Source: Ostreococcus lucimarinus
Lineage: Eukaryota
Direction: 5' to 3' (one strand)
NCBI GenBank assembly: GCA_000092065.1
Contig: CP000586.1
Length of the DNA: 64,000 nt
Program-made: the position numbers and the translations under genes
Notes under the pieces: model-generated
The model's database searches: none
Told to the model about the DNA's origin: nothing
What the model saw: only the letters and a program-made list of their open reading frames with translations
Shown here: positions 1 to 64,000 of the stretch, piece after piece
Layout of the letters: each line of letters opens with the position of its first letter
How positions within the stretch are numbered: the first letter of the stretch is position 1

Positions 1-10640: not shown

Positions 10641-10739
10641 CGCGGTTGCTCGCGTTCGTTCGCGGCGGCCTTTGAATCACCTCGTCCTCCCCGAGCGCGC
10701 CGATCGGTCCGCACCGCGCCGCACCGCGGGCGCGCCGTC

Positions 10740-10880
10740 CGTCGGTTCGGCACGCCGCCGCCTCGCGTTCGTCCTCGCGTCGCGTCGGCGCGTTCGAGGT
10801 CGCGTCGCGTCGGCGCGGTCGTCCTCGCGTCGCGTCGGCGCGGTCGACCTCGCGTCGCGTCGTTCGCCGTCGTCGTCTCG
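10740..10880. repeat. Tandem ~22-24-bp GC-rich repeat (consensus ~GTCCTCGCGTCGCGTCGGCGCG, ~4 copies) in the divergent intergenic region between RPC8 and the cyclase gene
   Basis: Read directly: cgttcgtcctcgcgtcgcgtcggcgcgttcgaggtcgcgtcgcgtcggcgcggtcgtcctcgcgtcgcgtcggcgcggtcgacctcgcgtcgcgtcg. Confidence 0.7.
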
Positions 10881-11216
10881 CCCGCGTCGGCGTCGCGGTG
10901 TGCCATCCAACCGCGACGGGCGCCGACGCGCCGATGCGCCGATGCGCGCGACGACGGCCATCGCAATCGAACGCGAATGCGACTGCGTCAGAAGACGTCG
11001 GTGCGCGCGACGTCCCGTCGGACGGGACGCGCGACGCGTGGGATGGCGCCGACGCGACGACGCGGACGCCGACGCGGCGCGGGCGACGACGCGCGCGACG
11101 ACGACGCGGATGGGTGCGATTTCAGTCGACGGTTGGCGCGAGGCGCGACGACGACGACGAAATTGAAGACGAACGCGGTGACGAATGCGCGACGACGACG
11201 CGCGCGTGGACGCGGT

Positions 11217-14200
11217 ATGGCGTGGAGGGTGGTAGCGGTGATAACGTGCGCGACGTCGTGGACGTGGGCGACGGTGTCGGCGAACGCCGTGACGTTGATC
11301 GGCGCCGGCGCGTCCTTTCCGGCGAGCGTGTACGGAGAGGCGATGAGCGCGTACGCGCAGGCGACGGCGAACGTGACGGTGACGTATAACTCATTTGGAA
11401 GTGGAAGTGGATTGTGTCGAATACAAAACGCCAGCGTGGAGTGTACGGATAGTAAAGGCGTGGACGAGGTAGATTTCGCGTGCAGTGACGCGTTGTTGAA
11501 TGATACGGCGTACGCGGCGTACCCCGATTTACAGATGTACCCCGTCATCGCAGGAGCGGTGGCGTTGGTGTACAATCTCCCAGACTCTACGTATAGCGGC
11601 ACGGCGACGGTGCTTAAATTCCTTAAATTCGACGCCAACGCCTTGTTGGGGGTGTTTTTGGGAAATATCACGCGTTGGAACGACGCCGCGATAACGGCGT
11701 TGAATCCGACGATGACGCTTCCGAACGAGTTGATCAAAATAGTGGTGCGTCAAGACAGTTCTGGGACGACGGAGGCTTGGACAAGTGCTTTATCGACGAT
11801 GAATGCATCTTTTGCGAGCGGGGTGGGGACGTCAAAGCTACCCGACTGGTCCGCGGTGTTGTCGAGTTACGTGACGAGATCTCAAGGGATCGGTGTCACG
11901 TCCTACGTCAAGGCGACGAATTACTCGTTGGGCTATGCCGTTTTGGCTGACGCAAACGCGGTGAACGCATCCATCGCTGGTTACGTTCACGCAGGCACCT
12001 CAACAGCGGTGCTCCCAAACTCTGCGTCGATTTTGCAAGCCGTGAAGACGCGAGGATTGCAATTTGGCAACAACGGCGACAACCCGGTGCGCCTGACGGC
12101 CACCATCGCTCCGGTGCTCACGAATGCTTTAGCTTGGCCGTTTACGACGTACTCGTACGTCGTATTGCGGACTGGTATGGTTGGCTTCACGGAGAGCGAT
12201 CGATTACGAGCCGGGGCGTCTTGTGAAAACGTGAAGCAGACAGTGGCGTTCTGGAACTGGTTTCTCACGAGCGCACAATCGTCGCGAATCGCCGAACAAC
12301 ATGGCTTTGCTGCGATGCACGACGAAATAGGCGCGCTTGTGTCTGCAAGACTCATCGCAGATGTCTATTGTCAAGGGACTCGCGTCGCGGCTGTGACAAC
12401 ATCAACCACTGTACAGGCTATACAGGTCGGAGTCACTGCTCCAGTCACACTCAATAGGCTTCTGTACTCGTTACGCGCCCTGTACGAAGCGTACAATTCG
12501 AGCTCAACGCTCGCCATTAGAGAACTGACCACTGCGGAGGGCGCACTGGCAAATATCCTTGCCGATAACGGTATGGCGATTGGGATTGATTTGGTTGGCA
12601 CTCCTCTCGCCGCTCTATCAAGGCTACCGTTGTTCTCGATTGAGGCACGAATGGGACTGAATAAAGGTGTTCTTCAATTAGGAGCGACAGGGACGACTCT
12701 GGCGCTCGACTCTGTGGCCGTCGCGGCAATTTTAAGCGGCGACGCCACGACGTGGGGGCATCCCGAAATAGTGCGCTTGAACACCTTTTTAAACGGGGTA
12801 ACGGCACCAATCGTCTTGGCTGGCATTCTCGATCCCGAAGCAAATGCATTCTATCGCACTTACCTTTCACAACTGGTCACTGCAAACGCTTCTTTTACGT
12901 TGGCTACACCGAGCTTTCGTGGGTTGTCATATTCTGAAGTCGCTGCTTTTGTTGTTGAAACTCCAAGCTCGATCGCTTTTCTTCCTGGAGACGTAGTGAA
13001 TGCTTTTAAGCCTTATCTGTCGTCGTCGAGCGCGTTGAGTAACCTCGCGGCTACCCAAATGGATGTGTATTACAAACCAGTCAATAGCGGCGCAGAGTGT
13101 GGGGGGGCAATGCGCCAGGCGCTCAAATCCATGCTCAGCATGTTAGAATGGATGGCTTCCGACACCGATGTACAAGGTATTATTACAGAAGCTGGTGTGA
13201 CGCCATCGTTTGCCTCATCACCGGCTGTGCTGCAGACATTTTTATCGAATGTGCGAAGCGTGACGTGCAACGGCGTCTCCATTCTGAATCCACAAAATGC
13301 GCAGTCGTCGGCTGCGTTGAGTGTGAGTCCACTGATAATGGCCCTATCTGTTGGCCTTGGGTTGTTGACGTTCGCGATGTTCGCATTCTTTGGAGGGGCA
13401 CTGCTGAAAAGTTTATTTGTCCAGACAATTTTGAATCAATACAAGCGCTCGCATCCTCCAACCGATGCGGAAGTCACAATCGTCGTCACAGACGTCCAAG
13501 CTTCGACGCAGCTTTGGCAAAAAGCTTCGGTTCACATGAATCGGGCTCTTGCAATACACGACAAAATAATGCGGGCGGCGATTCATCAAACATTTGGTTA
13601 TGAGGTTTTGACGGAAGGAGACAGTTTTGTCATCGCGTTCCACTCTGCAGGAGATGCGCTCAAGTTCGCGATGCTGGTTCAAGAGCGCATGCAAAACTAC
13701 GCCTGGGACTCACCGCTCATTAGAGTGTGTAATGAAGTCTACGACGCGTACGACGCAGAAATCTTCGAGCAAGCTACACAAGGTCGCAACTTTAAGGCAA
13801 AGGAACTTTTACTCAACGCCGTTTCGAGTCGTAGAGTGATTCAAGAAGACACCATGTACGACGAAGGCGACGTGAGTACTCATGCTGGTAGAGGACAAAT
13901 GAATGCGTTTAGAGTTCCTCTCGGGGCGAAGGCTAGTCCCTTGAGTGAAATTCCTAAGATTCACGGTCTTCGCGTACGTATCGGCATGCATACCGGATTC
14001 TGTCAGAGCAGAACGCATCCCACGACGCGACGACGAGAATACTACAAGGGGGCCGTGACGATTGCCAGCGCCGTCTCCGATTGTGCCACTGGTGGTCAGA
14101 CTGTGATTTCAGGGGAAACAATGGCGGCGATACTAGGTGAGATCAAAGAAACGTCCCGAGCTTTCCATGCGCTTCACATGGGACGCCATCAAATGGGGTT

Positions 14201-16226
14201 GAACGCCAAAGAGCTGGATTTGACGGAGGCTGTCGACGAGAGAACCGTGCAAGTTGACGGCAAGGTTGGGCTGGACGACTCGTCAGCGCCTACTGACGAC
14301 GTCACGTTTGCGCTGACCACGGATAGCACAAGACTAAGATGGCGTGCGTCCGATTCTGAAACATCGACAGAGGAAGGCTCGTTGGAAGTGAACCCGGCGT
14401 ACCGCTACGCGCAAAACGCGAAAGTCTCAATCATAAAGAAGGTGGCTTACGATAAAATACACCAGACGAGTCTATTCCAGTCCGAGCTGGTGCAAGCCGT
14501 GCCGAAGTCGCTTGCAACTCGTTTGGCGTTATTCTCTAATCTGCGCACTGTGCGTCAATTGGAGCCATCTTATTATGATTCGCCAGGACTGAACGATATG
14601 AAAGTCACCATCGTTTTCACGTACATCGAAGGTTTGAAGGAACTCAGCGTGGCATTAAAGGACGTGATGGAAGACTCCGTGGGTCTTCTAAATGCGGCTG
14701 TGCGCGCCACGCTACCAGTTTTTAACGGTTACGAGTCTAGAGAATCAAATGGCGAATTTTTGCTCGCTTTCCACTCGCCCAATGATGCGTACAAATGGGC
14801 TCTTCTTGCTCAAAGCGCGTTCATGAAGCTCGACTGGCCGAAAAAACTGTTGACGCATCGGAGCGCGAGACGCATGCGCAATGGAAGACGCGACGTATTC
14901 TTTGGACTCCGCGTGGGGATGGGTGTATGTTCTGGTAAGTGTGCCGACATCAGACCATGTATCCGCACCGGACGCTCCGAGTATTTCGGTGCAATCTTGA
15001 ATTTTGCGTCGAGGGTTGCACGCAGCGCCAAAGGTGGGCAAATTTTAACAGATTATGAAACCTTGAAATCGGCCATTCAAAACGATTATGTGGTTGAATT
15101 TTGTCACGATCTAGGAATGTACCAATTTAAGGGCATCGACAACACCGTACGAGTCATTCAAGTCTCCGACGCGTCGCTGATGATGCGTTCTTTTGAGGAA
15201 ATTGACGCAATCCAAGTCGCACCGCCGGTTGGATTGGATGAAGATCGCGATTTAAGGTCGCAAACACGGAGTGACGATCGTTCAAGTGTATGTATTTTGT
15301 TGTGTACGGCTAAATCACCACTGATAAAGATTGTGCAGTCGTTGGTGCGAGCCATTCGTAAAGAGATACAAGTCGTCAGTGCGCAGAGGATCGACGACGT
15401 CGTCAGTCAATTAAGACATCGTAATTCAGCTGGCCTCATTCATAACCACATGGTGATTGTTTCTGATGAGATCGAACGTTTAGACGTCGTGGATGCTTGC
15501 CGACAAATCCGCAGAAAACTCAACTTGTTTATGCAGCCGAGGCTCGCAGTGTACGCTTCACTCCTAAACGATCTCGACGCTGAACAGCTCGGCATTGACT
15601 GCCTTTTGCCTACTTTGGATGCACCTTTTGACGCTAGTTCATCCCGCAATTCATATGTCGATGGTGATAGTGATTCGGAGTACGAAGAAGATATGATTGC
15701 GTTCAAACAAGTGGTTGAATCTTTCCTTTTGGGAGAAGCGAGCGAGAGTGGCTTGGGCGTCTTGCAAAGGCTGTCAGAATCAGGCGGTATTGCATCAGCA
15801 CCGACTCTTGAAGCGAATCAAAACGATGAGAAACTACCAACGTTCAAACAAGCGCCCGTGCCAACTCATAACAAGCCGCTTTTGAGCATGTCCAACATTG
15901 GGATGTTGACTACGACGCTTGAGGCGGTTTGCGCAAGAGCTTTCGCAATCGACGTGAATCAACAGCTCATATTTGCTACGCGCCGCGCCGTGAAGGCTGG
16001 TGTGGGCGCTTCTTCGGGACCACTTCCGCCATCAGACTGGCTATCTCGAGTAAGTACTGTCGCTGCGAAGGCGCAAAGGGGTATACTCCGTCAGTCTTGG
16101 GTTGAAACGATAAAAGGCAGTTGGCTCGACGAAAATTCAGAGGACGAATACGTCGACGCCGTGCACAAACCGATTCGTCTCGGCGATGATTTCGCAGTTG
16201 TTTTAGTGACTTTGCAAAGTCGTTGA
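11217..16226 (+). CDS. Receptor-type nucleotidyl cyclase. Layout: signal peptide, extracellular PstS-like phosphate-binding (type II PBP) domain plus a second degenerate PBP-like region, one TM helix, cyclase homology domain 1, cyclase homology domain 2, degenerate receiver-like domain (~1669 aa)
   Basis: ORF 10341..16226(+). Upstream of ATG 11217 is GC artefact overlapping RPC8. MAWRVVAVITCATSWTWATVSA is signal-peptide-like. PstS hallmarks: GAGASFPASVY…VTYNSFGSGSGL…VDFACSD…, ITRWNDAAITALNP, IKIVVRQDSSGTTEAWT, WPFTTYSYVVL. TM helix PLIMALSVGLGLLTFAMFAFFGGALL. CHD1: TIVVTDVQASTQLW…GYEVLTEGDSFVIAFHS (both metal-binding Asp present; the Asn/Arg pair is absent from the aligned GAVTIASAV segment). 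CHD2: KVTIVFTYIEGL…ESNGEFLLAFHS…RVGMGVCSGKC…SEYFGAILNFASRVARSAKGGQILTD (Asn/Arg present, metal Asp residues replaced). Receiver-like: CILLCTAKSPLIKIVQSLVRAIRKEIQVV…HMVIVSDEIERLDVVDACRQIRRKL…LLPTLDAPF. Confidence 0.8.
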   Translation: MAWRVVAVITCATSWTWATVSANAVTLIGAGASFPASVYGEAMSAYAQATANVTVTYNSFGSGSGLCRIQNASVECTDSKGVDEVDFACSDALLNDTAYAAYPDLQMYPVIAGAVALVYNLPDSTYSGTATVLKFLKFDANALLGVFLGNITRWNDAAITALNPTMTLPNELIKIVVRQDSSGTTEAWTSALSTMNASFASGVGTSKLPDWSAVLSSYVTRSQGIGVTSYVKATNYSLGYAVLADANAVNASIAGYVHAGTSTAVLPNSASILQAVKTRGLQFGNNGDNPVRLTATIAPVLTNALAWPFTTYSYVVLRTGMVGFTESDRLRAGASCENVKQTVAFWNWFLTSAQSSRIAEQHGFAAMHDEIGALVSARLIADVYCQGTRVAAVTTSTTVQAIQVGVTAPVTLNRLLYSLRALYEAYNSSSTLAIRELTTAEGALANILADNGMAIGIDLVGTPLAALSRLPLFSIEARMGLNKGVLQLGATGTTLALDSVAVAAILSGDATTWGHPEIVRLNTFLNGVTAPIVLAGILDPEANAFYRTYLSQLVTANASFTLATPSFRGLSYSEVAAFVVETPSSIAFLPGDVVNAFKPYLSSSSALSNLAATQMDVYYKPVNSGAECGGAMRQALKSMLSMLEWMASDTDVQGIITEAGVTPSFASSPAVLQTFLSNVRSVTCNGVSILNPQNAQSSAALSVSPLIMALSVGLGLLTFAMFAFFGGALLKSLFVQTILNQYKRSHPPTDAEVTIVVTDVQASTQLWQKASVHMNRALAIHDKIMRAAIHQTFGYEVLTEGDSFVIAFHSAGDALKFAMLVQERMQNYAWDSPLIRVCNEVYDAYDAEIFEQATQGRNFKAKELLLNAVSSRRVIQEDTMYDEGDVSTHAGRGQMNAFRVPLGAKASPLSEIPKIHGLRVRIGMHTGFCQSRTHPTTRRREYYKGAVTIASAVSDCATGGQTVISGETMAAILGEIKETSRAFHALHMGRHQMGLNAKELDLTEAVDERTVQVDGKVGLDDSSAPTDDVTFALTTDSTRLRWRASDSETSTEEGSLEVNPAYRYAQNAKVSIIKKVAYDKIHQTSLFQSELVQAVPKSLATRLALFSNLRTVRQLEPSYYDSPGLNDMKVTIVFTYIEGLKELSVALKDVMEDSVGLLNAAVRATLPVFNGYESRESNGEFLLAFHSPNDAYKWALLAQSAFMKLDWPKKLLTHRSARRMRNGRRDVFFGLRVGMGVCSGKCADIRPCIRTGRSEYFGAILNFASRVARSAKGGQILTDYETLKSAIQNDYVVEFCHDLGMYQFKGIDNTVRVIQVSDASLMMRSFEEIDAIQVAPPVGLDEDRDLRSQTRSDDRSSVCILLCTAKSPLIKIVQSLVRAIRKEIQVVSAQRIDDVVSQLRHRNSAGLIHNHMVIVSDEIERLDVVDACRQIRRKLNLFMQPRLAVYASLLNDLDAEQLGIDCLLPTLDAPFDASSSRNSYVDGDSDSEYEEDMIAFKQVVESFLLGEASESGLGVLQRLSESGGIASAPTLEANQNDEKLPTFKQAPVPTHNKPLLSMSNIGMLTTTLEAVCARAFAIDVNQQLIFATRRAVKAGVGASSGPLPPSDWLSRVSTVAAKAQRGILRQSWVETIKGSWLDENSEDEYVDAVHKPIRLGDDFAVVLVTLQSR

Positions 16227-16287
16227 AGTGCGTTTAGTTTTATTATACATTACCTAGTAAGATCACTTGTAGAACAATTGCGAGCGC

Positions 16288-16292
16288 TGTAA
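16288..16292 (+). promoter_or_regulatory. TGTAA polyadenylation-signal motif downstream of the cyclase gene, in the 77-bp convergent gap before tubulin cofactor D
   Basis: 'gcgctgtaaaagc' ~60 nt after the TGA at 16224-16226. Confidence 0.4.
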
Positions 16293-16302
16293 AAGCAATC
16301 AC

Positions 16303-19300
16303 CTAATAACCGGTATCTCCAACGAGCGACGCATACGTCGAGTTCTCTCTTTCATCCGCTCGTCGGTCCCGAAGTTTTCCCGAAGCTTTCAGCATGAAAG
16401 CTGGGAGGTCTAGTCCTAGTAAACTATAAATTATTTTGCGTGTTTCTTTCATGACACTCGGTGGTGCGTCCCACGAATTCAACGACAGGGTTTCAGCTGC
16501 GTTTTCAGTTCCCCGACTCGGTTCGGCGACAGCAAGGAGGGCAATGTACAAATGCTCCGCCGCTGCGCAACGCACGCGAGGGAAGCGGTTCGCCATGAGT
16601 GCGAGTAGCCCCATCGATGCTGATTCGTGAACGACGCTATCAGCAGCACCGACGAAGTGAGCCAGGCATGCGCTCCCAGTGACGAGCTTTGAAATATCTC
16701 TGCTCGAGAAACACTCACAACGAATAGCTTCGATGAGTTGAATCGCGTGCGTGTGCGCCTGATCCAACGCGCCGTGCGAAATTAGGGCATCGCACACTCG
16801 TAAAGCCGGTACCGTAACGCGATCAACGTGCTTGTTTTGACACAGATCTTGTATAATCGATGCCACAACAATATCTGGAAGGCCCTCAAACCGCCTAATC
16901 GCTCGTAACAACGCATCGGTCGAAAAGCGCACCAGACTGTCGCCTACACTTCCGCAACTCAGAAACCATCCGCTCAACGCGGCGTTGACGTACGCCTCTG
17001 CGCCGAGAACGGGAGTTAACGTCGCGAAAATTGTCGAGACATGGGAAGCATCTGGCGCTGTTTCGACAGTCGCTGGCAAGCAACATTGTAAAACATCGTA
17101 GTCTGGCACACCAGAGAGCGCGTGTACTGTTAGTTTGGCCTGCACTCGCATTCTAACTCGAATCGCGTCACCACCACGCACGAGCTGCACGAGCGTCACA
17201 AGCGCTTGACATCGAATGCGGTCGATTTTTTCGAATGCTTGCTTGAGAAGTGCTGTCATGATGTTTTGCGACTGATCTGCAGCTAAAGCATTGCGCATTT
17301 GCAAAGCGGCGACAAGCACAGGGAAGCATTTCATCGCCGATTCTCGCACCCACGAGCCGACGTCGCCACGGTTGTCAACGCTGTAGTCGCACAAACATCC
17401 GAGTAAAGTGGCGATCGCAGTGTCCGATACAAAGGCGATGTCGTCGTCATCGATATCATGGCACTCTGCACACATTAATTTCACACTCAGCTCCGAGAGA
17501 CTGATCGTTGCGTTCACCCGCGTCTCGGCGTCTCTCATTTCTACATCTTCTTCCGGTTTCGTGGCTACCGACAGCGCCGTGATGACCGCGCGCAGAGTTG
17601 CACTTTTATCTTCACTATTTTTCGCGGCGAGAAGACTTGTCACAGGAAATCCGCCTAATACGAGCGCCGATCCACGCCGCACGACACCTACGAGATCGTT
17701 GACGACGATTTCAGCGTGCCTCAATAGCAAGCAATGAGCACGGTGAGATCCACGCGAAGCGTAATTCGTCTCTGTAAATGCGGCGATGGCGTCTGAGGCG
17801 GCAGCCTGTACGTCTCCGTTGCAGCACTGCAGACTCTCTTCCGCAAAGTAGACAAAGGCATCTGTCGCCTTCGAGTCAATCTTGTGATTCTCGTCGCAGC
17901 ACAAAAACACGCACTCAATGAGCCTACACGTCGCGCCACGCATTATTTCGCCGCCTTTTCCTTTGTACATCTTCTCCCTTTCCATACTTTGAACTAAATC
18001 GGCTACTCGTTCGAAACAGTCGTCTTCGAGTTTTGTTTTTGCACGCTGTGTCACGAGTAACATCTCACCGATCGAAAGCACAGCGCCGTGGCGCGTCGAC
18101 AAGTCAGAACTCGTCGCGCGCGACAGAACTGTTTTTATGCCTACGTCACCGATCCACTGCGGGTCTAAATTACCCAGAGCTCTGATTGTTTTCGTCGCGA
18201 GTTGCCGCGTGGCAAGTTCCCAGTGCGTGAGCTTCGTGTCCAACACGTGCTCGAGTAACGAACGCCTATATTCTTCAAACTGACAGATGAATGGTGCCAC
18301 CGTCAACGCAGCTCGGGTTCGCGATCCAAGCGAAAAGTAATCCGCCACGGTGACAATGTCGATGCCGTGAGGAAACTTGCCGAGCCGTCCGACGGCTTCT
18401 TGAAAGGCAGCGGATGCGGCTCGGCGACAATTAACTTCACGATCGAAACACGATATCATGAGAAGCCTCGGTGCAAGTTGGTCGACAAAAGGTTCGAAAA
18501 CGCCCGGTTCATATGCGCGCGCAAACGCCCAACATACATATGCTGCCGCATCTCGCACGTGCGCACCGATTGAGTGCGCTCCTCGTCGAACGTCGTAGAT
18601 GAGAGCGTCCATGCATCGCGGTACGGCCTCCACCAATCTATTCGGCAACAACAATCCACGTCGAGCGAGCTCAGCCAGAGCTAAACATGCGCCGTGCCAA
18701 GTTGAATCGCTTTCGATAACCGATAAGCACGCCAAAACCGCTCCAACGACTTCGTCACCAAAATCACGCGGGAGTCGAGAGCTAATTCTCCCCAACGCTT
18801 TCGCCGATGTCCAGCGTACGATAGTCTCCGCATCTCGCAAACCGACGAGACATATTTCAACAATATCATCAACAGCCATGTGCACGTCGCATTTATCATC
18901 TTCGTCCGCCGCCGTGGTGAGTTGCTTCGTCGGCGGCTTTTGCATCGCCCCGCTCAAGTTATCTTGCAAACACCGCGCACCACGATCATATCGCCACGAC
19001 ACCACTCGAGGTTTCATAAAAACCAAACCCACGCGACTGGCGAGCTTGATACTCAGTTGTCTCACCATGGTCGAGCGTTTCGCCAAACTTAGCCGCGTCG
19101 CGCAATACTGCGCGTCGTCCCAGTTTCCCTCCGCGTACGGCAGCAACTGCTCTCGAGATCCAATCTTGTATATCGCCGCGAGCGCCCGCAGTACACCCGG
19201 TACTAAGAAAATCATTTCTCTTTCCTTTTCATCATTGACGTCTCCACGAAGCGTCGCGCTCGACCAGGTCATGAACTCGCGCAACGCCTCGCTCATGTCC

Positions 19301-19989
19301 GGTCGCGTGAGAAGCTTGGCGAGCGTTTGCGCCGCCACGTCGCGCACCGCGGACGGATCGCCTAAAAAGTGCTTGCACTCTCGCATCAAATCACTCACGA
19401 CGCTCGGAATTTTCGAACGCGACGAATGCGGATCGATCGCGCTATCGATCGACACCAAGTCAAACGGCGCCAACGCCAAAATCGACAACCAACTCGTGAG
19501 CACGCGTTGCGTTTCCCACGTATTGTCTCCACGCACTCGCGCTTCCCGCAGCAGACGCACCGCCGGCTCTAAATACTTCGCCGCGTTCGGATAGAACCGC
19601 ACGCACGTCTTCCATCCGCGCACGCTCGACAGCGCATCCAGCGCCCTGCAGCACGCGTTCGCGTTCGCCTTCGCGTTCGCGTTCTCGTTTTCGTTTTCGT
19701 TCGCCTCCGTCGACGCTCGCGCCACCGCGTCCATCAAAGGCTCGATCACGCCCCCCAGCATCGGATCCAGCACCGTCGGCTGTTCTCTATACTTTTCAAT
19801 CACTCCCACGAACGCCCGCACGTCGTCTTCGTCCGCGGCGTCGTCTTCTTCGTCGCGTCCACGCGCGCTTCGCCGAGTCAACGCGCGAACGATGGCATCC
19901 ATCGCGTCGCCGTCTGCCGCGACGTCCACGCGCGACGTCGCGCGCTCGCGACGACGCGCGTCATCACCCTCACCCTCGCGCGTCCCCAT
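16303..19989 (-). CDS. TBCD: Tubulin-specific chaperone D (tubulin folding cofactor D; HEAT/ARM repeat protein, 1228 aa)
   Basis: Size and all-helical HEAT architecture match TBCD. The N-terminal segment VRAFVGVIEKYREQPTVLDPMLGGVIEPLMDAV matches the conserved TBCD IMDKYQEQPHLLDRHLEWM region. ATG confirmed at 19989. Confidence 0.85.
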   Translation of the reverse strand: MGTREGEGDDARRRERATSRVDVAADGDAMDAIVRALTRRSARGRDEEDDAADEDDVRAFVGVIEKYREQPTVLDPMLGGVIEPLMDAVARASTEANENENENANAKANANACCRALDALSSVRGWKTCVRFYPNAAKYLEPAVRLLREARVRGDNTWETQRVLTSWLSILALAPFDLVSIDSAIDPHSSRSKIPSVVSDLMRECKHFLGDPSAVRDVAAQTLAKLLTRPDMSEALREFMTWSSATLRGDVNDEKEREMIFLVPGVLRALAAIYKIGSREQLLPYAEGNWDDAQYCATRLSLAKRSTMVRQLSIKLASRVGLVFMKPRVVSWRYDRGARCLQDNLSGAMQKPPTKQLTTAADEDDKCDVHMAVDDIVEICLVGLRDAETIVRWTSAKALGRISSRLPRDFGDEVVGAVLACLSVIESDSTWHGACLALAELARRGLLLPNRLVEAVPRCMDALIYDVRRGAHSIGAHVRDAAAYVCWAFARAYEPGVFEPFVDQLAPRLLMISCFDREVNCRRAASAAFQEAVGRLGKFPHGIDIVTVADYFSLGSRTRAALTVAPFICQFEEYRRSLLEHVLDTKLTHWELATRQLATKTIRALGNLDPQWIGDVGIKTVLSRATSSDLSTRHGAVLSIGEMLLVTQRAKTKLEDDCFERVADLVQSMEREKMYKGKGGEIMRGATCRLIECVFLCCDENHKIDSKATDAFVYFAEESLQCCNGDVQAAASDAIAAFTETNYASRGSHRAHCLLLRHAEIVVNDLVGVVRRGSALVLGGFPVTSLLAAKNSEDKSATLRAVITALSVATKPEEDVEMRDAETRVNATISLSELSVKLMCAECHDIDDDDIAFVSDTAIATLLGCLCDYSVDNRGDVGSWVRESAMKCFPVLVAALQMRNALAADQSQNIMTALLKQAFEKIDRIRCQALVTLVQLVRGGDAIRVRMRVQAKLTVHALSGVPDYDVLQCCLPATVETAPDASHVSTIFATLTPVLGAEAYVNAALSGWFLSCGSVGDSLVRFSTDALLRAIRRFEGLPDIVVASIIQDLCQNKHVDRVTVPALRVCDALISHGALDQAHTHAIQLIEAIRCECFSSRDISKLVTGSACLAHFVGAADSVVHESASMGLLALMANRFPRVRCAAAEHLYIALLAVAEPSRGTENAAETLSLNSWDAPPSVMKETRKIIYSLLGLDLPAFMLKASGKLRDRRADERENSTYASLVGDTGY

Positions 19990-20246
19990 CGCCGACGCCA
20001 GACGCGCGTGCGCGGCGCCTAGTCCGCCGCGCGCGCGTCTGGCGATGACGCGTGTGGCGGTTGGCGCGTTCGGGCGCGCGGCGCGCGCGCGCGCGGCGGA
20101 CTAGGGTTAGAGCTTGGAGTCAACGCGCGCGCGCGAAAGGATGGACCGTCGCGATCGGACGTGCTTTTATACAATTCTAAACGCTCGCCGCGCTCGCGCG
20201 CTCGCGCGCGTCCGCGGCGGCGCGATTCAAACGCCGCGCGGCGACG

Positions 20247-20540
20247 CTAGGAAAACGCCCACCGCGCGAAGAAGACGAAGACGAAGACCAAGCACACGAC
20301 TTGCCAAAAATATCCCTGCCTTCTCGCCTGCTCCACGACCTGCGCGAACGCGCGCGCGCTTTCTCTCAGAGCGTCTCTCGCTCGCGCGAAGTCATCGCTC
20401 TGTTCGTCGAGCATTCTTCGCTGCGCGCCGACTTCGTCGTGAATGTCGATGGTGATGTTCTTCAGCGCCGACGCGCGTTCGCTCACGCGGTCGATGTCTC
20501 GATCGTTTTCGCGCTCCATCGCGCGCGTCGCGGCGTGCAT
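20247..20540 (-). CDS. Tail-anchored Qc-SNARE of the Bet1/SFT1 type (~97 aa from MHAAT...). It may extend 5' into the Asp/Thr-rich low-complexity region up to 20810
   Basis: SNARE heptad region ENDRDIDRVSERASALKNITIDIHDEVGAQRRMLDEQSDDFARARDALRESARAFAQV, followed by a single C-terminal TM helix (YFWQVVCLVFVFVFFARWAF) and the stop. The layout matches Bet1/Sft1. Confidence 0.6.
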   Translation of the reverse strand: MHAATRAMERENDRDIDRVSERASALKNITIDIHDEVGAQRRMLDEQSDDFARARDALRESARAFAQVVEQARRQGYFWQVVCLVFVFVFFARWAFS

Positions 20541-20890
20541 CGCGCGTCGGCGACCGCGCTCTGTCGCCGTCGTCGTCGCGTCGTCGTCAGTCGCGTCGTC
20601 GTCGGTCGTCGTCCATCGTCGTCGTCGTCCATCGTCGTCGTCGTCCAGCGTCCATCGCGCATCGTTCGCGTCGTTCGCGTCGCGCGTCGTTCGCGTCCGT
20701 CGCGCGACCTCGCGATCGATTCGCGCGCGTTCCGTCGTCCACCGCGCGCGCGTCGCACCTCTCGCGCGTCCGCGCGCGTCGTCGCGCGTCGCGACGTGCC
20801 GCTCGACCAACGGCTGCGGGACGACGGAACGCGACGCGCGATGCGCTGACGCCGACGCGCGAGAGGTGCGACGCGCGACGCGCTCGAACG

Positions 20891-23569
20891 ATGGCGATGA
20901 TACCGGTCGACGACGCCCTGGCGATCGCGCTCGATGTCGTCGCGCGTGGCGCGCGCGCGACGACGACGAAGACTCGAGTGGAGCGCAGCGCGAACCGCGT
21001 GTCGGCCGAGGACGTGCGCGCGACGACGCCGCATCCCGCGTTCGCGGCGAGCGTCATGGATGGGTACGCGCTGAACGCGCGCGCGAGCGCGGCGGCGATG
21101 CGGGCGAACGACGACGGTGGGGCGACGCGACGATGGGAGTTTGAGATTGTCGACGACGAGGCGTCGCGGGCGGGACCGGCGAAGGCGACGCGCGACGACG
21201 AAGGACGCGAATTTGGCGCCATGGAGTGTGCGTACGTCACCACGGGCGCGGTGTTACCTCGAGGATGTGATTGCGTCGTGCCGGAGGAAGCGTGCGAGGT
21301 GGTGAGGGAGGGATCTGGACGCGCGCGCGCGGACTCGAGCGACGTCGTTTCGGGAAAGTGGACGCGCGCCGTCGGGAGCGACGTGCGAGGCCGAGGGGAA
21401 GTTTTGATCGCGAAAGGTGAACGGTTGAGCGCGTATGATGTTGGCGTGCTAAAGTACGCTCGGGATGTCGTTGAGACGTACGAGCCTCCGCGCGTTCGCG
21501 TTTTGAGCACGGGCGATGAGTTGGCGGCGAGTGCGAGCGACGTCGCCGTTCGCGGATGCGTCGTGGACACAAACGGTCCGATGTTGGAAGCGCTGTGCGG
21601 TGAAGAGGGCGCAGAAGTAATATCGCGCGATATAGTGCGAGACGACGAGGCTGCGACGAGGGCAGCGTTCGAAATGGCCGTCGCCGACGCTTCGTGCGAC
21701 GCGCTCATCACCTCTGGCGGCGCCTCGGTGGGTGACAGAGATTTCGTGAAACAGACGATCGAAGGTCTCGGTGGGAAGATTTACTTTAGACGTTTGGCGA
21801 TGAAACCGGGGAAGCCGACGATGTTCGCGACGATTCCTAGAGCGACGGGTCCGCCACTTCTCGTATTCGCACTGCCGGGCAATCCTGTCAGCGCGGCGGT
21901 GACGTTTACGCTCATCGTCGCGCCGTGCATTCGCGCGCTCGGTGGAGTTCGCGAATCTGGACTTCGGCGCATCCATTGCGTATTAGATGAGACGTTACGT
22001 CTCGACCCAGAGCGCGCTGAGTATCATCGCGTCACACTAGATTGGACGCGGGGGAACTTACCCGTCGCGCGCTCCACTGGCGCGCAAATCAGTAGCCGCT
22101 TACTGTCCATGCGAAACGCGGACGCGCTAATCGAGCTTCCGCGAGGACCAGGGGTGGTGGAAAAAGGCGCCATCGCGAGTGCGCTGTTGATTTCAGATGT
22201 AAGACACGCGAAAGGTGCGAACATGGAGAAAATACAATGGCCCAAAAAGTCACGCGGCGACGAGAGTCGGCGTTCGAACGAGGCGCTCGACTCCATCGTG
22301 ACCGTGCTCGACGCCGAGGGATCCGTCCGGGATTTGAAACGCGTCGTAGGGCTTGAAGAAGACGCGAGGCGTCATTGCCGTGCCGCCGGAGATTGCGTGG
22401 ACGCGCTTAATGAACTGAGGATGTATTCAGATGGCGATTCCACGCACGTTGCGGTGACAGACGCGCAGTCGCCAGGATTACGAAGAGGAATCGCAACAAC
22501 TTTGGAACGACTGCGCGTCGTCACGCCGATTGGCGACGTTATCACTAAACGCGCGTATGCCCGCGTGGGTTTAGTTGGGAATCCGTCCGATGCATACGGA
22601 GGCAAGTGTGTGGCGTTTACCATTTCAAACTTTTTCGCTGAAGCGTCGCTACGCCGAACGCCATCATCGAAGCGCGTAACGTTCGCGCCGGGCCCGTACG
22701 ACGGAAACGCGTTCGATTCATTCGACGCCTTGTCGACGCACGTATCCCAACACGGTGTCGATGGTGGTGTGCGTCTACTTAAGTCGCTATGTTGCAACCT
22801 CATGCGATATTGCGAGTCGACAAAGCAGAGAATCGATACGTCATGTGGCTTTGAGATGTCATACACGTCGAACATCCCGAAACAAACCGGCTTGAGCGGT
22901 TCGAGCGCCATCGTCATCGCCGCGATGAGATGTCTTCTCGAAATGTATAGAATCAACATTTCGTTGGATGATCAGACCGAGCTGGCTTTACGCGTCGAGC
23001 GCGATGTCGGCATCAACGCCGGACCGATGGATAGAGTCGCGCAGGTGTATGAAGGCGCGGTGTTTATGGATTTCACAAAACCGCGCGCGTCAACAGCATG
23101 CGGTTGGCGCATTCACGGTGAATACACGCGCGTGGAGACGGATGAATTGCCTCCTTTGTATCTCGTGTGGGCCAAAGACAACGAGAGTGAGAGCTCTCGA
23201 ATTCACGCCGACGTTCGGCGTCGATGGGACGCTGGAGACGCGGATGTCGCAACGTCGATGTCGCGCCTCGCGTCGCTCGCCGACGACGTATTCAAAGCTA
23301 TGGCAACGCGACAAATCAACGTCGAAGAACTCAAAACGTCGATCGACACGAACTTTGATATTCGTCGAGCGCTTTTCGGTGATCAAGCGATCGGCGCGTT
23401 GAATGTAACACTCGTCTCGGTGTGTCGCGAACGCGCGGGTTGTGCGGCAAAGTTTGCCGGCAGCGGTGGCGCTTGCGTCGTCGTTTGCGAAAACGACAGA
23501 GCGCGCGCTTTAAAGGAAGCGTGCGACGCGCACGGGTTCGAAGTCGAACGCGTCGTCGTGCGAAAGTAA
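20891..23569 (+). CDS. Single 892-aa ORF encoding a complete MoeA/gephyrin-E-type molybdopterin molybdenumtransferase (aa 1 to ~440) followed, after a ~70-aa linker, by a complete GHMP-family glucuronokinase (aa ~510-892)
   Basis: MoeA: MIPVDDALAIAL…SVMDGYAL…, SGGASVGDRDFV, LAMKPGKPTMFA, LPGNPVSAAVTF, MoeA_C beta-barrel (HRVTLDWTRGNLPVARSTGAQISSRLLSMRNADALIELPRG). Glucuronokinase: RAYARVGLVGNPSDAYGGKCVAFTISNF, GGVRLLKSLCCNLMRYC, SNIPKQTGLSGSSAIVIAAMRCLLEMY, GPMDRVAQVYEGAVFMDF, NFDIRRALFGDQAIG, KFAGSGGACVVVC (near-collinear with plant GlcAK). There is no in-frame stop between the two halves. An in-frame ATG (MYSDGD) lies 38 codons before the kinase core. Confidence 0.75.
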   Translation: MAMIPVDDALAIALDVVARGARATTTKTRVERSANRVSAEDVRATTPHPAFAASVMDGYALNARASAAAMRANDDGGATRRWEFEIVDDEASRAGPAKATRDDEGREFGAMECAYVTTGAVLPRGCDCVVPEEACEVVREGSGRARADSSDVVSGKWTRAVGSDVRGRGEVLIAKGERLSAYDVGVLKYARDVVETYEPPRVRVLSTGDELAASASDVAVRGCVVDTNGPMLEALCGEEGAEVISRDIVRDDEAATRAAFEMAVADASCDALITSGGASVGDRDFVKQTIEGLGGKIYFRRLAMKPGKPTMFATIPRATGPPLLVFALPGNPVSAAVTFTLIVAPCIRALGGVRESGLRRIHCVLDETLRLDPERAEYHRVTLDWTRGNLPVARSTGAQISSRLLSMRNADALIELPRGPGVVEKGAIASALLISDVRHAKGANMEKIQWPKKSRGDESRRSNEALDSIVTVLDAEGSVRDLKRVVGLEEDARRHCRAAGDCVDALNELRMYSDGDSTHVAVTDAQSPGLRRGIATTLERLRVVTPIGDVITKRAYARVGLVGNPSDAYGGKCVAFTISNFFAEASLRRTPSSKRVTFAPGPYDGNAFDSFDALSTHVSQHGVDGGVRLLKSLCCNLMRYCESTKQRIDTSCGFEMSYTSNIPKQTGLSGSSAIVIAAMRCLLEMYRINISLDDQTELALRVERDVGINAGPMDRVAQVYEGAVFMDFTKPRASTACGWRIHGEYTRVETDELPPLYLVWAKDNESESSRIHADVRRRWDAGDADVATSMSRLASLADDVFKAMATRQINVEELKTSIDTNFDIRRALFGDQAIGALNVTLVSVCRERAGCAAKFAGSGGACVVVCENDRARALKEACDAHGFEVERVVVRK

Positions 23570-23641
23570 GTTCGATAGCATAGATAGAATGATGAAAGGA
23601 CGAAAGGACGAAAATCGTTGTGAACGTTGAAAGTTTTGCTA

Positions 23642-25270
23642 CTACATGGATACGTGCGCGGCGATGCCCACTTGAAACCCGTCGCTGACGCGATCGTTTG
23701 TCCCCGCGCGCACGACTTTGCCGTAATTCATTTCGATCTGACCGATCGGCAACGGCCAAACAATGCCAACGCCCAAAGACGCGCGCGTGGCGTCGCGAAC
23801 AACCTTGATCGCGTCTTTCGGCGCCCCTGACAGAGCGGCGAGCGGTAAGAGCGTCCCGGCGGTCGCAAACGCGTGGAAATGAATCCCAGCCTCCCTCATG
23901 GCTTCAAATTTCTCTCCCGGAATATCCATCTGCAACGCAGCCGTGGCGCTCCACACGAAATCGCCTCCTAAAGCGTCTCTCGTGAGCGACGGTTCTCCAT
24001 CTTCGGCGCTCGACGGCGTCTTTGCGCCCGGTGATTCCTCCGCCGCTGCGGTCTTTTTCGTTCCACGACGCGCGTCACTCGGGCCAACGCCGTTATTTTC
24101 GAACTGGCGCAGACACCCGACGCCACCTAAGAAGAATCTATCCGCAATGCACGTCCTACTGTCACCATCGTTGCCAGATTTCCCCCACGGAAATAACACG
24201 CCAAAGCGCCCAGACGCCGACGCCGTGATACCGCGCGACGCGTCCAACGTCTCAACGACGTGCGCGCTGACTTCAGACTTAACGAACTTTGCCGCGAGCG
24301 CGTTATCCATAAACCCGATGCCCGCTAACTCGGACCGAATCTTCCACAAATAGCCCGACGTCGGCCTCACCTGTCTGTCGAGGCGGTCGGAGACGTACGT
24401 GTGCGTCACCGCCGACTTGAGCGAGTGTCCGAGCTGACGTCGAACTTCCCGGCTAGCCATGCGCGTTGGATCTTGAACATCTCGCCACGCGATTTCGTAA
24501 TCCACCGTTCCCGGTCCGTCACCCGCGACGCCCACGCGAATGCCCCTCGACGTCACGTCGAATGAGCTCAACTTTTTAAAGCACTCGACGGACTGAAAAG
24601 CGCGCGCGTCCAAATTTACGTCGCTCCCGTAAAGTTTTGGTTGTTCCCACGCCGCAGAGTACGTCGAGCTCGAATTCTGCCCCTTGATGAGTTCGACCTC
24701 AAACTTTTCCCCGTACCCGAGCGGGTTGCGCAGCCCAAACGTCGCCTCCGCCTCGCCCTCGCCGCGTTTGCTCACGTACGTTCCGACTTTAAAATGAAAC
24801 GCGTCTTTTTCCTCCACGCTCACCACCACCTTCGCCCCCGGCACGTCCCCACCGTCCAACCGTCCTCCCTCGTGATCCGCATCGATCACGATCGCGACGT
24901 CTTTAAATATCCCGTATTCATACAGCCTCGCGTTCGCCGCGAAGAGCGCGTCCTTGATCCCGTCCAGCGTCCTCGCCTCGTACGCCCTCGCCAACTCTCG
25001 TTCGATCACCGACGCTCGCGTCCGTTCGTTTCCTCGTATCTCGATCGACGACACCGCGCACGCGTCATCGCGCACTCGGTCGTACCGCGCTCGGAATTCA
25101 TTCACCGGCGGCGTCGACGTCGTCGCCCCCGCGTCCGCCGACGCCGAGGATTCCGCCGACGCCGAGGATTCCGCCGCGTCCGCCGCGTCCGACGTCGCGT
25201 CGCGTCGTTCGCCTCGCGCCGTGAAGCTCGCGTCGTCGTCGCGCGCGTCCGTCGTCGTCGTCGTCGCCAT
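23642..25270 (-). CDS. Omp85-family outer-membrane beta-barrel protein with one POTRA domain (SAM50-like / Toc75-V-like), ~543 aa from MATTTTTD...
   Basis: POTRA-like SSIEIRGNERTRASVIERELARA…, Bac_surface_Ag/D15 region including FFLGGVGCLRQFENNGVGP, and alternating amphipathic beta-strands to the C-terminus. ORF 23642..25858(-), with the 5' part an R/S-rich artefact. Confidence 0.75.
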   Translation of the reverse strand: MATTTTTDARDDDASFTARGERRDATSDAADAAESSASAESSASADAGATTSTPPVNEFRARYDRVRDDACAVSSIEIRGNERTRASVIERELARAYEARTLDGIKDALFAANARLYEYGIFKDVAIVIDADHEGGRLDGGDVPGAKVVVSVEEKDAFHFKVGTYVSKRGEGEAEATFGLRNPLGYGEKFEVELIKGQNSSSTYSAAWEQPKLYGSDVNLDARAFQSVECFKKLSSFDVTSRGIRVGVAGDGPGTVDYEIAWRDVQDPTRMASREVRRQLGHSLKSAVTHTYVSDRLDRQVRPTSGYLWKIRSELAGIGFMDNALAAKFVKSEVSAHVVETLDASRGITASASGRFGVLFPWGKSGNDGDSRTCIADRFFLGGVGCLRQFENNGVGPSDARRGTKKTAAAEESPGAKTPSSAEDGEPSLTRDALGGDFVWSATAALQMDIPGEKFEAMREAGIHFHAFATAGTLLPLAALSGAPKDAIKVVRDATRASLGVGIVWPLPIGQIEMNYGKVVRAGTNDRVSDGFQVGIAAHVSM

Positions 25271-26094
25271 CGCGTCGTCGTCGTCGTCGTCTGCGGTGAC
25301 GAAGTCGACGCATCCATCCGGCCGGCGATCCCATCCCAGCCATCGTCCGCTCGAGTCCCCCTCGCGACGGTTCACGACTCGTCCGCGTCGACGCCCGTTC
25401 GCCCGCGCGTCACTGCGCGACGCGACGCGACGCGACGGACGACGGACGACGGACGACGGACGACGCGCGAGCGCGCGAGCGACGAACGGTGAACGACCGC
25501 GGTGCGACGCGCGACGCGACGCGACGCGAGGACGCGACGCGAGGACGCGCGCGACGGATGATTCGGATTCGCATTCAAAAGGGGAACGGCTGTCGAACGA
25601 CGACCGACGACGACGACGACCGACGACGACGACTGACGAAGACACCGACATCGCGCGCGCGACGGGGTGAAATAGGACGAGGATACATGTTTCGCAGACG
25701 AGAGACGGCGGGTGGGATGGCGACGCCGACGGCGTTGCGGACGGCGACGAACGACGACGGGGACGAAGCGCGGACGCCGACGCCGCTGAGAAGCGCGTTG
25801 AAGAAGGGTGCGAGACGCGACGCGACGCGACGCGATGCGATGGGTGAGGGATGGGCAATGCATGCGCGACGATGATCTATCGATGACGCGCGACTGACGG
25901 ATGGGCGAACGCGCGCAGGTGGATTGAGTAAAGCTCGCGTCGTCGTGGAGAGCGACGGGTTCAAGTATAAAAAACGCAAGAGCGCGAAGGGCGCGCTGGG
26001 GGTGACTATTTCGGAGCCGCTTTGGGCGATCGAACGGGCGTCTTCGCGCGCGTTGGTGGTGGGAGCGACGACGACGTCTTCGAACGGCGCGCAC

Positions 26095-26727
26095 ATGTCG
26101 TCCGATGAAGCGCGCGGAAGGGAAGATTTCCACGAACAACTTCCAAACAACATGCCCGAAGACGAGCGCATGCAACTGCTGTGCGAGAGCGTGTGCGCGG
26201 CGGAGTGCGCGGCGGTGGTGCCGCAGTTGAAGGGCGACAACGCGTTCGCGGCGAACGCGATTAGTGACGCGTTACAAGAGTTTCAGTTGCGCGTCGAGCA
26301 GTTATTGATTGATGAGGAGGTAAAGTTTGCCGAAGGACCGCAAACCGTCGCGGCGAAGATTGACGCGCGCAAGGCGCAGTTGCGAGCGCTCCGAGACGCG
26401 CTCGAGCAAGAGTCCACGCAGTGGTCTTGCATGCTCGAAGGTTCGGCGAAAAAAGTCACCGCGGAGGTGCCCGTCATAGATACCTCCGAACTCGGTCCGA
26501 GCGAAGCCGGTTCGCTCGCCGAGGCGTGCGAAAACACCCAGCGACGGTTGCTGTTACAAACCGAAGGCGCGAGAGGCTTGGTCGAAGGCGTCGAGAGTTT
26601 GTGCGTCCGCGCCGAGCGCGCGTGTGAAGTTTTCGCGAGTGCGATCGCCGCGAACGATTTCCGTTCGCTGCCGTCGTACCAGTCACCGCACCGATTAATC
26701 TCGAGTCTCATCGGAGGCGCGAGGTAA
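26095..26727 (+). CDS. Hypothetical protein (~210 aa from ATG MSSDEARG...; the track start at 25924 is a TTG)
   Basis: Mixed-composition helical ORF (…LQEFQLRVEQLLIDEEVKFAEGPQTVAAKIDARKAQLRALRDALEQ…). No family recognised. Confidence 0.3.
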   Translation: MSSDEARGREDFHEQLPNNMPEDERMQLLCESVCAAECAAVVPQLKGDNAFAANAISDALQEFQLRVEQLLIDEEVKFAEGPQTVAAKIDARKAQLRALRDALEQESTQWSCMLEGSAKKVTAEVPVIDTSELGPSEAGSLAEACENTQRRLLLQTEGARGLVEGVESLCVRAERACEVFASAIAANDFRSLPSYQSPHRLISSLIGGAR

Positions 26728-26844
26728 AGCCTCGCTGTAATAAAACTGATCCTTCCTCACTCGCCGTCGTCGTGTTCGCGGCTTCATCGCGTCCTCCCGC
26801 CCTCGTCCCGTCCCTCGGTCGCTCGAAAACATCAAAGGTACGGC

Positions 26845-27837
26845 ATGGGATTCGGTCAACTCGTCACCGGCCCGCCGGGCGCGGGAAAGACGACGTACTG
26901 CGTCGGCATGAAGCACTTTTACGAGCTTCGTGGACGACGCGTGGCGATCGTCAACTTAGATCCAGCGAACGACGTGGCGCCGTACGAAGCCGCGGTATCG
27001 CTCGAAGACCTCATATCCGTCGATGAAGTGCAAGAGGAGCTCGGACTCGGGCCGAACGGGGCGATGATTTACTGCATGGAGTATTTGGAAAAGAACGCCG
27101 ACTGGTTGCGGGACGCGTTGACGCCGCTTCGGGACACGCACTACTTCATCTTCGATTGCCCGGGGCAATTGGAGTTGTTCAACGTGCACGGATCTTTCCG
27201 TAATGTGCTGCATCGAATGATGAATGAGTGGGATTATCGACTGTGCACGGTGCATTTGAGTGATTCACACCTGTGTTGCGACCCGGGCTCGTACGTCAGC
27301 GCGTTGCTCGTGACGCTCCAGTCGATGTTGCATTTAGAGACACCGCACGTGAGCGTGTTGAGCAAAATCGACATGCTGGAACAATACGGCGAGTTGGCGT
27401 TCAGCTTAGACTACTATGCGGAGGTGATGGATTTAGATTATATAGTGGAACACATCGGAAACGATCCGAAACTCGCCAAGTATAAAAAGCTCACGAGCGG
27501 GTTGTGCGAAGTCATCGAGGACTTCGGGCTCGTGCGCTTCGTACCGATGTCGATCGAAGACGAAGAAACGGTGAGCAGAGTAGCGACGTTAGTGGATAAG
27601 TCCATCGGGTATTCACTCGGCGTGCACAAAGGCGCACGTCTCGGCACGGAGGAGCTTCGCGAACGCGCCGCGCGCGGTGACGAGGACGAGGACGAAGAGG
27701 CGTTCGACATGCGCAACGCCGTCGCGAAGGCGCCAGCGATCGAATCGTACTCGCAAAACCTCGAAATTCAGGAGCGATACTTCCCCAAGAGCGACCGTAA
27801 CGACGATGGCGGATCGAAAACCCCGACCGCGGAGTAG
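26845..27837 (+). CDS. GPN2: GPN-loop GTPase 2 (GPN2, 330 aa)
   Basis: MGFGQLVTGPPGAGKTTYC (P-loop), LGLGPNGAMIYCMEYL (eponymous GPN motif), FDCPGQLELF and overall collinearity with GPN2. Confidence 0.9.
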   Translation: MGFGQLVTGPPGAGKTTYCVGMKHFYELRGRRVAIVNLDPANDVAPYEAAVSLEDLISVDEVQEELGLGPNGAMIYCMEYLEKNADWLRDALTPLRDTHYFIFDCPGQLELFNVHGSFRNVLHRMMNEWDYRLCTVHLSDSHLCCDPGSYVSALLVTLQSMLHLETPHVSVLSKIDMLEQYGELAFSLDYYAEVMDLDYIVEHIGNDPKLAKYKKLTSGLCEVIEDFGLVRFVPMSIEDEETVSRVATLVDKSIGYSLGVHKGARLGTEELRERAARGDEDEDEEAFDMRNAVAKAPAIESYSQNLEIQERYFPKSDRNDDGGSKTPTAE

Positions 27838-28185
27838 ACGCAGTAGACTTAGTGTAGAGCAATCGACGCCGCGCGCGCGACGTCGGAAATGATACAAAAT
27901 TAAAACAAAATGCGCGCGCGCATCGCCTACGTCTGCGAAACAAAGGAGCAACGCGCGGTCAGCGCCACGTTCACCGCGCGCGATGGACAAAAAAAATCCA
28001 AGCGAATGTCCCGGGAATTGCTCACGGCTTCGACGTCGACCGATACGACGGAAGCCCCGATTGTCCCCGGCAATTTTATATCGCGTGTTATTATTTTATG
28101 ATGGTTCATCGCACAGGTGGGTATCAACCACCCTCGATCGACGAACCCGTCCCACACGCTTTTCCCTTCTCGCGAAAAAGTCGCG

Positions 28186-28225
28186 CTCGCGTTCGCGTTC
28201 GCGTTCGCGTTCGCGTTCGCCTCGC
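28186..28225. repeat. (GCGTTC)n hexanucleotide microsatellite, ~6.5 units, in the proteasome alpha-2 upstream region
   Basis: 'gcgttcgcgttcgcgttcgcgttcgcgttcgc' read directly. Confidence 0.8.
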
Positions 28226-28423
28226 CTCGAGTCGGGTCAGAGCAAAGATGACATCGTGTGCGTTCGTGTCTTCACGCGTCCATCGCCGATCGACGGGCGT
28301 CGGAGAGAAGATTAGCGTACGCGTGTGACTCATCATCCCCGTCGCGCGGTCGCCGTCGCGTCGCGCCGTCCCGTCGCACCTCTCCACCGTTCCGACGCAA
28401 AACCTCACCGCCGCGCGTCGTCG

Positions 28424-28457
<34 letters not shown>

Positions 28458-28656
28458 CGCGTCGCCGCGCCGTCCCTTCGCGCCGCGCCGCGCCGTCCTT
28501 CGCGCCGTCCTTCGCGCCGCGCCGCCGCGTCGACGCGCGTCGCGTCTTGACGTCGTCGCGTCTGACGTCGCGCGGTCGACGCGATCTCACGACGAACGGG
28601 CGACGTCAAAACGCGACGCGACGCGCGACCGGCTCGAACGCGCGCGGACGCGCGGC

Positions 28657-29364
28657 ATGAGCGATGGAAGGTACTCGTTCTCCCTCACGACATTCTCCCC
28701 GAGCGGAGAGCTGGTGCAGATAAAACACGCGCTCGCCGCGATCGGGGCGGGGGCGACGAGCCTCGGGATCAAGGCGAAGGATGGTGTCGTGCTGGCGACG
28801 GAGAAGAAAGTGCCGAGCGCGCTCGTGGACGCGACGACGGTGAAGAAGATCGCGCTGCTGACGGATGAGATCGGGATGACGTACAGCGGGATGGGACCGG
28901 ACTTTAGAGTGCTGACGCGAATGGCGAGGAAGGAGACGCAGACGTATTACCGGACGTATAAGGAGAGCGCGCCGGTGAGCCAGTTGGTGCGAGAGACGGC
29001 GACGACGATGCAAGAGTTTACGCAACAAGGTGGTGTGCGACCGTTCGGGGTGTCGTTGCTCGTCGCGGGGTACGATGAGAGCGGACCGAGTTTGTATCAA
29101 GTCGATCCGAGCGGGTCGTACTTTGCGTGGAAGGCGAGCGCCATCGGAAAGAATATGGTCAACGCGAAGACGTTCTTGGAGAAACGGTATAGCGATGACA
29201 TAGAATTGGAAGATGCGATTCACACCGCGATTCTGACGCTCAAAGAAGGTTTCGATGGGCAGATTTCTGCGGAGAACATTGAAATCGGCGTCGTCGGCGT
29301 CGACAGGAAATTTCGAGTGCTCACCTCGAGCGAAATCGCAGATTACCTCGAAGAAGTCGAATAA
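28657..29364 (+). CDS. PSMA2: Proteasome subunit alpha type-2 (235 aa, single exon)
   Basis: [29 protein letters not shown]…[15 protein letters not shown]…[20 protein letters not shown]…IEIGVV. ATG verified at 28657. ORF 28258.. carries an upstream R/S-rich artefact extension. Confidence 0.93.
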
Positions 29365-29415
29365 GCGTCGCTAGTTCTAGATTTACTTAATGATATGCTA
29401 CTTTGCTACTTTGTT

Positions 29416-31116
29416 TCACTCGTCTTCGCTGTCGTTCGTCGTCGCGTCGGAATCCCAAATCGAGTCGTCGAGTGGAAAGTTCCACGAGTCGCGCGCGCGT
29501 CGAGAGCAAAACATGACGTACGCGAGAGATCGACGTCTCGCAGAATCGTTCGCACCGCCCTTATGCATGACGCGGTAGTCATAAATGAGTACAGAACCGG
29601 GAAATAACAGTTCAGGCTGCGTTCGAGGCGCCAAAGCCTGTGCCTTGCGCTCGGGTGTCGACACATAACACGCGTCGTGGTCCCACTCGTGTGACCCGTG
29701 AATGAACGCAGTCGGTCCATCTATCGTTTCAACCTTTGCTGTGTTTATAAATACGTTGAAAATACCGAACACACGTCCATCGGCGTGAAAGTGCTGCTCC
29801 GGCGCGCCGGGCTCGGAGCTCACGCACCCGAGAGATTTGGTCGTAAAGTCGTAGTCGGCACCGTACGCCTTAGAGAGAATTGGAGAAACCCACGGCGAGA
29901 CGTACGCTCCCAAAGCTTCCCACGCGCTCACCGCGCGCTGCCCGTTTGGTTTCGCGAGAGCGCGCACTCGTTCGCATTCGGGACGAGTAAAGTCATATCG
30001 CAGTCCGCAGCGCGCCCTACTACAGATCTCGGCGTAGCGAAAGATGTCTCGACGCGAATCGACGCCTCGTGTTTCGGCGCGAGCGAGCAACTCGTCTAAG
30101 TGCTCGTCATTCGCCCGCGCGCACTCGGCGAGAGTGTCCTCGGGCACGATCGCACCAGACGCCACCGGTGATAACACCACGAAGCCGTGCACGCGCAAAC
30201 TCTCCGCCGCAGCGTCGATGGTGTCCGCGTCAGGCGTTGCGCGCTCGACGCGCAGCGCGTACGAGCACGCATCATCAAAGTCGACGCGCAACGAGCACTC
30301 ATCACCGTCATCACCGTCATCACCGTCACCATATCGTCGCACTTCCCCGTCTTCACTATGCACCGCGAGAGCTTCCACAAAATCTGCCAACACCGCCGCC
30401 TCGTCGCGTTCGGCGATCAACAACCTGTATCCGCCCTTGGCGGTTATTTCGTCGTCGTGCGCGTGTTCCGCCGCCGTCGTTCGCATGTCTTCGCACACAT
30501 CCGCGTCCAACGCCTCCGTCCGAACGACAAAACCTCGAGCGCGCAACGCGCTCTCGAACGCCGCCGCGAGCGCGGGCTTTCGCACGCCGAACGCCGCGAT
30601 AAACCGCGTCCCGCCGCCGCTCTTCGCGTGCGCGTCCACCGCCGTCGCCAATTCCTCCGCGTGTTCCTCTAAATACAGCATATCCGCCGCCACGATCACG
30701 TCATACGCGCGTCGTTCGTTTTCGTTTTCGTCCCACGTCTCCCGTCGCCCCCAATCGAGCGCCTTGACGCGGACGTCGCACGCTCGCGTCCCGTCGAACC
30801 AACCGTTTCGCAGCGCGTTGCCGTGCGCCAGCGCCAGGGTGCCTTCGTCTCGATCCGACAACGTGACCGATCGCGCTCCGAGCGCGGCGCACGCCAAGCC
30901 AACCGCACCGACGCCCGCGCCGAGCTCGAGGACGCGTCGGTCGCGCACGTCCGCGCCGTCGCGCGCGGATAAGCGCTCGACCAGGGCGTAGGCGGCGCTC
31001 CAGAGCCGACACCCGGTTCTCAACGGGACGTCGTCGGCGTCGTGGGCGATCGTGAGCGACAGCGGGGGGTGCGGGAAACTGGGGGTGGTGAACGCGCGGC
31101 GCTCGGTGAAGACCAT
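29416..31116 (-). CDS. Fusion ORF: N-terminal METTL21/FAM86-type (Methyltransf_16) protein-lysine methyltransferase-like domain plus a C-terminal PhyH-like Fe(II)/2-oxoglutarate dioxygenase domain (~567 aa; start ATG MVFTER, since the track start at 31197 is a GTG)
   Basis: MTase: LRTGCRLWSAAYALVERL, VLELGAGVGAVGLACAALGA, VKALDWG, YDVIVAADMLY. Dioxygenase: HFHADG (HxD), …FIHGSHEWDH…, PGSVLIYDYRVMHKGGAN (distal His). No stop and no in-frame ATG in the acidic DGDDGDDGDE linker. Confidence 0.65.
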   Translation of the reverse strand: MVFTERRAFTTPSFPHPPLSLTIAHDADDVPLRTGCRLWSAAYALVERLSARDGADVRDRRVLELGAGVGAVGLACAALGARSVTLSDRDEGTLALAHGNALRNGWFDGTRACDVRVKALDWGRRETWDENENERRAYDVIVAADMLYLEEHAEELATAVDAHAKSGGGTRFIAAFGVRKPALAAAFESALRARGFVVRTEALDADVCEDMRTTAAEHAHDDEITAKGGYRLLIAERDEAAVLADFVEALAVHSEDGEVRRYGDGDDGDDGDECSLRVDFDDACSYALRVERATPDADTIDAAAESLRVHGFVVLSPVASGAIVPEDTLAECARANDEHLDELLARAETRGVDSRRDIFRYAEICSRARCGLRYDFTRPECERVRALAKPNGQRAVSAWEALGAYVSPWVSPILSKAYGADYDFTTKSLGCVSSEPGAPEQHFHADGRVFGIFNVFINTAKVETIDGPTAFIHGSHEWDHDACYVSTPERKAQALAPRTQPELLFPGSVLIYDYRVMHKGGANDSARRRSLAYVMFCSRRARDSWNFPLDDSIWDSDATTNDSEDE

Positions 31117-31236
31117 GACATGGGCGCCGCGTCCGTCGCGGTGTGCGGACGCGCTCGCGACTGGGACGCGCTCGCGGGCGACAACTTTTACTGACACAAA
31201 CGCGCGGCGAACTACGAAGCGCTGGGTTAGGTTGAG

Positions 31237-32901
31237 TCACGCTCGCGCGTTCACGCCGTCGCGTTTGCTGACGAGTTGGAGCACGATGAAACGCCGAGTG
31301 AGAACGAGAATGGCCGCGCACGCAACGACGACGCCGGCGCCGACGAACGCGTACGCGGGATCTGCGGCAAACAACTTGCCGAAAACGATCGGCGCGATGA
31401 TGCGAGCGACGGCATTGATGGCTGAATCAACACCCATGACGGTACCACGTCTCGTTGGTGGCACGCATTGCATGAGAAGGATCGGGATAGCGGGCGTAAA
31501 CAGCGGCAAACCGGCGACGTAGACGAAGGCGGCGGGCGGCACCAATGCGGGCGCCGCTTGACCGATCGCGACGAGACCGGTGGCGACGAGAGTCAAACCG
31601 ATGACTGTTGTTTTTGTGAGTCCAAATAGCTTTTGCGTCGGCGCGAATAGCGTCGCGCTAACCGTCAAAGAGACGGCAGACAACGCGGTGAGCAAGGCGC
31701 CGATTTGCGTCGGCGCCATGGAGAGCTTCTTTGACAGTAAGAGCGGAAAGAACGAATCAAACGTGCTCTGACCGGCGTTGTACAGGAAACTCGTCATACA
31801 AATCGTCGCGACCGCTGGCAGGTATTGCTGCCCGAGCGGACAACTCAGCGCGTCGGGGTCGTATACGCCAGGAAGCGACGTCTTCGGAAGCGTCGTCTGC
31901 GTCGGAACGCCCGCAATGGGACTCGAAGGCGTCGCATAAGCGGCGCTGGGCTTACCTTCGTCGACTTTATCTTTTTCCAACTCTGACGCATCGTCGACAT
32001 CGCCTTCCGTCGTCTCTCGCATCGACGCCTTCATCGCTTGCGGCGGCGTCATGAATAAGAGCACCAACGTCGCCGCCGCGACGCTCGCCCAACCGGTCAC
32101 GCTAATCGCCGCGCTCAGACTAAATCCGGCGAACAACACCCCTCCCAACGTCGGCCCGACGATAAACGCCAGCGTGCACGACGCCTCGCGCCACGCCATG
32201 AGCTGTGGCAAAAATTCTGGCGTCGAAGCGTCGGCGAGATACGCCTTCACCACCGGACTCGCCCCCGCGAACGCGCCGCTCAGCACGCGCAAGAGCAAAA
32301 ACGTCTCGAACGACGCCCCAGATCGCACACACAACCCTTGCAAAATCAACCCTATCCCTACTCCCATCAAACTCAACACGATGATCGGTTTCCGACCAAC
32401 CTTGTCGCTCAACTGCGGCCAAAAAAAGAGCGCTCCGAACATCCCGAGCGGATACGCGCTCGTGAGATATCCCACGTTCTCCGCCGCGACGCCGAACCGT
32501 CGCACCAAACCGGGCGTGATCGGCCCCGTCACCGTAAATCCAAGCAGGTGCAGAAACACCGCGAGCATCACACACGCGATGCTGAGCTTTTGTCGCCATT
32601 CGATCCGCGCCGCGTCCGGCGCCGCGCGTTCGCTCGCCTTCGCGTCGTTCGCGCGCGTCCTCGTCCTCATCCTCGCGTGCTCCGCGCCCGCGCGCCGCGC
32701 GCCGCGCTCAAACGCGCGCATTTCGACGCCCGCGTCCTCCGCGCGCGCGCCCACGCGCACGCGTCGTCGCGCGTCGCCCGTCCCCATCGCGCGCCCGCCC
32801 GGTTTCGCCCGCGAACCGCCGTCGCGTCTCTCGCGTCGTCTCTCCGTCGTCGTCGTCGTCCGAGCCGCGCGGTGCGCGCGCGCGACGATCGCGCGCGTCA
32901 T
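31237..32901 (-). CDS. Major facilitator superfamily transporter (12 predicted TM helices). The true start may be an internal ATG at 32787, 32721 or 32670
   Basis: Two 6-TM halves with an MFS-like signature between TM2 and TM3 (GALFFWPQLSDKVGRKPIIVLSLMG) and a central cytosolic loop. The N-terminal ~80 aa are Arg-rich. Confidence 0.8.
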   Translation of the reverse strand: MTRAIVARAHRAARTTTTTERRRERRDGGSRAKPGGRAMGTGDARRRVRVGARAEDAGVEMRAFERGARRAGAEHARMRTRTRANDAKASERAAPDAARIEWRQKLSIACVMLAVFLHLLGFTVTGPITPGLVRRFGVAAENVGYLTSAYPLGMFGALFFWPQLSDKVGRKPIIVLSLMGVGIGLILQGLCVRSGASFETFLLLRVLSGAFAGASPVVKAYLADASTPEFLPQLMAWREASCTLAFIVGPTLGGVLFAGFSLSAAISVTGWASVAAATLVLLFMTPPQAMKASMRETTEGDVDDASELEKDKVDEGKPSAAYATPSSPIAGVPTQTTLPKTSLPGVYDPDALSCPLGQQYLPAVATICMTSFLYNAGQSTFDSFFPLLLSKKLSMAPTQIGALLTALSAVSLTVSATLFAPTQKLFGLTKTTVIGLTLVATGLVAIGQAAPALVPPAAFVYVAGLPLFTPAIPILLMQCVPPTRRGTVMGVDSAINAVARIIAPIVFGKLFAADPAYAFVGAGVVVACAAILVLTRRFIVLQLVSKRDGVNARA

Positions 32902-33002
32902 GCGCGTCGCGTCTCGCGCGCGCGGTCGCGAACGCGCGTCGCGAACGCGCGCGTCGGCGTCCTCGAGTGAGGCCCCCTCGACACTCGTCGACGCGACGAA
33001 GG

Positions 33003-33566
33003 ATGTCGACGATGCCGACGACGACGATCTCGGCGCCCGCGCGAGCGGTGCGCGCGAACCGCGCGCGAGGCGCCGTGCGCGCGCGCTCGACGGTGTACGC
33101 GTACGAAACGATCGCGCTCGGACGCACGCTCACCGGGACGCACTTCATCGACTTGACGGAACACATCGACGCCGCGGTGGCGAAGAGCGGCGTGAAGAAC
33201 GGCGTGGTGCACGTGCTGAGTCGACACACGACGACGGCGGTGACGATAAACGAAAACGAGGCGCGATTGATGGACGACGCGAGGATGTACTTTGCGAAGC
33301 TGGCGCCGGCGACGGATTTCTATCTGCACAACGACTTGGACAGACGAAGCGGACCGGCGGATTGGCCGGGCGGCGACGAGGCGTGGCGCGCGCAAGAACC
33401 CGAGAACTGTCACGCGCACTTGTTGAGCATGGTGATCGGGAACAGCGAGACGATTCCAGTGAGCGAGGGGAAGACGACGCTGGGGACGTGGCAGAGTTGC
33501 ATGTTCGTCGAATTAGACGGACCGCGCGAACGCACGGTGGGGATTCAAGTCGTCGGCGAGCGATAG
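33003..33566 (+). CDS. YjbQ/UPF0047-family protein (secondary thiamine-phosphate synthase enzyme family) with a short N-terminal presequence
   Basis: …TGTHFIDLTEHIDAAVAKSGVKNGVVHVLSRHTTTAVTINENEARLMDD…HLLSMVIGNSETIPVSEGKTTLGTWQSCMFVELDGPRERTVGIQVVG is the conserved YjbQ layout. The track start at 32967 is GTG; the first ATG is 33003. Confidence 0.7.
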   Translation: MSTMPTTTISAPARAVRANRARGAVRARSTVYAYETIALGRTLTGTHFIDLTEHIDAAVAKSGVKNGVVHVLSRHTTTAVTINENEARLMDDARMYFAKLAPATDFYLHNDLDRRSGPADWPGGDEAWRAQEPENCHAHLLSMVIGNSETIPVSEGKTTLGTWQSCMFVELDGPRERTVGIQVVGER

Positions 33567-33607
33567 ATAGATCCGCGCGTGTACTCTATAACTATTCTAT
33601 GTTACAT

Positions 33608-33976
33608 TCATCGCGACCTCGACGCGTCCAGCGCGTCGAGCTGCGAGCGCAAATCGAAGACGCGGCGGCAGCGCGTCCACCACTCGCCAACCTTCGCCTC
33701 GGGCGCCGGTCGCTGCAACGCGCGCGTCACCTCGCCCCACTCCACGCACCGTTCGCTCATCGCCATGTGTCTCGCGAAGTCCACGTCGGGATCGAACGCG
33801 TCGACCGTCGTCATGTGCATGAACAAGCGCACGCCAGAGCGGTAAATGAACATGTCGACCACGCCGACCGCGCGCAGGCTCTCCAAAATCTCTGGCCACG
33901 CGCGCGCGTGTAGGGCGTCGTACGCCTCGATCGCGTCTTCGCTCTCGAGCTCGATCGTCTGCGCGAACGTCTTCAT
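33608..33976 (-). CDS. L-rhamnose mutarotase (RhaM family, ~122 aa), convergent with and 42 bp from the YjbQ gene
   Basis: MKTFAQTIELESEDAIEAYDALHARAWPEILESLRAVGVVDMFIYRSGVRLFMHMTTVD…WWTRCRRVF is collinear with RhaM (…WPE…, terminal WW motif). ATG verified at 33976. Confidence 0.65.
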   Translation of the reverse strand: MKTFAQTIELESEDAIEAYDALHARAWPEILESLRAVGVVDMFIYRSGVRLFMHMTTVDAFDPDVDFARHMAMSERCVEWGEVTRALQRPAPEAKVGEWWTRCRRVFDLRSQLDALDASRSR

Positions 33977-34186
33977 TCGCGTCGCGTCGCGTCGCTTCTC
34001 TCGCGCTCCGCTCGCGCGCGTCGATCGCTTCGCGCCGATCGACGCGCGTGAATGCGGGTGCCGCGACACGAACCGTTGCGCGCGGAATTCAAAAATTTCA
34101 TTTCAAAATTTGACTCGCCCGATTGACGCGACCGCGCGTCAATTCGCGACGCGGCGATCGACGCGCGCGAGAAAATCGGCGGAGAT

Positions 34187-35098
34187 ATGGCGATGATGGA
34201 CGTCGACGACGCGCGCGCGCACCCGGCGGCGCGATTGGTGTTTGACGACGACGAGAGCGTGGAAGTTCGAACGAGCGACGTTTTGAGCGAGGATGCGAAC
34301 GCGCGCGTGCGCGTGCTCACGGCGGACGTGGAGGATGCGATGGATGTGAAGATGAGCGCGGCGAACGCGGGGAAGACGAAAATGGGCGCGGCGACGATGT
34401 TTGCGCGATTGTTCGGGACGGATGGCGAGCGAGGGAGCAAGCGGGACCGAGCGGCGTCGCCGGCGGTGAAAATGAACAGACGGAAAGCCGCCGATGGGAC
34501 GCGCACGCAAGATTTAGGGCGTTTGGCGCGAGAGTTGGCGCAACAATTGGATGAGCCGAAGGTGCGCTTGCTCGCGCGAGCGATAAACGAGCTCGGCGAG
34601 GCGCAAGTCAGAGCGTACGTGCTCGAGGCGGCGACGCAACAGCGCCACGGCGGTGAGATGACCGCGTTGGGAGACCGTCGAAGAACGACGGGAGGGATCT
34701 TTTGGGCCATCGTTCGCGCGAGAACGAAACCGGAGGTGTACGACATCATTTACGCCGAAGAACGAGAACGACAAAAGGAACGAAGCAAGGCGCGCGCTCG
34801 TGCGCGCCGCGCCGCCGCAGACGGCAAGGAAAACATTCCTCCTGTCGGTCATGCCAAGCCTACGATGGCGCAAATCTTGTTTGGAAGCATCAGAGATGAG
34901 CACTTCCCCGAAAACCGCGCGCCCTTGGCCCCGATTGTCGTTCCCATCGACGCCGTCACGCCGAAGCCGACGCTGAAAACCGTTGGATGGGCGGACGACG
35001 ACGACGACTTTGACTTCTCCGCTGGATCCGAGCTCGCGGCGCCGATGAAGACACAAAAGCCCGATTTTACGTTCGCACAAATCGCCAAGATGCGTTAG
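34187..35098 (+). CDS. PHAX-like (phosphorylated adaptor for RNA export) RNA-binding domain protein (303 aa)
   Basis: LARELAQQLDEPKVRLLARAINELGEAQVRAYVLEAATQQRHGGEMTALGDRRRTTGGIFWAIVRAR matches the PHAX RNA-binding (RNA_GG_bind) region (GGxxTxDGxRRTPGGVF). Acidic N-terminus. Confidence 0.55.
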   Translation: MAMMDVDDARAHPAARLVFDDDESVEVRTSDVLSEDANARVRVLTADVEDAMDVKMSAANAGKTKMGAATMFARLFGTDGERGSKRDRAASPAVKMNRRKAADGTRTQDLGRLARELAQQLDEPKVRLLARAINELGEAQVRAYVLEAATQQRHGGEMTALGDRRRTTGGIFWAIVRARTKPEVYDIIYAEERERQKERSKARARARRAAADGKENIPPVGHAKPTMAQILFGSIRDEHFPENRAPLAPIVVPIDAVTPKPTLKTVGWADDDDDFDFSAGSELAAPMKTQKPDFTFAQIAKMR

Positions 35099-35698
35099 AC
35101 CGCCAAGACTGGCGACTGACGTCCTCGACGAGCGTTTCGCGTCGCGGCGGTCGATGTCAAACCTCGTCTCGCGTGTACTTTACATCTTTAACCCGCGTCC
35201 ACCGGTGGTGTGATCGCCGTGGAATCACCACCAGATCGACGCAATGTTTAATAACGTCACGATTCACACTCTCTGGCGCCACGTCTCGCCGCGTCGCCGC
35301 GCGCGTTCGCCCGTTCGGCGATGGTTCCAATCGACACACACGGACCTTTGAATCCGAGTCACCGACGCGCGGAATCGCGGGTTCATTCCCTCGCGCGTCA
35401 ACATGTTCACCGTTCAAGCCACGCAAATCGTCACCACGGTGCGCATCGACGCACGCTCTCGCGCCCGTTCGTTTCGGCGCGTCACACCGCGGCGCGCGCG
35501 CGACGCGCGCGTCGCACGACGCCGCGACGATCATCGGAGATAGCGTATCTGGACGATCCCGAACGATCGAGACCGACGCCGCGGGACGCGCGCGCGAACG
35601 GCGCGTCGCGCGACGAAGCGGCGCGAATAAATACCTCGCGATGCGCTCGCGAGGCGAACGAACGCGAAGACTGACGCGCGACGCGCTCGCGATCGCAG

Positions 35699-36082
35699 GC
35701 TAAGGCGCCGACGACGAAGCCCGCGAAGCGCGTCCAAAAGGCGGCGTCGCTCGGCTTGGCCGCCGTCGTCGCGGTTTCGCTTCAAGTCGCCCCGGCTCGC
35801 GCCGATCTCACCTCCGATTTGCTCGCGAAGACGGAAGCGAACAAGGAGTTGAACGATAAGAAGCGCGCCGCGACGTCGAGCGCGAACTTTGAACGCTCTC
35901 GCACCGTCACGGATGGGTTTTGCAACTTTCCGCAAAACATCTTCGGGTGCGAAAACGCCGCGGAGAAGGGCGACGTCAAGTTTTTGTCCGACGATTTGAA
36001 GGTCGAGTGCGAAGGCACGGATGCCGGTAAAATCTGCGCCAGCAAGAACTCTGGTTCGTACCCGTCCTTCCTCGGTTTGTAA
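35699..36082 (+). CDS. psaN: Photosystem I reaction-centre subunit N (PsaN). This is the second/last exon with the lumenal-targeting hydrophobic stretch and the mature protein. Exon 1 is probably 35403..35438
   Basis: Mature part KTEANKELNDKKRAATSSANFERSRTVTDGFCNFPQNIFGCENAAEKGDVKFLSDDLKVECEGTDAGKICASKN is collinear with plant PsaN (…KTNKELNDKKRLATSGANFARA…FGSCKFPENFTGC…ECEGKD…). It is preceded by the thylakoid-transfer-like AAVVAVSLQVAPARA. The track start at 35756 is a TTG. In frame upstream there is no ATG before a TGA at 35672, but a CGCAG acceptor with an ACTGAC branch ends at 35698. A candidate exon 1 (ATG 35403, MFTVQATQIVTT, GTGCGC donor at 35439) is in phase. Confidence 0.8.
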   Translation, partial: AKAPTTKPAKRVQKAASLGLAAVVAVSLQVAPARADLTSDLLAKTEANKELNDKKRAATSSANFERSRTVTDGFCNFPQNIFGCENAAEKGDVKFLSDDLKVECEGTDAGKICASKNSGSYPSFLGL

Positions 36083-36117
36083 GCGTGCGAGCGCGGAGCC
36101 CAAACGCGTCGACGCGT

Positions 36118-36122
36118 TGTAA
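36118..36122 (+). promoter_or_regulatory. TGTAA polyadenylation-signal motif downstream of psaN. A second TGTAA overlaps the stop codon at 36078-36082
   Basis: 'gcgttgtaactaag' ~38 nt after the stop. Confidence 0.4.
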
Positions 36123-36386
36123 CTAAGTCACGCAACCGGCGACCCAGAATCGGAATGAGCGAACCGACTCGCGCGTCACATCGCCGCGTCAGCACCGCGC
36201 GTCTTCGCGCGCACGCGTCTTCGCGCGCTCGCAACTCGATCGAACGCGTCTTCACGCGCGTCGCGCCACGCTCCGCGCGCGCGCGTCGCCGATTCGCGCG
36301 CGGACAACGCCGCCGCCGCCGGCTCATCGATTCGTTCGTTCATTCGTTCGCGCGCGCATCGATCCATCGCTCGCGACGCGCGTTAG

Positions 36387-36677
36387 ATGCCCAAGTACGG
36401 CGTGCACGTGAACAAGTACTACGTCCCCGACGACGTCCCGACGTGGGCGAAACTGAACGTGAAACAAGCGAGCAAGAAGATTGCGAAATCGCGAAGCCGA
36501 GAGACGAAGCAAGCGCTCGGGAAAAAAGCCAAAGCGGCGGTGAAACTGGCGAACCGTAAGGGCGGAAGAGGCAAACGAAATCCCGCGAACGCGGATTTTA
36601 AAAAGAATTTAAAGCTCGCGAAGGATTTGAAGAAGAATAAACGTAAAGGACGTCAGGCAAAAAGACCGGGGACGTAG
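36387..36677 (+). CDS. Small lysine-rich basic protein (96 aa), function unknown
   Basis: ATG ORF MPKYGVHVNKYYVPDDVPTWAKLNVKQASKKIAKSRSRETKQALGKKAKAAVKLANRKGGRGKRNP…. Highly basic; plausibly a nucleolar or ribosome-associated factor, but no family recognised. Confidence 0.4.
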   Translation: MPKYGVHVNKYYVPDDVPTWAKLNVKQASKKIAKSRSRETKQALGKKAKAAVKLANRKGGRGKRNPANADFKKNLKLAKDLKKNKRKGRQAKRPGT

Positions 36678-36716
36678 GCGAACGAAGGAACGAAGGAGCG
36701 AAGGAACAAAGGAACG

Positions 36717-38450
36717 ATGGCGGCGAGACGCGAACGAGAGGGTGGCGACGGCGGTGATGATGAAATTTCCGAGACCGAGAGTGATCGTTTCATCGTAAAA
36801 GTTGCGGAGTACTTGCAAGGTGCGATCGGTGCGCACGGTTGGAGCGAGGAGACCGTTCGCGGGGCGTTTGACGAGGCGGTGAAGCACATGCCTAAAGGAA
36901 GAGCTCGAAAGGCTTTGCGAGCGGGTTTCGATGAGTACGCGGATAAATTATGTGACACAATTTACCGCAAAAATGGTCCCTCGATCGAGCGCACGAAAGA
37001 GGAGCGTAAGATTGCAAAGTTGAGCAAGGATCCGTCGAGCGCGTGGTGGGCGTTGCATCAAGAGCCGCTCGAAGATTTTGCGTCGGCGTCTTTGGAAGTA
37101 TTGTGCGTAGAGTTTGACTACTCACTCAAACGTGCATCCTTCGATATCCCCGCATACGTCCTCATGAAGGCGTTGGAGATTTCTGACATGCTGCCTGAAG
37201 ATGTAGCGACGATGGAAGAAATTCGCGAGGCGGCACTTCGTCGTCTCGTCGATATCGCGCAAGCATCCAAAGCTGCGTTTGAAAAGAAGGCAACGAAGAC
37301 GCAGGATGACTTCGTCAAGGTGAATAATCTCGTAGGTAGACTCGCGGGCGCGACGGCTATTCGTCGTAAAATGCAAGGCGCTCGTGATGAAACTGCAAAG
37401 TTGGCGGCGGAGATTGTCATGCTGAGGCACGATTTCCGTAAACTCGCCTCGCAAGACGCGAGTCTGAGTCCACCAGAGCACGAGATCGGCGTCACCGCAT
37501 CACACGATGCCGCGGTGTTATTAGGAAACTATCGTGGGGATTTAGCAGCTTTGCTCGCCGAGAGGTTGCCCGAGGACGAGAACGAGCTCGCGCGCATGTT
37601 TGGCGAAGGCGATTTGCCCATCTTTGAGTGCGCCCTCGGCCTCGGTGGTTTCGACGCCGATTTTGAGAAACGAGGCAAAAAGAATGGACTGATGTTCGGC
37701 ATGTTGGATATCGATGTGAAAGATGTGAAAGATGTCGGCAAGAACGCACCTCCGGCGCTCTTACGTCGACCACCAAAGGCAAAGTTTGATGCCAACAAAG
37801 AGGTGAACGATTACGATATGGAAGCTTTCGCTCACGCGGGGGCCGGGGTATCGACGACCAGTATTGCAGAGTCTGCATTTAATAAGTCCGACTTTATCGA
37901 TACCGACTATCTCACCGAGGCGCTGTCGCTGGTGGGTAAAGACGACGACGAACGTAGCGGACCAGGGCGAGTCAAGTTGTACTTTGCCGTCGTGCGAGTC
38001 GCTCGAGCATACATCAAGCTTTTGAACGAGGCTGGTAAACGTAAGAGGTCCTCGGCTGTGGCGCGATACATGGCAGTCGCACCTGCGCCTGAGGTGCTTC
38101 TCATGCACGTTCCGGAGTCGTCTGGAATCGATAATACAGATGCTCGCGCGATGTCCGTCGAGCTCTCCGTCGCCTCCATCAAGGCGCTGCAAAGCATCGT
38201 CAACGAATGGAACGAAATGCGTACGCTGTTCAAATCTGCGGCGCAGAGTGAAGGTGGCTTTTTCATCGATGTTAATCGTACCGCAGGAGATGCCGCGAGG
38301 TTGGCGTTTGAAGAAGGTGAGTCTGCCGAGGACGACGGCGCGGGCGTCGACGACGAAACCGAAAAAGAACTCATGGCCATGCTCGACAAGCTCGAAGGCC
38401 CGGATGCATCTAGCGACGATAGCGACGACGAGGCGAGCGATGAAGATTAG
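36717..38450 (+). CDS. Hypothetical protein (577 aa) with an acidic Ser/Asp-rich C-terminal tail
   Basis: Long ATG ORF of diverse composition, mostly helical, ending …LEGPDASSDDSDDEASDED. No family recognised. Confidence 0.45.
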   Translation: MAARREREGGDGGDDEISETESDRFIVKVAEYLQGAIGAHGWSEETVRGAFDEAVKHMPKGRARKALRAGFDEYADKLCDTIYRKNGPSIERTKEERKIAKLSKDPSSAWWALHQEPLEDFASASLEVLCVEFDYSLKRASFDIPAYVLMKALEISDMLPEDVATMEEIREAALRRLVDIAQASKAAFEKKATKTQDDFVKVNNLVGRLAGATAIRRKMQGARDETAKLAAEIVMLRHDFRKLASQDASLSPPEHEIGVTASHDAAVLLGNYRGDLAALLAERLPEDENELARMFGEGDLPIFECALGLGGFDADFEKRGKKNGLMFGMLDIDVKDVKDVGKNAPPALLRRPPKAKFDANKEVNDYDMEAFAHAGAGVSTTSIAESAFNKSDFIDTDYLTEALSLVGKDDDERSGPGRVKLYFAVVRVARAYIKLLNEAGKRKRSSAVARYMAVAPAPEVLLMHVPESSGIDNTDARAMSVELSVASIKALQSIVNEWNEMRTLFKSAAQSEGGFFIDVNRTAGDAARLAFEEGESAEDDGAGVDDETEKELMAMLDKLEGPDASSDDSDDEASDED

Positions 38451-38702
38451 TGAACAGTCGTTGTAGTGTATCAGTTCCGCTTCAGAGCCGCTGGAGCGGC
38501 GCCGCCTCGCAGACGGTGAAAAATACAGCCACCGACTCTAGGGATGTTGGCATTGGCGCTCTCGCGTACTTGCTCGCGCCGGAGATGACGGCTTCGCTCG
38601 CCGCCAATTTTGCGCCGACGTAAGGGAGAAGTTTGCTTGGTGTAGTGTTGCTTATTACGGACTAAGATGATATACCAGCACTTGTAGTGGAGAGTTCAGT
38701 TT

Positions 38703-39686
38703 TCATGTAACTTTTTTCCACGCCGACGTGTCAACGTGGGCGGAAACGACGAAGAATATGAAAAGGCCGATCGCGACGGGTGAAAGAGTCGGCAGCGCGC
38801 GGCACACTAACCGACGCACGCCGTGCGTATCTTTCGCACATTCGTACTTGTACCACACCAACGCGCACGCACAGAAGATTATTAAAAAGTATCTCATGTA
38901 TCGTGCCTTTTGGGCCCACGTCATCTTGCGGAAGCCGTACCTATCGAACGGCGCGACGTGATGCCACACCTCGTACGTGCAATTTTTTCGCCGAAACCGC
39001 ATCGAAATACGCTTCATCTCTCCATCATCGCCATCTTGCACCGGAAGCTCGGTGGCGCGACTCGCCACCGCGAAGTCTTTCTCGTCGCTCACGACGTGCC
39101 AAAACGAACCAAATTTCCGCGTCAATTCTTCTCTGATCGCCGACGCGCGTTCGTCGTGATCGTCATCGGCGGTGTCCGCATCGCTGAGAACTTTCAGCAC
39201 GGTATTCACGATCGCTCGTGGAATCCCATCGACGTCGCTCGTCACCGTCGCCGTCGCCGAACCTTTTCTTCGTTTCGCCGTCTCCGTCGCTTCGTCGTGT
39301 TCGTCCCGCATCGCTTGAAACGCCAACTGTTGCGTTCCATCCACCCCACTCCCGAGGCTCAGCGAATCGAACACCAACACGCGAAACTCCGGCGCTTCCT
39401 TCCCTCCCGCGCTTCCGCGCCTCCCTCGCGCGCGCGCCGTCGCGTAGGCCAACGATTTCTTCGCGAATCTCAAATTCACGTTAAAATCCCCCCTCCCCAC
39501 CACGACGTGCGTCGCCGCGTCGTCGATTCCTCGCGCGATCGCTTCCGCGATGCGTTTCATCCCTCCCGCGTCGCCCGCGACCGCGCGCGCGTCGCCCTCG
39601 CGCTCGAACGCCTCGCGCACCGCGCGCAGGATTTCAAGCCTTCGCCGCGGCGCGCAGTCGCATCGCCGCAGCGCGACGTCCGCCAT
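38703..39686 (-). CDS. Protein with two tandem dynein-light-chain (LC8/DYNLL)-like domains and a C-terminal hydrophobic/TM region (~327 aa from MADVALRRC)
   Basis: Domain 1: MKRIAEAIARGIDDAATHVVVGRGDFNVNLRF…FRVLVF (compare the LC8 …WHCIVGRNFGSYVTHE…IYFY…ILLF). Domain 2: ERASAIREELTRKFGSFWHVVSDEKDFAVASRAT…. C-terminal RYFLIIFCACALVWY… and …VAIGLFIFFVVSAHV hydrophobic segments. The 5' part of ORF 38703..40460 is a reverse reading of the CNOT2 G/P-rich region and is artefact. Confidence 0.45.
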   Translation of the reverse strand: MADVALRRCDCAPRRRLEILRAVREAFEREGDARAVAGDAGGMKRIAEAIARGIDDAATHVVVGRGDFNVNLRFAKKSLAYATARARGRRGSAGGKEAPEFRVLVFDSLSLGSGVDGTQQLAFQAMRDEHDEATETAKRRKGSATATVTSDVDGIPRAIVNTVLKVLSDADTADDDHDERASAIREELTRKFGSFWHVVSDEKDFAVASRATELPVQDGDDGEMKRISMRFRRKNCTYEVWHHVAPFDRYGFRKMTWAQKARYMRYFLIIFCACALVWYKYECAKDTHGVRRLVCRALPTLSPVAIGLFIFFVVSAHVDTSAWKKVT

Positions 39687-40009
39687 CGCGGTCGAGTTCG
39701 CGTCGGTCGACGTCGACGTCGACGTCGCGCGTCGCCTCGCGCGCGCGCGCGCTCGCTCTCGCGTCGCGCGGTGCGGGCTCGCGCGGAATCGACGGACGGT
39801 TCGCGAACCGTGAAAGAGTCGTCCGTCGAGCGCGACGCGCGCCGCACACGGCGACGCATCGCGACGACGGCGCGCGCGACCGACGCGGCGACGACGATCG
39901 ACGCGCGGCGACGACGCGCGCGGCGACGACGCGCGACGCGACGCGACGCGCGTGAACGACGCGAAGGGAAGGAATCGACGACGGCGATCTCGCGGCGAGA
40001 ATTCATTCG

Positions 40010-40041
<32 letters not shown>

Positions 40042-40137
40042 ACGTGAGGCGCGCGCGCGACGGCTCGGGTGGTTTGAACGGCGGTGAAAGCGGCGTCGGA
40101 CGGGGCGTCGGGAGGCCGTCGCGTCGGACGGGCGGCG

Positions 40138-41718
40138 ATGCAGAGCAACGGATACGGGCCGCAGGGCACCGCGCCGCCGCCGGGACCGTACGGGCAGCAA
40201 GGAGGGCTGCCGGGGATGCCGTATAACGCGGTTCCGCGTCCGGGAGGACAGTTTGCGCAGCAACGTCCGATGCAGAACCCGCCGGGGATGCAAGGGGCGC
40301 CGGCGATGCCGCGCGGAGTGATGGGCGGGGCGGCGCGACAAGGTTCGCTGCCGCTGCCGTACGGGGGGGTTCCGGGAACGCAGCAGCAGCCGGGCATGAT
40401 GGGAACGTCCGGAGCGGGAGGACAAGGCTCGATGGCGCAGGGTGGTATGAGCGGCGTCATGGGCGGCGTGCAGCGAGGGGTTATGCTAGACCGCAGCGCG
40501 AGCCAACCCGTGCAAGGGCAAGGGGTTCCGCAGATTCAGCGCGCCGCGAGTGGGTTGCCGATGCCGAGCGCGGGCATGAGCGCGCCCAGAGCGGGAGGTG
40601 TGATGGGCTCTGGGCCGCTGCCGCGAGCGTATCCCACGATTGGGTCGCAAGGAGACGTGAACGGAATGCCGAAGATGCAAGGCGTGGGAGGATTGGACAT
40701 GGATCCGTCGGGTGGTATGATGGGCGGATTAGGCGGTTTTGGGCGAGATCAGAAAGCGCCCGGGTTTGATGATTCCGAGTTCCCGACGTTGGGCGGTGGC
40801 GGTATGCCGCAGCGAGGGCCGTCTTTCGGAAACGGGTACGGAGGCATGCCGGGCGAAGGGTACGAGGGCGTGTACGACTTTTCAAAGCCTCAGCAGGACT
40901 TTAGCATGGAGAAGGAAGATTTCCCCGCCCTCGGTGGAAAAGGGCAAGGAAATATGGGTGGACTCGTTCCTCCGCCGGGGCTGGATGCGTCGGAGGGATC
41001 GAGTCCGTCGTATCCGCCTTTGGCTCGTCAAAGTTCGAGCGGCGTGGGTTTCGGCGCGCAAGCGCCGGGACGTCAAGCGGGTGCGCCGGGTGGAATTCAC
41101 TTCGATGGCGGAGCACCGCCGCCGCCGGGTAAGCCCGGCACGGCGGTACCGGCTAGAACGAGTGGTGGGACTTCGCAGAAGGACCGATACGGCTTGCTCG
41201 GCTTGTTGCCGGTGATTCGAATGGCGAATCCAAACGTGTCCACGCTCGCCTTGGGTGCTGACTTGACCATGCTTGGTTTGAACCTCAACTCTCCGGACAG
41301 CTTGTATAAGTCCTTCTCGTTGCCCTGGAACGATTCGGCGCCAAAGAACGACATGGAACTCACTATTCCATCCGCGTATTCGCAGCAAGTGAGTCGTTGC
41401 CATCCGGCGGTGTTCGCGAAGTTCCAGCAGGAGACGCTCTTTTACATCTTCTACAGCATGCCCGGAGAAGAGTCTCAATTATTCGCCGCGGACGAGTTGG
41501 TACAGCGCGGATGGGGGTTCCACAAAGAACTCAAGGCTTGGTTGATGCGCGTGGCGAACACCGAACCGGCGAATCAAAACGAGCAGGGCGAGCGCGGCTC
41601 TTTCTGGGTGTTCGATCCCATGACGTGGGAGCGAGTGAGGAAAGACAATTTCACGCTGCAGTACGATCAGTTGGAGACGCGCCCGACGGTTCCCTTGGCC
41701 GAAAGGAGCTTGCGTTGA
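40138..41718 (+). CDS. CNOT2: CCR4-NOT complex subunit 2-like protein (NOT2/NOT3/NOT5 C-terminal domain), ~527 aa
   Basis: Long Gly/Pro/Met/Gln-rich N-terminal region with DSEFPTLGG and EDFPALGG motifs. C-terminal NOT2_3_5 box: TIPSAYSQQ…LFYIFYSMPGEESQLFAADELVQRGWGFHKELKAWL. Confidence 0.85.
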   Translation: MQSNGYGPQGTAPPPGPYGQQGGLPGMPYNAVPRPGGQFAQQRPMQNPPGMQGAPAMPRGVMGGAARQGSLPLPYGGVPGTQQQPGMMGTSGAGGQGSMAQGGMSGVMGGVQRGVMLDRSASQPVQGQGVPQIQRAASGLPMPSAGMSAPRAGGVMGSGPLPRAYPTIGSQGDVNGMPKMQGVGGLDMDPSGGMMGGLGGFGRDQKAPGFDDSEFPTLGGGGMPQRGPSFGNGYGGMPGEGYEGVYDFSKPQQDFSMEKEDFPALGGKGQGNMGGLVPPPGLDASEGSSPSYPPLARQSSSGVGFGAQAPGRQAGAPGGIHFDGGAPPPPGKPGTAVPARTSGGTSQKDRYGLLGLLPVIRMANPNVSTLALGADLTMLGLNLNSPDSLYKSFSLPWNDSAPKNDMELTIPSAYSQQVSRCHPAVFAKFQQETLFYIFYSMPGEESQLFAADELVQRGWGFHKELKAWLMRVANTEPANQNEQGERGSFWVFDPMTWERVRKDNFTLQYDQLETRPTVPLAERSLR

Positions 41719-41828
41719 GGCGCTTAGGCGTTGTCGTTTAGGTAAAAAAGCCTTAAAAGTTTCATAAAAAAATCACAAAATCTTAAAACCTTCGCGTTGC
41801 GCGCGCGCTTAATCGTACACGTTTTGAT

Positions 41829-43031
41829 CTACATCGTGAAATTTGACACAGGAATGATGATTTCGTTTCGCCTGAGGAACGGGTTCGTGAATGGATCGTT
41901 GTACTGCGCCAACGCGGCGGCGCCGCTCGCCTCCAAACCGTCGTTCTCGATCAATTTTCGCAACTGCTTCTCCACGTCACGAGCCGCCTCCTCGGTCGCG
42001 ACGCCAGAAAATTTCTTAGCGACAAAAATACCGCCACTTTCTTCCCGCAACACTACGTTTTCATTCGTGCTCGCTGGGAGCGCGTCCACGGAGTCGCCGC
42101 TCACGACAAATTGCATCGTGGCGTTCTTCGTAAACACAGGCGTCGTCATCTCCATTTTCGTCCCACTCGCGTTGGCTTGGCCGAAGATGTAACCCGCCAA
42201 AGAATTAAAAGCTTGGCCCGCGACTTGACCGTTCATTTTTGCGCTGCTCGACGACACTTCCTTGACGTTCAGACCCGGACCCGTGGCGGCGACCAAGTAC
42301 GGCTCGTATCGTCGCACTTCGTAATCGCGCCTCTTCTTCAGCACCACGTACCCTGGGGTGTCCAAATCCGGCGTCTGCGCGAAATCAAAAATCTGTTTCA
42401 GCACCTCCACCACGCCCTCCGCACTGAGATGCCTCTGATTCTCAATCGAATCCCACGTGTCCACGTGGCGCGTCACCTTCTTAGTCTCCTCGTCGATCCC
42501 CATGATGGACGTTCCCGTAAAAGTCAGCGTCGGTCTCCAAGCGAAAGGAAACGTCGGCAATCCCATCACCATCGTCCATCGCGTCGTGATCTCCCAAGGT
42601 CCGCTCTGATATATTTCATGCATCGCGTACGTCGGCGAGAACACCCGTCGCAGCATCTGAATGTTAAACGCGTACCCGTCGAACGAGTCGTACTTCGTCA
42701 GCGGGTCCTCGAACGACACGTCTTTCGCGTACAGCGACGGATCGATCCCCTCGTCGTCGAACAGGTGCGTCAGATCCTCCGCCAGCGCCTTTCGCATCCG
42801 CGCGGACTCTTCTTCATCCATTCCCTTCGCCGTCGATGACGTCGTCGTCGTCGCGCGCGTCGCCGTCGTCGTCCGGCGTCGCGCGTCGCGCGTCGTCGGT
42901 CGCGTCGTCCGTCGCGTCATCGCGCGCGTCGGTCGCGTCGTCATCGCGCGCATCGTCGTCGTCCGTCGTCCGTCGTCTGTCGTCGTCCGTCGCCATCCGC
43001 CATCCGCCGTCGATCCACGATTTTGCCTCAT
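41829..43031 (-). CDS. DUF2358-SOUL heme-binding-domain protein (plant HBP5-like architecture) with a Thr/Arg-rich presequence. The start is ambiguous (ATG at 43031 or internal MDEEES)
   Basis: DUF2358-like: YAKDVSFEDPLTKYDSFDGYAFNIQMLRRVF. SOUL: PGYVVLKKRRDYEVRRYEPYLVAAT, AFNSLAGYIFGQAN, KMEMTTPVFTK, QYNDPFTNPFLRRNEI. Confidence 0.75.
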   Translation of the reverse strand: MRQNRGSTADGGWRRTTTDDGRRTTTMRAMTTRPTRAMTRRTTRPTTRDARRRTTTATRATTTTSSTAKGMDEEESARMRKALAEDLTHLFDDEGIDPSLYAKDVSFEDPLTKYDSFDGYAFNIQMLRRVFSPTYAMHEIYQSGPWEITTRWTMVMGLPTFPFAWRPTLTFTGTSIMGIDEETKKVTRHVDTWDSIENQRHLSAEGVVEVLKQIFDFAQTPDLDTPGYVVLKKRRDYEVRRYEPYLVAATGPGLNVKEVSSSSAKMNGQVAGQAFNSLAGYIFGQANASGTKMEMTTPVFTKNATMQFVVSGDSVDALPASTNENVVLREESGGIFVAKKFSGVATEEAARDVEKQLRKLIENDGLEASGAAALAQYNDPFTNPFLRRNEIIIPVSNFTM

Positions 43032-43143
43032 TTTCGTCGATTTGGCGAGTCATGACTCGTCCCGAGTACCGTCGTCCGCCATCCGTCGCGCGCGGTGCCG
43101 AGTTCGTCGCGATCCGGGCACGCGCGCACATCGCGACGCCGCG

Positions 43144-43162
43144 ATGGTGCGGTCGCGCGCGC

Positions 43163-43193
<31 letters not shown>

Positions 43194-46100
43194 ACGCGAC
43201 GACGTCGACGCGCGCGCGCGGGTCGCGGACGGACGACGAGGGACGGACGCGCGCGAACGCGCGGACGACGGGCGCGGGTCACGGTTTCCGAGAGACGCGC
43301 GCGCGGCGACGCGCGCGGACGCGACGCGCGGGACGCGCGAGACGGCGCGGACGTCGACGCGAGAGGACGATGGAGACGACGCGCGAGTAGACGATGGGGA
43401 CGACGGCGACGCGGGACGCGCGCGGAGGGACGCGCGACGGCGAACGGTGATGCGGGCGAAGACGCGCGCGCGATTCGACGACGACGAGAGAGGCGAGGAG
43501 ACGTTGGCGGATTTCGCGTTCGGACGGGACGTCGCGACGCGAGAATGCGTTCCGGATTTTGTGAAGCGTCCGGTAGACGCGTGGGGACGCGCGCGCGGGA
43601 GAGGTGGACTCGACGCGGCGATGTATAGATTGTCGAACGCGATGGACGACGGCCGATTCGATCCGTCGAGTTTGCGAATTGAAGACGGCGATTTTTCAAA
43701 GATTAACGGTGAGTTTGCGAAGCAGTTTTGGAGAATTAAGATGCAGTTGATGGATTGCGTCGTGATGGTAAAGCACGGATCGTTCTATAACATGTTTGAT
43801 GTGGACGCCGACGCCGGGAAGGCGGTTGGACTTCAGCAGACGGGGACGAATTCAGGATTCATGCGCAAGGTTGGCTGTCGGGCGGAGTCGTTCGATACGT
43901 GGGCGGCTCGTTTACTCGCTCGTGGGTACACGGTTGCCCGGGTGGAACAGATGAGCGAAGCGGCGAGAGAGACCTCGGTGATGAAGCGGGAGTGTTGCGA
44001 AATATTGACTCCCTCGCTCGATCGCGGGCTGACGAACAACGAGCGCGCGAATTTCTTCATCACCATCGCGGGAAGCTCCGTGAAATCTTTGCACTCGTGC
44101 GACTATTTGGGTGTGTGCGCGGTTGACGCAGATTCTGGCACCGCCGCGTTGGGTGTCGTGACGCCTCAAGATCTGCACACCGTCTTGGTGCAATACGAGC
44201 CACGAGAGGTCGTGATTAGTGAACAGCTTTCTGACGACGCGAGAAAGATGCTCGTGTCGTACGTGCGTGAAGGCGGTGACGCGACAGACTGCGTTTTACG
44301 CGTTATAGAACGTGGCAAAGTGAAAAACCCGTCGATCGAGCGCTCGAACATTCTGAATTGGTTCAAATATCACACCGACGAGCCCGTTTCAAATATTCTT
44401 CAGGAAGCCACTGAGGCAGAGTTACGAGCCGTCGGCTTTGCGATGCGTCATCTCGCTTGGTGTGGTGTGTTGCAAGACGTCTTTTCTCGAACAAAGTTTA
44501 TGTCCATAGTGTCTGTTGAGCCAAGACGAACGAATGCTGAAGAAAACCAGTCGGCTTTTGCGCTCTCGCGCGAGCTCACGCACGTCATGCGACTCGATGG
44601 CGACGCGATCAAGAACTTGCACTTGCTCTATGGCGACACTGGGAAGACTACGGGTTCGCTCTACGAGTTTCTTAATCACACGTTTACCGCTCCCGGTCGT
44701 CGACGGCTGCGACAATGGCTTCTCCGTCCGCTACAAGATGTGCGCGCCATCGACGCTCGCCTGGACGTCGTGCGAGAGTTCTCCAACAATCACGTCTTGC
44801 TACAAACTTTCCGTGACAGACTCAAGCACTTCAAGTGGGACCACGAGCGACTTTTCGCAAAGTCGTGTCGATTGGCTATCAAGTGTACGAAAGTGTACAA
44901 TATCGTTCGATTCAATCAAACGTCGCCGTTGACGCAAGAAGACGAGATGGGTCTCAGAGAACTCGCGCCGAAAGGCGCGACGAAGCTCGAAGAGATTCTT
45001 ATCGACGCTGTGAATATGATTAGCTTTTGGGAAATGCACAAAAGCGCACTTGTTACATTTGTGGACTTGGTTCGCGCGTTGATCGAGATACGCGACGTGG
45101 TTTCCACCTTGAGTGAAATTGCAGAGCGTAACGTCTCCGTTGCGAGCTTACATCGCGACGTCGAAGACGCGATATCGTTTCTTCGTGAGTTGCGTTCGTG
45201 TCTAGAAGATAGACGGAAAGAAAACACGAAAAACAAAGAAAGATACATCGTTCCAAGCGCACTTGTGTTTCGTGACTACGGTGAGTTTGCGGCGGCGGCG
45301 GAGCGAGAGAGAGCGCAAGATCCAATAGTTCGAAAACACGCGCAGCGCCAACGGCGAGAACTGCTGAGAAACATTTACATTCCACTCAGCGATGATGACG
45401 AGCGAGACGATGAAGAGCAAGACGCGGCCGACCGCGCTGACTTAGCGGCGGCTAACGCATTTACTGAAGTGATGCATGCCTTTTACGAAGAAATCCCTCG
45501 TTTTGAACGAGTGGTGAGCGCCATGGCAGATTTAGACGTTTTACAAAGTTTTGCCACGTCTTGTGCGTCTTCAAGAGGTGCTGTTGGTTTCACTCGACCA
45601 CGTTTTACTACTGACACATCCTCGAGTACTTTAGAGCTCGTCTGCAGTTGGCACCCTCTACTCAAGCCGAGTATGGTGGACGACGCCAAGAGAATCACGC
45701 ATAACAGTGGCATCGTCGATAATGATGTATCGATGAAGACGCCCTTCGTGCTTCTTACTGGTCCTAATATGTCGGGAAAATCTTCCATACTACGCCAAGT
45801 TGCTATTATTGTCATCATGGCGCAAATTGGTTGCTACGTTCCCGCGGCATCTTGCGAAATCAGCGTGGCCGACGCTGTGATGACCCGACTTGGCGGCGAC
45901 GACAATTTCGCCAACGGCGTAAGCACATTTTTGAACGAAATGAAAAGTACGGCGAAAATCATGAACGACGTAACTTCGTCTACACTGGTCATACTTGATG
46001 AACTGGGCAGAGGTACGTCTACCTTGGATGGCTACTCGATCGCATTCGCGACGAGCCTTGAATTATGCTCTTGTGCTCAAGCTCCTCGCGTGTTGTTCGC

Positions 46101-46554
46101 CACGCACTACCACGAGTTGGACAAAGATTTGGCGAGACAAGAGATTGCGCGAGGTAAGTTTGTCACAAAGCACATAGACGTATCCAGTACTCGCTCAGGC
46201 GCGCTTAAGATGACGTATAAGCTCAAGAATGGTCCAGCACCTCTCGGATCGTGCGCGTTGAATGTCGCACGCCTCGCTGGCTTTCCTCCTGGAATTCTCA
46301 CCCGCGCTTCGCACGTCTCGCAAACCGTCACCTTCAAAGGGCGAGTTAAGGATAGCGGCTTCTCAAGATCCTCGTATGTACCGCCAAAGGCGTTACTAAG
46401 TAATGAAGAACATCTCATGCTTTCAGCGCTCCTGGGCGATCCCGCTCTGACCGGTGACGCCGATAGGCTCGGCGACGGCGTTGAGTGGTGCCGACGCTTC
46501 CATGCCCTGTGGCGGAAGTGCAACGATTTATCGAACCGCGCGAACGAGCCGTGA
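43144..46554 (+). CDS. MSH6: DNA mismatch repair MutS homolog, MSH6-like (~1136 aa from ATG 43144; an alternative ATG lies at 43450)
   Basis: MutS domain I (FWRIKMQLMDCVVMVKHGSFYNMFDVDAD…GYTVARVEQ), connector, lever and clamp regions. ABC ATPase domain with Walker A LLTGPNMSGKSSILRQVAIIVIMAQIGCYVPA, then STFLNEMKSTAKIM, LVILDELGRGTSTLDGYSIA, FATHYHEL. ORF 42661.. has a 5' artefact extension antisense to the SOUL gene. Confidence 0.85.
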
Positions 46555-46623
46555 GGAAAGTTTGCGATATGTTGTCTCGCTGCCATTGTCGCGCACATTC
46601 ATGAACCACACTGTTGAGAAACA

Positions 46624-46628
46624 TGTAA
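46624..46628 (+). promoter_or_regulatory. TGTAA polyadenylation-signal motif downstream of the MSH6-like gene
   Basis: 'aacatgtaacaaaaac' ~70 nt after the stop. Confidence 0.35.
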
Positions 46629-46702
46629 CAAAAACTTTAATCGCATCGCATAACATGGCACTACACACGGTATATACTGGCACGCAAACTTCAAGATGTT
46701 CG

Positions 46703-49700
46703 TTAAATTTGAGGCAAAGCGATGTCGGCGATGTCATCACTGGAGACAAAGCGGATGTTGGCCCAATCACCGGCAGCAGCGGTAGACTTCGTGCGCTCAA
46801 GCGCGGCGATACCCGCATCACCGTCTTCGAGCACGGACGGAGTGGATGCGTTGACATCGAGGCGCTGGCGAGAAATCATAATGATATCACCGATTTGCCA
46901 GTCGCCGGGAGATGGAGCTGGCGTGGAGACGTCTTCTACCCAATAACCGAGACCTAAGACGTCAAGACTGGTGGAATCTTGCACGATCTGCTTAGGATTG
47001 ATTGGTTTTGGTTTCTCCGGTGAGGATTCCTCGGTGTAGACGGGTTTGTAAACAATCATCGTCGTCGCCGTGGCATCGGACTCTGCGTTGGACACCGGCG
47101 TCTCAAGCCGTTTTGGCGCCGAAAGGCAGCAGGAGAGAAAACCCGTCGGGTTTCTGTACGGGGTTTTCTGCACGGGAGCGTGCGACGCCATCGGCATCAC
47201 AGCTTGCGTCGTCGCCGGCGGCATCGGCATCACTGCCGCCGCAACTGGTGAAGGCTTGTCGGCGGGCACGGGTTCCGAAGGTTTTTGTGTGTGAGAGGCG
47301 ACGTAAGTTTCTAGAACGGTTTCATCCGGTTTGTCCGCGAGCATCACTTTGCCCTTCTTGCCGTTTCGCAAGTTTAAAACTTCGTAAGTGCCGGCCCAGT
47401 TCGACCCGTCGCACTTCCCACAGTTTAGCGCACGTACGGCGTCTTTATCGAAACGGAAAATCGAGCCATCGGACGGATAACCGTGTCGCCGAATGTCGAG
47501 AACATTGATGGCGGTGGACGTGCCGAGAATATTGGCGTGAATACCGCCGCCAGAGCGCGCCGTCGAGTTCGCGAGCTTGTGCAAGTCCGTTGATTCCCAT
47601 CGCACACGCACGGCGGACACATCATCCATGATCGACTTGAACGCCCGTCCCCAGCGAACGTTTTCTGTACTGAGCTCTATTTTATGCCACTTTCCATCCG
47701 AACGCAGCGCTTTCGCCGTGAACGGAAGAGCTTCGAACGACGCATCCGTGTGAACGCCGTAAATTCGTGTCCCCACGCTCGCGGCTTCAATCTGAAATTC
47801 AATCTCCAGTTCTTTCCACCACGGACCGACAAGACCGCATTGACCATACCGAATTAAATGCCCGGGTAAGTTCCAACCAGTTTCCGTCTGGCACACGTAG
47901 TTGTCCATCGACAGCGTGAATGTGTACGGCGGAGGTTGGTTGTCATGCGAATACGCCAACAACTCGATGCGATCGCCCGGCTTCCAATCCCCTTCGTGGG
48001 CGTAATCGCAAGGATTCGCGCAACCGACGCCGATGCCCGACTCGTGCTGAAACACTATGACGCTCCCACGTCGTTCGCCCGCGCTCGTGTCGTTGGGGAT
48101 CGCGAATGAGGCGCCATCGCCGCCTTTTATGACGCCCGTCTTCCAGCCTTCGTAACTCGCATCGCCCCAATCTTCAATGCCCGTGATGGCAGAGAGCTGC
48201 GAGCTCTTGAAGCGAAACCACTTCCCTTTAGGCTCTGGCTCTGTTTTGCCGGGCATGACACCGCCGGGGTAATCGATGCTCACGACATCAAGGTGTGGAT
48301 CGACGAGCTTTCTTCGTTGTCGAGGGAACACAAACGCATCGGGCTTCAGCTTTACGACTTTCTTCTCACCCGACGCCGTTTTGTACGTCCGCTCTTTCGG
48401 GGGCGGTGGTTTTTTGTGAGGATTGTACACGTAAAACTCGTCACGCTCCTGCGCGTTTGGCCCACTGATGGATTTGTCGCCCCATTTTGATGCGTCATCA
48501 ACGCACTCTTCGCCGCGGTTGCCTTCGTCCTTGGTTGGCCACTTGTTAGACCCCCAACCAACCCCGAGCAAGTCAGGATCACCCTCGAGTAAGCCGACGT
48601 GAACACCGCCGCCGTACTTTTCACTGTAGCACGGCACCCCGGGGGCGCCTTTGTCAGGCACACGAACATTAAACTTAAAGTGAGTGATAGGTTCGTACTT
48701 TCTGTCGCGATGCAGCATGAGAGCTCCGAAATGTTGCTTGTTTTTATCATCCGTGCACAGTCCACTTCGAAAAGAAGGTTGACCTTCACCTTGACTGTTA
48801 ATGCCCTCGTTGTCGCGGCAGTTGTATGTCTGACAACAACCACCCGCTTGCAGGAGCGTTCGATTATCGATGAAGACGCCGATTGGAGTGTACGGACGCC
48901 CGTTGATCAACTCGGGGTCTGATCCGGTGGGATGCTTCAGCTTGATCTCGAACATGAGCCACATCGTACGCTTGCCTCCTCGGTAATTTTGCTCTTTCGG
49001 GTAAATTCCACTTTGGCCAGGGAATATTCGCTCGATTGGCTCGTCGTTGACGCCGCCCGTCATGAAGTGGGCGTCGTCGTCTTTGGAGTAGTCTTCAACA
49101 AACTTGATCGAATCGAATTTGCTCGGATCCATGAATCGCACACCCTTCGGCAAGCCACGGTACGCGATGAGTTCGATGGGCTCGCCGACGAGCCAGTCGC
49201 CCGGCTGCGCGCTCTCGACGGGGTGATAACAGCCCACGCCCATGCCGTTTGGACCGCCAAAAACGACGATCGCCGAACGCTTTTCTTGTCGATACACACA
49301 GAAAGTCGCGCCTTTCCCCGATTTGACGCTAAAATTTTCTGTTTTGTACGCCTTCAGATCCTTATTCGCCCACTCGTGTCCGATGACGCGCGTGAGCTCA
49401 TCCATGTCGAAGCGAAAGAATCTCCCATCCGCCGGCTTGGATTTGTCCGGATACTCCAACGACGTGACGTGTACGTACTTCCGATCGGGAACTTCATCAG
49501 GAAACACGACAACATCACCCTCATCAACTTTTGAAAGCCCTTGGTCGACCGTCGATCCGTTCGGTTTCACGTCTGGAATCGTCCCGAGCGCCGGCGCCCT
49601 CCCGTCCCCCGCGAGTCCAAAGCTCAACGTTTTCGACAACTGCCTGAGCATCGACGGTTGCTTTTTAAACACGTGCACGTTATGTTCCACCACCACCACC

Positions 49701-50077
49701 GTCGTTTTCAGCGCCGCAGCCTTCATTCGCGCCGCCACCGTGCCGTCCAGCAGCGCTCCCGGTTTCAACCGCTTCGCCGCATCCACGAAGCGTTCGACGA
49801 GCGCGTACAGCCCCGTGTTGCTCGAGCACGTCGACGCGAAGTCCTCCAGCGTCACCCGTCGATCGCACGGTTCGGTGTGATTGATCGCGATCCACGCTTC
49901 GATCGCCGCTTTCTCGTACGTCCGTCCCGTCTTCGCGACGACGACGGGATTCTTCATCACTCGCAGCGTGAGCGCGCACACGTACGCGTCCGGCGCCGCG
50001 GCGTGGAACGCGGGATCGGCGTACATCGCGGCGTCGACGTCGATGTCGCGAGGGAACGGGTTCGCGCGTCGGCCCAT
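46703..50077 (-). CDS. U-box domain protein (1124 aa). It has an N-terminal U-box followed by at least three copies of a novel ~100-150-aa module (…FRF…G[IM]GVGC…GDW.[VP]G[ED].IEL[IL]AY…)
   Basis: U-box: PDAYVCALTLRVMKNPVVVAKTGRTYEKAAIEAWIA (compare CHIP/PUB U-boxes). Repeats: DGRFFRFDMDE…SAIVVFGGPNGMGVGCYHPVESAQPGDWLVGEPIELIAY; KWFRFKSSQ…GSVIVFQHESGIGVGCANPCDYAHEGDWKPGDRIELLAY; DGSIFRFDKDA…; C-terminal SPGDWQIGDIIMIS. ATG verified at 50077. Confidence 0.7.
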   Translation of the reverse strand: MGRRANPFPRDIDVDAAMYADPAFHAAAPDAYVCALTLRVMKNPVVVAKTGRTYEKAAIEAWIAINHTEPCDRRVTLEDFASTCSSNTGLYALVERFVDAAKRLKPGALLDGTVAARMKAAALKTTVVVVEHNVHVFKKQPSMLRQLSKTLSFGLAGDGRAPALGTIPDVKPNGSTVDQGLSKVDEGDVVVFPDEVPDRKYVHVTSLEYPDKSKPADGRFFRFDMDELTRVIGHEWANKDLKAYKTENFSVKSGKGATFCVYRQEKRSAIVVFGGPNGMGVGCYHPVESAQPGDWLVGEPIELIAYRGLPKGVRFMDPSKFDSIKFVEDYSKDDDAHFMTGGVNDEPIERIFPGQSGIYPKEQNYRGGKRTMWLMFEIKLKHPTGSDPELINGRPYTPIGVFIDNRTLLQAGGCCQTYNCRDNEGINSQGEGQPSFRSGLCTDDKNKQHFGALMLHRDRKYEPITHFKFNVRVPDKGAPGVPCYSEKYGGGVHVGLLEGDPDLLGVGWGSNKWPTKDEGNRGEECVDDASKWGDKSISGPNAQERDEFYVYNPHKKPPPPKERTYKTASGEKKVVKLKPDAFVFPRQRRKLVDPHLDVVSIDYPGGVMPGKTEPEPKGKWFRFKSSQLSAITGIEDWGDASYEGWKTGVIKGGDGASFAIPNDTSAGERRGSVIVFQHESGIGVGCANPCDYAHEGDWKPGDRIELLAYSHDNQPPPYTFTLSMDNYVCQTETGWNLPGHLIRYGQCGLVGPWWKELEIEFQIEAASVGTRIYGVHTDASFEALPFTAKALRSDGKWHKIELSTENVRWGRAFKSIMDDVSAVRVRWESTDLHKLANSTARSGGGIHANILGTSTAINVLDIRRHGYPSDGSIFRFDKDAVRALNCGKCDGSNWAGTYEVLNLRNGKKGKVMLADKPDETVLETYVASHTQKPSEPVPADKPSPVAAAVMPMPPATTQAVMPMASHAPVQKTPYRNPTGFLSCCLSAPKRLETPVSNAESDATATTMIVYKPVYTEESSPEKPKPINPKQIVQDSTSLDVLGLGYWVEDVSTPAPSPGDWQIGDIIMISRQRLDVNASTPSVLEDGDAGIAALERTKSTAAAGDWANIRFVSSDDIADIALPQI

Positions 50078-50690
50078 GGTCGAGCGCGTCGCGGCGTCGC
50101 GGCGTCGCGGCGTCGCGGCGTCGCGCCACGCTCGCGATTCTCCGGCTCGCCGCGCCGCGCTCCGGCGACTCGGCGTTTCGGCGATCCGCGTCGCGCGCGC
50201 GGCGACGGACCGCGCCCCGCCCGCCCGTCGAGGCGCGCGAACGCCATGGAATACGCGATGGGTTTAAAAAAAGTACAGTACGCGATATCAAATGATACCG
50301 CGGTAAGGTTGTTGGACTTTGTGGAACATCCCAACCCCAACGAACGAGGATGTTGGCGCGTTGACGCGGCGCGCGCGCGGCATCGCTCGACGCCGAGCGA
50401 CGCGCGACGCTCGCGCGACTCTCTCGCGCGGCGAAACGCGTCGATCTAAAAAGTTTGCGCGGCGCGAGACCGCGCGCGCGCGAACGCGGCGGGACCGCGC
50501 GACGGACGCGCGCGAAAACGTCAATCGCGTCGCGCATCCCGGAGACGGTTCGCGGCGTCGCGCATCCCGGAGACGGTTCGCGGCGTCGCGCGCGTGTTTT
50601 CGGCTCGCGACGCGAGCCGAACCCGCGACCCGTGTATTACACAATTTTGAATCAATAATAATGTTTACGACGTTTCACGAGCGCGTGCGT

Positions 50691-50735
50691 CCGTCCCGTC
50701 TTCGCGACGACGACGGGATTCTTCATCACGCCGAC
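50691..50735. other. Dispersed duplicate (~45 bp exact, ~55 bp with mismatches) of the 5' coding segment of the U-box gene (49921..49961), lying just upstream of the LON-domain gene
   Basis: 'cgtccgtcccgtcttcgcgacgacgacgggattcttcatcac' occurs at both positions. On the minus strand it encodes VMKNPVVVAKTGRT, part of the U-box. Confidence 0.6.
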
Positions 50736-50763
50736 GTTCGGCGTCGCGCCAGACGCCCGCGCG

Positions 50764-51690
50764 ATGCGCGCGTCGTCGCGCGCGTCGGCGACGCGCGTCG
50801 CGCGCGTCGCGCGCGTCGACGCGAGGCGGCCGCGGGCTCGAGCGCGCGCGCGCGCGCGCGACGGTGCCGGCGACGACGACGACGCATCCGCGCTGGACAT
50901 GGACGCGCTGCGAGCGCGCGTCCGCGCGCTGGCGAAGCGCGAAGAAGCGCTGGAAACGCTGCGCATCGTCGTGCTGGACGCGAGCGTGCCGAAACAAGTG
51001 CTGCCGCTGGAGTTCGACGGCGCGAACGTCGAGAGGACGCTCAACGCGGGGACGGCGCTCGGGCGAGACGCGCGCGTGGGCGATCGATTCGGGATGCTCG
51101 GGCAAGCGCCGAGCAACGGACAGATACTGCCGAACGGAGTGGAGGTGACGGTGACGCGAGCGATGGTTCGGCCGAACGGGGGGGAGAGTTTGATCGAACT
51201 CACGGCGTCGCGGCGGTTTAAAATCGTGGGGGCTCCGTTCGAGGACGAGGCGAACGGATCGGCGCCGAGCGCGAGGGTGTGCTGGATTCCCGATACCGAA
51301 GGCGCGGGCGAGCAAACCGTCGCGGGCGGCGTGGAGGAGCCGGGCGCGGTGGATCCCGCCGAGTGCGACGCCGAGTGCGCGGCGCTCGCCGCGGAGCTTC
51401 CCGCGCTCGTCGACGAATGGCGGGCGCTGGTGATTTCGAGAAAGCGCGAGCGTCAGCCCGATCAGTTGAAGTTGATCTTATCGCAAATCGGCGACATCCC
51501 TGGGTCGAACCGACCGGCCGAGCTCTCGCTTTGGGTCGCCGCGCTCATCAACCCGATTCCCGCCCTCGGCGTGGCGTACGAGATTCGTCCGGCGATCCTG
51601 TGCGCGCCGACGACGGGTCACATGGTTCGCATCGCGTCCCAAGGCATCAAACTTTCCATCAACAGTCTGCGCGACGGGCCTCAAATTTGA
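50764..51690 (+). CDS. LON N-terminal (LON substrate-binding / PUA-like) domain protein with an Ala/Arg-rich presequence (308 aa)
   Basis: [28 protein letters not shown]… and …[40 protein letters not shown] resemble stand-alone LON-N domain proteins. A mixed-composition ORF within an otherwise GC-artefact region. Confidence 0.55.
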
Positions 51691-51973
51691 CCCTCGAGCG
51701 TTCGGCCCGAAAATTGAGCGACTGAGCGTTCGGCGCCGCGCCGCCGCCGTGTTTCGCTCGCGTCCTCGCGATAGTCCCGCCCCTGAACCGCTGTACATCA
51801 TCACACCGCGACATCAAACGCATCAAACGCATCAAAGGCAACGCTCGCTCTCACGCGCGCCCTCGACCCGATCTCTGTCTCGGGCACTCGGCATTTTCGA
51901 GTCGTCGGAATCCGCGCCCGCCTTCGCCGCGCGTCTGTTGTCACACCTCGCCGCGGTCAAATCACCGAGTCCG

Positions 51974-53125
51974 ATGTCCCGCGGTGCCGGCGCCGGATAC
52001 GATCGGCACATCACCGTATTCTCTCCCGAAGGACGTCTGTACCAAGTCGGTGCGTGTTCGCGCGCGCGCCGACGCCTCCTCGCGCCGTCACCTCGCCCGC
52101 GACGCGCGACGTTCACCGACGAAACGATCTCACCGACTGACCGCGATTCGACGACTTTCGACGCGCAGAGTACGCGTTCAAGGCGATCAAATCCGTCGGC
52201 GTCACCACCATCGGCGTGCGAGGGAAAGACTCCGTGTGCGTCGTGACGCAGAAGAAGATTCCGGTGCGCGAAACGGGCGAACGCGAGGGCGAAGAACGAT
52301 CTCGTCGGCGAACGCGAAGGCGCGAACGCGCTCGAGACGACGCGGGAGGGATCGACCGCGCTGGATCCCGCGAACGCGCGCGCGAGAGGAAGACTGACGC
52401 GTGGTGTGTGATCGGACGTCGCGCGAGCGCAGGATAAATTGATCGATGCGTCGGATGTGACGCACATGTATAAGATTACGAAAACCGTGGGCATGTGCGC
52501 GACGGGAAAAGGACGTACGTTTTCGTTTTCGTCGCTCGGCGGCTTTGTTTGAATGAACACGTACGCGCGCCCGCGCGAGCGCGACTTTTCGCTCGACCGA
52601 TCGACTGACGACTGCTCGCGTCGATTTCGTTTCGCAGCGGATATCCGAGACATAGTACAAAAGGCGCGCAGAAAGGCGGCGGATTTCAAGCAACACTACG
52701 GGTACGAGGTCCCGGTGGACGTGTTGGCGAACATACTCGCCGATGAGTTCCAGGTGTACACGCAGCACGCATACATGCGTCCGCTCGCGGTGATGGTGAT
52801 ATTAATCGCCGTAGATGAGGATCGCGGGCCGAGTCTGTTCAAGTGCGATCCGGCAGGATACTTTGTCGGTTACAGCGCGACGAGCGCGGGGGCGAAGGAG
52901 GTCGAGGCGGTGAACTTCTTGGAGAAGAAGGTCAAGAGCGGCGCATCGTTCGATGTGAATCAGACGGCCCAGCTCGCGATCAGCGCTCTTCAGCACGTGC
53001 TCGGGGAAGAGGTCAAGGCGAGCGAGTTAGAAGTCGCCGTCGTCACGGCGGACAATCCCAATTTCCGCGTCATCAGCGAGAGCGAAGTGGAAGATCATTT
53101 GACATCGATTTCTGAGAGAGACTAG
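51974..53125 (+). CDS. PSMA6: Proteasome subunit alpha type-6 (PSMA6/alpha-1), 246 aa in four exons: join(51974..52049, 52169..52263, 52433..52514, 52638..53125)
   Basis: Exon 1 [25 protein letters not shown]; exon 2 [32 protein letters not shown]; exon 3 [27 protein letters not shown]; exon 4 (P)[98 protein letters not shown]…ISERD. All four are collinear with PSMA6 and total 246 codons. Introns of 119, 169 and 123 bp begin GTGCGTG, GTGCGCG and GTACGT, contain ACTGAC ~25-40 nt before the 3' end, and end CGCAG. Phases were checked against the track frames. Confidence 0.85.
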
Positions 53126-53184
53126 CAGTAGTTTTTAATTGTGTACCGCGCCCTAGTAGACGCTCTAATTATTCTCGGTCCAGA

Positions 53185-55542
53185 TCAGATGTTGTCCTCG
53201 TCGCTGAGCTCATCGGCGTCGAGTTTCTCGATGGCGCCCTTGATCGAGTTCACGTCCGCGTTCGATGGACGCAAATCGAGCGCGATGCTAAAGTTAATCA
53301 TCGCTTTCTCTTGAAGCCCAAGCTTTTTGTAGATTCTTCCCATGAGAAAAAACACGCTCGCTTCCTTGGGGGCGATCTCTTGCAATTTGTTAAGCTCCGC
53401 CAACGCGGCGTCGTAATTTTCTTCGCTCATCAACACGGCGGCCATTTCGTAACGAGCCAGAGGATTCTTACCATCGAGCGCGATCGCTTGAGAGAGAAGC
53501 GATAACGCTGCATCGTTATCGTTTAGTGCATGCTTTGCCATACCGGCGTAGCAGTACAACACGCTCGACTTCGGATTGATGTTGAGCGCGTATGTGAAGT
53601 GATACTCGCTCATGACGTACTTTTCTTGGCGGTAATACACCGTACCGAGGCCGTACCAGGCGTTGTAATGTCTCGCATCTAATCTCAACGCAGCCCGATA
53701 GCAATTCATACTTTTTTCAAAGTCTTCGTTCGCAAAGTACTCGTGTCCGCTCAGCGTATGCGCGTACGTGCACTTCGGATCGAGTTGGATGGCGCGCTGA
53801 AAAAATTTCAAAGCCGTCTCGTGTTCCTTTTGTAACGAGAAACAGTTTCCGAGCACGCACCACGTTTCTGGAGCTAGACGATCGAGAGACTGAACTTCTT
53901 GTGCCAAATGTGCGAGCTTCACTTCCTCCTTCAAATGCCAAAGAACGGTTGAGTACACATCGAGACCTTCCAAGCGATACGGCGCGGCCGCGCGCGCTTC
54001 TTCAAACGCCTGCGCTGCGTTGGCGTAATCCACCATCTCTGAGTGCGCTTTCGCCATCGCGCACAGCACATAGGCGGTGTCGTATTGAGATCGCGAAAGC
54101 TGTTGAAACGAATGGATCGCTTCTTCGCATCGATACATGGCGAGATGCCTCAGACCCTCCGCGAGCGGACGCAGCTCTTTGAACGCCAACACGGCGCCCT
54201 CGGCTGTTCGCGCGGGCTGCCAACTCCAAGTACCCTGATCGCGCTGATCGCTGTAATGACCACTTTCATACGAAACTTCACCGTCTTCCGGGACTTGACT
54301 CAGGTTTGCCATCATGTCGTCGTGATCGCGATGGTCGTCGTCGGGCGATGCCCCGACGTGTTGCAGTCTCGCGGCGTGTATGCGCGAGCTCCTACGAACG
54401 GCCGTAGACGCTGGATCGTCGCTAAACAATCTACCAGAAACCTTTCTAAGTTTTCCTTCATCCATGAATTTTCGCCGCTCCCCTCCGAATAGCCCGCGAG
54501 CCGCTGTGGACGCCGGCGCGCCTGTGTCTTGAGCGCTCGGCTGTTGCGACGTGCTCTGTCGTCCCGTGCGCGGAGCGCCCGTGGTCGGTGGCGCGCGTCC
54601 TCCGATCGCCTTTTGAGGCGGCGGAGGAGCGGCGGCGGCAGAGCTCGGTGAAGGCGTCACGAAGGCGCCTCCCATGGAATCCGCAGCATCGACGCGAGGG
54701 CCTCCGCCGCCGACGGCGGGCGTTTGAAGTTCCGCGTCGTCCCATCCCTCTCCCGCGCGCGTTCGCTCGCTCGCGCCCGTGCTCGGTGGAACGCCCACGT
54801 CGTGCATGTGTACGTGTGCCGGCGTGCGCGCGAGAGCCTCGCCGTGTTCGCGACCACGCGACCTCGTCGGCGACAGCGGCGGCAATCCACCCGTTCTCGG
54901 CGCGAACGTCTCGCCGCTCGACTTTTGCGCCTCGAACGCGACGTCGTTCGACTCCAACGATGGGTACATCGCCAGAATACTCTCTTCCCGACTCTCCGAC
55001 GCGCACGCCTTCGCCTCGGCGTCGGCACCGAGCGCACACAATCCCTCGTACGCGCACCACATCAACGGATCCGCCATCAACGCGCGCGTAAACCGCGTAA
55101 TCGCCGCCGCGCGTCGCCCCGTATCCTTACAGATCATACCGAGCAGATACTCCCCCGCCGCTCCTCCCGACGCCATCGCCTCGTCCTCGCCCGCGCTCGG
55201 TCGTCGTCTCGCGCCGTACGCCCCCGCGAATCCGTCGTGGTCCGCCTCTCCGCGCAGCGCGCGCTCCGCCTCGTCCAGCTCGCCGCAATCGTAGCACGCC
55301 CTCCCGAACAGGTACCTCGCCCGCTGGCTCGTCAAACGCGTCCCGAGCACCGCGCGCGCGGCGCGCGCTTTGCCTGCCGCGTACAGGCACCGAGCGTGCA
55401 GCAGCGCGTTCGCGTCGCTGTCGCGAACCGCGCGCAGGCGTTCGCTCAAAAATATCGCGTTTTCGACGCAGTGCGCGTCGAGCGAGCGCGTCGCGGCCTC
55501 GGCGAGCGTGGCCTCGAGGGCGTCCGCGTCGACGGCGCGCAT
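53185..55542 (-). CDS. CDC27: Anaphase-promoting complex subunit CDC27/APC3 (TPR protein, ~786 aa from MRAVDADALE)
   Basis: The N-terminal helical region (LEATLAEAATRSLDAHCVENAIFLSERLRAV) resembles the CDC27 N-terminus. A central low-complexity S/P/A region is followed by nine C-terminal TPRs (…WCVLGNCFSLQKEHETALKFFQRAIQLDPKCTYAHTLSGHEY…NAWYGLGTVYYRQEKY…) and the typical CDC27 end (…LDLRPSN…). Confidence 0.85.
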   Translation of the reverse strand: MRAVDADALEATLAEAATRSLDAHCVENAIFLSERLRAVRDSDANALLHARCLYAAGKARAARAVLGTRLTSQRARYLFGRACYDCGELDEAERALRGEADHDGFAGAYGARRRPSAGEDEAMASGGAAGEYLLGMICKDTGRRAAAITRFTRALMADPLMWCAYEGLCALGADAEAKACASESREESILAMYPSLESNDVAFEAQKSSGETFAPRTGGLPPLSPTRSRGREHGEALARTPAHVHMHDVGVPPSTGASERTRAGEGWDDAELQTPAVGGGGPRVDAADSMGGAFVTPSPSSAAAAPPPPQKAIGGRAPPTTGAPRTGRQSTSQQPSAQDTGAPASTAARGLFGGERRKFMDEGKLRKVSGRLFSDDPASTAVRRSSRIHAARLQHVGASPDDDHRDHDDMMANLSQVPEDGEVSYESGHYSDQRDQGTWSWQPARTAEGAVLAFKELRPLAEGLRHLAMYRCEEAIHSFQQLSRSQYDTAYVLCAMAKAHSEMVDYANAAQAFEEARAAAPYRLEGLDVYSTVLWHLKEEVKLAHLAQEVQSLDRLAPETWCVLGNCFSLQKEHETALKFFQRAIQLDPKCTYAHTLSGHEYFANEDFEKSMNCYRAALRLDARHYNAWYGLGTVYYRQEKYVMSEYHFTYALNINPKSSVLYCYAGMAKHALNDNDAALSLLSQAIALDGKNPLARYEMAAVLMSEENYDAALAELNKLQEIAPKEASVFFLMGRIYKKLGLQEKAMINFSIALDLRPSNADVNSIKGAIEKLDADELSDEDNI

Positions 55543-55658
55543 CGCGCGAAGCGCACCGCGCGCGGCGCGGACGACCGACGCGAAGTGAAGATGAACAGGC
55601 ACCTCGATGGATTTGCAACAGTTTTTTCAAACGCGCCGAGGCGTCGGCGGCGAACGGG

Positions 55659-57364
55659 CTAAACGTGCGGAAGGTTGCGCGACGGCGAGCGCACGCGCGA
55701 GGCGGCGGCTTGGCTCAAATCTGCGAAAGGATCGCTCGCGGGCGATCGCGAGGGCGCGGCGCGAGAGGGCGTCGGCGGCGAGACGGAGTCGCGCGCGAAC
55801 GCGGCGGGATTCATCGGTCGCATGCCCTCCGGGAGCGGTCTGGCCGGTCGATACCGCTCGTCGGCGAACATCGGGTTGGTCTGCATCGGAGGCGGCGACG
55901 GTGACGTCGTCGACGGGAAGTGAACGATCGGACGCGGCGGGGTGGGACCGGCGGCAAATGGATTGGACGACGACGACGACGGTCCGGCGATGGAAGCCGT
56001 CGGCAAGACGTCGCCGAAAGGGTTCGCGGAGCTTTGGCTCGTCGTCGTGGCGGCGGTGGACGCTCGCATGACGTCGTCGAGTTCGCTCAGTAAACTTTCC
56101 GCCGTGTGCGTTCGCGTCGCGGCCACTGGCGCGGCGAGTCGAGCCCGCGATGCGACGTCGCCCGCCGCGGCTTTCACGAGCAAATCGTATCGTTCCATCT
56201 CCTTGGTCAACTCGTCGTTCAAATGTATGGCGCTCGCGAGCAAGCCCTCGTCTTCGGCGTTCGAGATAAGCTCGATCAGACGTGGCTGCATCGCGCGGCA
56301 CTGCTCCGAGAGCTCGTTCGCTAAACTAGACGGAGACGGCGGGCGAAGGGCGACGCAGCCGTCGAGGACTTGCGTGAACACCTTGAGCGAATTCGTCGCG
56401 ACGGCGATGTCGCCCTTCAATTTTTCTACGTCTTGCGAATTGTACGTCGTCGACACGGATGTCGTGGCGCGAGATGCCTCGGCAGCGGCTGTGCGCTCGC
56501 TTTCGCGAAGCGCTCTCTGTAATTCGCTCTCAGCGCGGTCCGCGAGTCGTCCCGAGGCGTGCGGCGAGCTCAGATGCGGCGCTCGCACGGGCGTACCCAT
56601 GGCGATGTTCCCAGGGTAAATCCCGTGTCTTTGACGCTGCACCGGTGTCATTGCTTCTTCTTCGTCTTCCTCGAGCGCGCGCGCGATCGCGGCTCGATCC
56701 TCCTCGGAGATATCTTCTCTCTTCGACCAGTCGCCGCCGCCGTTCCAGTCCTCGCGAGCCGCCGACGACGTCGCCCCCCGCGCCACCGACCGTCGCTCAA
56801 CCTCGGGAAACTGAAACCCACGCGCGCGCAACTGATGAAACGCCCCCGCGAACGCGGGCTCTCGCCTCAAATTTACCGCCCACTCGTGAACCAACGCCAA
56901 GGTCTTGTCGCGAACCTCCAAATTCGGCGCTCTCTCGCACAACCGCACCATCGTCTCCGGCACCTCCTTCGCCACCGCCATCGCGTGAAACCGTCCTCCG
57001 CAGTTCTTCATGCACATCTCCAGCGCGAACAGCGCCTTGAGCGTCGCGTCCGCGTCCATCACCGCCCGTCCCTTCGTCGGCGCCGTCAGCTTTGCCCGCA
57101 GCGCCTTGACGCAATCCTTCCCGTGCGCGACGAAATCATCGTTCACGCAGTCGCACAGCCGCAGATTAATCTCCAGCGCGTCATCGACCGTTCGTCTCGC
57201 GCCCGATTTGCACGCCTGCGTCGCGTCGCGCGTCGTCGTCGTCGTCAGTCGTCGCGTCGTCTCCGACAGAATCAGAATTCGTCACAGCGTCGCGCACGCA
57301 CGTGATCGACGATTTTGTACGCCAAGCGGTCGCTCTTATCGTTCAGGAACATCGTCTTGAGCAT
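55659..57364 (-). CDS. VHS + GAT domain protein (TOM1-like/TOL) in two exons: complement(join(55659..57215, 57302..57364)), with an 86-bp intron
   Basis: VHS: …DDALEINLRLCDCVNDDFVAHGKDCVKALRAKL…ATLKALFALEMCMKNCGGRFHAMAVAKEVPETMVRL…KTLALVHEWAVNL. GAT-like helices follow (…DVEKLKGDIAVATNSLKVFTQVLD…LSEQCRAMQPRLIELI…). The track start at 57146 is a GTG. The in-frame extension runs into a CGCAG acceptor (minus strand, ending at plus 57216) preceded by GACTGAC. Upstream ORF 57272..57478(-) supplies MLKTMFLNDKSDRLAYKIVDH, ending exactly at a GTGCGTG donor (plus 57301). The spliced N-terminus aligns with the TOM1 VHS start (M…RIEKAT…). Confidence 0.7.
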
Positions 57365-57581
57365 CCTCGAGCGTCGACGCGCGCGCGGCGAGGACCGACG
57401 CGAATCCACGGTCGACGCGCGATCGTGTGACCGACGCCTCGGCGACCGCTGGGCACTGTGACGTTTCACATTTTTCACGTTTCGAGGCGCGGTCCCGCGC
57501 GCGCGCGGGCGCGAGAGGACGAAACGCGAGGCGCGCGCGCTGGAGAAAATATTCCGTCGCGCGGGCGCGCGCGCGGCGGCG

Positions 57582-58250
57582 ATGCGGCGCGCGGCGGCGG
57601 CGGCGGTGGCGGCGTGCGTCGCGGCGGCGGCGTTCGTCCGGTGTTCGAGGCGCGAAACGGTGGACGTCGTCGAGCGCGCGCGGGTGCCGTTCGCGTTCGG
57701 CGCGCTCGGGCCGGTGGGAACGGCGCGCGAGGGACTGCGATATTACGACGCCGCGCTCGGGGCCGCGTTGTCGTCGTCGCCGCGCGCGCAGAGCGCGCTC
57801 GAAATCGGGTGCGTGAAACCGGCGTTCGCGCGACACCTCTCTTGGATTCGCGATAAGACGTGCGTCGCACCGTATTACGCCGGGTACAAGACGACGGCGG
57901 GCGACGACTCGATCGACGCGACGGACGACGTGCGGTACGTCGTGGGGGATTTCGCCAACGCGAGCCTCGCGCCGTCGTACGATTTGTGTCTCTGCATGCA
58001 AGTCTTGGAACACTTGGATTTCGACGCCGCGAGCGATTTCGTGCGTCGCATGTTCGAGCTGTGCCGTGTGTCCGTCGTGTCGGTGCCGTACAGATGGCCG
58101 GAGTGCGGATCGACGTGCTCGCACAAGCAACACGCCATCGACGAGTCGACGCTCGCTCGATGGAGCGGCGTCGACGCGCCCGCGACGACGACCATCGTGC
58201 GCGAACGCGGCGGCGGCGCGGCGCGCGCCATCGTGGTTTACGACGCATGA
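57582..58250 (+). CDS. Class I SAM-dependent methyltransferase-like protein with an N-terminal hydrophobic anchor (222 aa)
   Basis: MRRAAAAAVAACVAAAAF (signal/anchor); ALEIGCVKPAFARHL (motif I-like); VGDFANASL…YDLCLCMQVLEHLDF (motif II/III-like). ATG verified at 57582. Confidence 0.45.
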   Translation: MRRAAAAAVAACVAAAAFVRCSRRETVDVVERARVPFAFGALGPVGTAREGLRYYDAALGAALSSSPRAQSALEIGCVKPAFARHLSWIRDKTCVAPYYAGYKTTAGDDSIDATDDVRYVVGDFANASLAPSYDLCLCMQVLEHLDFDAASDFVRRMFELCRVSVVSVPYRWPECGSTCSHKQHAIDESTLARWSGVDAPATTTIVRERGGGAARAIVVYDA

Positions 58251-58708
58251 GTCGCTCGAACGCGTATGTTTCTCTTTTAGTGACTACATTTTAGCGTTTA
58301 GGTTTGCGCCTTGGTCATGACTTGCGGCGTCGCGGCGCGCATGACTTCGGCGAGGATCGCGACGGCTTCGTCCGGGGACGACGAAGAGAAGCGAAAAGCG
58401 TCGCGCGCGGGATACTTCTTACCGAGCTCGACGTTGCGCACGTTCGTCCGTCTACCATGGATCAACCGAGAGCGCGGTGTCGTGAGTTGATGCGCGTCCG
58501 GCGTGAAGATCATTCCCGCCGACCGAACGGTGTAATCGTGAAACTTGGCCGTCTCGTCGTCGACGTGCGCCGCGAACCCGTCGTGTCCGCCGAGACAAAA
58601 GCACCACGGCTCGACTCGCGTCGCGTCGCGCCGCCGCGCGATCGATCGCTCGATCGCCCGAAGACGCGCGTCGCCGTACCGCGCGGCGCGTCGCGACGTC
58701 GCGACGCG

Positions 58709-59380
58709 TCAGCGCGGGCGCGCCGCGGCCGCCGCGGCCGACGCCTTGAACGCGTCGCGAACCGCGCGACTGGTCGCGTTCACGCGGTCCCTGATCTCGC
58801 CCAAATCCTCCTCGCGCGCGAGGTCGAGATACTTTGAAAACTTGTCGGGGTGCCAGCGCACCAACTCCTCGCGAAGCCTCGCGCGCGCGTCGCCTCTCGG
58901 CGCGTCCGACGTCAGAAAATCGCGAAGCGTCGCCGCGCGCGACGTCAGGGCGTCGTCGACGAACGGGAAATCTTTCGCCCGCATCGCTCGCGCGGGCGAT
59001 TTTCGCGCGCGCGCGCGCTCCAATCTTCGCCACGCGCGTCGATACGCGTCGATCGTCGTCGCCCCGGTCGTCGCGTCCGCGTCGCCGCGCGCCCCTCTCG
59101 TCGTCCCGTTCGCGCGCGTCGTTTCGCTTTTCCGCGAATCATTGTCTCTCGCGTTTCGTCTCGACGTCGCTTCTCGTCGTCCCGCGTCGTCGCGCGCGCG
59201 TCGTCGCCTCTCGCTCGCCGCCCACACGCGCGCTCGATGCGTTTCGTCGCCCAGCGGTCCCGTCGCGCTCCACTCGCGCTCGGCGCGCGCGTACGTCGCC
59301 CACGCGTCGTCGGCGCCCGACTCGAGCGCGCGTTCGTCGCGCAACCGCGCCTCGAACGCGTCGTCGTCGAGAATCATCGC
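58709..59380 (-). CDS. Hypothetical protein with a C-terminal J-domain-like HPDKF segment (…LVRWHPDKFSKYLDLAREEDLGEIRDRVNATSRAVRDAF), ~224 aa from MILDDD
   Basis: ORF 58709..59506(-) in an extremely GC-rich block where several frames on both strands are open. Weak support only. Confidence 0.3.
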   Translation of the reverse strand, partial: AMILDDDAFEARLRDERALESGADDAWATYARAEREWSATGPLGDETHRARVWAASERRRRARDDAGRREATSRRNARDNDSRKSETTRANGTTRGARGDADATTGATTIDAYRRAWRRLERARARKSPARAMRAKDFPFVDDALTSRAATLRDFLTSDAPRGDARARLREELVRWHPDKFSKYLDLAREEDLGEIRDRVNATSRAVRDAFKASAAAAAARPR

Positions 59381-59504
59381 GCGCGGTCGACGGCGGCGAC
59401 GTACGCGAGCGCCGAGCGCGACGCGCGGGTCCCCGCTTACGCGTCGCGCGGTCGACGCGGTCGCGCGTCGCTCGCGTCGACCGCGCCGCACTGCGCGACG
59501 CGAC

Positions 59505-59583
59505 ATGCCGTCGGCGTCGACGTCGTCGTCGATCGACGATTCCGCGCCGCTCGCCGCGATCGCGCGCGCGATCGCGCGCGACG

Positions 59584-59615
<32 letters not shown>

Positions 59616-60260
59616 CGCGACGCCGACGGTATCGGCGCGCGCGCGATCGCGGCGCGCCTGGACGCGACGGCGGAATCGTCGCAAAGAAAAAATGCGCCGA
59701 CGGACGCGTCGAAACCGCGACCGCGACCGCCGAAACCGGATTGGGGGTGCGCGCGGTGCGGGACGCGCGTGAACGTCGTGCGGTGGCACAGCGCGGACGC
59801 GAAGTGGTACTACCATCACAGCCGCACGCGCATGTGCAGGCGGTGCGAACGCGAACGCGAGGCGCGAGAGCGCGGAAGACGCGAGGCGGCGGCGACGACG
59901 ACGACGACGACGCGCGACTACGACGACGACGACCACGACGACCACGCCGACGACGACGGGACGGCGAGCGACGACGACGGGACGGACGACGACGCGCGCT
60001 TCGGCCGGGTCGCGCGAGCGACGCGACGACGGCGGTGCGGCCAGTGCGGCTCTCAGACGAACGTGGAGACGTTCGACGCGAAGACGCGACGGTGGACGTG
60101 GACGCGACCGAAGACGCGCATGTGCGAGGGGTGCGACGAGGCGTACGAGGACGCGGCGCGCGCGTACGAGGCGATTTTCGCGAGCGAGACGCGCGCGCGC
60201 GACGGCGAACCGGCCCTCGCGCCGGCGCCGCCGACGTTCGTGTACGACGTCGCGGATTAG
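59505..60260 (+). CDS. Hypothetical protein with two C-x2-C-x24-C-x2-C zinc-finger-like motifs and a poly-Asp tract (~251 aa from ATG MPSAST)
   Basis: CARCGTRVNVVRWHSADAKWYYHHSRTRMCRRC and CGQCGSQTNVETFDAKTRRWTWTRPKTRMCEGC are repeated Cys4 units with conserved Trp/Arg spacing. The upstream part of ORF 58545.. overlaps the minus-strand gene and is probably artefact. Confidence 0.3.
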
Positions 60261-60360
60261 AGACGTTTAATGACGATACATTTGATGATAGATGTGCGAC
60301 GCGTTCGAAGCGCGTCGGCGCTCGGGCGCTTCGGCGTCACTCGTCGACGCGTCCCGCGCG

Positions 60361-61416
60361 ATGGCGTCTCGCGCGGCCGTCGACCGCGTCGTCGCGCGCG
60401 CGCGCCTCGCCCTCGAGCGCTGCGAGCTCGCGGTGCCGATCCATTTCGACGCGTGCGCGCGCGCCGCGCTCGCCGACTCCTCGCGCTGGGTCGTCGCGGA
60501 CGACGTCGACGCGTCGCGCGCGCACCCGCTCGTCGTCCCGCTCGCGCGCGCGGCGACGACGACGCGCGCGCCCGTCGTCCTCGGCGTCGCCGTCGGCGCG
60601 CGCGCCGTCGACGCGCGATTCGCGTCCAGCGGCGGGTTCTACGCGCGCGCGCGATCGGCGCAGGCGTCGACGCCGTGGGTCGTCGCGGGCGCGCGGGGCG
60701 CGCGCCTGCTCGCGCCGTCGGCGACGGCGATGCTGCGACGCGCGCTCGCCGAGGACGAGCGCGCGCACGGCGTCGGCGGCGGCGCGGCGACGGCGGCGTG
60801 CGGAAGCGACGCGCTGGACGCGTACGCGCCGGGAGAGCTGACGAATTCGCCGTACGCGACGCGCGTCGAGGCGTTTCTGACGCGACGCGTCGGGCGATTT
60901 CTGGACGCGGACGAAACGCTGATCGAGCGACACGTAGAGCGAGGGGACGTCACGAGCGCGCTGGTGACGGCGGAGTGGTGCGCGGACGGGCCGTACGCCG
61001 GGTGGTCCAGGCCGCACGCGGTGCACGCGGCGACGCTGGCGCGATTCGGACGCGCGGCGGAGGCGAGGGACCAGGCGCGCGTGGCGCTGAGCGTCGGACC
61101 GTGGTGGACGATGGGAGAGGACGGCGCGATGATGACGCAGATGCAAACGCTGAGCGGGTACGCGGGACGAAGCGCGGCGGACGTGCGGAGGACGCTCGAG
61201 GGAGGGGACGTGGACGCGGGAGGCGCGAGCGGCGGCGAACCGGCGCCGACGAGGGAGGAGACGGCGCTGAAGCGCGCGATGGACGCCATGGACGCGGTGG
61301 CGTGGGGGGAGCGCGGTGAGACGTGGGCGTCGGTTCGCGAGCGCGTCGCGGAGAGCCTCGACGAGGCGGGGTTGCGCGCGCTGTCCGCGCACGTGCTCGC
61401 GCCTTTGCGCGAGTGA
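60361..61416 (+). CDS. Hypothetical Ala-rich protein (~351 aa from MASRAAV)
   Basis: ORF 60292..61416(+) contains W/Y/F/M/H-containing segments (…VTAEWCADGPYAGWSRPHAVHAATLARFG…SVGPWWTMGEDGAMMTQMQTLSGYAG…), unlike the Arg-only antisense ORF 60337..61392(-). The surrounding DNA is ~75% GC, so confidence is low. Confidence 0.3.
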   Translation: MASRAAVDRVVARARLALERCELAVPIHFDACARAALADSSRWVVADDVDASRAHPLVVPLARAATTTRAPVVLGVAVGARAVDARFASSGGFYARARSAQASTPWVVAGARGARLLAPSATAMLRRALAEDERAHGVGGGAATAACGSDALDAYAPGELTNSPYATRVEAFLTRRVGRFLDADETLIERHVERGDVTSALVTAEWCADGPYAGWSRPHAVHAATLARFGRAAEARDQARVALSVGPWWTMGEDGAMMTQMQTLSGYAGRSAADVRRTLEGGDVDAGGASGGEPAPTREETALKRAMDAMDAVAWGERGETWASVRERVAESLDEAGLRALSAHVLAPLRE

Positions 61417-61510
61417 TTAGATTGTATTACGCGACGCGCGAATCGGTAGAACGTGTGTCGCGCGCGCGCGCGCTGGTGCGTTGTTTTACAATGTGTACAA
61501 TGTTCGTTCA

Positions 61511-64000
61511 TCATTCTAATTCTATAACCTCGCGATCGACGTCGTCGCCGTCGCCGTCGCGACGCCGCGCGTCGAGCGCGCGTCGAGCGCGTCCATCCGG
61601 TCGCTCGAGCAGCGCGCGCAATTCGCCCAGGGTCAAGCCTGCGTCCTTGCCCTTCTTCTGCAGGGCGACGTCGCTCGCGATGTCACTCATGGCGTCCGCG
61701 CGTTGGCGCGAAAAATTGTGCACGTTTTCTTCAATCGTGTCGCGAATGAAAAACCTGTGGACGCACGTCGGGCGCGTTTGTCCGATGCGATCGACGCGCT
61801 TGATCGCCTGGGCTTCCATTCCGGGATCGAGCACGGGCTCGAGCAGTAACACGTGCTGCGCTTCGGTGAGGTTCAAACCGTGCGCGCCACGCTTAAGCGG
61901 CAGCAACAGAACGTTGCACGCGGCGTCGTGCTTAAATGTATCGATGACGTCGCGAAACTTTGGACCAGAGACGCCGCGAACGAAGCGAATTTCATTCGCG
62001 CGCATCGCTTTTTCGACCACGTCCAGGACGTCGTCCCATTCAGAAAACACTATCATTTTAGCGTCATCCTCACGCAACAGCAAATATCTCAGACGTCGAA
62101 TGATCGCTTCAATTTTTGTGCCCCAGCTCCCGGAGACGAGCACTTGTTGTTCCCCGCCGAGGAGGTCGGCTTCGACGCCGAGCAGATCCGTAAGAAATCG
62201 CACGTCGCCTCCTTTACCGCGCCTCACGTAATCAGCCGCATCTCGCACTCCCGTGCGATTGTCAACGTTGTTCACGTACATCAACTCTTCGACGTACGCA
62301 CGAACGCGACAGGTGACGCACGACACTCTCTCCCCGTGCTCGCGTCGGACCAAGTCGAGAGCGCACGAGACGCACGTTCGGTGACCGCAAGGGAAAACAC
62401 ATATTTCAGCGTTAGTTCCCGCGAATGACACCATACAGACCGGACAATCAGTTGCTATAGTGTTTTCTCCGCCAGCGTTCTCCGCGCGAAGATTGTCCTC
62501 CAGATACTTGAGTTGAGACATCGCTTTGCGCAAATCCTTTTCGTACACGAGCTTTTGCGTCGTGTAGTTGACGCTCAAACCCTCCACTTCGTCTCGATAG
62601 ATGACCGACCCTCGGAGACCCTCGGGCACGGGATCGTTTTGCATCAACCAACCCGTGAACCGATGGAAGCCGTGCGGTGGAAGCTCGTGATCGTGCCGAG
62701 TGCGTATTCTCGCCACCGCCATGTCGAGCTCGTCGCGAGACGCGACTTCTTCCCTCTGTTGGACGATGAGCTGCGATATTTTGTAAAATTCCTTGCGCAT
62801 CTCTTCAAGCGCAGCGACGTGCGCCGCGGATTCTTCAACATACGAACTGGGTGCACTCAACGAATGCACCATGGGGACTAAAATACGAAGCACGGCTTCC
62901 ACCGAGCTCGCTCCACCGCGGTTGGTTTCCTCTCGTTCATACTTCCGACCGTAACGAGAAACGCGTGGCACAAACGTTTCCCTGTTCTGACTATCGTCGT
63001 CATTGGTGCGATTTTGCTGAAGCCGCAGGTTGCGAACACCGAATATCTTTGCCTCAAACTCCGAAAGTAACGGTTCGGCCTTGCAAAACATACACACCAC
63101 GCCGGGAAGGGCAAAGTCCGTATCTTTACGGCAGTTTGAGCACGAACCGATCGTACGCACATCATCTTCACTCGGATTTTCAACCCGTACGCGGATTTCT
63201 GAGACAGATTCCATGACTCTGGCGCGTGTGTTGTGAATTTCTTCCAAATCGTTCGCCATCGTCATCTTCAAACCGTCGGTGCTTCGAAAAGGTGCTTGCT
63301 TGTCTTGCCAGCGTCCATCCAAAGCTTCAAGCACACGCGCGAGTATATTCGACGCCGCAACATCTTCTGCGGTTCCTTCTGACGTCATCGCATGATCGAG
63401 GATGAATAGCCACCACGTGAATTTGTCCACGCGCGCGATCGAGCCAAACGCTAAATGCTTCGCCACGTTTGCACTCGTAACTTCGAGTTCGCGCGTCGCT
63501 GCAGGGACGCCGCCAGCACGCTGTGCCATGTATGCAGCTCGCTCTAAATTGGCTTCTTTTTCCAAATCATCGTCCCGTATCGTCGGTGCTATTATCTTGC
63601 CTTTTAGTAACTCTTTGTTCGCCTTGACTTCGCGCATGGCCAAGTTGAGATTGTGAAGCGCGTGAAGTCTTTGAAGGGTGTCCATCCGAATGCCTCGCTG
63701 CTTCCCCTCACCTTCGAGCTTAAGGACTTCACGATACGTTTCTATGACGATGTCGAAAGTTCCTAAAATCCAAGCGATCCCAGCGAGGGCGTTGAGCGAA
63801 AACGCCACGAGACGCTGCGCCTCTTCGGCTTCGATGCGAGCTCTTTCGACAAGCTTTTCAGAAATTTGCTCCATCGTCAACACGTTAGCGCCGGCGCGAA
63901 TACCGCCAGCAAGACCGTGTGATCCCGCTTGCGGATGATCACACGCTTGACGCAATCGCAACAAAGGTCCCATGACGCTCGATGCTTTGTTCGGTGGAAG
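61511..64000 (-). CDS. SNF2-family helicase with an embedded C3HC4 RING finger (SHPRH/RAD5/RAD16-like E3 ligase-helicase). C-terminal ~820 aa only; the N-terminal part lies beyond the window end
   Basis: LRLRQACDHPQ (SNF2 motif), a long helical insertion, RING CPVCMVSFAGTNAEICVFPCGHRTCVSCALDLV…CVTC, and helicase C motifs (KMIVFSEWDDVLDVVEKAMRANEIRFVRG…LLLPLKRGAHGLNLTEAQHVLLLEPVLDPGMEAQAIKRVDRIGQTRPTCVHRFFIRDTIEE). The ORF is open to the window edge. Confidence 0.8.
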   Translation of the reverse strand, partial: LPPNKASSVMGPLLRLRQACDHPQAGSHGLAGGIRAGANVLTMEQISEKLVERARIEAEEAQRLVAFSLNALAGIAWILGTFDIVIETYREVLKLEGEGKQRGIRMDTLQRLHALHNLNLAMREVKANKELLKGKIIAPTIRDDDLEKEANLERAAYMAQRAGGVPAATRELEVTSANVAKHLAFGSIARVDKFTWWLFILDHAMTSEGTAEDVAASNILARVLEALDGRWQDKQAPFRSTDGLKMTMANDLEEIHNTRARVMESVSEIRVRVENPSEDDVRTIGSCSNCRKDTDFALPGVVCMFCKAEPLLSEFEAKIFGVRNLRLQQNRTNDDDSQNRETFVPRVSRYGRKYEREETNRGGASSVEAVLRILVPMVHSLSAPSSYVEESAAHVAALEEMRKEFYKISQLIVQQREEVASRDELDMAVARIRTRHDHELPPHGFHRFTGWLMQNDPVPEGLRGSVIYRDEVEGLSVNYTTQKLVYEKDLRKAMSQLKYLEDNLRAENAGGENTIATDCPVCMVSFAGTNAEICVFPCGHRTCVSCALDLVRREHGERVSCVTCRVRAYVEELMYVNNVDNRTGVRDAADYVRRGKGGDVRFLTDLLGVEADLLGGEQQVLVSGSWGTKIEAIIRRLRYLLLREDDAKMIVFSEWDDVLDVVEKAMRANEIRFVRGVSGPKFRDVIDTFKHDAACNVLLLPLKRGAHGLNLTEAQHVLLLEPVLDPGMEAQAIKRVDRIGQTRPTCVHRFFIRDTIEENVHNFSRQRADAMSDIASDVALQKKGKDAGLTLGELRALLERPDGRARRALDARRRDGDGDDVDREVIELE

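What the first reader, a model, noticed from the sequence alone, without database searches (positions are those of the whole stretch)
11217..16226. Candidate phosphate-sensing receptor: extracellular PstS-type phosphate-binding domain fused through one TM helix to an asymmetric pair of cyclase domains and a degenerate receiver domain
The sequence shows a predicted signal peptide, then a periplasmic-phosphate-binding-protein (PstS) fold with its hallmark motifs (GAGASFPASVY, SFGSGSG, RWND..I..LNP, IVVRQDSSGTTEAW). A second weaker PBP-like stretch follows (ATTWGHPEIVRLN…). After a single hydrophobic helix come two class III cyclase homology domains. CHD1 keeps both metal-binding Asp (VVTDV…, EGDSF) but lacks the Asn/Arg pair. 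CHD2 keeps Asn/Arg (ILNFASRVA) but has the Asp positions replaced (TYIEG, NGEF). That complementary loss is the pseudo-heterodimer arrangement of mammalian membrane adenylyl cyclase C1/C2 domains, which builds one active site; this argues for a real, catalytically organised enzyme rather than an ORF artefact. A C-terminal receiver-like fold (CILLCT…HMVIVSDEIERLDVVDACRQIRRKL…LLPTLDAPF) lacks the acidic pair. Receptor cyclases with PBP-type ectodomains are established in kinetoplastids, but I know of no described PstS-ectodomain cyclase. In a picoalga from phosphate-limited oceans, a direct external-Pi to cAMP/cGMP sensor would be biologically significant.
Basis: partly seen in the sequence, partly recalled or inferred. 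Interest (0 to 1): 0.85.

Follow-up and report, generated by a model that had tools for sequence, protein, structure and literature searches.

The report
Candidate phosphate-sensing receptor cyclase of Ostreococcus
A marine picoalga (Ostreococcus) encodes one membrane protein whose outside is a bacterial-type phosphate-binding domain and whose inside is a cyclic-nucleotide-making enzyme, which makes it a strong but untested candidate for a cell-surface phosphate sensor.

Summary
Window 11217..16226 (+) is one uninterrupted 1669-codon gene of an Ostreococcus lucimarinus-clade genome.

Order of parts:
- signal peptide
- a full PstS-type domain in which all eight phosphate-ligand positions of E. 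coli PstS are kept
- a second PstS-fold domain that has lost its binding site
- one TM helix
- two class III cyclase domains

The two cyclase domains are complementary. CHD1 keeps both metal Asp. CHD2 keeps Asn/Arg plus an Arg/Glu pair at the substrate positions. All six residues are invariant in 11 orthologs, while the reciprocal positions drift.

Both cyclase domains match the Trypanosoma receptor adenylate cyclases best among solved structures.

Orthologs exist across Ostreococcus and in a low-GC, probably Bathycoccus, clade. Single-cyclase versions occur in Euglena. The same ectodomain is also fused to class C GPCR, TRP-like and phosphodiesterase modules in other protists.

I found no paper describing the cyclase fusion. 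The O. tauri RefSeq annotation splits the gene in two.

Phosphate binding, cyclase activity and their coupling are inferred, not shown. I rate it a new variant of receptor-type cyclases, interest 0.66.

The parts
11217..11288 (+). Start codon and predicted signal peptide (aa 1-24, MAWRVVAVITCATSWTWATVSANA; A-N-A before the predicted cut)
   Evidence: This is the first ATG after the GC-rich intergenic stretch. The mature end would lie 4 residues before GAGASF, as in mature E. coli PstS. No SignalP was available, so this is inference from the sequence.
11289..12392 (+). PBP1: complete PstS-type phosphate-binding domain (aa 25-392) with an intact Pi-ligand set and a Cys-bracketed insert (C67-C76)
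   Evidence: Pfam PBP_like_2 E 6e-23. TIGR00975 E 3.8e-49. E. coli and Yersinia PstS chains E ~1e-23 with the ligands aligned. Ligand columns are invariant in 11 orthologs, apart from S/T33 and D91E in one sequence. The AF2 model of this half was poor, pLDDT 22-65.
12393..13301 (+). PBP2: second, degenerate PstS-fold domain (aa 393-695). The SGT/Arg phosphate motif is replaced. It keeps the C628-C684 pair, which is homologous to C336-C385 of PBP1
   Evidence: hhalign of PBP1 against PBP2: probability 94.5%, E 7e-8. AF2 pLDDT 80-93. Foldseek top 28 hits are all phosphate-binding proteins, E 1e-13 to 1e-9, TM 0.6-0.7, at only 12-15% identity. No Pfam hit on its own.
13320..13406 (+). Single transmembrane helix (aa ~702-730, PLIMALSVGLGLLTFAMFAFFGGALL), followed by a basic stretch KSLFVQTILNQYKRSH
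   Evidence: It is the only long stretch with a 19-residue hydropathy mean above 1.6 (peak 2.26). All 9 sequons lie on the N-terminal side.
13464..14141 (+). CHD1 (aa 750-975), the C1-like cyclase domain. Metal Asp D759 and D802 are kept; the N and R positions are T948 and A952. It carries a 79-aa insert where T. brucei has 33 aa
   Evidence: Pfam Guanylate_cyc E 6e-15. PDB 1fx4/1fx2 E 4e-18. Residue table.
14142..14597 (+). Inter-CHD linker (aa 976-1127), with a conserved segment LVQAVPK..RL.LF..LRTVRQLEPSY just before CHD2
   Evidence: Alignment A1. No family hit.
14598..15182 (+). CHD2 (aa 1128-1322), the C2-like cyclase domain. The metal positions are Y1136 and G1179. R1175, E1255, N1262 and R1266 are kept
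   Evidence: Pfam alone gives 19.5 bits, E 8e-4, below the gathering score. hhalign to CHD1 gives 99.2%. PDB 1fx4 E 4e-14. Residue table.
15276..15617 (+). Receiver-like (pseudo-REC) fold, aa ~1354-1467. There is no acidic pair after beta1; D1417 is present in 6 of 11 sequences; L1464 stands where the Lys would be
15618..15884 (+). Acidic, poorly conserved linker (aa 1468-1556, including SRNSYVDGDSDSEYEED), predicted disordered
   Evidence: pLDDT 30-49. Variable length and low complexity in the orthologs.
15885..16226 (+). C-terminal PAS-like fold (aa ~1557-1669) and stop codon

Best explanation
The gene encodes a type I membrane receptor cyclase.

Proposed route and topology. A signal peptide takes the N-terminal ~680 residues into the secretory pathway, most likely to the cell surface. 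There a Venus-flytrap PstS domain (PBP1) binds orthophosphate using the same hydroxyl, Asp and Arg ligands as bacterial PstS. A second PstS-fold domain has lost its binding site. It sits between PBP1 and the membrane and probably acts as a spacer or relay.

Proposed catalysis. One TM helix leads almost directly to two cyclase homology domains, about 25 residues after the membrane. These would fold onto each other as an intramolecular pseudo-heterodimer with a single catalytic site. CHD1 would supply the two metal-binding Asp (D759, D802). CHD2 would supply the purine-contacting pair (R1175, E1255) and the transition-state Asn and Arg (N1262, R1266). Occupancy of the phosphate site would change cyclic-nucleotide synthesis. 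The product is more likely cAMP than cGMP.

The tail. A pseudo-receiver fold and a PAS-like fold probably add cytosolic regulation or dimerisation.

What is shown and what is inferred. Shown here: the gene, its architecture, residue conservation, the orthologs and the relatives. Inferred: surface location, phosphate binding, catalysis, and the sign and mechanism of coupling.
For: - Architecture.
- Phosphate ligands: all eight E. coli PstS positions, plus the D137 equivalent, align and are invariant or conservative in 11 orthologs at 32-58% identity.
- The same ligand signature is complete in 22 of 37 PBP1-type domains from 34 other eukaryotic receptor proteins.
- Topology: 9 sequons outside versus 0 inside, with 4.2 expected inside; 6 invariant and 1 near-invariant ectodomain Cys; a basic stretch after the TM helix.
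- One composite active site: D759, D802, R1175, E1255, N1262 and R1266 are 11/11 invariant. The six reciprocal positions are non-canonical, and five of them vary between clades (Y/K/R1136, L/I/F798, E/Q/V941, T/P/E948, A/S/K/L952). G1179 is invariant.
- Relatives show the likely path. Euglena gracilis and metagenomic PstS-TM-CHD proteins have one CHD with all six canonical residues. An environmental two-CHD relative (P0202) has the same C1/C2 split with canonical K/D/N/R in CHD2.
- Both CHDs are closest to T. brucei receptor adenylate cyclases, E 4e-18 and 4e-14.
- The fusion is not an ORF artefact. It is continuous in 11 orthologs of two genera, sits in conserved synteny (MDH and Rpc25 neighbours), and occurs in an O. 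mediterraneus UniRef entry that carries both domains.
Against: - Nothing here measures binding, activity, localisation or expression.
- The PstS equivalog score is below NCBI's cut-off (167.5 against 205 bits).
- The AF2 model of PBP1 was too poor (pLDDT 22-65) to inspect a cleft, so the phosphate site rests on sequence alignment only.
- The substrate pair is R/E, which is neither the canonical adenylate (K/D) nor the guanylate (E/C) signature.
- CHD2 alone falls below Pfam's gathering score.
- A pseudo-heterodimer within one chain does not need ligand-driven dimerisation, so it is unclear how a single TM helix would transmit the signal.
- The gene has the lowest GC3 of ten genes measured in the window (0.556). 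That may mean low expression.
- No phosphate-related gene lies next to it.
Confidence: 0.5

Rival explanations
1. Same receptor cyclase, but the ectodomain senses a different ligand. Candidates are arsenate, phosphite or hypophosphite, pyrophosphate, or a small phosphoester. Alternatively the unliganded PBP2 binds a second, unknown ligand that is the real signal.
For: - The score is below the PstS equivalog cut-off.
- There is a lineage-specific Cys-bracketed insert next to the S62 loop.
- PBP2 is well conserved (e.g. ATTWGH.EIVRLN) although it has lost the Pi motif, so it is under selection for something.
- In the wider family, some domains have altered ligand positions.
Against: All eight Pi-ligand positions, plus the D137 equivalent that tunes the Arg, are kept in 11 of 11 orthologs. 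This includes the Asp (D91) which, from established PstS work (my knowledge), selects protonated phosphate over sulfate. The best hits at sequence and fold level are all orthophosphate-binding proteins.
Confidence: 0.15
2. The cyclase pair is catalytically dead. The protein would be a phosphate-binding surface protein or scaffold, for example a scavenging or transceptor partner of a Pi transporter, and the CHDs would serve only as an interaction module.
For: - Non-canonical R/E substrate pair.
- CHD2 is below the Pfam gathering score on its own.
- CHD1 carries a 79-aa insert.
- The receiver-like domain is clearly degenerate, showing that this protein tolerates pseudo-domains.
Against: The six residues needed for one active site are invariant across about 35%-identity divergence, while the reciprocal positions are non-canonical and mostly vary. 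This is the pattern expected under selection for catalysis. The K-to-R and D-to-E changes keep the charge. A two-CHD relative keeps canonical K/D/N/R.
Confidence: 0.12
3. The protein is a luminal rather than a cell-surface sensor. It would sit in a vacuole, acidocalcisome or other endomembrane and report stored or luminal phosphate to the cytosol.
For: Sequence alone shows only entry into the secretory pathway (signal peptide, sequons, Cys pairs). It does not show the destination. No sorting information was obtained here.
Against: Every relative with a recognisable output domain looks like a plasma-membrane receptor: class C GPCR 7TM, TRP-like, and kinetoplastid-type receptor cyclases. This is weak, indirect evidence.
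Confidence: 0.13
4. Annotation artefact: two adjacent genes, a secreted PstS-like protein and a cyclase, are read through as one ORF.
For: O. tauri RefSeq has two models: XP_003079625.2 'PBP domain, partial' (230 aa) and XP_003079620.2 'Adenylyl cyclase class-3/4/guanylyl cyclase' (1415 aa).
Against: - There is no stop codon in 1669 codons.
- The junction (PBP2 and TM) is conserved and in frame in 11 orthologs of two genera.
- Another O. tauri strain has a 1531-aa model with both domains, and the O. mediterraneus UniRef entry also has both.
- Euglena transcripts carry PstS and CHD in one ORF.
- A PstS domain followed by a TM helix with nothing after it would be odd.
Confidence: 0.03

Closest known systems
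Kinetoplastid receptor-type adenylate cyclases (T. brucei ESAG4/GRESAG4.1/4.3; catalytic domains 1FX2/1FX4)
   Same: - Type I topology: large extracellular binding-protein-like domain, one TM helix, cytosolic class III CHD.
- These are the best PDB sequence matches for both CHDs, E 4e-18 and 4e-14.
- The match extends into the '..LDW..' segment that precedes the kinetoplastid insert.
- Euglena, a euglenozoan, has PstS-TM-single-CHD proteins.
   Different: The kinetoplastid ectodomain is a LivJ-like type I binding-protein fold with no known ligand (my knowledge, not tested here). Here the ectodomain is a PstS-type (type II) domain with an intact Pi site, followed by a degenerate copy. Kinetoplastid enzymes have one CHD and act as homodimers. 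This protein has two complementary CHDs plus a REC-like and PAS-like tail.
Mammalian membrane adenylyl cyclases (C1/C2 pseudo-heterodimer)
   Same: The division of labour is the same. One CHD holds the two metal Asp. The other holds Asn/Arg and the substrate-specifying pair. The result is one active site and one degenerate site.
   Different: - There is no 2x6 TM architecture and no extracellular sensor in tmACs.
- The CHDs here are not closest to tmAC by sequence.
- The substrate pair is R/E instead of K/D.
- The split probably arose independently from a kinetoplastid/euglenid-type single CHD.
Bacterial PstS (phosphate ABC transporter binding protein; also the input to PhoR/PhoB signalling through PstSCAB)
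   Same: The match covers the full domain length: TIGR00975 positions 2-307 of 315, and PDB E ~1e-23. All Pi ligands are kept.
   Different: It is not a free periplasmic protein. It is covalently tethered to a signalling enzyme. It carries eukaryote-type features: Cys pairs, sequons and an extra loop. The score is below the equivalog cut-off. No PstCAB partner is implied.
Natriuretic-peptide/guanylyl cyclase receptors (GC-A etc.) and class C GPCRs with Venus-flytrap ectodomains
   Same: The logic is the same: a binding-protein-fold ectodomain controls a cytosolic or membrane output. The same PstS-type ectodomain is found fused to 7tm_3 in 19 of 43 related protist proteins scanned. This has been noted in passing for Spizellomyces and Plasmodiophora (PMC3251606, PMC4815078).
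   Different: Those receptors use ANF_receptor (type I) flytraps. GC-A has a kinase-homology domain and a single CHD that homodimerises.

Membership tests
Class III nucleotidyl cyclase (Pfam PF00211) | Profile match above the curated threshold | tested here: met
   Whole protein: 66.3 bits against a 21.9 cut-off, two stretches. CHD1 alone: 55.7 bits. CHD2 alone: 19.5 bits, below the cut-off. CHD2 matches CHD1 at hhalign 99.2% and PDB 1fx4 at E 4e-14.
Class III nucleotidyl cyclase (Pfam PF00211) | Two metal-binding Asp plus transition-state Asn and Arg available to one active site | tested here: met
   D759 and D802 (CHD1) and N1262 and R1266 (CHD2) are 11/11 invariant. They are met only by combining the two domains.
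Class III nucleotidyl cyclase (Pfam PF00211) | Canonical substrate-specifying pair (K/D for ATP, E/C-type for GTP) | tested here: inconclusive
   R1175/E1255 are invariant. The charge pattern is as in adenylate cyclases. Relatives have K/D. Specificity cannot be read from this.
Class III nucleotidyl cyclase (Pfam PF00211) | Cyclase activity | not testable with these tools
   Needs an enzyme assay.
PstS (TIGR00975 equivalog) | Score at or above the NCBIfam trusted cut-off | tested here: not met
   167.5 bits against 205. It is a PstS-family domain, not an equivalog of the transporter subunit.
PstS (TIGR00975 equivalog) | Phosphate-ligand residues (E. coli T10, F11, S38, D56, R135, S139, G140, T141) | tested here: met
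   S33, F34, S62, D91, R178, S182, G183 and T184 align in the HMMER alignment to 1IXH. Conserved in 11 orthologs.
PstS (TIGR00975 equivalog) | Two-lobed type II binding-protein fold with a closed cleft around Pi | tested here: inconclusive
   The PBP1 part of the AF2 model has pLDDT 22-65. Only PBP2 was modelled well, and that part matches PstS structures.
Kinetoplastid receptor-type adenylate cyclase | Large ectodomain, one TM helix, CHD of the GRESAG4 type | tested here: met
Kinetoplastid receptor-type adenylate cyclase | Single CHD acting as a homodimer, with all six catalytic residues in one domain | tested here: not met
   There are two CHDs and each lacks half of the set. The Euglena relatives do meet this feature.
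Kinetoplastid receptor-type adenylate cyclase | LivJ-like (type I) binding-protein ectodomain | tested here: not met
   The ectodomain is PBP_like_2/PstS. The nature of the kinetoplastid ectodomain is from my own knowledge.
Response-regulator receiver domain | Profile match (Pfam Response_reg) | tested here: not met
   No Pfam hit even at E up to 10. A PDB profile search gave only E 0.46 to one response regulator.
Response-regulator receiver domain | (beta/alpha)5 CheY-like fold | tested here: met
Response-regulator receiver domain | Acidic pair, phospho-acceptor Asp and conserved Lys | tested here: not met
   - No acidic pair after beta1.
- The acceptor-position Asp is present in 6 of 11 sequences (D/N/T/S).
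- The Lys position is Leu in 11 of 11.
Positions were assigned by my manual alignment to the REC consensus.
PAS domain | PAS fold | tested here: met

The most novel reading that the evidence does not exclude
This protein is a direct cell-surface orthophosphate receptor that converts external Pi concentration into a cyclic-nucleotide signal in Mamiellophyceae. It would be one output version of a widespread, so far uncharacterised eukaryotic family of PstS-flytrap receptors. Other versions are fused to class C GPCR, cyclase, TRP-like channel or phosphodiesterase modules in euglenids, chlorophytes, Plasmodiophora, chytrids, ichthyosporeans and Palpitomonas. Together these would be a general extracellular phosphate-sensing system of protists.
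Probability: 0.4. Interest if true: 0.85.

Novelty: new variant of a known kind. Interest (0 to 1): 0.66.

Why it matters
How eukaryotic phytoplankton perceive external phosphate is largely open. In diatoms, a Ca2+ signal follows phosphate resupply (bioRxiv 10.1101/2020.05.13.090282). The discussion of PMC13187674 states that such P-Ca2+ signalling has not been seen in other photosynthetic eukaryotes. I did not confirm from either paper that the diatom sensor is unidentified; that is my own understanding.

Ostreococcus and Bathycoccus are abundant picoalgae, and Ostreococcus tauri is genetically tractable (my knowledge). A single-copy gene that joins an intact PstS phosphate site to a cyclase gives a concrete candidate that can be knocked out. 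It also gives simple readouts: Pi binding, and cAMP or cGMP levels.

The same ectodomain on GPCR, channel-like and phosphodiesterase scaffolds in many protists suggests a broader sensing module worth characterising.

The case also shows an apparently independent origin of the C1/C2-type division of labour between cyclase domains.

Tried and rejected
- AF2 of the whole ectodomain with an 11-sequence alignment. PBP1 came out at pLDDT 22-65, so the Pi cleft could not be inspected or superposed on E. coli PstS.
- Pfam scans of PBP2 and of the C-terminal 340 aa, whole and in halves, found nothing even at E up to 10.
- PDB profile searches of the C-terminal tail, the REC-like part and the PAS-like part gave no significant hit. 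The top hits were Mad2, PCNA and a TBP poly-Q stretch, which I treat as chance.
- A prasinovirus/viral search with the ectodomain profile in IMG/VR found no relative.
- Six literature searches for a PstS-cyclase fusion in Micromonas, Ostreococcus or phytoplankton found no such paper. The Chloropicon paper mentions only expanded guanylate cyclases.
- An alignment of all 150 representative hits was too large to be read by scripts, so only 43 long hits were analysed.
- Upstream ATGs at 10977 and 11043 were considered as starts and set aside, because they lie in 0.71-GC, Arg-rich, non-conserved sequence. Topology would be unchanged either way.
- Horizontal transfer as the reason for the gene's low GC was considered but not pursued. 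Other long genes in the window are also GC-poor.
- Presence in Micromonas could not be settled. Cluster representatives are often fragments; for example P0187 is a 468-aa piece of the low-GC clade.
Full report
**1. Is it there?**

The six-frame scan shows an ORF at 10341..16226 on the + strand. Translation from the ATG at 11217 gives 1669 residues ending at the stop codon 16224-16226.

The two upstream in-frame ATGs (10977, 11043) lie in a stretch of 0.71 GC. That resembles the other intergenic spikes in the window, and it translates to non-conserved Arg-rich sequence. I therefore take 11217 as the most likely start. Using an upstream ATG would only turn the signal peptide into a signal anchor and would not change the topology.

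The neighbour on the minus strand (10014..10640, RNA polymerase III Rpc25) is identical to XP_001418348.1 of Ostreococcus lucimarinus CCE9901. The window is therefore from that species or a very close strain. The exact 1669-aa protein is not in the protein collection. A 99%-identical 1659-aa metagenomic version is present.

**2. Anatomy**

*Signal peptide.* Residues 1-24 (MAWRVVAVITCATSWTWATVSANA) look like a signal peptide with an A-x-A cleavage motif. This is read from the sequence only.

*PBP1.* Residues 25-392 form a full-length PstS-type domain.
- Pfam PBP_like_2 gives E 6e-23.
- NCBIfam PstS TIGR00975 gives E 3.8e-49 over model positions 2-307 of 315. The 167.5 bits are below the 205-bit equivalog cut-off.
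- E. coli, Yersinia and other PstS crystal chains match at E 6e-24 to 1e-22.

In the HMMER alignment to 1IXH, the E. coli ligands map as follows: T10 to S33, F11 to F34, S38 to S62, D56 to D91, R135 to R178, S139 to S182, G140 to G183 and T141 to T184. D137 maps to D180.

Across the 11 orthologs these columns are invariant except for two cases. Position 33 is S or T. Position 91 is E in the O. mediterraneus-type sequence.

*PBP2.* Residues 393-695 give no Pfam hit. A profile-profile comparison aligns them to PBP1 residues ~136-390 with 94.5% probability (E 7e-8). The Cys pair C628/C684 falls on C336/C385.

AlphaFold2 modelled this half with confidence (pLDDT 80-93). PBP1 came out poorly (22-65), presumably because the alignment had only 11 rows.

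Foldseek against the PDB returned only phosphate-binding proteins in the first 28 ranks (E 1e-13 to 1e-9, TM 0.6-0.7). Identity was only 12-15%, which fits the degenerate domain rather than PBP1. In PBP2 the R-x-D-x-SGT motif is replaced by 'ILDPEAN'. I read it as a binding-site-dead duplicate.

*Membrane segment and topology.* A single strongly hydrophobic segment at ~698-733 is followed by KSLFVQTILNQYKRSH. Nine N-x-S/T sequons lie before it and none in the 934 residues after it; shuffling predicts 4.2 there. Six ectodomain Cys are invariant and a seventh (C89) is nearly so. Together these indicate ectodomain out (or luminal) and cyclases in the cytosol.

*CHD1 (~750-975)* matches Guanylate_cyc at E 6e-15.

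*CHD2 (~1128-1322)* on its own scores 19.5 bits, just under the gathering score. It matches CHD1 at 99.2% hhalign probability and PDB 1FX4 at E 4e-14.

*Best solved relatives.* For both CHDs these are the Trypanosoma brucei receptor adenylate cyclases GRESAG4.3 and GRESAG4.1 (E 4e-18 for CHD1).

*Catalytic positions.* I aligned both CHDs to GRESAG4.1 and to the relatives and tabulated 11 orthologs.

| Position | CHD1 | CHD2 |
|---|---|---|
| Metal Asp 1 | D759 (11/11) | Y1136 (Y in 7, K/R in 4) |
| Metal Asp 2 | D802 (11/11) | G1179 (11/11) |
| Lys position | L/I/F798 | R1175 (11/11) |
| Asp (substrate) position | E/Q/V941 | E1255 (11/11) |
| Asn position | T/P/E948 | N1262 (11/11) |
| Arg position | A/S/K/L952 | R1266 (11/11) |

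The six residues that would make one composite site are frozen. Of the six reciprocal positions, five vary between clades and G1179 is invariant but non-canonical. This is the C1/C2 logic of mammalian membrane cyclases, and it is the pattern expected if catalysis is under selection.

CHD1 also carries 79 residues where T. brucei has 33.

*C-terminal tail.* The tail (1325-1669) has no Pfam or PDB sequence match. Its AF2 model has two confident domains separated by a disordered acidic linker.

By my manual alignment to the receiver consensus, the acidic pair is absent. The acceptor-position Asp (D1417) is present in 6 of 11 sequences. The Lys is Leu in all 11. It is therefore a pseudo-receiver at best.

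**3. Relatives and distribution**

The word-indexed search found ten further full-length proteins with PBP_like_2 plus Guanylate_cyc. Six are at 50-58% identity and four at 32-35% by alignment (35-38% by BLASTP).

Cluster look-ups name O. mediterraneus (UniRef A0A7S0PPD2, 1564 aa, both domains) and O. tauri.

In O. tauri RefSeq the gene is split into XP_003079625.2 'PBP domain, partial' and XP_003079620.2 'Adenylyl cyclase class-3/4/guanylyl cyclase'. Strain RCC1115 has a 1531-aa model with both domains.

The roughly 35%-identity clade sits on a 0.469-GC contig, next to malate/lactate dehydrogenase and Rpc25 genes. The Ostreococcus gene has the same neighbours. This indicates orthology. From the GC content I infer Bathycoccus.

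JGI's pipeline already labels some members 'ABC-type phosphate transport system substrate-binding protein/class 3 adenylate cyclase'.

An exhaustive profile search with the ectodomain found 9734 proteins at E <= 1e-3 and 743 at E <= 1e-30. I scanned 43 long top hits in Pfam.

| Pfam family | Number of the 43 proteins |
|---|---|
| PBP_like_2 | 43 |
| 7tm_3 (class C GPCR) | 19 |
| Guanylate_cyc | 4 |
| Ephrin_rec_like | 3 |
| TRP | 2 |
| PDEase_I | 1 |

Named sources include Euglena gracilis and E. longa, Tetraselmis astigmatica, Chromosphaera perkinsii, Palpitomonas bilix and Plasmodiophora brassicae.

The four cyclase fusions are these:
- Two Euglena gracilis transcripts and one metagenomic protein have a single CHD with all six canonical residues.
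- One metagenomic protein (P0202) has two CHDs split exactly as here, but with K/D/N/R in CHD2.

The Pi-ligand signature is complete in 22 of 37 PBP1-type domains of these proteins.

No relative was found in viral contigs.

**4. Most likely mechanism**

My best reading is a type I receptor cyclase. PBP1 closes on orthophosphate outside the cell. The change is passed through the degenerate PBP2 and the single TM helix. It then reaches an intramolecular CHD1/CHD2 pair with one active site and alters cNMP synthesis.

The product is more likely cAMP. R/E keeps the charge pattern of K/D, and the relatives have K/D.

The pseudo-receiver and PAS-like folds probably mediate cytosolic regulation or oligomerisation.

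Only the architecture and the conservation are shown. Surface location, Pi binding, catalysis and the sign of the response are inferred.

One weak point is how a single TM helix regulates a pair of domains that are already in one chain. Ligand-dependent oligomerisation with domain swapping between chains is possible, but it is pure speculation.

Confidence for the architecture is about 0.95. For the full mechanism it is about 0.5. The rivals are a different ligand, a dead enzyme, a luminal location, and two genes read as one. They are listed with their evidence in the rival explanations.

**5. Comparison with known systems and novelty**

- *How it works.* It resembles the kinetoplastid receptor adenylate cyclases in topology and CHD type. 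It resembles mammalian tmACs in the C1/C2 split. It uses the ligand module of bacterial PstS.
- *Membership.* It is not a member of the kinetoplastid family as defined, because the ectodomain class differs and it has two CHDs. It is not a PstS equivalog, because the score is below the cut-off and the context differs.
- *Literature.* PstS-type domains on class C GPCR scaffolds have been mentioned in passing for a chytrid (PMC3251606) and for Plasmodiophora, where they were called putative transporters (PMC4815078). I found nothing on the cyclase fusion or on its possible role in phosphate sensing.
- *Rating.* I rate it a new variant of a known kind. The sequences are already public and carry automatic domain labels.

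**6. Verdict**

Interest is 0.66.

It is a concrete, testable candidate for an external phosphate receptor in ecologically important, genetically tractable picoalgae, and a pointer to a wider protist receptor family. Every functional step still needs experiment.

Noticed in passing
window 11217-16226 versus neighbouring genes: The gene has the lowest GC (0.519) and GC3 (0.556) of ten genes measured in the window, where GC3 otherwise ranges 0.59-0.79. The flanking intergenic stretches peak at 0.70-0.71 GC. This may reflect weak codon bias or low expression of a long receptor gene. Other long genes (TBCD at 16303-19989, and 42661-46554) are also GC-poor.
   Followed up: partly
window ~11610-11630 (aa 132-138, VLKFLKFDAN): There is a three-residue tandem duplication (LKF-LKF) in a PBP1 surface segment, relative to the 99%-identical metagenomic allele P0001 (VLKF---DAN). 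It falls in a segment that is gapped in all other orthologs.
   Followed up: no
O. tauri orthologous locus (XP_003079620.2 and XP_003079625.2): RefSeq splits the O. tauri ortholog into a 230-aa 'PBP domain, partial' and a 1415-aa cyclase. This hides the fusion in the reference annotation. Another strain's model (OUS48672.1, 1531 aa) keeps part of the PBP together with the cyclase.
   Followed up: partly
related proteins P0188, P0224, P0228: Chromosphaera perkinsii (an ichthyosporean) encodes a 2386-aa protein with four tandem PstS-type domains, Ephrin_rec_like repeats and a TRP-like multi-TM region. Other representatives also carry four PstS-type domains. One protein of the set has a PDEase_I domain, one an ANF_receptor domain and one a PARP/WWE combination.
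   Followed up: no
L002 1-22165 (P0009 locus) versus window 7000-20000 / L001: Micro-synteny is partly conserved between Ostreococcus and the low-GC (0.469) clade. A malate/lactate dehydrogenase gene and the Rpc25 gene flank the receptor gene in both, although order and orientation differ.
   Followed up: partly
window 10261-11737, both strands: Several 115-250-aa ORFs overlap the 5' end and upstream region of the gene on both strands. Their translations are Arg/Ala-rich, as expected from GC-rich DNA read out of frame. They are almost certainly not genes.
   Followed up: no
window 13740-13976 (aa ~842-920, inside CHD1): A 79-aa poorly conserved insert sits in CHD1 at the point where T. brucei GRESAG4 has 33 residues. 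CHD2 has only 15 residues there. From memory, that position is the kinetoplastid-specific subdomain proposed as a regulatory site. I did not check this.
   Followed up: no

What the first reader, a model, noticed from the sequence alone, without database searches (positions are those of the whole stretch)
20891..23569. MoeA (molybdopterin molybdenumtransferase) and glucuronokinase encoded in one uninterrupted 892-codon ORF
Both halves are complete and individually convincing: MoeA domains I-IV including MoeA_C, and a GHMP glucuronokinase collinear with plant GlcAK. They share one frame with no stop, joined by a ~70-aa linker that is noticeably less GC-rich than its surroundings. Gephyrin/CNX1 fuses MoeA with MogA, but a MoeA-GHMP sugar-kinase fusion is not an architecture I know. 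The alternatives are a genuine bifunctional protein; two genes whose boundary is hidden by an intron (a GTAAGA donor-like site sits exactly after the MoeA_C end at ~22197); or a gene-model or assembly fusion.
Basis: partly seen in the sequence, partly recalled or inferred. Interest (0 to 1): 0.55.

Follow-up and report, generated by a model that had tools for sequence, protein, structure and literature searches.

The report
Molybdenum insertase fused to glucuronokinase
In the tiny marine green alga Ostreococcus and its relatives, the enzyme that puts molybdenum into its cofactor and a sugar kinase are made as one conserved protein, joined by a small extra domain found nowhere else; the fusion is real and uncommented in the papers searched, but I found no sign that the two activities cooperate.

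Summary
The 892-codon ORF at 20891-23569 (+) exists exactly as reported. Residues 1-436 are a complete Cnx1E/MoeA molybdenum insertase with all four Mg-site residues. Residues 550-891 align end to end with plant and algal glucuronokinases (42-43% identity).

The window is Ostreococcus lucimarinus. The same uninterrupted fusion occurs in 18 protein clusters at 49-55% identity. These include the annotated single-exon O. tauri gene XP_003079619.1/Q017Z7 and loci I take to be Micromonas-like and Bathycoccus-like. Most sit next to the tubulin cofactor D gene.

The "linker" is not a spacer. It is a disordered stretch of about 31 residues, then a conserved, confidently folded 75-residue domain seen only in this family.

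The GTAAGA "donor" encodes Val-Arg after an invariant Asp, occurs at chance frequency and is absent from orthologues. The internal Met is not conserved. Only the coding frame stays open across lineages. So the intron, two-gene and assembly-artefact readings are rejected on comparative grounds.

No transcript or peptide evidence could be obtained. The architecture is already in public annotation but was not mentioned in any paper I could search.

My verdict is a genuine, ancient Mamiellales gene fusion with unknown functional coupling and modest interest.

The parts
20891..23569 (+). Whole fusion ORF: 892 codons plus stop, single exon
   Evidence: Listed. The exact protein is on two independent Logan contigs. 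Orthologous single ORFs are in L003, L004, L006 and L008-L011.
20891..22198 (+). Molybdenum insertase E domain (Cnx1E/MoeA type), aa 1-436. MoeA_N is 20900-21451, MoCF_biosynth 21500-21934, MoeA_C 21983-22186.
   Evidence: Pfam hits. Aligns with 5g2r Cnx1E at E 2.8e-66 over aa 3-436. T207, E210, D251 and D284 correspond to the Cnx1E Mg-site residues T198, E201, D242 and D274 (PMC6954367) and are invariant in 13 orthologues.
22199..22291 (+). Flexible linker, aa 437-467.
   Evidence: AlphaFold pLDDT is 38-62. Identity to orthologues is 29%, but R438, K447 and P451 are invariant. GTAAGA occurs at chance frequency and is not conserved in orthologues.
22292..22516 (+). Conserved small domain, aa 468-542, with beta-beta-alpha-beta-beta-alpha order and the motif LKRxVGLEExxRRxCR. 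It is restricted to this fusion family.
22421..22423 (+).
   Evidence: It lies inside strand 3 of the small domain. It is Val, Ile or Ala in three orthologue groups.
22535..23566 (+). GHMP sugar-1-kinase module of the glucuronokinase family, aa 549-892. GHMP_kinases_N is 22817-23056, GHMP_kinases_C 23411-23533.
   Evidence: Pfam hits. 42% identity end to end with Citrus glucuronokinase 1 and 43% with the stand-alone Cymbomonas protein. The best non-fusion hits are named glucuronokinases. The motifs GNPSD (563-567), PKQTGLSGSS (663-672) and KFAGSGGA (854-861) are conserved.

Best explanation
This is a genuine single-exon fusion gene of Ostreococcus lucimarinus. It is shared by the order Mamiellales and most likely yields one polypeptide of about 96 kDa with three folded parts.

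1. An N-terminal Cnx1E/MoeA-type molybdenum insertase. It hydrolyses adenylated molybdopterin in a Mg-dependent step and inserts molybdate to make the molybdenum cofactor.
2. After a disordered tether of about 31 residues, a lineage-specific 75-residue alpha/beta domain of unknown role.
3. A C-terminal GHMP kinase orthologous to plant glucuronokinase (ATP + D-glucuronate gives glucuronate-1-phosphate).

Both catalytic modules keep their signature residues, so each probably works on its own. The G (MogA) domain that plants fuse to the E domain is encoded elsewhere in these algae.

Shown here: ORF continuity across lineages, domain identities, conservation and predicted fold of the middle region, and synteny. 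Inferred: translation as one chain, both enzyme activities, and origin by loss of the boundary between two neighbouring genes in a compact ancestral genome.
For: ORF and domains.

E domain: aligns in full with Cnx1E 5g2r. The Mg-site residues are conserved.

Kinase half: collinear with named glucuronokinases at 42-43% identity.

Conservation of the fusion: 18 clusters of 845-964 aa at 49-55% identity, all with both domain sets. One cluster holds O. tauri XP_003079619.1/CAL53264.1/Q017Z7, 899 aa. In the reference assembly that gene is one uninterrupted 2700-nt ORF next to TBCD, as in the window. Intact ORFs also occur in a 2.1-Mb Micromonas-like contig, in Bathycoccus-like contigs, and in Tara/JGI metagenome contigs almost identical to the window.

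Linker is coding: linker pN is 0.40-0.47 against saturated pS of 0.74-0.85. Only frame 0 is open in six lineages, with 1-10 stops in the other frames. The donor-like hexamer and the internal Met are not conserved.

Middle domain: predicted confidently in two independent runs.

Pathway context: Mamiellales have one CNX1E and a separate CNX1G (PMC2944026). The M. commoda E and G domains are separate proteins (PMC13262936).
Against: No transcript, transcription-start, polyA or peptide evidence was obtained. Logan contigs of about 3.3 kb carry the whole ORF, but they end in (GTC)n repeats without polyA, so they cannot be called mRNAs. Two O. tauri proteome supplements gave no hit for the accession.

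GHMP_kinases_C is below Pfam's cut-off in this protein. Scores are below NCBIfam's bacterial equivalog cut-offs.

The exact 892-aa product is not among NCBI's O. lucimarinus proteins, whereas a neighbouring gene's product is. The official gene model there may therefore differ.

No biochemical link between molybdenum insertion and glucuronate phosphorylation is known to me.
Confidence: 0.8

Rival explanations
1. One ORF but two products. An internal promoter or start site inside the ORF, or proteolytic cleavage in the disordered 437-467 tether, releases a free insertase and a free kinase. The fusion would then be only a shared reading frame.
For: The tether at 437-467 is predicted disordered and is poorly conserved. 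JGI gene calls of 663 aa named 'glucuronokinase' exist for this species. I have no transcript data.
Against: No start codon is conserved between the E domain and GHMP motif I. M511 is Ala in the Micromonas-like group, whose next shared Met (position 562) lies next to the GNPSD motif. The 75-residue middle domain is conserved and would serve no purpose in an untranslated leader. The shorter metagenome gene calls I inspected break at scattered positions, and the one compared with its full-length relative is a frameshift.
Confidence: 0.1
2. Functionally integrated fusion. The kinase module, the middle domain or both have been recruited to molybdenum-cofactor synthesis. For example, they might dock the separately encoded G-domain protein, or the kinase might act on a substrate other than glucuronate.
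For: The fusion is the only CNX1E counted in each Mamiellales genome and has been kept across genera. The middle domain sits exactly where the G domain begins in plant Cnx1. Its top Foldseek hits are all MoaB-family proteins. The M. commoda G domain has an unexplained N-terminal extension of about 150 residues.
Against: The kinase half is a typical orthologue of plant glucuronokinase along its whole length, with all GHMP motifs. The Foldseek hits are not significant (E 0.3-0.9, TM below 0.5). A profile-profile comparison with 54 Cnx1 G domains gives a probability of 0.3%. Glucuronokinase also fuses with other partners such as a nucleotidyltransferase domain (PF00483: P0304, P0309, P0315, P0325).
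Confidence: 0.08
3. Assembly or gene-model artefact. Two adjacent genes were joined by a sequencing or assembly error that removed a stop codon or a boundary.
For: None beyond the unusual domain pair. The exact 892-aa product is absent from the NCBI protein set.
Against: Identical or near-identical DNA was recovered from two independent SRA runs and from several Tara, JGI and ENA metagenome assemblies. The same fusion occurs in the O. tauri reference genome and in lineages with saturated synonymous divergence.
Confidence: 0.02

Closest known systems
Plant CNX1 / animal gephyrin (two-domain molybdenum insertases)
   Same: The N half is a full Cnx1E-type E domain: E 2.8e-66 to 5g2r, same four sub-domains, same Mg-site residues. 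As in plant CNX1, the E domain is N-terminal and is followed by a flexible tether and a further folded module. Most of the nearest non-fusion relatives have the E-then-G order.
   Different: There is no G (MogA) domain. The only PF00994 hit is domain III of MoeA, and the middle domain does not match G-domain profiles. The C-terminal partner is a GHMP sugar kinase instead. The G domain is reported as a separate gene in Mamiellales.
Arabidopsis/plant glucuronokinase (GlcAK, GHMP family; Pieslinger et al. 2010, PMC2823444)
   Same: Residues 550-891 are collinear with plant GlcAK1 at 42% identity and share GHMP motifs I-III. That paper already counted Micromonas and Ostreococcus sequences as GlcAK homologues.
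   Different: Plant and most algal GlcAKs are stand-alone proteins of about 340-380 aa, for example Cymbomonas at 345 aa. Here the kinase is the C-terminal third of an 892-aa protein and is preceded by a lineage-specific domain. Substrate specificity is untested.
Ostreococcus tauri XP_003079619.1 / CAL53264.1 / Q017Z7 ('Molybdenum cofactor biosynthesis, conserved site', 899 aa)
   Same: It is the orthologue: same domain order, 56% identity, single uninterrupted ORF, same TBCD neighbour.
   Different: It is a different species, and the annotation names only the molybdenum half. I found no functional study.
Other MoeA fusions in NCBIfam (MobB/MoeA PRK14491; archaeal MoeA + unknown domain PRK14497; PRK14498)
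   Same: They show that MoeA readily accepts C- or N-terminal partners. The window protein hits these models through its MoeA part.
   Different: The partners there are not GHMP kinases (MobB, or an unnamed domain). The matches do not reach the equivalog cut-offs.
Nucleotidyltransferase-glucuronokinase fusions in protists (PF00483 + PF00288; P0304, P0309, P0315, P0325)
   Same: They are another case of glucuronokinase as the C-terminal module of a larger protein.
   Different: That pairing would join consecutive steps of nucleotide-sugar salvage, which is my inference from the domain names. The MoeA pairing has no known pathway logic.

Membership tests
MoeA / Cnx1E molybdenum insertase E domain | Four-sub-domain architecture (MoeA_N I+II, MoCF_biosynth III, MoeA_C IV) over about 400-440 residues | tested here: met
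   All three Pfam models are above cut-off. The alignment to Cnx1E 5g2r covers aa 3-436.
MoeA / Cnx1E molybdenum insertase E domain | Active-site residues that hold the Mg-water complex (Cnx1E T198, E201, D242, D274) | tested here: met
   T207, E210, D251 and D284 align with them (residue list from PMC6954367). They are invariant in 13 orthologues, as are MKPGKP, PGNPVS and SSRLLSM.
MoeA / Cnx1E molybdenum insertase E domain | NCBIfam equivalog score for bacterial MoeA | tested here: not met
   251 bits against a cut-off of 440. This is expected for a eukaryotic homologue scored on bacterial models, so it does not argue against the family.
MoeA / Cnx1E molybdenum insertase E domain | MPT-AMP hydrolysis and molybdate insertion activity | not testable with these tools
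   Needs complementation or an in vitro Moco synthesis assay.
CNX1/gephyrin two-domain insertase (E + G) | A MogA-type G domain (second PF00994 domain with the GGTG motif) in the same chain | tested here: not met
   There is only one PF00994 hit, which is MoeA domain III. hhalign of the middle domain against 54 G domains gives a probability of 0.3%. The Foldseek MoaB hits are not significant.
Glucuronokinase (GHMP kinase, EC 2.7.1.43) | GHMP N-terminal domain with the phosphate-binding motif PxxxGLSGSSA | tested here: met
   PF00288 at 3.5e-15. IPKQTGLSGSSAIV at 662-675 has an invariant core.
Glucuronokinase (GHMP kinase, EC 2.7.1.43) | GHMP C-terminal domain | tested here: inconclusive
   PF08544 scores 19 bits against a 21-bit cut-off in this protein. 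Some orthologues have a recorded hit, and the region aligns fully with plant GlcAK.
Glucuronokinase (GHMP kinase, EC 2.7.1.43) | Full-length collinearity with characterised-family GlcAKs, closer than to other GHMP kinases | tested here: met
   42-43% identity over about 345 residues to named GlcAKs. By contrast, the matches to heptose, mevalonate and galactose kinases in the PDB and NCBIfam have E-values of only 1e-9 or weaker.
Glucuronokinase (GHMP kinase, EC 2.7.1.43) | Specific phosphorylation of D-glucuronate at C1 | not testable with these tools
   Needs an enzyme assay. No solved GlcAK structure was found for mapping the substrate pocket.

The most novel reading that the evidence does not exclude
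The conserved 75-residue middle domain is not an arbitrary insert. It could be the surviving N-terminal part of an ancestral Cnx1 G domain, or a docking module for the separately encoded G-domain protein. On this reading the Mamiellales insertase descends from an E-G enzyme whose G half was replaced by a sugar kinase, and the three-part protein is a functional assembly rather than a neutral fusion.
Probability: 0.15. Interest if true: 0.55.

Novelty: new variant of a known kind. Interest (0 to 1): 0.35.

Why it matters
Molybdenum insertases are studied for how their domains are arranged and why that differs between lineages: E-G in plants, G-E in animals and fungi, and separate genes in bacteria and in the green algae looked at so far.

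A 2026 survey of eukaryotic insertase organisation listed the Micromonas E-domain protein only as lacking a G domain. It did not mention a kinase.

If I am right that the single CNX1E counted per genome in ecologically dominant marine picoalgae is this gene, then their only E domain is permanently tied to a glucuronokinase and a family-specific domain. That adds a third kind of eukaryotic arrangement. It also offers a natural test of whether the partner of the E domain matters.

It is also a clean example of a gene fusion retained across genera in very compact genomes. If the two halves are functionally independent, the finding is mainly a note for annotation, since the O. tauri record names only the molybdenum half.

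Tried and rejected
1. Transcript evidence from Logan contigs. Contigs of 3.3-4.3 kb from five SRA runs carry the whole Micromonas-like ORF. However, they start in (GTC)n repeats and have no polyA, so they may be genomic. I did not use them.

2. Proteomics. Searching the supplements of two O. tauri proteome or phosphoproteome papers for Q017Z7, CAL53264, glucuronokinase and MoeA gave nothing usable.

3. The 'Tara' gene header in cluster 1. I judged it from memory to be a metagenomic gene-call format, not a transcript, so I did not count it.

4. A junction-centred protein search returned only one fragment.

6. A 28-residue match of the LKRxVGLEExxRR motif to phage T4 DNA alpha-glucosyltransferase (E 0.003). 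I treated it as probable chance.

7. Split gene calls in metagenomes (511+361 aa, 643+284 aa, 287+522+75 aa). The breaks fall at scattered positions. The one pair compared with its full-length relative is a frameshift, not a natural fission.

8. The afdb50 fold library was unavailable.

9. The Derelle 2006 genome paper on gene fusion in O. tauri is not held. The link to genome compaction therefore rests on my own recollection.

10. Whether NCBI's O. lucimarinus ABO96425 (cited as GlcAK in PMC2823444) is this locus could not be checked.
Full report
**Observation**

Pfam places these domains:
- MoeA_N at residues 4-187
- MoCF_biosynth at 204-348
- MoeA_C at 365-432
- GHMP_kinases_N at 643-722
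- GHMP_kinases_C at 841-881, a sub-threshold hit (19 bits against a cut-off of 21)

The N half aligns over residues 3-436 with the crystal-structure sequence of Arabidopsis Cnx1E (5g2r, E 2.8e-66) and ends at the same '...IVSD' as that construct. The C half, residues 550-891, aligns end to end with Citrus glucuronokinase 1 (42% identity, residues 35-368 of 383). It also aligns with a stand-alone 345-residue protein of the prasinophyte Cymbomonas at 43%. The best non-fusion database hits to this half are overwhelmingly named glucuronokinases. Other GHMP kinases match far more weakly. The core observation is therefore confirmed.

**Organism**

The window has 59.7% GC. One of its ORFs (46706-50077, minus strand) is identical to ABO96650.1/XP_001418357.1 of Ostreococcus lucimarinus CCE9901. 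The exact 892-residue fusion protein is found on two independent Logan assemblies. A variant with one extra residue lies on Tara, JGI and ENA marine metagenome contigs whose DNA differs from the window at two aligned positions.

**Is the fusion real?**

A search of 5.8 billion proteins returned 18 clusters of 845-964 residues. They are 49-55% identical to the query over essentially its full length, and all carry both the MoeA and GHMP Pfam domains. The next hits cover only the MoeA half.

One cluster contains the annotated O. tauri proteins XP_003079619.1/CAL53264.1/Q017Z7 and OUS48673.1, 899 residues. In the O. tauri reference assembly that gene is one uninterrupted 2700-nt ORF beside the tubulin cofactor D gene, the same neighbour as in the window.

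Intact ORFs with the same neighbour were also read in two further groups:
- a 2.1-Mb contig with 61% GC in the gene, which I take to be Micromonas-like
- contigs with 52% GC in the gene, which I take to be Bathycoccus-like

These genus assignments are inferences. Only O. tauri and O. lucimarinus are named by a source.

Between these lineages synonymous sites are saturated (pS 0.65-0.85). Non-synonymous divergence is 0.26-0.39 in the enzyme halves and 0.40-0.47 in the region between them. In six lineages the inter-domain DNA has no stop in the coding frame but 1-10 stops in each other frame. An assembly or gene-model artefact is thus excluded. A non-coding spacer that merely happens to be open is very unlikely.

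**The 'linker'**

A 13-sequence alignment shows invariant residues throughout 433-555: D436, R438, K447, P451, V470, L482, K483, R484, G487, E489, E490, R493, C496, S513, H519, L530, R540, I551 and R554.

AlphaFold2 on a 77-sequence alignment gives mean pLDDT 87.8. The low-confidence stretches between the two enzyme halves are 452-466 and 543-547 (pLDDT below 50), within a poorly predicted tether spanning about 437-467. Between them lies a confidently folded unit at 468-542 with beta-beta-alpha-beta-beta-alpha order.

The same fold is recovered from an 11-sequence alignment of that region alone (pLDDT 84, pTM 0.71). MAFFT had not aligned any G-domain sequence to it in the large alignment, so the prediction is not borrowed from G domains.

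So the region is a tether of about 31 residues plus a 75-residue domain, not a 70-residue spacer. Its GC (0.569) lies between that of the MoeA part (0.643) and the kinase part (0.555). There is a 5'-to-3' decline, not a local dip.

**Intron and second-start ideas**

GTAAGA lies at 22199-22204 and encodes V437-R438 directly after D436. D436 and R438 are invariant. Orthologues read TTT CGT, TTA CGA, ATG CGT or TTG CGA there, with no GT. The hexamer occurs 11 times in the window against 12.9 expected by chance.

The 'MYSDGD' methionine (M511, 22421-22423) lies inside a strand of the small domain. It is Val, Ile or Ala in three orthologue groups. In the Micromonas-like group no Met is shared with Ostreococcus anywhere between the E domain and the GNPSD motif.

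Split gene calls exist in some metagenome assemblies. They break at scattered positions, and the one pair compared with its full-length relative is a frameshift.

**What each part most likely does**

The Cnx1E residues that position the catalytic Mg-water complex are T198, E201, D242 and D274, and a D274E change abolishes MPT-AMP hydrolysis (PMC6954367). They correspond to T207, E210, D251 and D284 here. All four are invariant in the family, as are MKPGKP, PGNPVS and SSRLLSM.

The kinase half keeps GNPSD, PKQTGLSGSS, MDRV and KFxGSGG. Both modules therefore look catalytically competent. This is an inference from sequence.

A published inventory counts one CNX1E and, except in O. tauri, one separate CNX1G in each of four Mamiellales genomes (PMC2944026). 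A 2026 survey lists the M. commoda E and G domains as separate proteins, the G protein with an N-terminal extension of about 150 residues (PMC13262936). The kinase therefore does not simply replace the G domain.

I know of no metabolic link between molybdenum insertion and glucuronate salvage. Glucuronokinase also occurs fused to a nucleotidyltransferase domain in other protists, so it is a promiscuous fusion partner.

The simplest account is fusion of two neighbouring genes in the compact genome of a Mamiellales ancestor, since retained. Cymbomonas, outside the order, has a stand-alone kinase.

**The middle domain**

Foldseek's best hits are all MoaB/MoaB2 proteins, relatives of the G domain (24-37% identity over about 64 columns, probability 0.75-0.89). 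But their E-values are 0.3-0.9 and TM is below 0.5.

The domain sits where the G domain starts in E-G type relatives: SRLLSM, then about 65 residues, then about 75-80 residues up to the GGTG motif. That makes a degenerate G-domain remnant an attractive idea. However, a profile-profile comparison with 54 Cnx1 G domains gives only 0.3% probability. I keep it as a low-probability reading.

A 28-residue motif match to T4 DNA alpha-glucosyltransferase (E 0.003) is probably chance.

**Comparison with what is known, and novelty**

The protein is an orthologue of an already deposited, automatically annotated O. tauri protein, so the sequence architecture is not new to databases. In the searchable literature:
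- no paper combines MoeA, GHMP and fusion
- the glucuronokinase cloning paper used Micromonas and Ostreococcus homologues without the word 'fusion'
- the recent insertase surveys do not mention a kinase partner

Relative to known kinds, it is a new variant of the multi-domain molybdenum insertase theme. It has a canonical E domain whose covalent partner is a sugar kinase plus a family-specific domain, instead of the G domain.

**Limits**

I could not obtain transcript, transcription-start or peptide evidence. The exact 892-residue product is not in NCBI's O. lucimarinus protein set, so the official model at this locus may differ.

The conclusion that one polypeptide is made rests on comparative evidence. 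That evidence is strong for a continuous coding region but does not exclude additional internal transcripts or post-translational cleavage in the disordered tether.

Noticed in passing
window 10341-16226 (+): A very long ORF (1961 aa; gene calls of 1627-1659 aa) combines a periplasmic-binding-protein-like domain (PBP_like_2) with an adenylate/guanylate cyclase catalytic domain. The same gene lies beside TBCD in the window, in near-identical Tara/JGI metagenome contigs, and in the Micromonas-like and Bathycoccus-like loci. It could be a ligand-gated cyclase.
   Followed up: partly
window 23642-25858 (-): An Omp85/POTRA protein (Toc75- or Sam50-like, 738-aa ORF) converges on the fusion gene. The two stop codons are only 72 bp apart, so the 3' UTRs must overlap or be extremely short.
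   Followed up: partly
window 20247-20810 (-): A small ORF sits between TBCD and the fusion gene. It has an Asp/Arg/Thr-rich low-complexity N part and a hydrophobic C-terminal segment (gene calls of 90-171 aa). It has no Pfam hit. A small gene occupies this position in O. tauri as well, and the Micromonas-like locus has small genes there too.
   Followed up: partly
window 20891-23569 (+): There is a marked GC gradient inside the ORF, from about 0.72-0.73 at the 5' end to about 0.50-0.55 in the kinase half. GC3 is 0.71 in the MoeA part and 0.61 in the kinase part. This could reflect different histories of the two halves or a GC-rich divergent promoter region.
   Followed up: no
window 22334-22393 (aa 482-501): The invariant motif LKRxVGLEExxRRxCR of the middle domain matches a 28-residue segment of phage T4 DNA alpha-glucosyltransferase (1xv5, E 0.003) in a profile search of PDB sequences. 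This is probably coincidence.
   Followed up: partly
L013-L016, first ~30 bases: Contigs from different SRA runs that carry the Micromonas-like orthologue begin in a (GTC)n microsatellite about 520-560 nt upstream of the start codon. A 90-aa upstream ORF is called in all of them and in the 2.1-Mb genomic contig.
   Followed up: no
protein clusters (P0164/P0165, P0146/P0148, P0139/P0147/P0140, P0126): Many metagenome gene calls of this family are truncated or split and are then named 'glucuronokinase' or 'mevalonate kinase' by IMG, while full-length ones are named 'molybdenum cofactor synthesis domain-containing protein'. The automatic name therefore depends on which half survives.
   Followed up: yes

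Follow-up and report, generated by a model that had tools for sequence, protein, structure and literature searches.

How a putative ubiquitin ligase of the picoplankton would choose its targets is the question raised by a gene of Ostreococcus lucimarinus (contig CP000586.1, assembly GCA_000092065.1), which lies in the window analysed here, a stretch of 64,000 nucleotides. To our knowledge, the recognition targets of picoplankton E3 ligases are almost entirely uncharted. The open reading frame is complete, and its product matches, at 100% identity, O. lucimarinus CCE9901 XP_001418357.1 (UniProt A4RYB6), which is listed as an uncharacterised or "predicted" protein. A literature search with the accession numbers and with U-box plus discoidin in algae returned nothing relevant and no mention of the protein. 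The sequence-only reading had described a 1124-residue U-box protein built from a repeated module, and the reading frame, the U-box and three copies of the module (termed A) were all confirmed. The features are summarized in Table 1.

Table 1. Features of the U-box protein in window coordinates; B denotes the domain that follows A.
Feature	Residues	Position	Strand	Basis or remarks
Complete single-exon ORF		46703..50077	(-)	1124 aa + stop
U-box domain	28-97	49787..49996	(-)	Pfam PF04564 + PDB matches
Post-U-box segment DGTVAxRMKxAAxKTTVVVVE	111-131	49685..49747	(-)	10-sequence alignment
A1, FRF ... GMGVGC ... GDWLVGEPIELIAY	199-308	49154..49483	(-)	hhalign, HMM
B1, Cys/Gly-rich, beta-rich	309-508	48554..49153	(-)	Motifs collinear with B
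A2	592-712	47942..48304	(-)	HMM E=5e-61, AF2 model
B2, predicted discoidin/F5-8 type C/CBM32-like beta-sandwich	713-856	47510..47941	(-)	
A3, N-terminal half, FRF at 874	857-915	47333..47509	(-)	hhalign
Pro/Ala-rich insert in A3	916-1037	46967..47332	(-)	Alignment, composition
A3, C-terminal half, LGLGYW ... GDWQIGDIIMI	1038-1072	46862..46966	(-)	hhalign
C-terminal tail	1073-1124	46706..46861	(-)	Conserved in alignment

A divergent U-box and three copies of module A

The U-box is the only match of the whole protein to Pfam. It scores 30.1 bits against PF04564, above the cutoff of 21.4 bits (E=5e-7), and matches the solved U-boxes of plant PUB proteins (7c96, E=1.4e-6; 1t1h, E=2.9e-5), with PUB12 and LubX also among the matches to solved structures. 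The domain contains only three Cys (34, 71 and 84) and one His (67), as counted in the sequence, which are too few for the cross-brace zinc site of a RING; this agrees with a U-box, whose RING-like fold lacks the eight zinc-ligand Cys/His residues. It is divergent, as CALT replaces CPIS, NPV replaces DPV and SN replaces PN, and the earlier description of a clear U-box is nonetheless borne out as genuine. From this family membership, we infer activity as an E3 ubiquitin ligase. The segment that follows the U-box forms nearly invariant columns across the 10-sequence alignment.

Self-BLAST of the protein returned no internal matches, and profile-profile comparison was therefore needed to reveal the repeats. 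With hhalign, A1 aligns with A2 at E=1.2e-27 (35% identity over 105 columns) and with the family A profile at E=1.5e-26. The two halves of the third copy match the 25-sequence family profile at E=1.1e-8 (N-terminal) and E=5.7e-8 (C-terminal), collinearly and in the correct order, whereas control alignments of A with neighbouring B domains gave E values of 0.2–0.8. When an HMM is built solely from A-only proteins of other organisms, it recovers A2 (E=8e-5) as well as A1 (E=1e-7), and it also detects A3 faintly, each half at its proper position. The three copies are thus far beyond chance, and the internal repeats that had been proposed for checking are secure. At least three divergent copies had been claimed; three are present, but the third is split by a Pro/Ala-rich insert of ~120 residues. 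The landmarks of the module of ~110 residues (95–120) all lie where they were expected, although not every copy has each of them. FRF occurs in all three copies (residues 221, 621 and 874), as does GDW-x-G-[DE]-x-I (293, 696 and 1058), whereas IEL[IL]AY occurs only at 301 and 704, and GMGVGC (278) and GIGVGC (681) give way to LGLGYW in the third copy.

The insert holds a conserved island, G-F-L-S-C-C-L (979–985), in which G979, S982, C983, C984, F985 and, beyond it, P988 are near-invariant in the alignment, together with a conserved TTMIVYK (1005–1011). Ostreococcus-group proteins retain the island as G-F-x-S-C-C-F, and the surrounding linker is variable. The C-terminal tail terminates in a conserved LPxI-COOH.

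Module A had been judged unassignable to a known domain, and this judgement stands: A has no sequence relatives in Pfam or PDB. Searches of 25 A-B units against Pfam (E<=10) gave only scattered single-member noise with no consistent match, and neither the A-B nor the A-only profile retrieved any PDB sequence at E<=10. SPRY/B30.2 and MATH, which would have made the architecture ordinary, gave no high-confidence match.

The A-B pair and its fusion partners

A model of the full-length protein on the 10-sequence family alignment was unusable (mean pLDDT 36) and was replaced by a model of the single A2-B2 unit on a 25-sequence alignment (pLDDT 90.1, pTM 0.87), which suggests that A2 and the directly following B2 (HMM E=4e-89) form one compact two-domain unit. 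In this model, six strands and two short helices make up A2, a small alpha/beta domain (pLDDT mostly >90), and B2 is an eight-stranded jelly-roll beta-sandwich, so that the fold of B is established at the level of prediction. Foldseek matches B to discoidin, F5-8 type C and CBM32 domains with E values no better than 1e-3 and ~10% identity; jelly-rolls of the ubiquitin-system proteins BIRC6, APC10, HECTD3 (DOC) and muskelin appear lower in the lists of structural neighbours. None of the 25 A-B units matches PF00754 (F5_F8_type_C) at E<=10 or the Pfam APC10 profile, and profile searches of Pfam and PDB sequences with the B motifs (TGWNL, FGxCGLVGxWW, STDLHK and RSGGGxH) retrieved no known discoidin family.

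The stretches after A1 and A2 had been described as Cys/Gly/Pro-rich linkers. This does not hold for the second, which is the modelled B2, and the first (B1) is probably a degenerate, Cys-rich copy of the same domain. B1 occupies the position after A where most family members have B, and the two share collinear motif pairs (IFPGQSGIY/IRFGQCGLVG, WLMFEIKL/WKELEVEF, IGVFID/VGVRTD, FNVRV/VRVRW and GGGVHVGLL/GGGIHAEIL). The statistics are weak: the local hhalign E value is only 0.02, the global alignment mode fails, and the eight strands of B1 come from a low-confidence model.

We define the A-B cassette family as A followed by B within 45 residues, both recognized by family HMMs. The window protein shows this order, which was seen in 34 units among the proteins retrieved. 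A profile of residues 585–930 retrieved 99 representative clusters among 1.84 billion, most of which cover A and B together. The domain of the repeated unit is a rare, unannotated domain of marine protists that normally stands beside a discoidin-like sandwich domain, and it is not confined to this one protein: the family is small but spread over several lineages, and cryptophytes, diatoms, raphidophytes and dinoflagellates carry the cassette joined to ubiquitin, ADP-ribose and lipase effectors. The cassette is fused to U-boxes (P0059, P0061, P0067, P0068 and P0125), a RING-like domain (P0060, below the Pfam cutoff), PARP catalytic domains (P0058 and P0063) and TPRs (P0096), and such variation of the partner is what a targeting module would be expected to show. 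In addition, tandem arrays of two to four A modules alone are fused to class-3 lipases (P0111 and P0140) or, in P0129, to a region that resembles PLA2G12 but scores below the Pfam cutoff. By a crude rule, the N-termini of several such A-only proteins are hydrophobic and signal-peptide-like, and ~8 A-B proteins begin with MG(C)xxxS, which resembles a myristoylation/palmitoylation motif.

The suggested survey of giant viruses found no relatives: IMG/VR contained none and the BFVD matches were all of a generic jelly-roll kind, and a viral origin was rejected on these searches. Weak matches to two repeat proteins of bacteria, P0124 and the multi-repeat P0117, in which DG-FRF motifs occur, were judged to be spurious, from motifs or low complexity.

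A putative recognition cassette and its alternatives

Our preferred explanation, which we regard as probable without being firm, is a U-box E3 ligase of Mamiellophyceae with two A-B recognition cassettes, the first with a degenerate B, and a split A at the end. An E2 charged with ubiquitin would dock on the N-terminal U-box, as expected from the U-box family, and the remaining ~1000 residues would select the target through two tandem cassettes, each with a small alpha/beta domain A and a discoidin-like sandwich B (degenerate and Cys-rich in the first), and a final A interrupted by a disordered insert. That the repeats recognize the substrate we reasonably infer from the domain architecture. 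The cassette is evolutionarily mobile and joined to many effectors, and it is therefore most likely a binding or targeting unit; the A-B pair is probably what the enzyme uses for target choice, and it would direct the attached effector to a given ligand or surface. If B binds as other discoidin-fold domains do, the ligand site may lie at the end of the sandwich that bears the conserved loops (TGWNLPG..IRFGQCGLVG.WW, TD and STDLHK..S.ARSGGG.H); by strand parity, loops beta1-2, beta3-4 and beta7-8 should be at the same end. The candidate ligand that we rank first is a feature of the membrane surface (a lipid head-group or glycoconjugate), followed by a peptide degron. The A arrays fused to lipase or PLA2G12-like regions (several with signal-peptide-like N-termini), the MG(C)xxxS starts and the G-F-x-S-C-C-F island suggest this putative link to membranes, which is drawn from sequence motifs only.

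A cassette acting as a strict cytosolic lectin or degron reader with no membrane role is unlikely. It could be a sugar-recognizing E3 similar to the F-box protein Fbs1/FBXO2, or a peptide reader similar to APC10/DOC or to the C-terminal-arginine pocket of neuropilin b1; identity to all such systems is only ~10%, the Pfam F5_F8_type_C and APC10 profiles find no match, and fold similarity is silent on the class of ligand bound. This alternative differs from the preferred explanation in the ligand only. The A-B unit could instead be an enzyme, with an active site at the A/B interface, and the protein would then be bifunctional. The 25 diverse units share fifteen invariant columns, which include the polar residues N100, D190, T242, S250, R253 and H259 of the A2-B2 model (protein residues 688, 778, 830, 838, 841 and 847, respectively) and the Gly-rich loop RSGGG-H, and the polar ones among them may just as well belong to a catalytic site; A and B are also nearly always adjacent and are modelled as a single compact body. 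However, every visible structural neighbour of B is a binding module with no catalytic function, A alone forms tandem arrays typical of binding repeats, the catalytic domains to which the cassette is attached (U-box, PARP or lipase) bring an activity of their own, and the first copy in this protein has been kept despite the loss of most conserved B motifs. We consider the enzymatic reading distinctly improbable.

The WWE domain is common to E3 ligases and PARPs and binds iso-ADP-ribose. A cassette that reads, in a WWE-like manner, a modification linking ubiquitination and ADP-ribosylation would fit the U-box, RING-like and PARP partners, the element order of A (beta-beta-alpha-beta...) and a RARN-x-RTGK motif, which is conserved outside Mamiellales and degenerate in Ostreococcus. 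At the level of sequence profiles, A was rejected as a WWE domain: both A profiles align with four solved WWE sequences at hhalign E 0.09–0.14, which is noise level, and not collinearly, and the Pfam WWE is absent from all 25 members. An ADP-ribose ligand is also unlikely for the A-only lipase arrays, several of which have signal-peptide-like N-termini, and the Ostreococcus protein would lack an endogenous PARP product to read, as Ostreococcus has been reported to be without PARP genes (PMC2964712). This reading is very improbable. More broadly, the A-B pair may be an unrecognised reader of one cellular mark (a lipid head-group, a membrane-exposed glycoconjugate or a nucleotide-derived modification) that different lineages have wired to ubiquitination, ADP-ribosylation and lipolysis, with A as a new fold; we hold this to be doubtful.

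Significance and comparison with known systems

Ostreococcus, a model organism amenable to genetics, has a minimal proteome, and a putative lineage-specific ligase that is retained across Mamiellophyceae in such a proteome likely does something specific. A "predicted protein" now has a defined architecture, and an unannotated domain pair, coupled to ubiquitin, ADP-ribose and lipase effectors across marine protists, is delimited and could enter domain databases. Knowing the ligand would give about a hundred protein clusters an annotation in a single step and might uncover a signalling or surveillance mark that marine algae share; otherwise, the protein enlarges the catalogue of E3 architectures in a useful but ordinary way.

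Compared with discoidin, F5-8 type C and CBM32 domains (neuropilin b1, discoidin I, factor V/VIII C2 and DDR1/2), B shares only ~10% identity, matches no PF00754 profile at E<=10 and is preceded by A in most family members. APC10/DOC1, HECTD3 (DOC), muskelin of the CTLH complex, BIRC6 and Fbs1/FBXO2 (FBA) use a galactose-binding-domain-like jelly-roll as the recognition element; they rank below the discoidin and CBM32 matches, lack a partner domain like A, and show no detectable relationship in sequence. Module A resembles WWE in its distribution, as a small module of both E3 ligases and PARP-domain proteins, but it is larger (95–120 residues), has no profile similarity or Pfam match to WWE and also occurs in A-only lipase arrays. 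PUB proteins recognize their targets through ARM, WD40, TPR or kinase domains, in place of which this protein has A-B cassettes without a Pfam model, next to a divergent U-box (CALT/NPV/SN). The best solved relatives of this U-box are nevertheless those of the plant PUB proteins, and the layout is also like that of the plant PUB E3s (AtPUB14, 1t1h; 7c96), in which an N-terminal U-box of ~70 residues is followed by a repeat-containing target-binding region.

A U-box protein with three copies of module A

The window comes from the nuclear genome of a green alga, a prasinophyte. The 1124-aa product of its U-box protein gene agrees at every residue with Ostreococcus lucimarinus CCE9901 XP_001418357.1 (ABO96650.1; UniProt A4RYB6), which is named 'predicted protein' or 'U-box domain-containing protein' in the databases. 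No mention of this protein was found in the literature searched; it is already public, but as an uncharacterised prediction only. The U-box proposed in the sequence-only reading is confirmed by the sole Pfam match of the protein (residues 28–97; 30.1 bits against a cutoff of 21.4), and among solved structures, plant PUB U-boxes and Legionella LubX are the nearest in sequence. By family membership, the protein is classified as a U-box E3. The segment DGTVAxRMKxAAxKTTVVVVE, which follows the U-box, is near-invariant in nine of ten relatives and missing from P0010, a related U-box protein; it has no match in Pfam and may be a U-box extension or dimerisation element.

The same reading described a novel repeat with FRF, GVGC and GDW...IEL...AY landmarks, and these motifs are present and spaced as described. 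Two copies of the ~110-aa module A, A1 and A2, align with an hhalign E-value of 1.2e-27 and 35% identity. The third copy (A3) is split: its N-half (residues 857–915) and C-half (residues 1038–1072) each match their counterpart in a family profile built from 25 sequences (E=1.1e-8 for the N-half and 5.7e-8 for the C-half), whereas control comparisons with neighbouring domains give E-values of 0.2–0.8. An HMM built from foreign A-only proteins alone detects A1 and A2, together with both halves of A3, faintly and in register. The protein carries three A copies.

A ~120-aa Pro/Ala-rich insert interrupts A3 at the loop that joins strand 4 to strand 5, and the length of this loop differs across the family. 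Within the insert, which is otherwise variable in Ostreococcus-group proteins, lies an island with the consensus G-F-x-S-C-C-F / G-x-F-S-C-C-F. The G-F-L-S-C-C-L island is kept in nine of ten close relatives, with an altered form in P0054 and P0056, and its sequence could represent an S-palmitoylation site. The terminal L-P-x-I-COOH is kept across Ostreococcus-group relatives and reads hydrophobic-P-x-[IVT] in more distant ones; this conserved C-terminus could be a targeting or docking motif.

Features of the U-box protein gene and the adjacent DNA
Feature	Position	Strand	Residues	Remark
U-box protein gene	46703-50077	-	1-1124	uninterrupted ORF
Post-U-box segment	49685-49747	-	111-131	
A1	49154-49483	-	199-308	
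A2	47942-48304	-	592-712	
Conserved island G-F-L-S-C-C-L	47123-47143	-	979-985	inside A3 insert
C-terminal L-P-x-I-COOH	46706-46717	-	1121-1124	
MutS homologue	42661-46554	+		MutS_I, III, V domains; convergent neighbour
LON substrate-binding (LON N-terminal) domain protein	50764-51690	+		divergent neighbour; Pfam E=1e-8
Arg-rich ORFs	49541-51315	both		68% G+C

The neighbouring MutS homologue and LON N-terminal domain protein give no clue to the function of the U-box protein. Because the stop-to-stop ORF of the MutS homologue is extended N-terminally by a long low-complexity stretch rich in Arg and Asp, the true start probably lies further downstream. The many long overlapping Arg-rich ORFs around the 5´ end of the U-box protein gene look like composition artefacts, not genes.

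The A-B cassette across protists

A profile of residues 585–930, searched against 1.84 billion representative proteins, matches 99 clusters, 54 of them at E<=1e-10. Most matches cover A and the next ~140 residues (domain B) jointly, and separate HMMs place B usually directly after A; the A-B pairing is conserved. Named sources of the cassette or module include Baffinella frigidus (cryptophyte), Coscinodiscus (diatom), Heterosigma akashiwo (raphidophyte) and the dinoflagellates Gymnodinium smaydae and Polarella glacialis. Viral relatives, for which the sequence-only reading had suggested looking among giant viruses, were not found: IMG/VR gave none, and BFVD gave generic jelly-roll matches only. 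The cassette is fused promiscuously to effector domains: U-box, a RING-like finger (scoring under the Pfam cutoff), a PARP catalytic domain (in one case plus a LamG-like domain), TPR and a tyrosinase fragment. About eight A-B proteins of other protists (P0058, P0064, P0071, P0078, P0082, P0084, P0096 and P0141) start with MG(C)xxxS/T, which resembles an N-myristoylation/palmitoylation (dual-acylation) signal; the share of such starts looks far above that of proteins generally. The RARN-x-RTGK-x-GG motif of A (strands 3-4; family alignment columns ~105–130) is strongly conserved in cryptophyte, diatom and dinoflagellate cassettes and degenerate in every Mamiellophyceae copy, including the three in the window.

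Tandem arrays of two to four A modules that lack B are also found (A-only or A-array proteins P0111, P0140, P0129, P0105, P0114 and P0143), and the A-only profile aligns with the cassette A at an hhalign E-value of 8.6e-19. Signal-peptide-like N-termini are seen in several A-only proteins. The A-only set also includes two fusions to a class-3 lipase and, in the foraminifer Bolivina, one to a PLA2G12-like region under the Pfam cutoff. A further A-only protein, MEL6928468.1, is located in a cyanobacterial MAG.

The small set of close relatives forms ten clusters at 90% identity, which comprise the Ostreococcus entry and environmental sequences. The short form (655–730 aa) contains the U-box, A, B and the split A, while the long form (1050–1144 aa) has an additional A1 and Cys-rich region placed after the U-box. 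A1 shares 48–50% identity with the single A of P0010, P0055, P0056 and P0057, a second Mamiellophyceae lineage of U-box proteins, compared with 38% with its own A2, and the A1-B1 cassette is entirely missing from the close relatives P0004 and P0005. These comparisons point to an old gain or loss of the extra cassette, not a recent tandem/internal duplication.

Predicted fold and candidate ligands

The full-length predicted model is useless (pLDDT 36). In contrast, the A2-B2 model (residues 589–859), based on an alignment of 25 diverse A-B units, is confident, with a mean pLDDT of 90.1 and a pTM of 0.87. A is predicted as a small alpha/beta domain of six short strands and two short helices, and B as an eight-stranded sandwich with a discoidin/galactose-binding-domain-like fold. 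At the sequence level, B falls in none of the Pfam families with this fold, and none of the structural neighbours among the matches listed is attributable to A. Searches of PDB sequences with the A-B and A-only profiles gave no match at E<=10. The Cys-rich region after A1 (B1, residues 309–508) is probably a degenerate B: it aligns collinearly with B via five motifs, weakly (E=0.02), and the poor full-length model gives it eight strands in positions that correspond to those of B.

In the proposed mechanism, the U-box would recruit an E2 and the cassettes would choose the target or position the enzyme. By strand parity, the conserved B loops (beta1-2, beta3-4 and beta7-8) would all lie on the same end of the sandwich, making up a putative binding site. 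Three features point to membrane surfaces as the candidate ligand: A is fused to lipase and PLA2-like regions, many cassette proteins start with MG(C), and the otherwise variable insert of Ostreococcus-group proteins keeps the G-F-x-S-C-C-F island. Judged by the fold neighbours of B, a glycan or a peptide degron would be just as acceptable. The E3/PARP distribution, which WWE shows too, also suggests a WWE-like role; however, sequence profiles give it no support, and PARP genes are reported lacking in O. lucimarinus (PMC2964712).

The A-B cassette, and A above all, is without a Pfam model and seems not to have been described in the literature searched. Although it is a member of none of their families, the putative recognition region can be likened to the jelly-rolls that other ligases use for recognition.

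Follow-up and report, generated by a model that had tools for sequence, protein, structure and literature searches.

Three short introns near the 5' end of the PSMA6 gene of Ostreococcus lucimarinus are very probably ancestral spliceosomal introns and not introner copies

Introduction

The genome of Ostreococcus lucimarinus is poor in introns, and those located outside chromosome 2 carry strong signals. An atypical donor consensus, GTGCGTG, has been described for them (Irimia & Roy 2008, PLoS Genet, PMC2483917), and among those confirmed by ESTs 87% contain ACTGAC and 66.5% contain GACTGACG (Irimia & Roy 2008, PMC2483917), the latter being cited as the canonical branch motif of Ostreococcus (Verhelst et al. 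2013, PMC3879977). A preference for GYGCGY donors extends across the Mamiellales, where the U1 snRNA is standard and unmodified in its pairing region (2022 preprint, bioRxiv 10.1101/2022.06.08.495308). Yeast-like intron-poor genomes likewise show near-invariant signals and a concentration of introns at the 5' ends of genes, with different motifs, GTATGT and TACTAAC in place of GTGCGTG and GACTGACG.

The related genus Micromonas has introners, operationally defined by blastn similarity at E<=1e-5 that extends to both intron boundaries, in families of at least four (Gozashti et al. 2022, PMC9860276). Introners, such as the Micromonas introner elements IE-A to IE-D (PMC3879977; Simmons 2015, PMC4540971; Huff 2016), are similar along the whole intron, occur in hundreds to thousands of copies at lineage-specific sites, and have target-site duplications and terminal inverted repeats if derived from transposons; IE-C of Micromonas commoda carries the GACTGACG branch motif (Verhelst 2013, PMC3879977). 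In the part of Dataset S1 of Gozashti et al. (2022) consulted here, a column that we take to score introners gives 0 for O. tauri, O. mediterraneus and Bathycoccus prasinos and 1 for three Micromonas species; O. lucimarinus CCE9901 is among the genomes surveyed and is not among the introner-bearing rows of that part.

Here we consider the introns in a 64-kb stretch (64,000 nucleotides, referred to as the window in what follows) that forms a telomere-proximal chromosome end of O. lucimarinus CCE9901. An original prediction, made from the sequence of the window alone, had proposed that stereotyped short introns interrupt several genes close to their 5' ends, and had raised the question of whether the three introns of one of these genes, PSMA6, belong to a repetitive introner-like family. 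The very end of the chromosome is marked by approximately 35 copies of CCCTAAA, the plant-type telomere repeat, at positions 1-245, and the first open reading frames of the window begin within a few hundred bases of this array.

Results and Discussion

The PSMA6 gene lies at 51974-53125 and is divided as follows.

51974..52049, + strand: exon 1, codons 1-25 plus 1 nt
52050..52168, + strand: intron 1, 119 nt, phase 1, GTGCGTG ... CCGACTGACC ... GCGCAG
52169..52263, + strand: exon 2, codons 26-57
52264..52432, + strand: intron 2, 169 nt, phase 0, GTGCGCG ... AAGACTGACG ... GCGCAG
52433..52514, + strand: exon 3, codons 58-84 plus 1 nt
52515..52637, + strand: intron 3, 123 nt, phase 1, GTACGT ... 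TCGACTGACG ... TCGCAG
52638..53125, + strand: exon 4, codons 85-246 plus stop; intronless in O. lucimarinus

Joining 51974-52049, 52169-52263, 52433-52514 and 52638-53125 (+) produces a coding sequence of 741 nt and a protein of 246 residues, as had been predicted for removal of three introns of 119-169 bp, and the product is letter-for-letter identical to XP_001418143.1 of O. lucimarinus CCE9901. Pfam recovers both Proteasome_A_N (PF10584, E=3e-15) and Proteasome (PF00227, E=6e-43) in the spliced protein, which is 90% identical to the O. tauri 'Proteasome A-type subunit' and 63-66% identical to plant alpha type-6 subunits. Judged from its sequence, the gene is the full-length orthologue of proteasome subunit alpha type-6 (PSMA6, also alpha-1 or PAA). 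Removal of the three introns from the mRNA is predicted on the basis of the RefSeq annotation, the ungapped alignment with orthologues and a catalogue protein (P0001, 95% identical to PSMA6) that spans all three junctions and whose origin from a transcript is assumed from its look.

The signals of these introns agree with the original description, coordinates included. The donors are GTGCGTG, GTGCGCG and GTACGT (that is, GTGCGYG/GTACGT), all three introns end in CAG, more fully CGCAG, and the distance from the start of ACTGAC to the 3' end is 33, 40 and 34 nt in introns 1, 2 and 3, respectively, corresponding to 28, 35 and 29 nt from the branch A. They thus fit a GT-AG class with a GTGCGTG-like consensus, and resemble the canonical introns of the same species outside chromosome 2 (PMC2483917) in donor, branch motif, a short and constrained branch-to-acceptor distance and GT-AG ends. 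The departures, GTACGT for GTGCGT in intron 3 and GACTGACC for GACTGACG in intron 1, lie within the published variation. The signature is therefore not new, having been the published O. lucimarinus consensus since 2008.

Three further genes of the window have introns of the same kind.

35439..35698, + strand: PsaN intron, 260 nt, phase 0, after codon 12; GTGCGC ... AAGACTGACG ... TCGCAG
35403-35438 and 35699-36082, + strand: PsaN exons; spliced protein equals XP_001418138.1; Pfam PsaN
57216..57301, - strand: VHS/GAT intron, 86 nt, phase 0, after codon 21; GTGCGTG ... ACGACTGACG ... GACGCAG
57302-57364 and 55659-57215, - strand: VHS/GAT exons; spliced protein equals XP_001418360.1; Pfam VHS and GAT
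25808..25918, + strand: sixth intron, 111 nt, phase 1, after codon 40; GTGCGAG ... GCGACTGACG ... GCGCAG
25687-25807 and 25919-26727, + strand: exons of the uncharacterised gene with the sixth intron; spliced protein equals XP_001418133.1
16063..16096, - strand: seventh match to GACTGACG...CGCAG, assigned to no intron; inside the opposite-strand ORF 10341-16226 and overlapping the 3' end of that ORF

The acceptor at 35698 and the intron at 57216..57301 account for the N-termini that open reading frames lack in PsaN and VHS/GAT, respectively, as had been proposed, and in both cases the spliced protein is identical to the RefSeq entry. Of ten long ORFs of the window compared by exact sequence, six are represented in the protein collection, one of them under the name O. 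lucimarinus CCE9901 (XP_001418357.1). GACTGAC is found in all six introns, with the branch A placed 21-35 nt from the 3' end, and all six fall within the first 85 codons of their genes (after codons 12, 21, 25, 40, 57 and 84).

How unusual the signature is can be gauged from 200 dinucleotide shuffles of the window. GACTGAC followed by CGCAG 15-40 nt further on occurs seven times, compared with a mean of 0.44 and a maximum of 4 in the shuffled sequences, a 16-fold excess over expectation in the 64 kb, and six of the seven matches are annotated introns. By itself, GACTGAC is not enriched in the window (11 observed versus 8.6 expected). With a chance expectation of 0.44, a single fortuitous match would be no surprise, and the seventh could be either this or an intron in a 3'-UTR; it is located 240 nt 3' of the stop of the tubulin-chaperone-D gene (to 16302), and GTGATT directly follows that stop. 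Nine more candidate combinations of donor, branch and acceptor in the window were set aside because the frames that they opened encoded nothing but Arg-rich junk. Neither Rfam nor a tRNA scan gave a match in the window, which thus contains no snRNA gene through which co-evolution with the atypical donor could be followed. A GC-rich gap of approximately 900 bp (19990-20890), between the divergent chaperone-D and molybdenum-cofactor genes, has GACTGAC at 20586-20592 (-) and many (GAC)n runs, and could conceal a small gene or a 5' exon.

The possibility that the gene models are mistaken and that the signature arises by coincidence from the composition of a GC-rich genome, for which one might cite the long spurious ORFs that GC-rich DNA yields and the lack of enrichment of GACTGAC alone, can practically be set aside given the excess of the compound signature, the full-length, ungapped orthologues of PSMA6, PsaN and VHS/GAT that splicing produces, each identical to its RefSeq model, and the junction-spanning P0001.

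In order to place the PSMA6 introns among those of other green organisms we have relied on exact spliced mapping and on a metagenome scan for PSMA6 loci followed by exon mapping. The protein alignment is gapless through column 187, so that residue numbers can be compared directly across taxa. Expressed as residue/phase, the introns of O. lucimarinus are located at 25/1, 57/0 and 84/1, and the very same three positions are occupied in Coccomyxa viridis, Selaginella moellendorffii and the crucifer Microthlaspi, each of which has 4-5 further introns downstream, in the part of the gene that corresponds to exon 4 and that contains none in O. lucimarinus. O. tauri has the same three introns, of 127, 163 and 136 nt. 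Lengths in the surveyed lineages, in the order introns 1, 2 and 3, are listed below.

O. lucimarinus-type (L042-L047): 119 / 169 / 123 nt
O. lucimarinus sister strain (L041): 100 / 179 / 123 nt
Ostreococcus-grade lineage X (L003-L006, L049-L053/L054): 129 / 140-143 nt / absent (precise loss)
Ostreococcus-grade lineage Y (L066-L068, L089): 106-122 / 136 / 144-146 nt
Ostreococcus-grade lineage Z (L069): 109 / 109 / 153 nt
Micromonas pusilla clade (L080): 130 / 111 / 129 nt
Bathycoccus-like (L015-L040, L048): no introns

The site and phase of intron 1 are common to O. tauri, four other Ostreococcus-grade lineages, the Micromonas pusilla clade, Coccomyxa, Selaginella and the crucifer, and position 57/0 is found in every intron-bearing taxon examined. 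Position 84/1 is occupied in O. tauri, lineages Y and Z, Micromonas, Coccomyxa, Selaginella and the crucifer, and is empty in lineage X. The assignment of L080 follows from its spliced PSMA6, 95% identical to a Micromonas pusilla protein (MMETSP transcriptome). An apparent absence of introns from Micromonas, read from intronless Micromonas-like contigs (L007-L010), was dropped, as the genomic L080 has all three; those contigs are probably derived from transcripts.

Two further observations were made in the survey. Intron 3 has been lost precisely in lineage X, whose PSMA6 is approximately 90% identical (L003, 3220-3260), and its loss could serve as a clade marker. The Bathycoccus-like genomic contigs (GC approximately 0.47, with a second form at approximately 0.38), up to 94 kb in length, carry an intronless PSMA6, for example at 1501-2241 of L017.

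The orthologous sites are thus occupied in relatives as distant as land plants, so that the introns are not recent lineage-specific insertions, and the exact sharing of position and phase among Micromonas, Coccomyxa, Selaginella and the crucifer implies that they are ancestral to the green lineage. We are therefore highly confident that the three PSMA6 introns are ordinary U2-type spliceosomal introns, inherited vertically from a green-plant ancestor, and not introner copies. An ancestral PSMA6 with approximately eight introns would have been reduced in Ostreococcus and Micromonas to the three closest to the 5' end, and subsequent losses would have been differential, of intron 3 in one Ostreococcus lineage and of all three in the Bathycoccus-like lineage. 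The 3' bias of the pattern suggests that loss may have proceeded by a mechanism mediated by reverse transcripts. Introns of intron-poor genomes typically cluster towards 5' ends, a bias for which reverse-transcript-mediated loss starting from the 3' end is the usual explanation. As in nearly all introns of this genome outside chromosome 2, the splice signals are near-invariant (donor GTGCGYG/GTACGT, branch GACTGAC(G), branch-to-acceptor distance of approximately 20-35 nt, acceptor CGCAG), a state to which we infer that they have been driven, with the remainder of each intron free to drift.

The divergence of orthologous introns fits such a course. The sister strain L041 has a PSMA6 protein that is essentially identical to that of the window (100% after rounding), and its introns are 78-88% identical to those of the window, from which it follows that intron interiors evolve fast. 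Intron 1 can be aligned over its full length with its orthologues from O. tauri and lineage X, at approximately 70% identity. Median z scores for alignments of intron interiors are 21.8 for the same intron within a clade, 0.49 for the same intron between clades and 0.82 for different introns of one genome; the sole outlier, L041 intron 1 against intron 3 (z=4.9), is an alignment of a (CG)n-rich stretch. In multiple alignments of orthologous introns only GTRCG, GACTGAC and CAG are invariant or nearly so. This is the pattern of conservation that vertical descent with constraint on the splice signals alone would predict. GATCTCG just 5' of GACTGAC is semi-conserved in orthologues of intron 1 only (L067/L089/L049/L041), reflecting either residual orthology or local constraint.

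A relic of introner activity could still be sought in the signals themselves, since IE-C has the same GACTGACG: GTGCGTG and GACTGACG would then derive in part from an old and by now fully degenerate burst of Mamiellales introners. We regard this as very unlikely. If it were true, introns away from ancestral positions (e.g. those of PsaN, VHS/GAT and XP_001418133) would have arisen in this way; for the three PSMA6 introns such an origin is excluded because their positions are ancestral.

Shared positions might in principle also result from parallel gain, with the Mamiellales having acquired introns at the same three sites as plants, at favored proto-splice sites, rather than having retained them. 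Occasional gains at identical sites are known, and the patchy presence of the introns, with none of the three in the Bathycoccus-like lineage, would be compatible with gain. Yet exact agreement of position and phase at all three sites, within 85 codons and in four deeply separated green lineages, is very hard to obtain in this manner; the flanking exon bases (GTCG|, TCCG| and GGAC|) are not AG|G proto-splice sites, and loss explains the patchiness more simply, lineage X providing an example in its precise loss of intron 3. Parallel gain is, in our estimation, most improbable, and retention remains the reading that we adopt.

The introner question that had been raised by the original prediction calls for a comparison of the introns with one another. 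The three share a length class (119-169 nt), strong and identical signals and short strings, AACGATCTC in introns 1 and 2 and CGACTGAC and TTTCG in introns 1 and 3, as would be expected were they recent copies of an introner-like mobile element whose likeness stems from one ancestor element, and it is in the related genus Micromonas that introners, among them IE-C with its GACTGACG, are found (PMC3879977). We have compared a set of 11 introns by a test patterned after the introner definition of Gozashti et al. 2022 (similarity by blastn at E<=1e-5 that extends to both boundaries). On this set the PSMA6 introns match each other with a best E of 0.12-0.16, below the introner threshold of similarity; the best pair of any kind within a genome has E=4.5e-4 and is confined to the branch-to-acceptor signals, and the only introns that pass are orthologous ones from other species. 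Pairwise local alignments of the window introns against dinucleotide shuffles yield no significant pair, with a median interior z of 0.23.

The shared strings do exist, and they amount to no more than composition gives. Intron 3 lacks AACGATCTC, and the offsets of this string in introns 1 and 2 (73/119 and 31/169, respectively) are not collinear; a 9-mer is shared by two or more of the three introns in 94% of dinucleotide shuffles. Likewise, when introns 1 and 3 are compared from branch to acceptor, the similarity has P=0.64 and ranks 13th of 55 tail pairs. When the clustering check is run on the window introns and their orthologues, non-orthologous introns have only the generic donor, branch and acceptor signals in common.

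Searches for the marks of a mobile element gave a similar result. For target-site duplications and terminal inverted repeats, direct repeats at the junctions reach at most 4-5 nt and inverted words 4-6 nt, within shuffle expectation. Apart from the telomere array, a repeat search across the window returned nothing but low-complexity (CG)n/(GAC)n sequence, and blastn-short of the three PSMA6 introns against the whole window only (CG)n-type matches of 10-25 nt. Spurious 'similarities' between introns are mostly due to such low-complexity tracts. Tracts of (CG)n, (GAC)n and (CGCGA)n abound in the window, in its coding as well as its noncoding DNA (e.g. 43149-43232, 59566-59995 and 50840-50884).

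The suggestion of an introner-like family thus finds no support in similarity or in target-site duplications and terminal inverted repeats, and runs counter to intron positions conserved from Micromonas to land plants. Introners resemble one another along their whole length, and the PSMA6 introns have no mutual similarity past the signals, the short words in common being expected by chance; introners occupy lineage-specific sites, and here Micromonas, Coccomyxa, Selaginella and the crucifer carry introns at the same three positions and in the same phases. Those introns that do align are orthologous and not paralogous, and other Ostreococcus score 0 in the consulted part of Dataset S1 of Gozashti et al. 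2022 if its column has the meaning that we have taken it to have. Membership of the three introns in such a family is exceedingly unlikely, and they resemble the Micromonas introner elements only in what is generic to the Mamiellales, namely similar lengths and GYGCGT-type donors.

Concluding Remarks

The gene models discussed here entered RefSeq with the 2007 genome, and a description of the signature followed in 2008, so that the present results matter little as a discovery. Their use is more practical. It had been pointed out that models based on open reading frames alone miss the 5' exons of PSMA6, PsaN and VHS/GAT, which short stereotyped introns near the 5' ends interrupt, and this is indeed the case: with the surviving introns confined to the first 85 codons, it is the short 5' exons that ORF-based callers miss. 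Prokaryote-style calls on metagenome contigs of this alga give PSMA6 proteins of 191 or 178 aa, a PsaN of 108 aa and a VHS protein of 495 aa, on hundreds of contigs. Public catalogues of metagenome proteins contain Ostreococcus entries with such 5' truncations by the hundreds (clusters P0212, P0217, P0227, P0231 and P0241-P0248), the reason being that prokaryotic gene callers ignore short introns. A scan for GTRCG…GACTGAC…CAG would recover missed Ostreococcus 5' exons in marine metagenomes. PSMA6 offers a clean and small example of ancestral 5' introns that have been retained, with differential loss among wild Mamiellales lineages.
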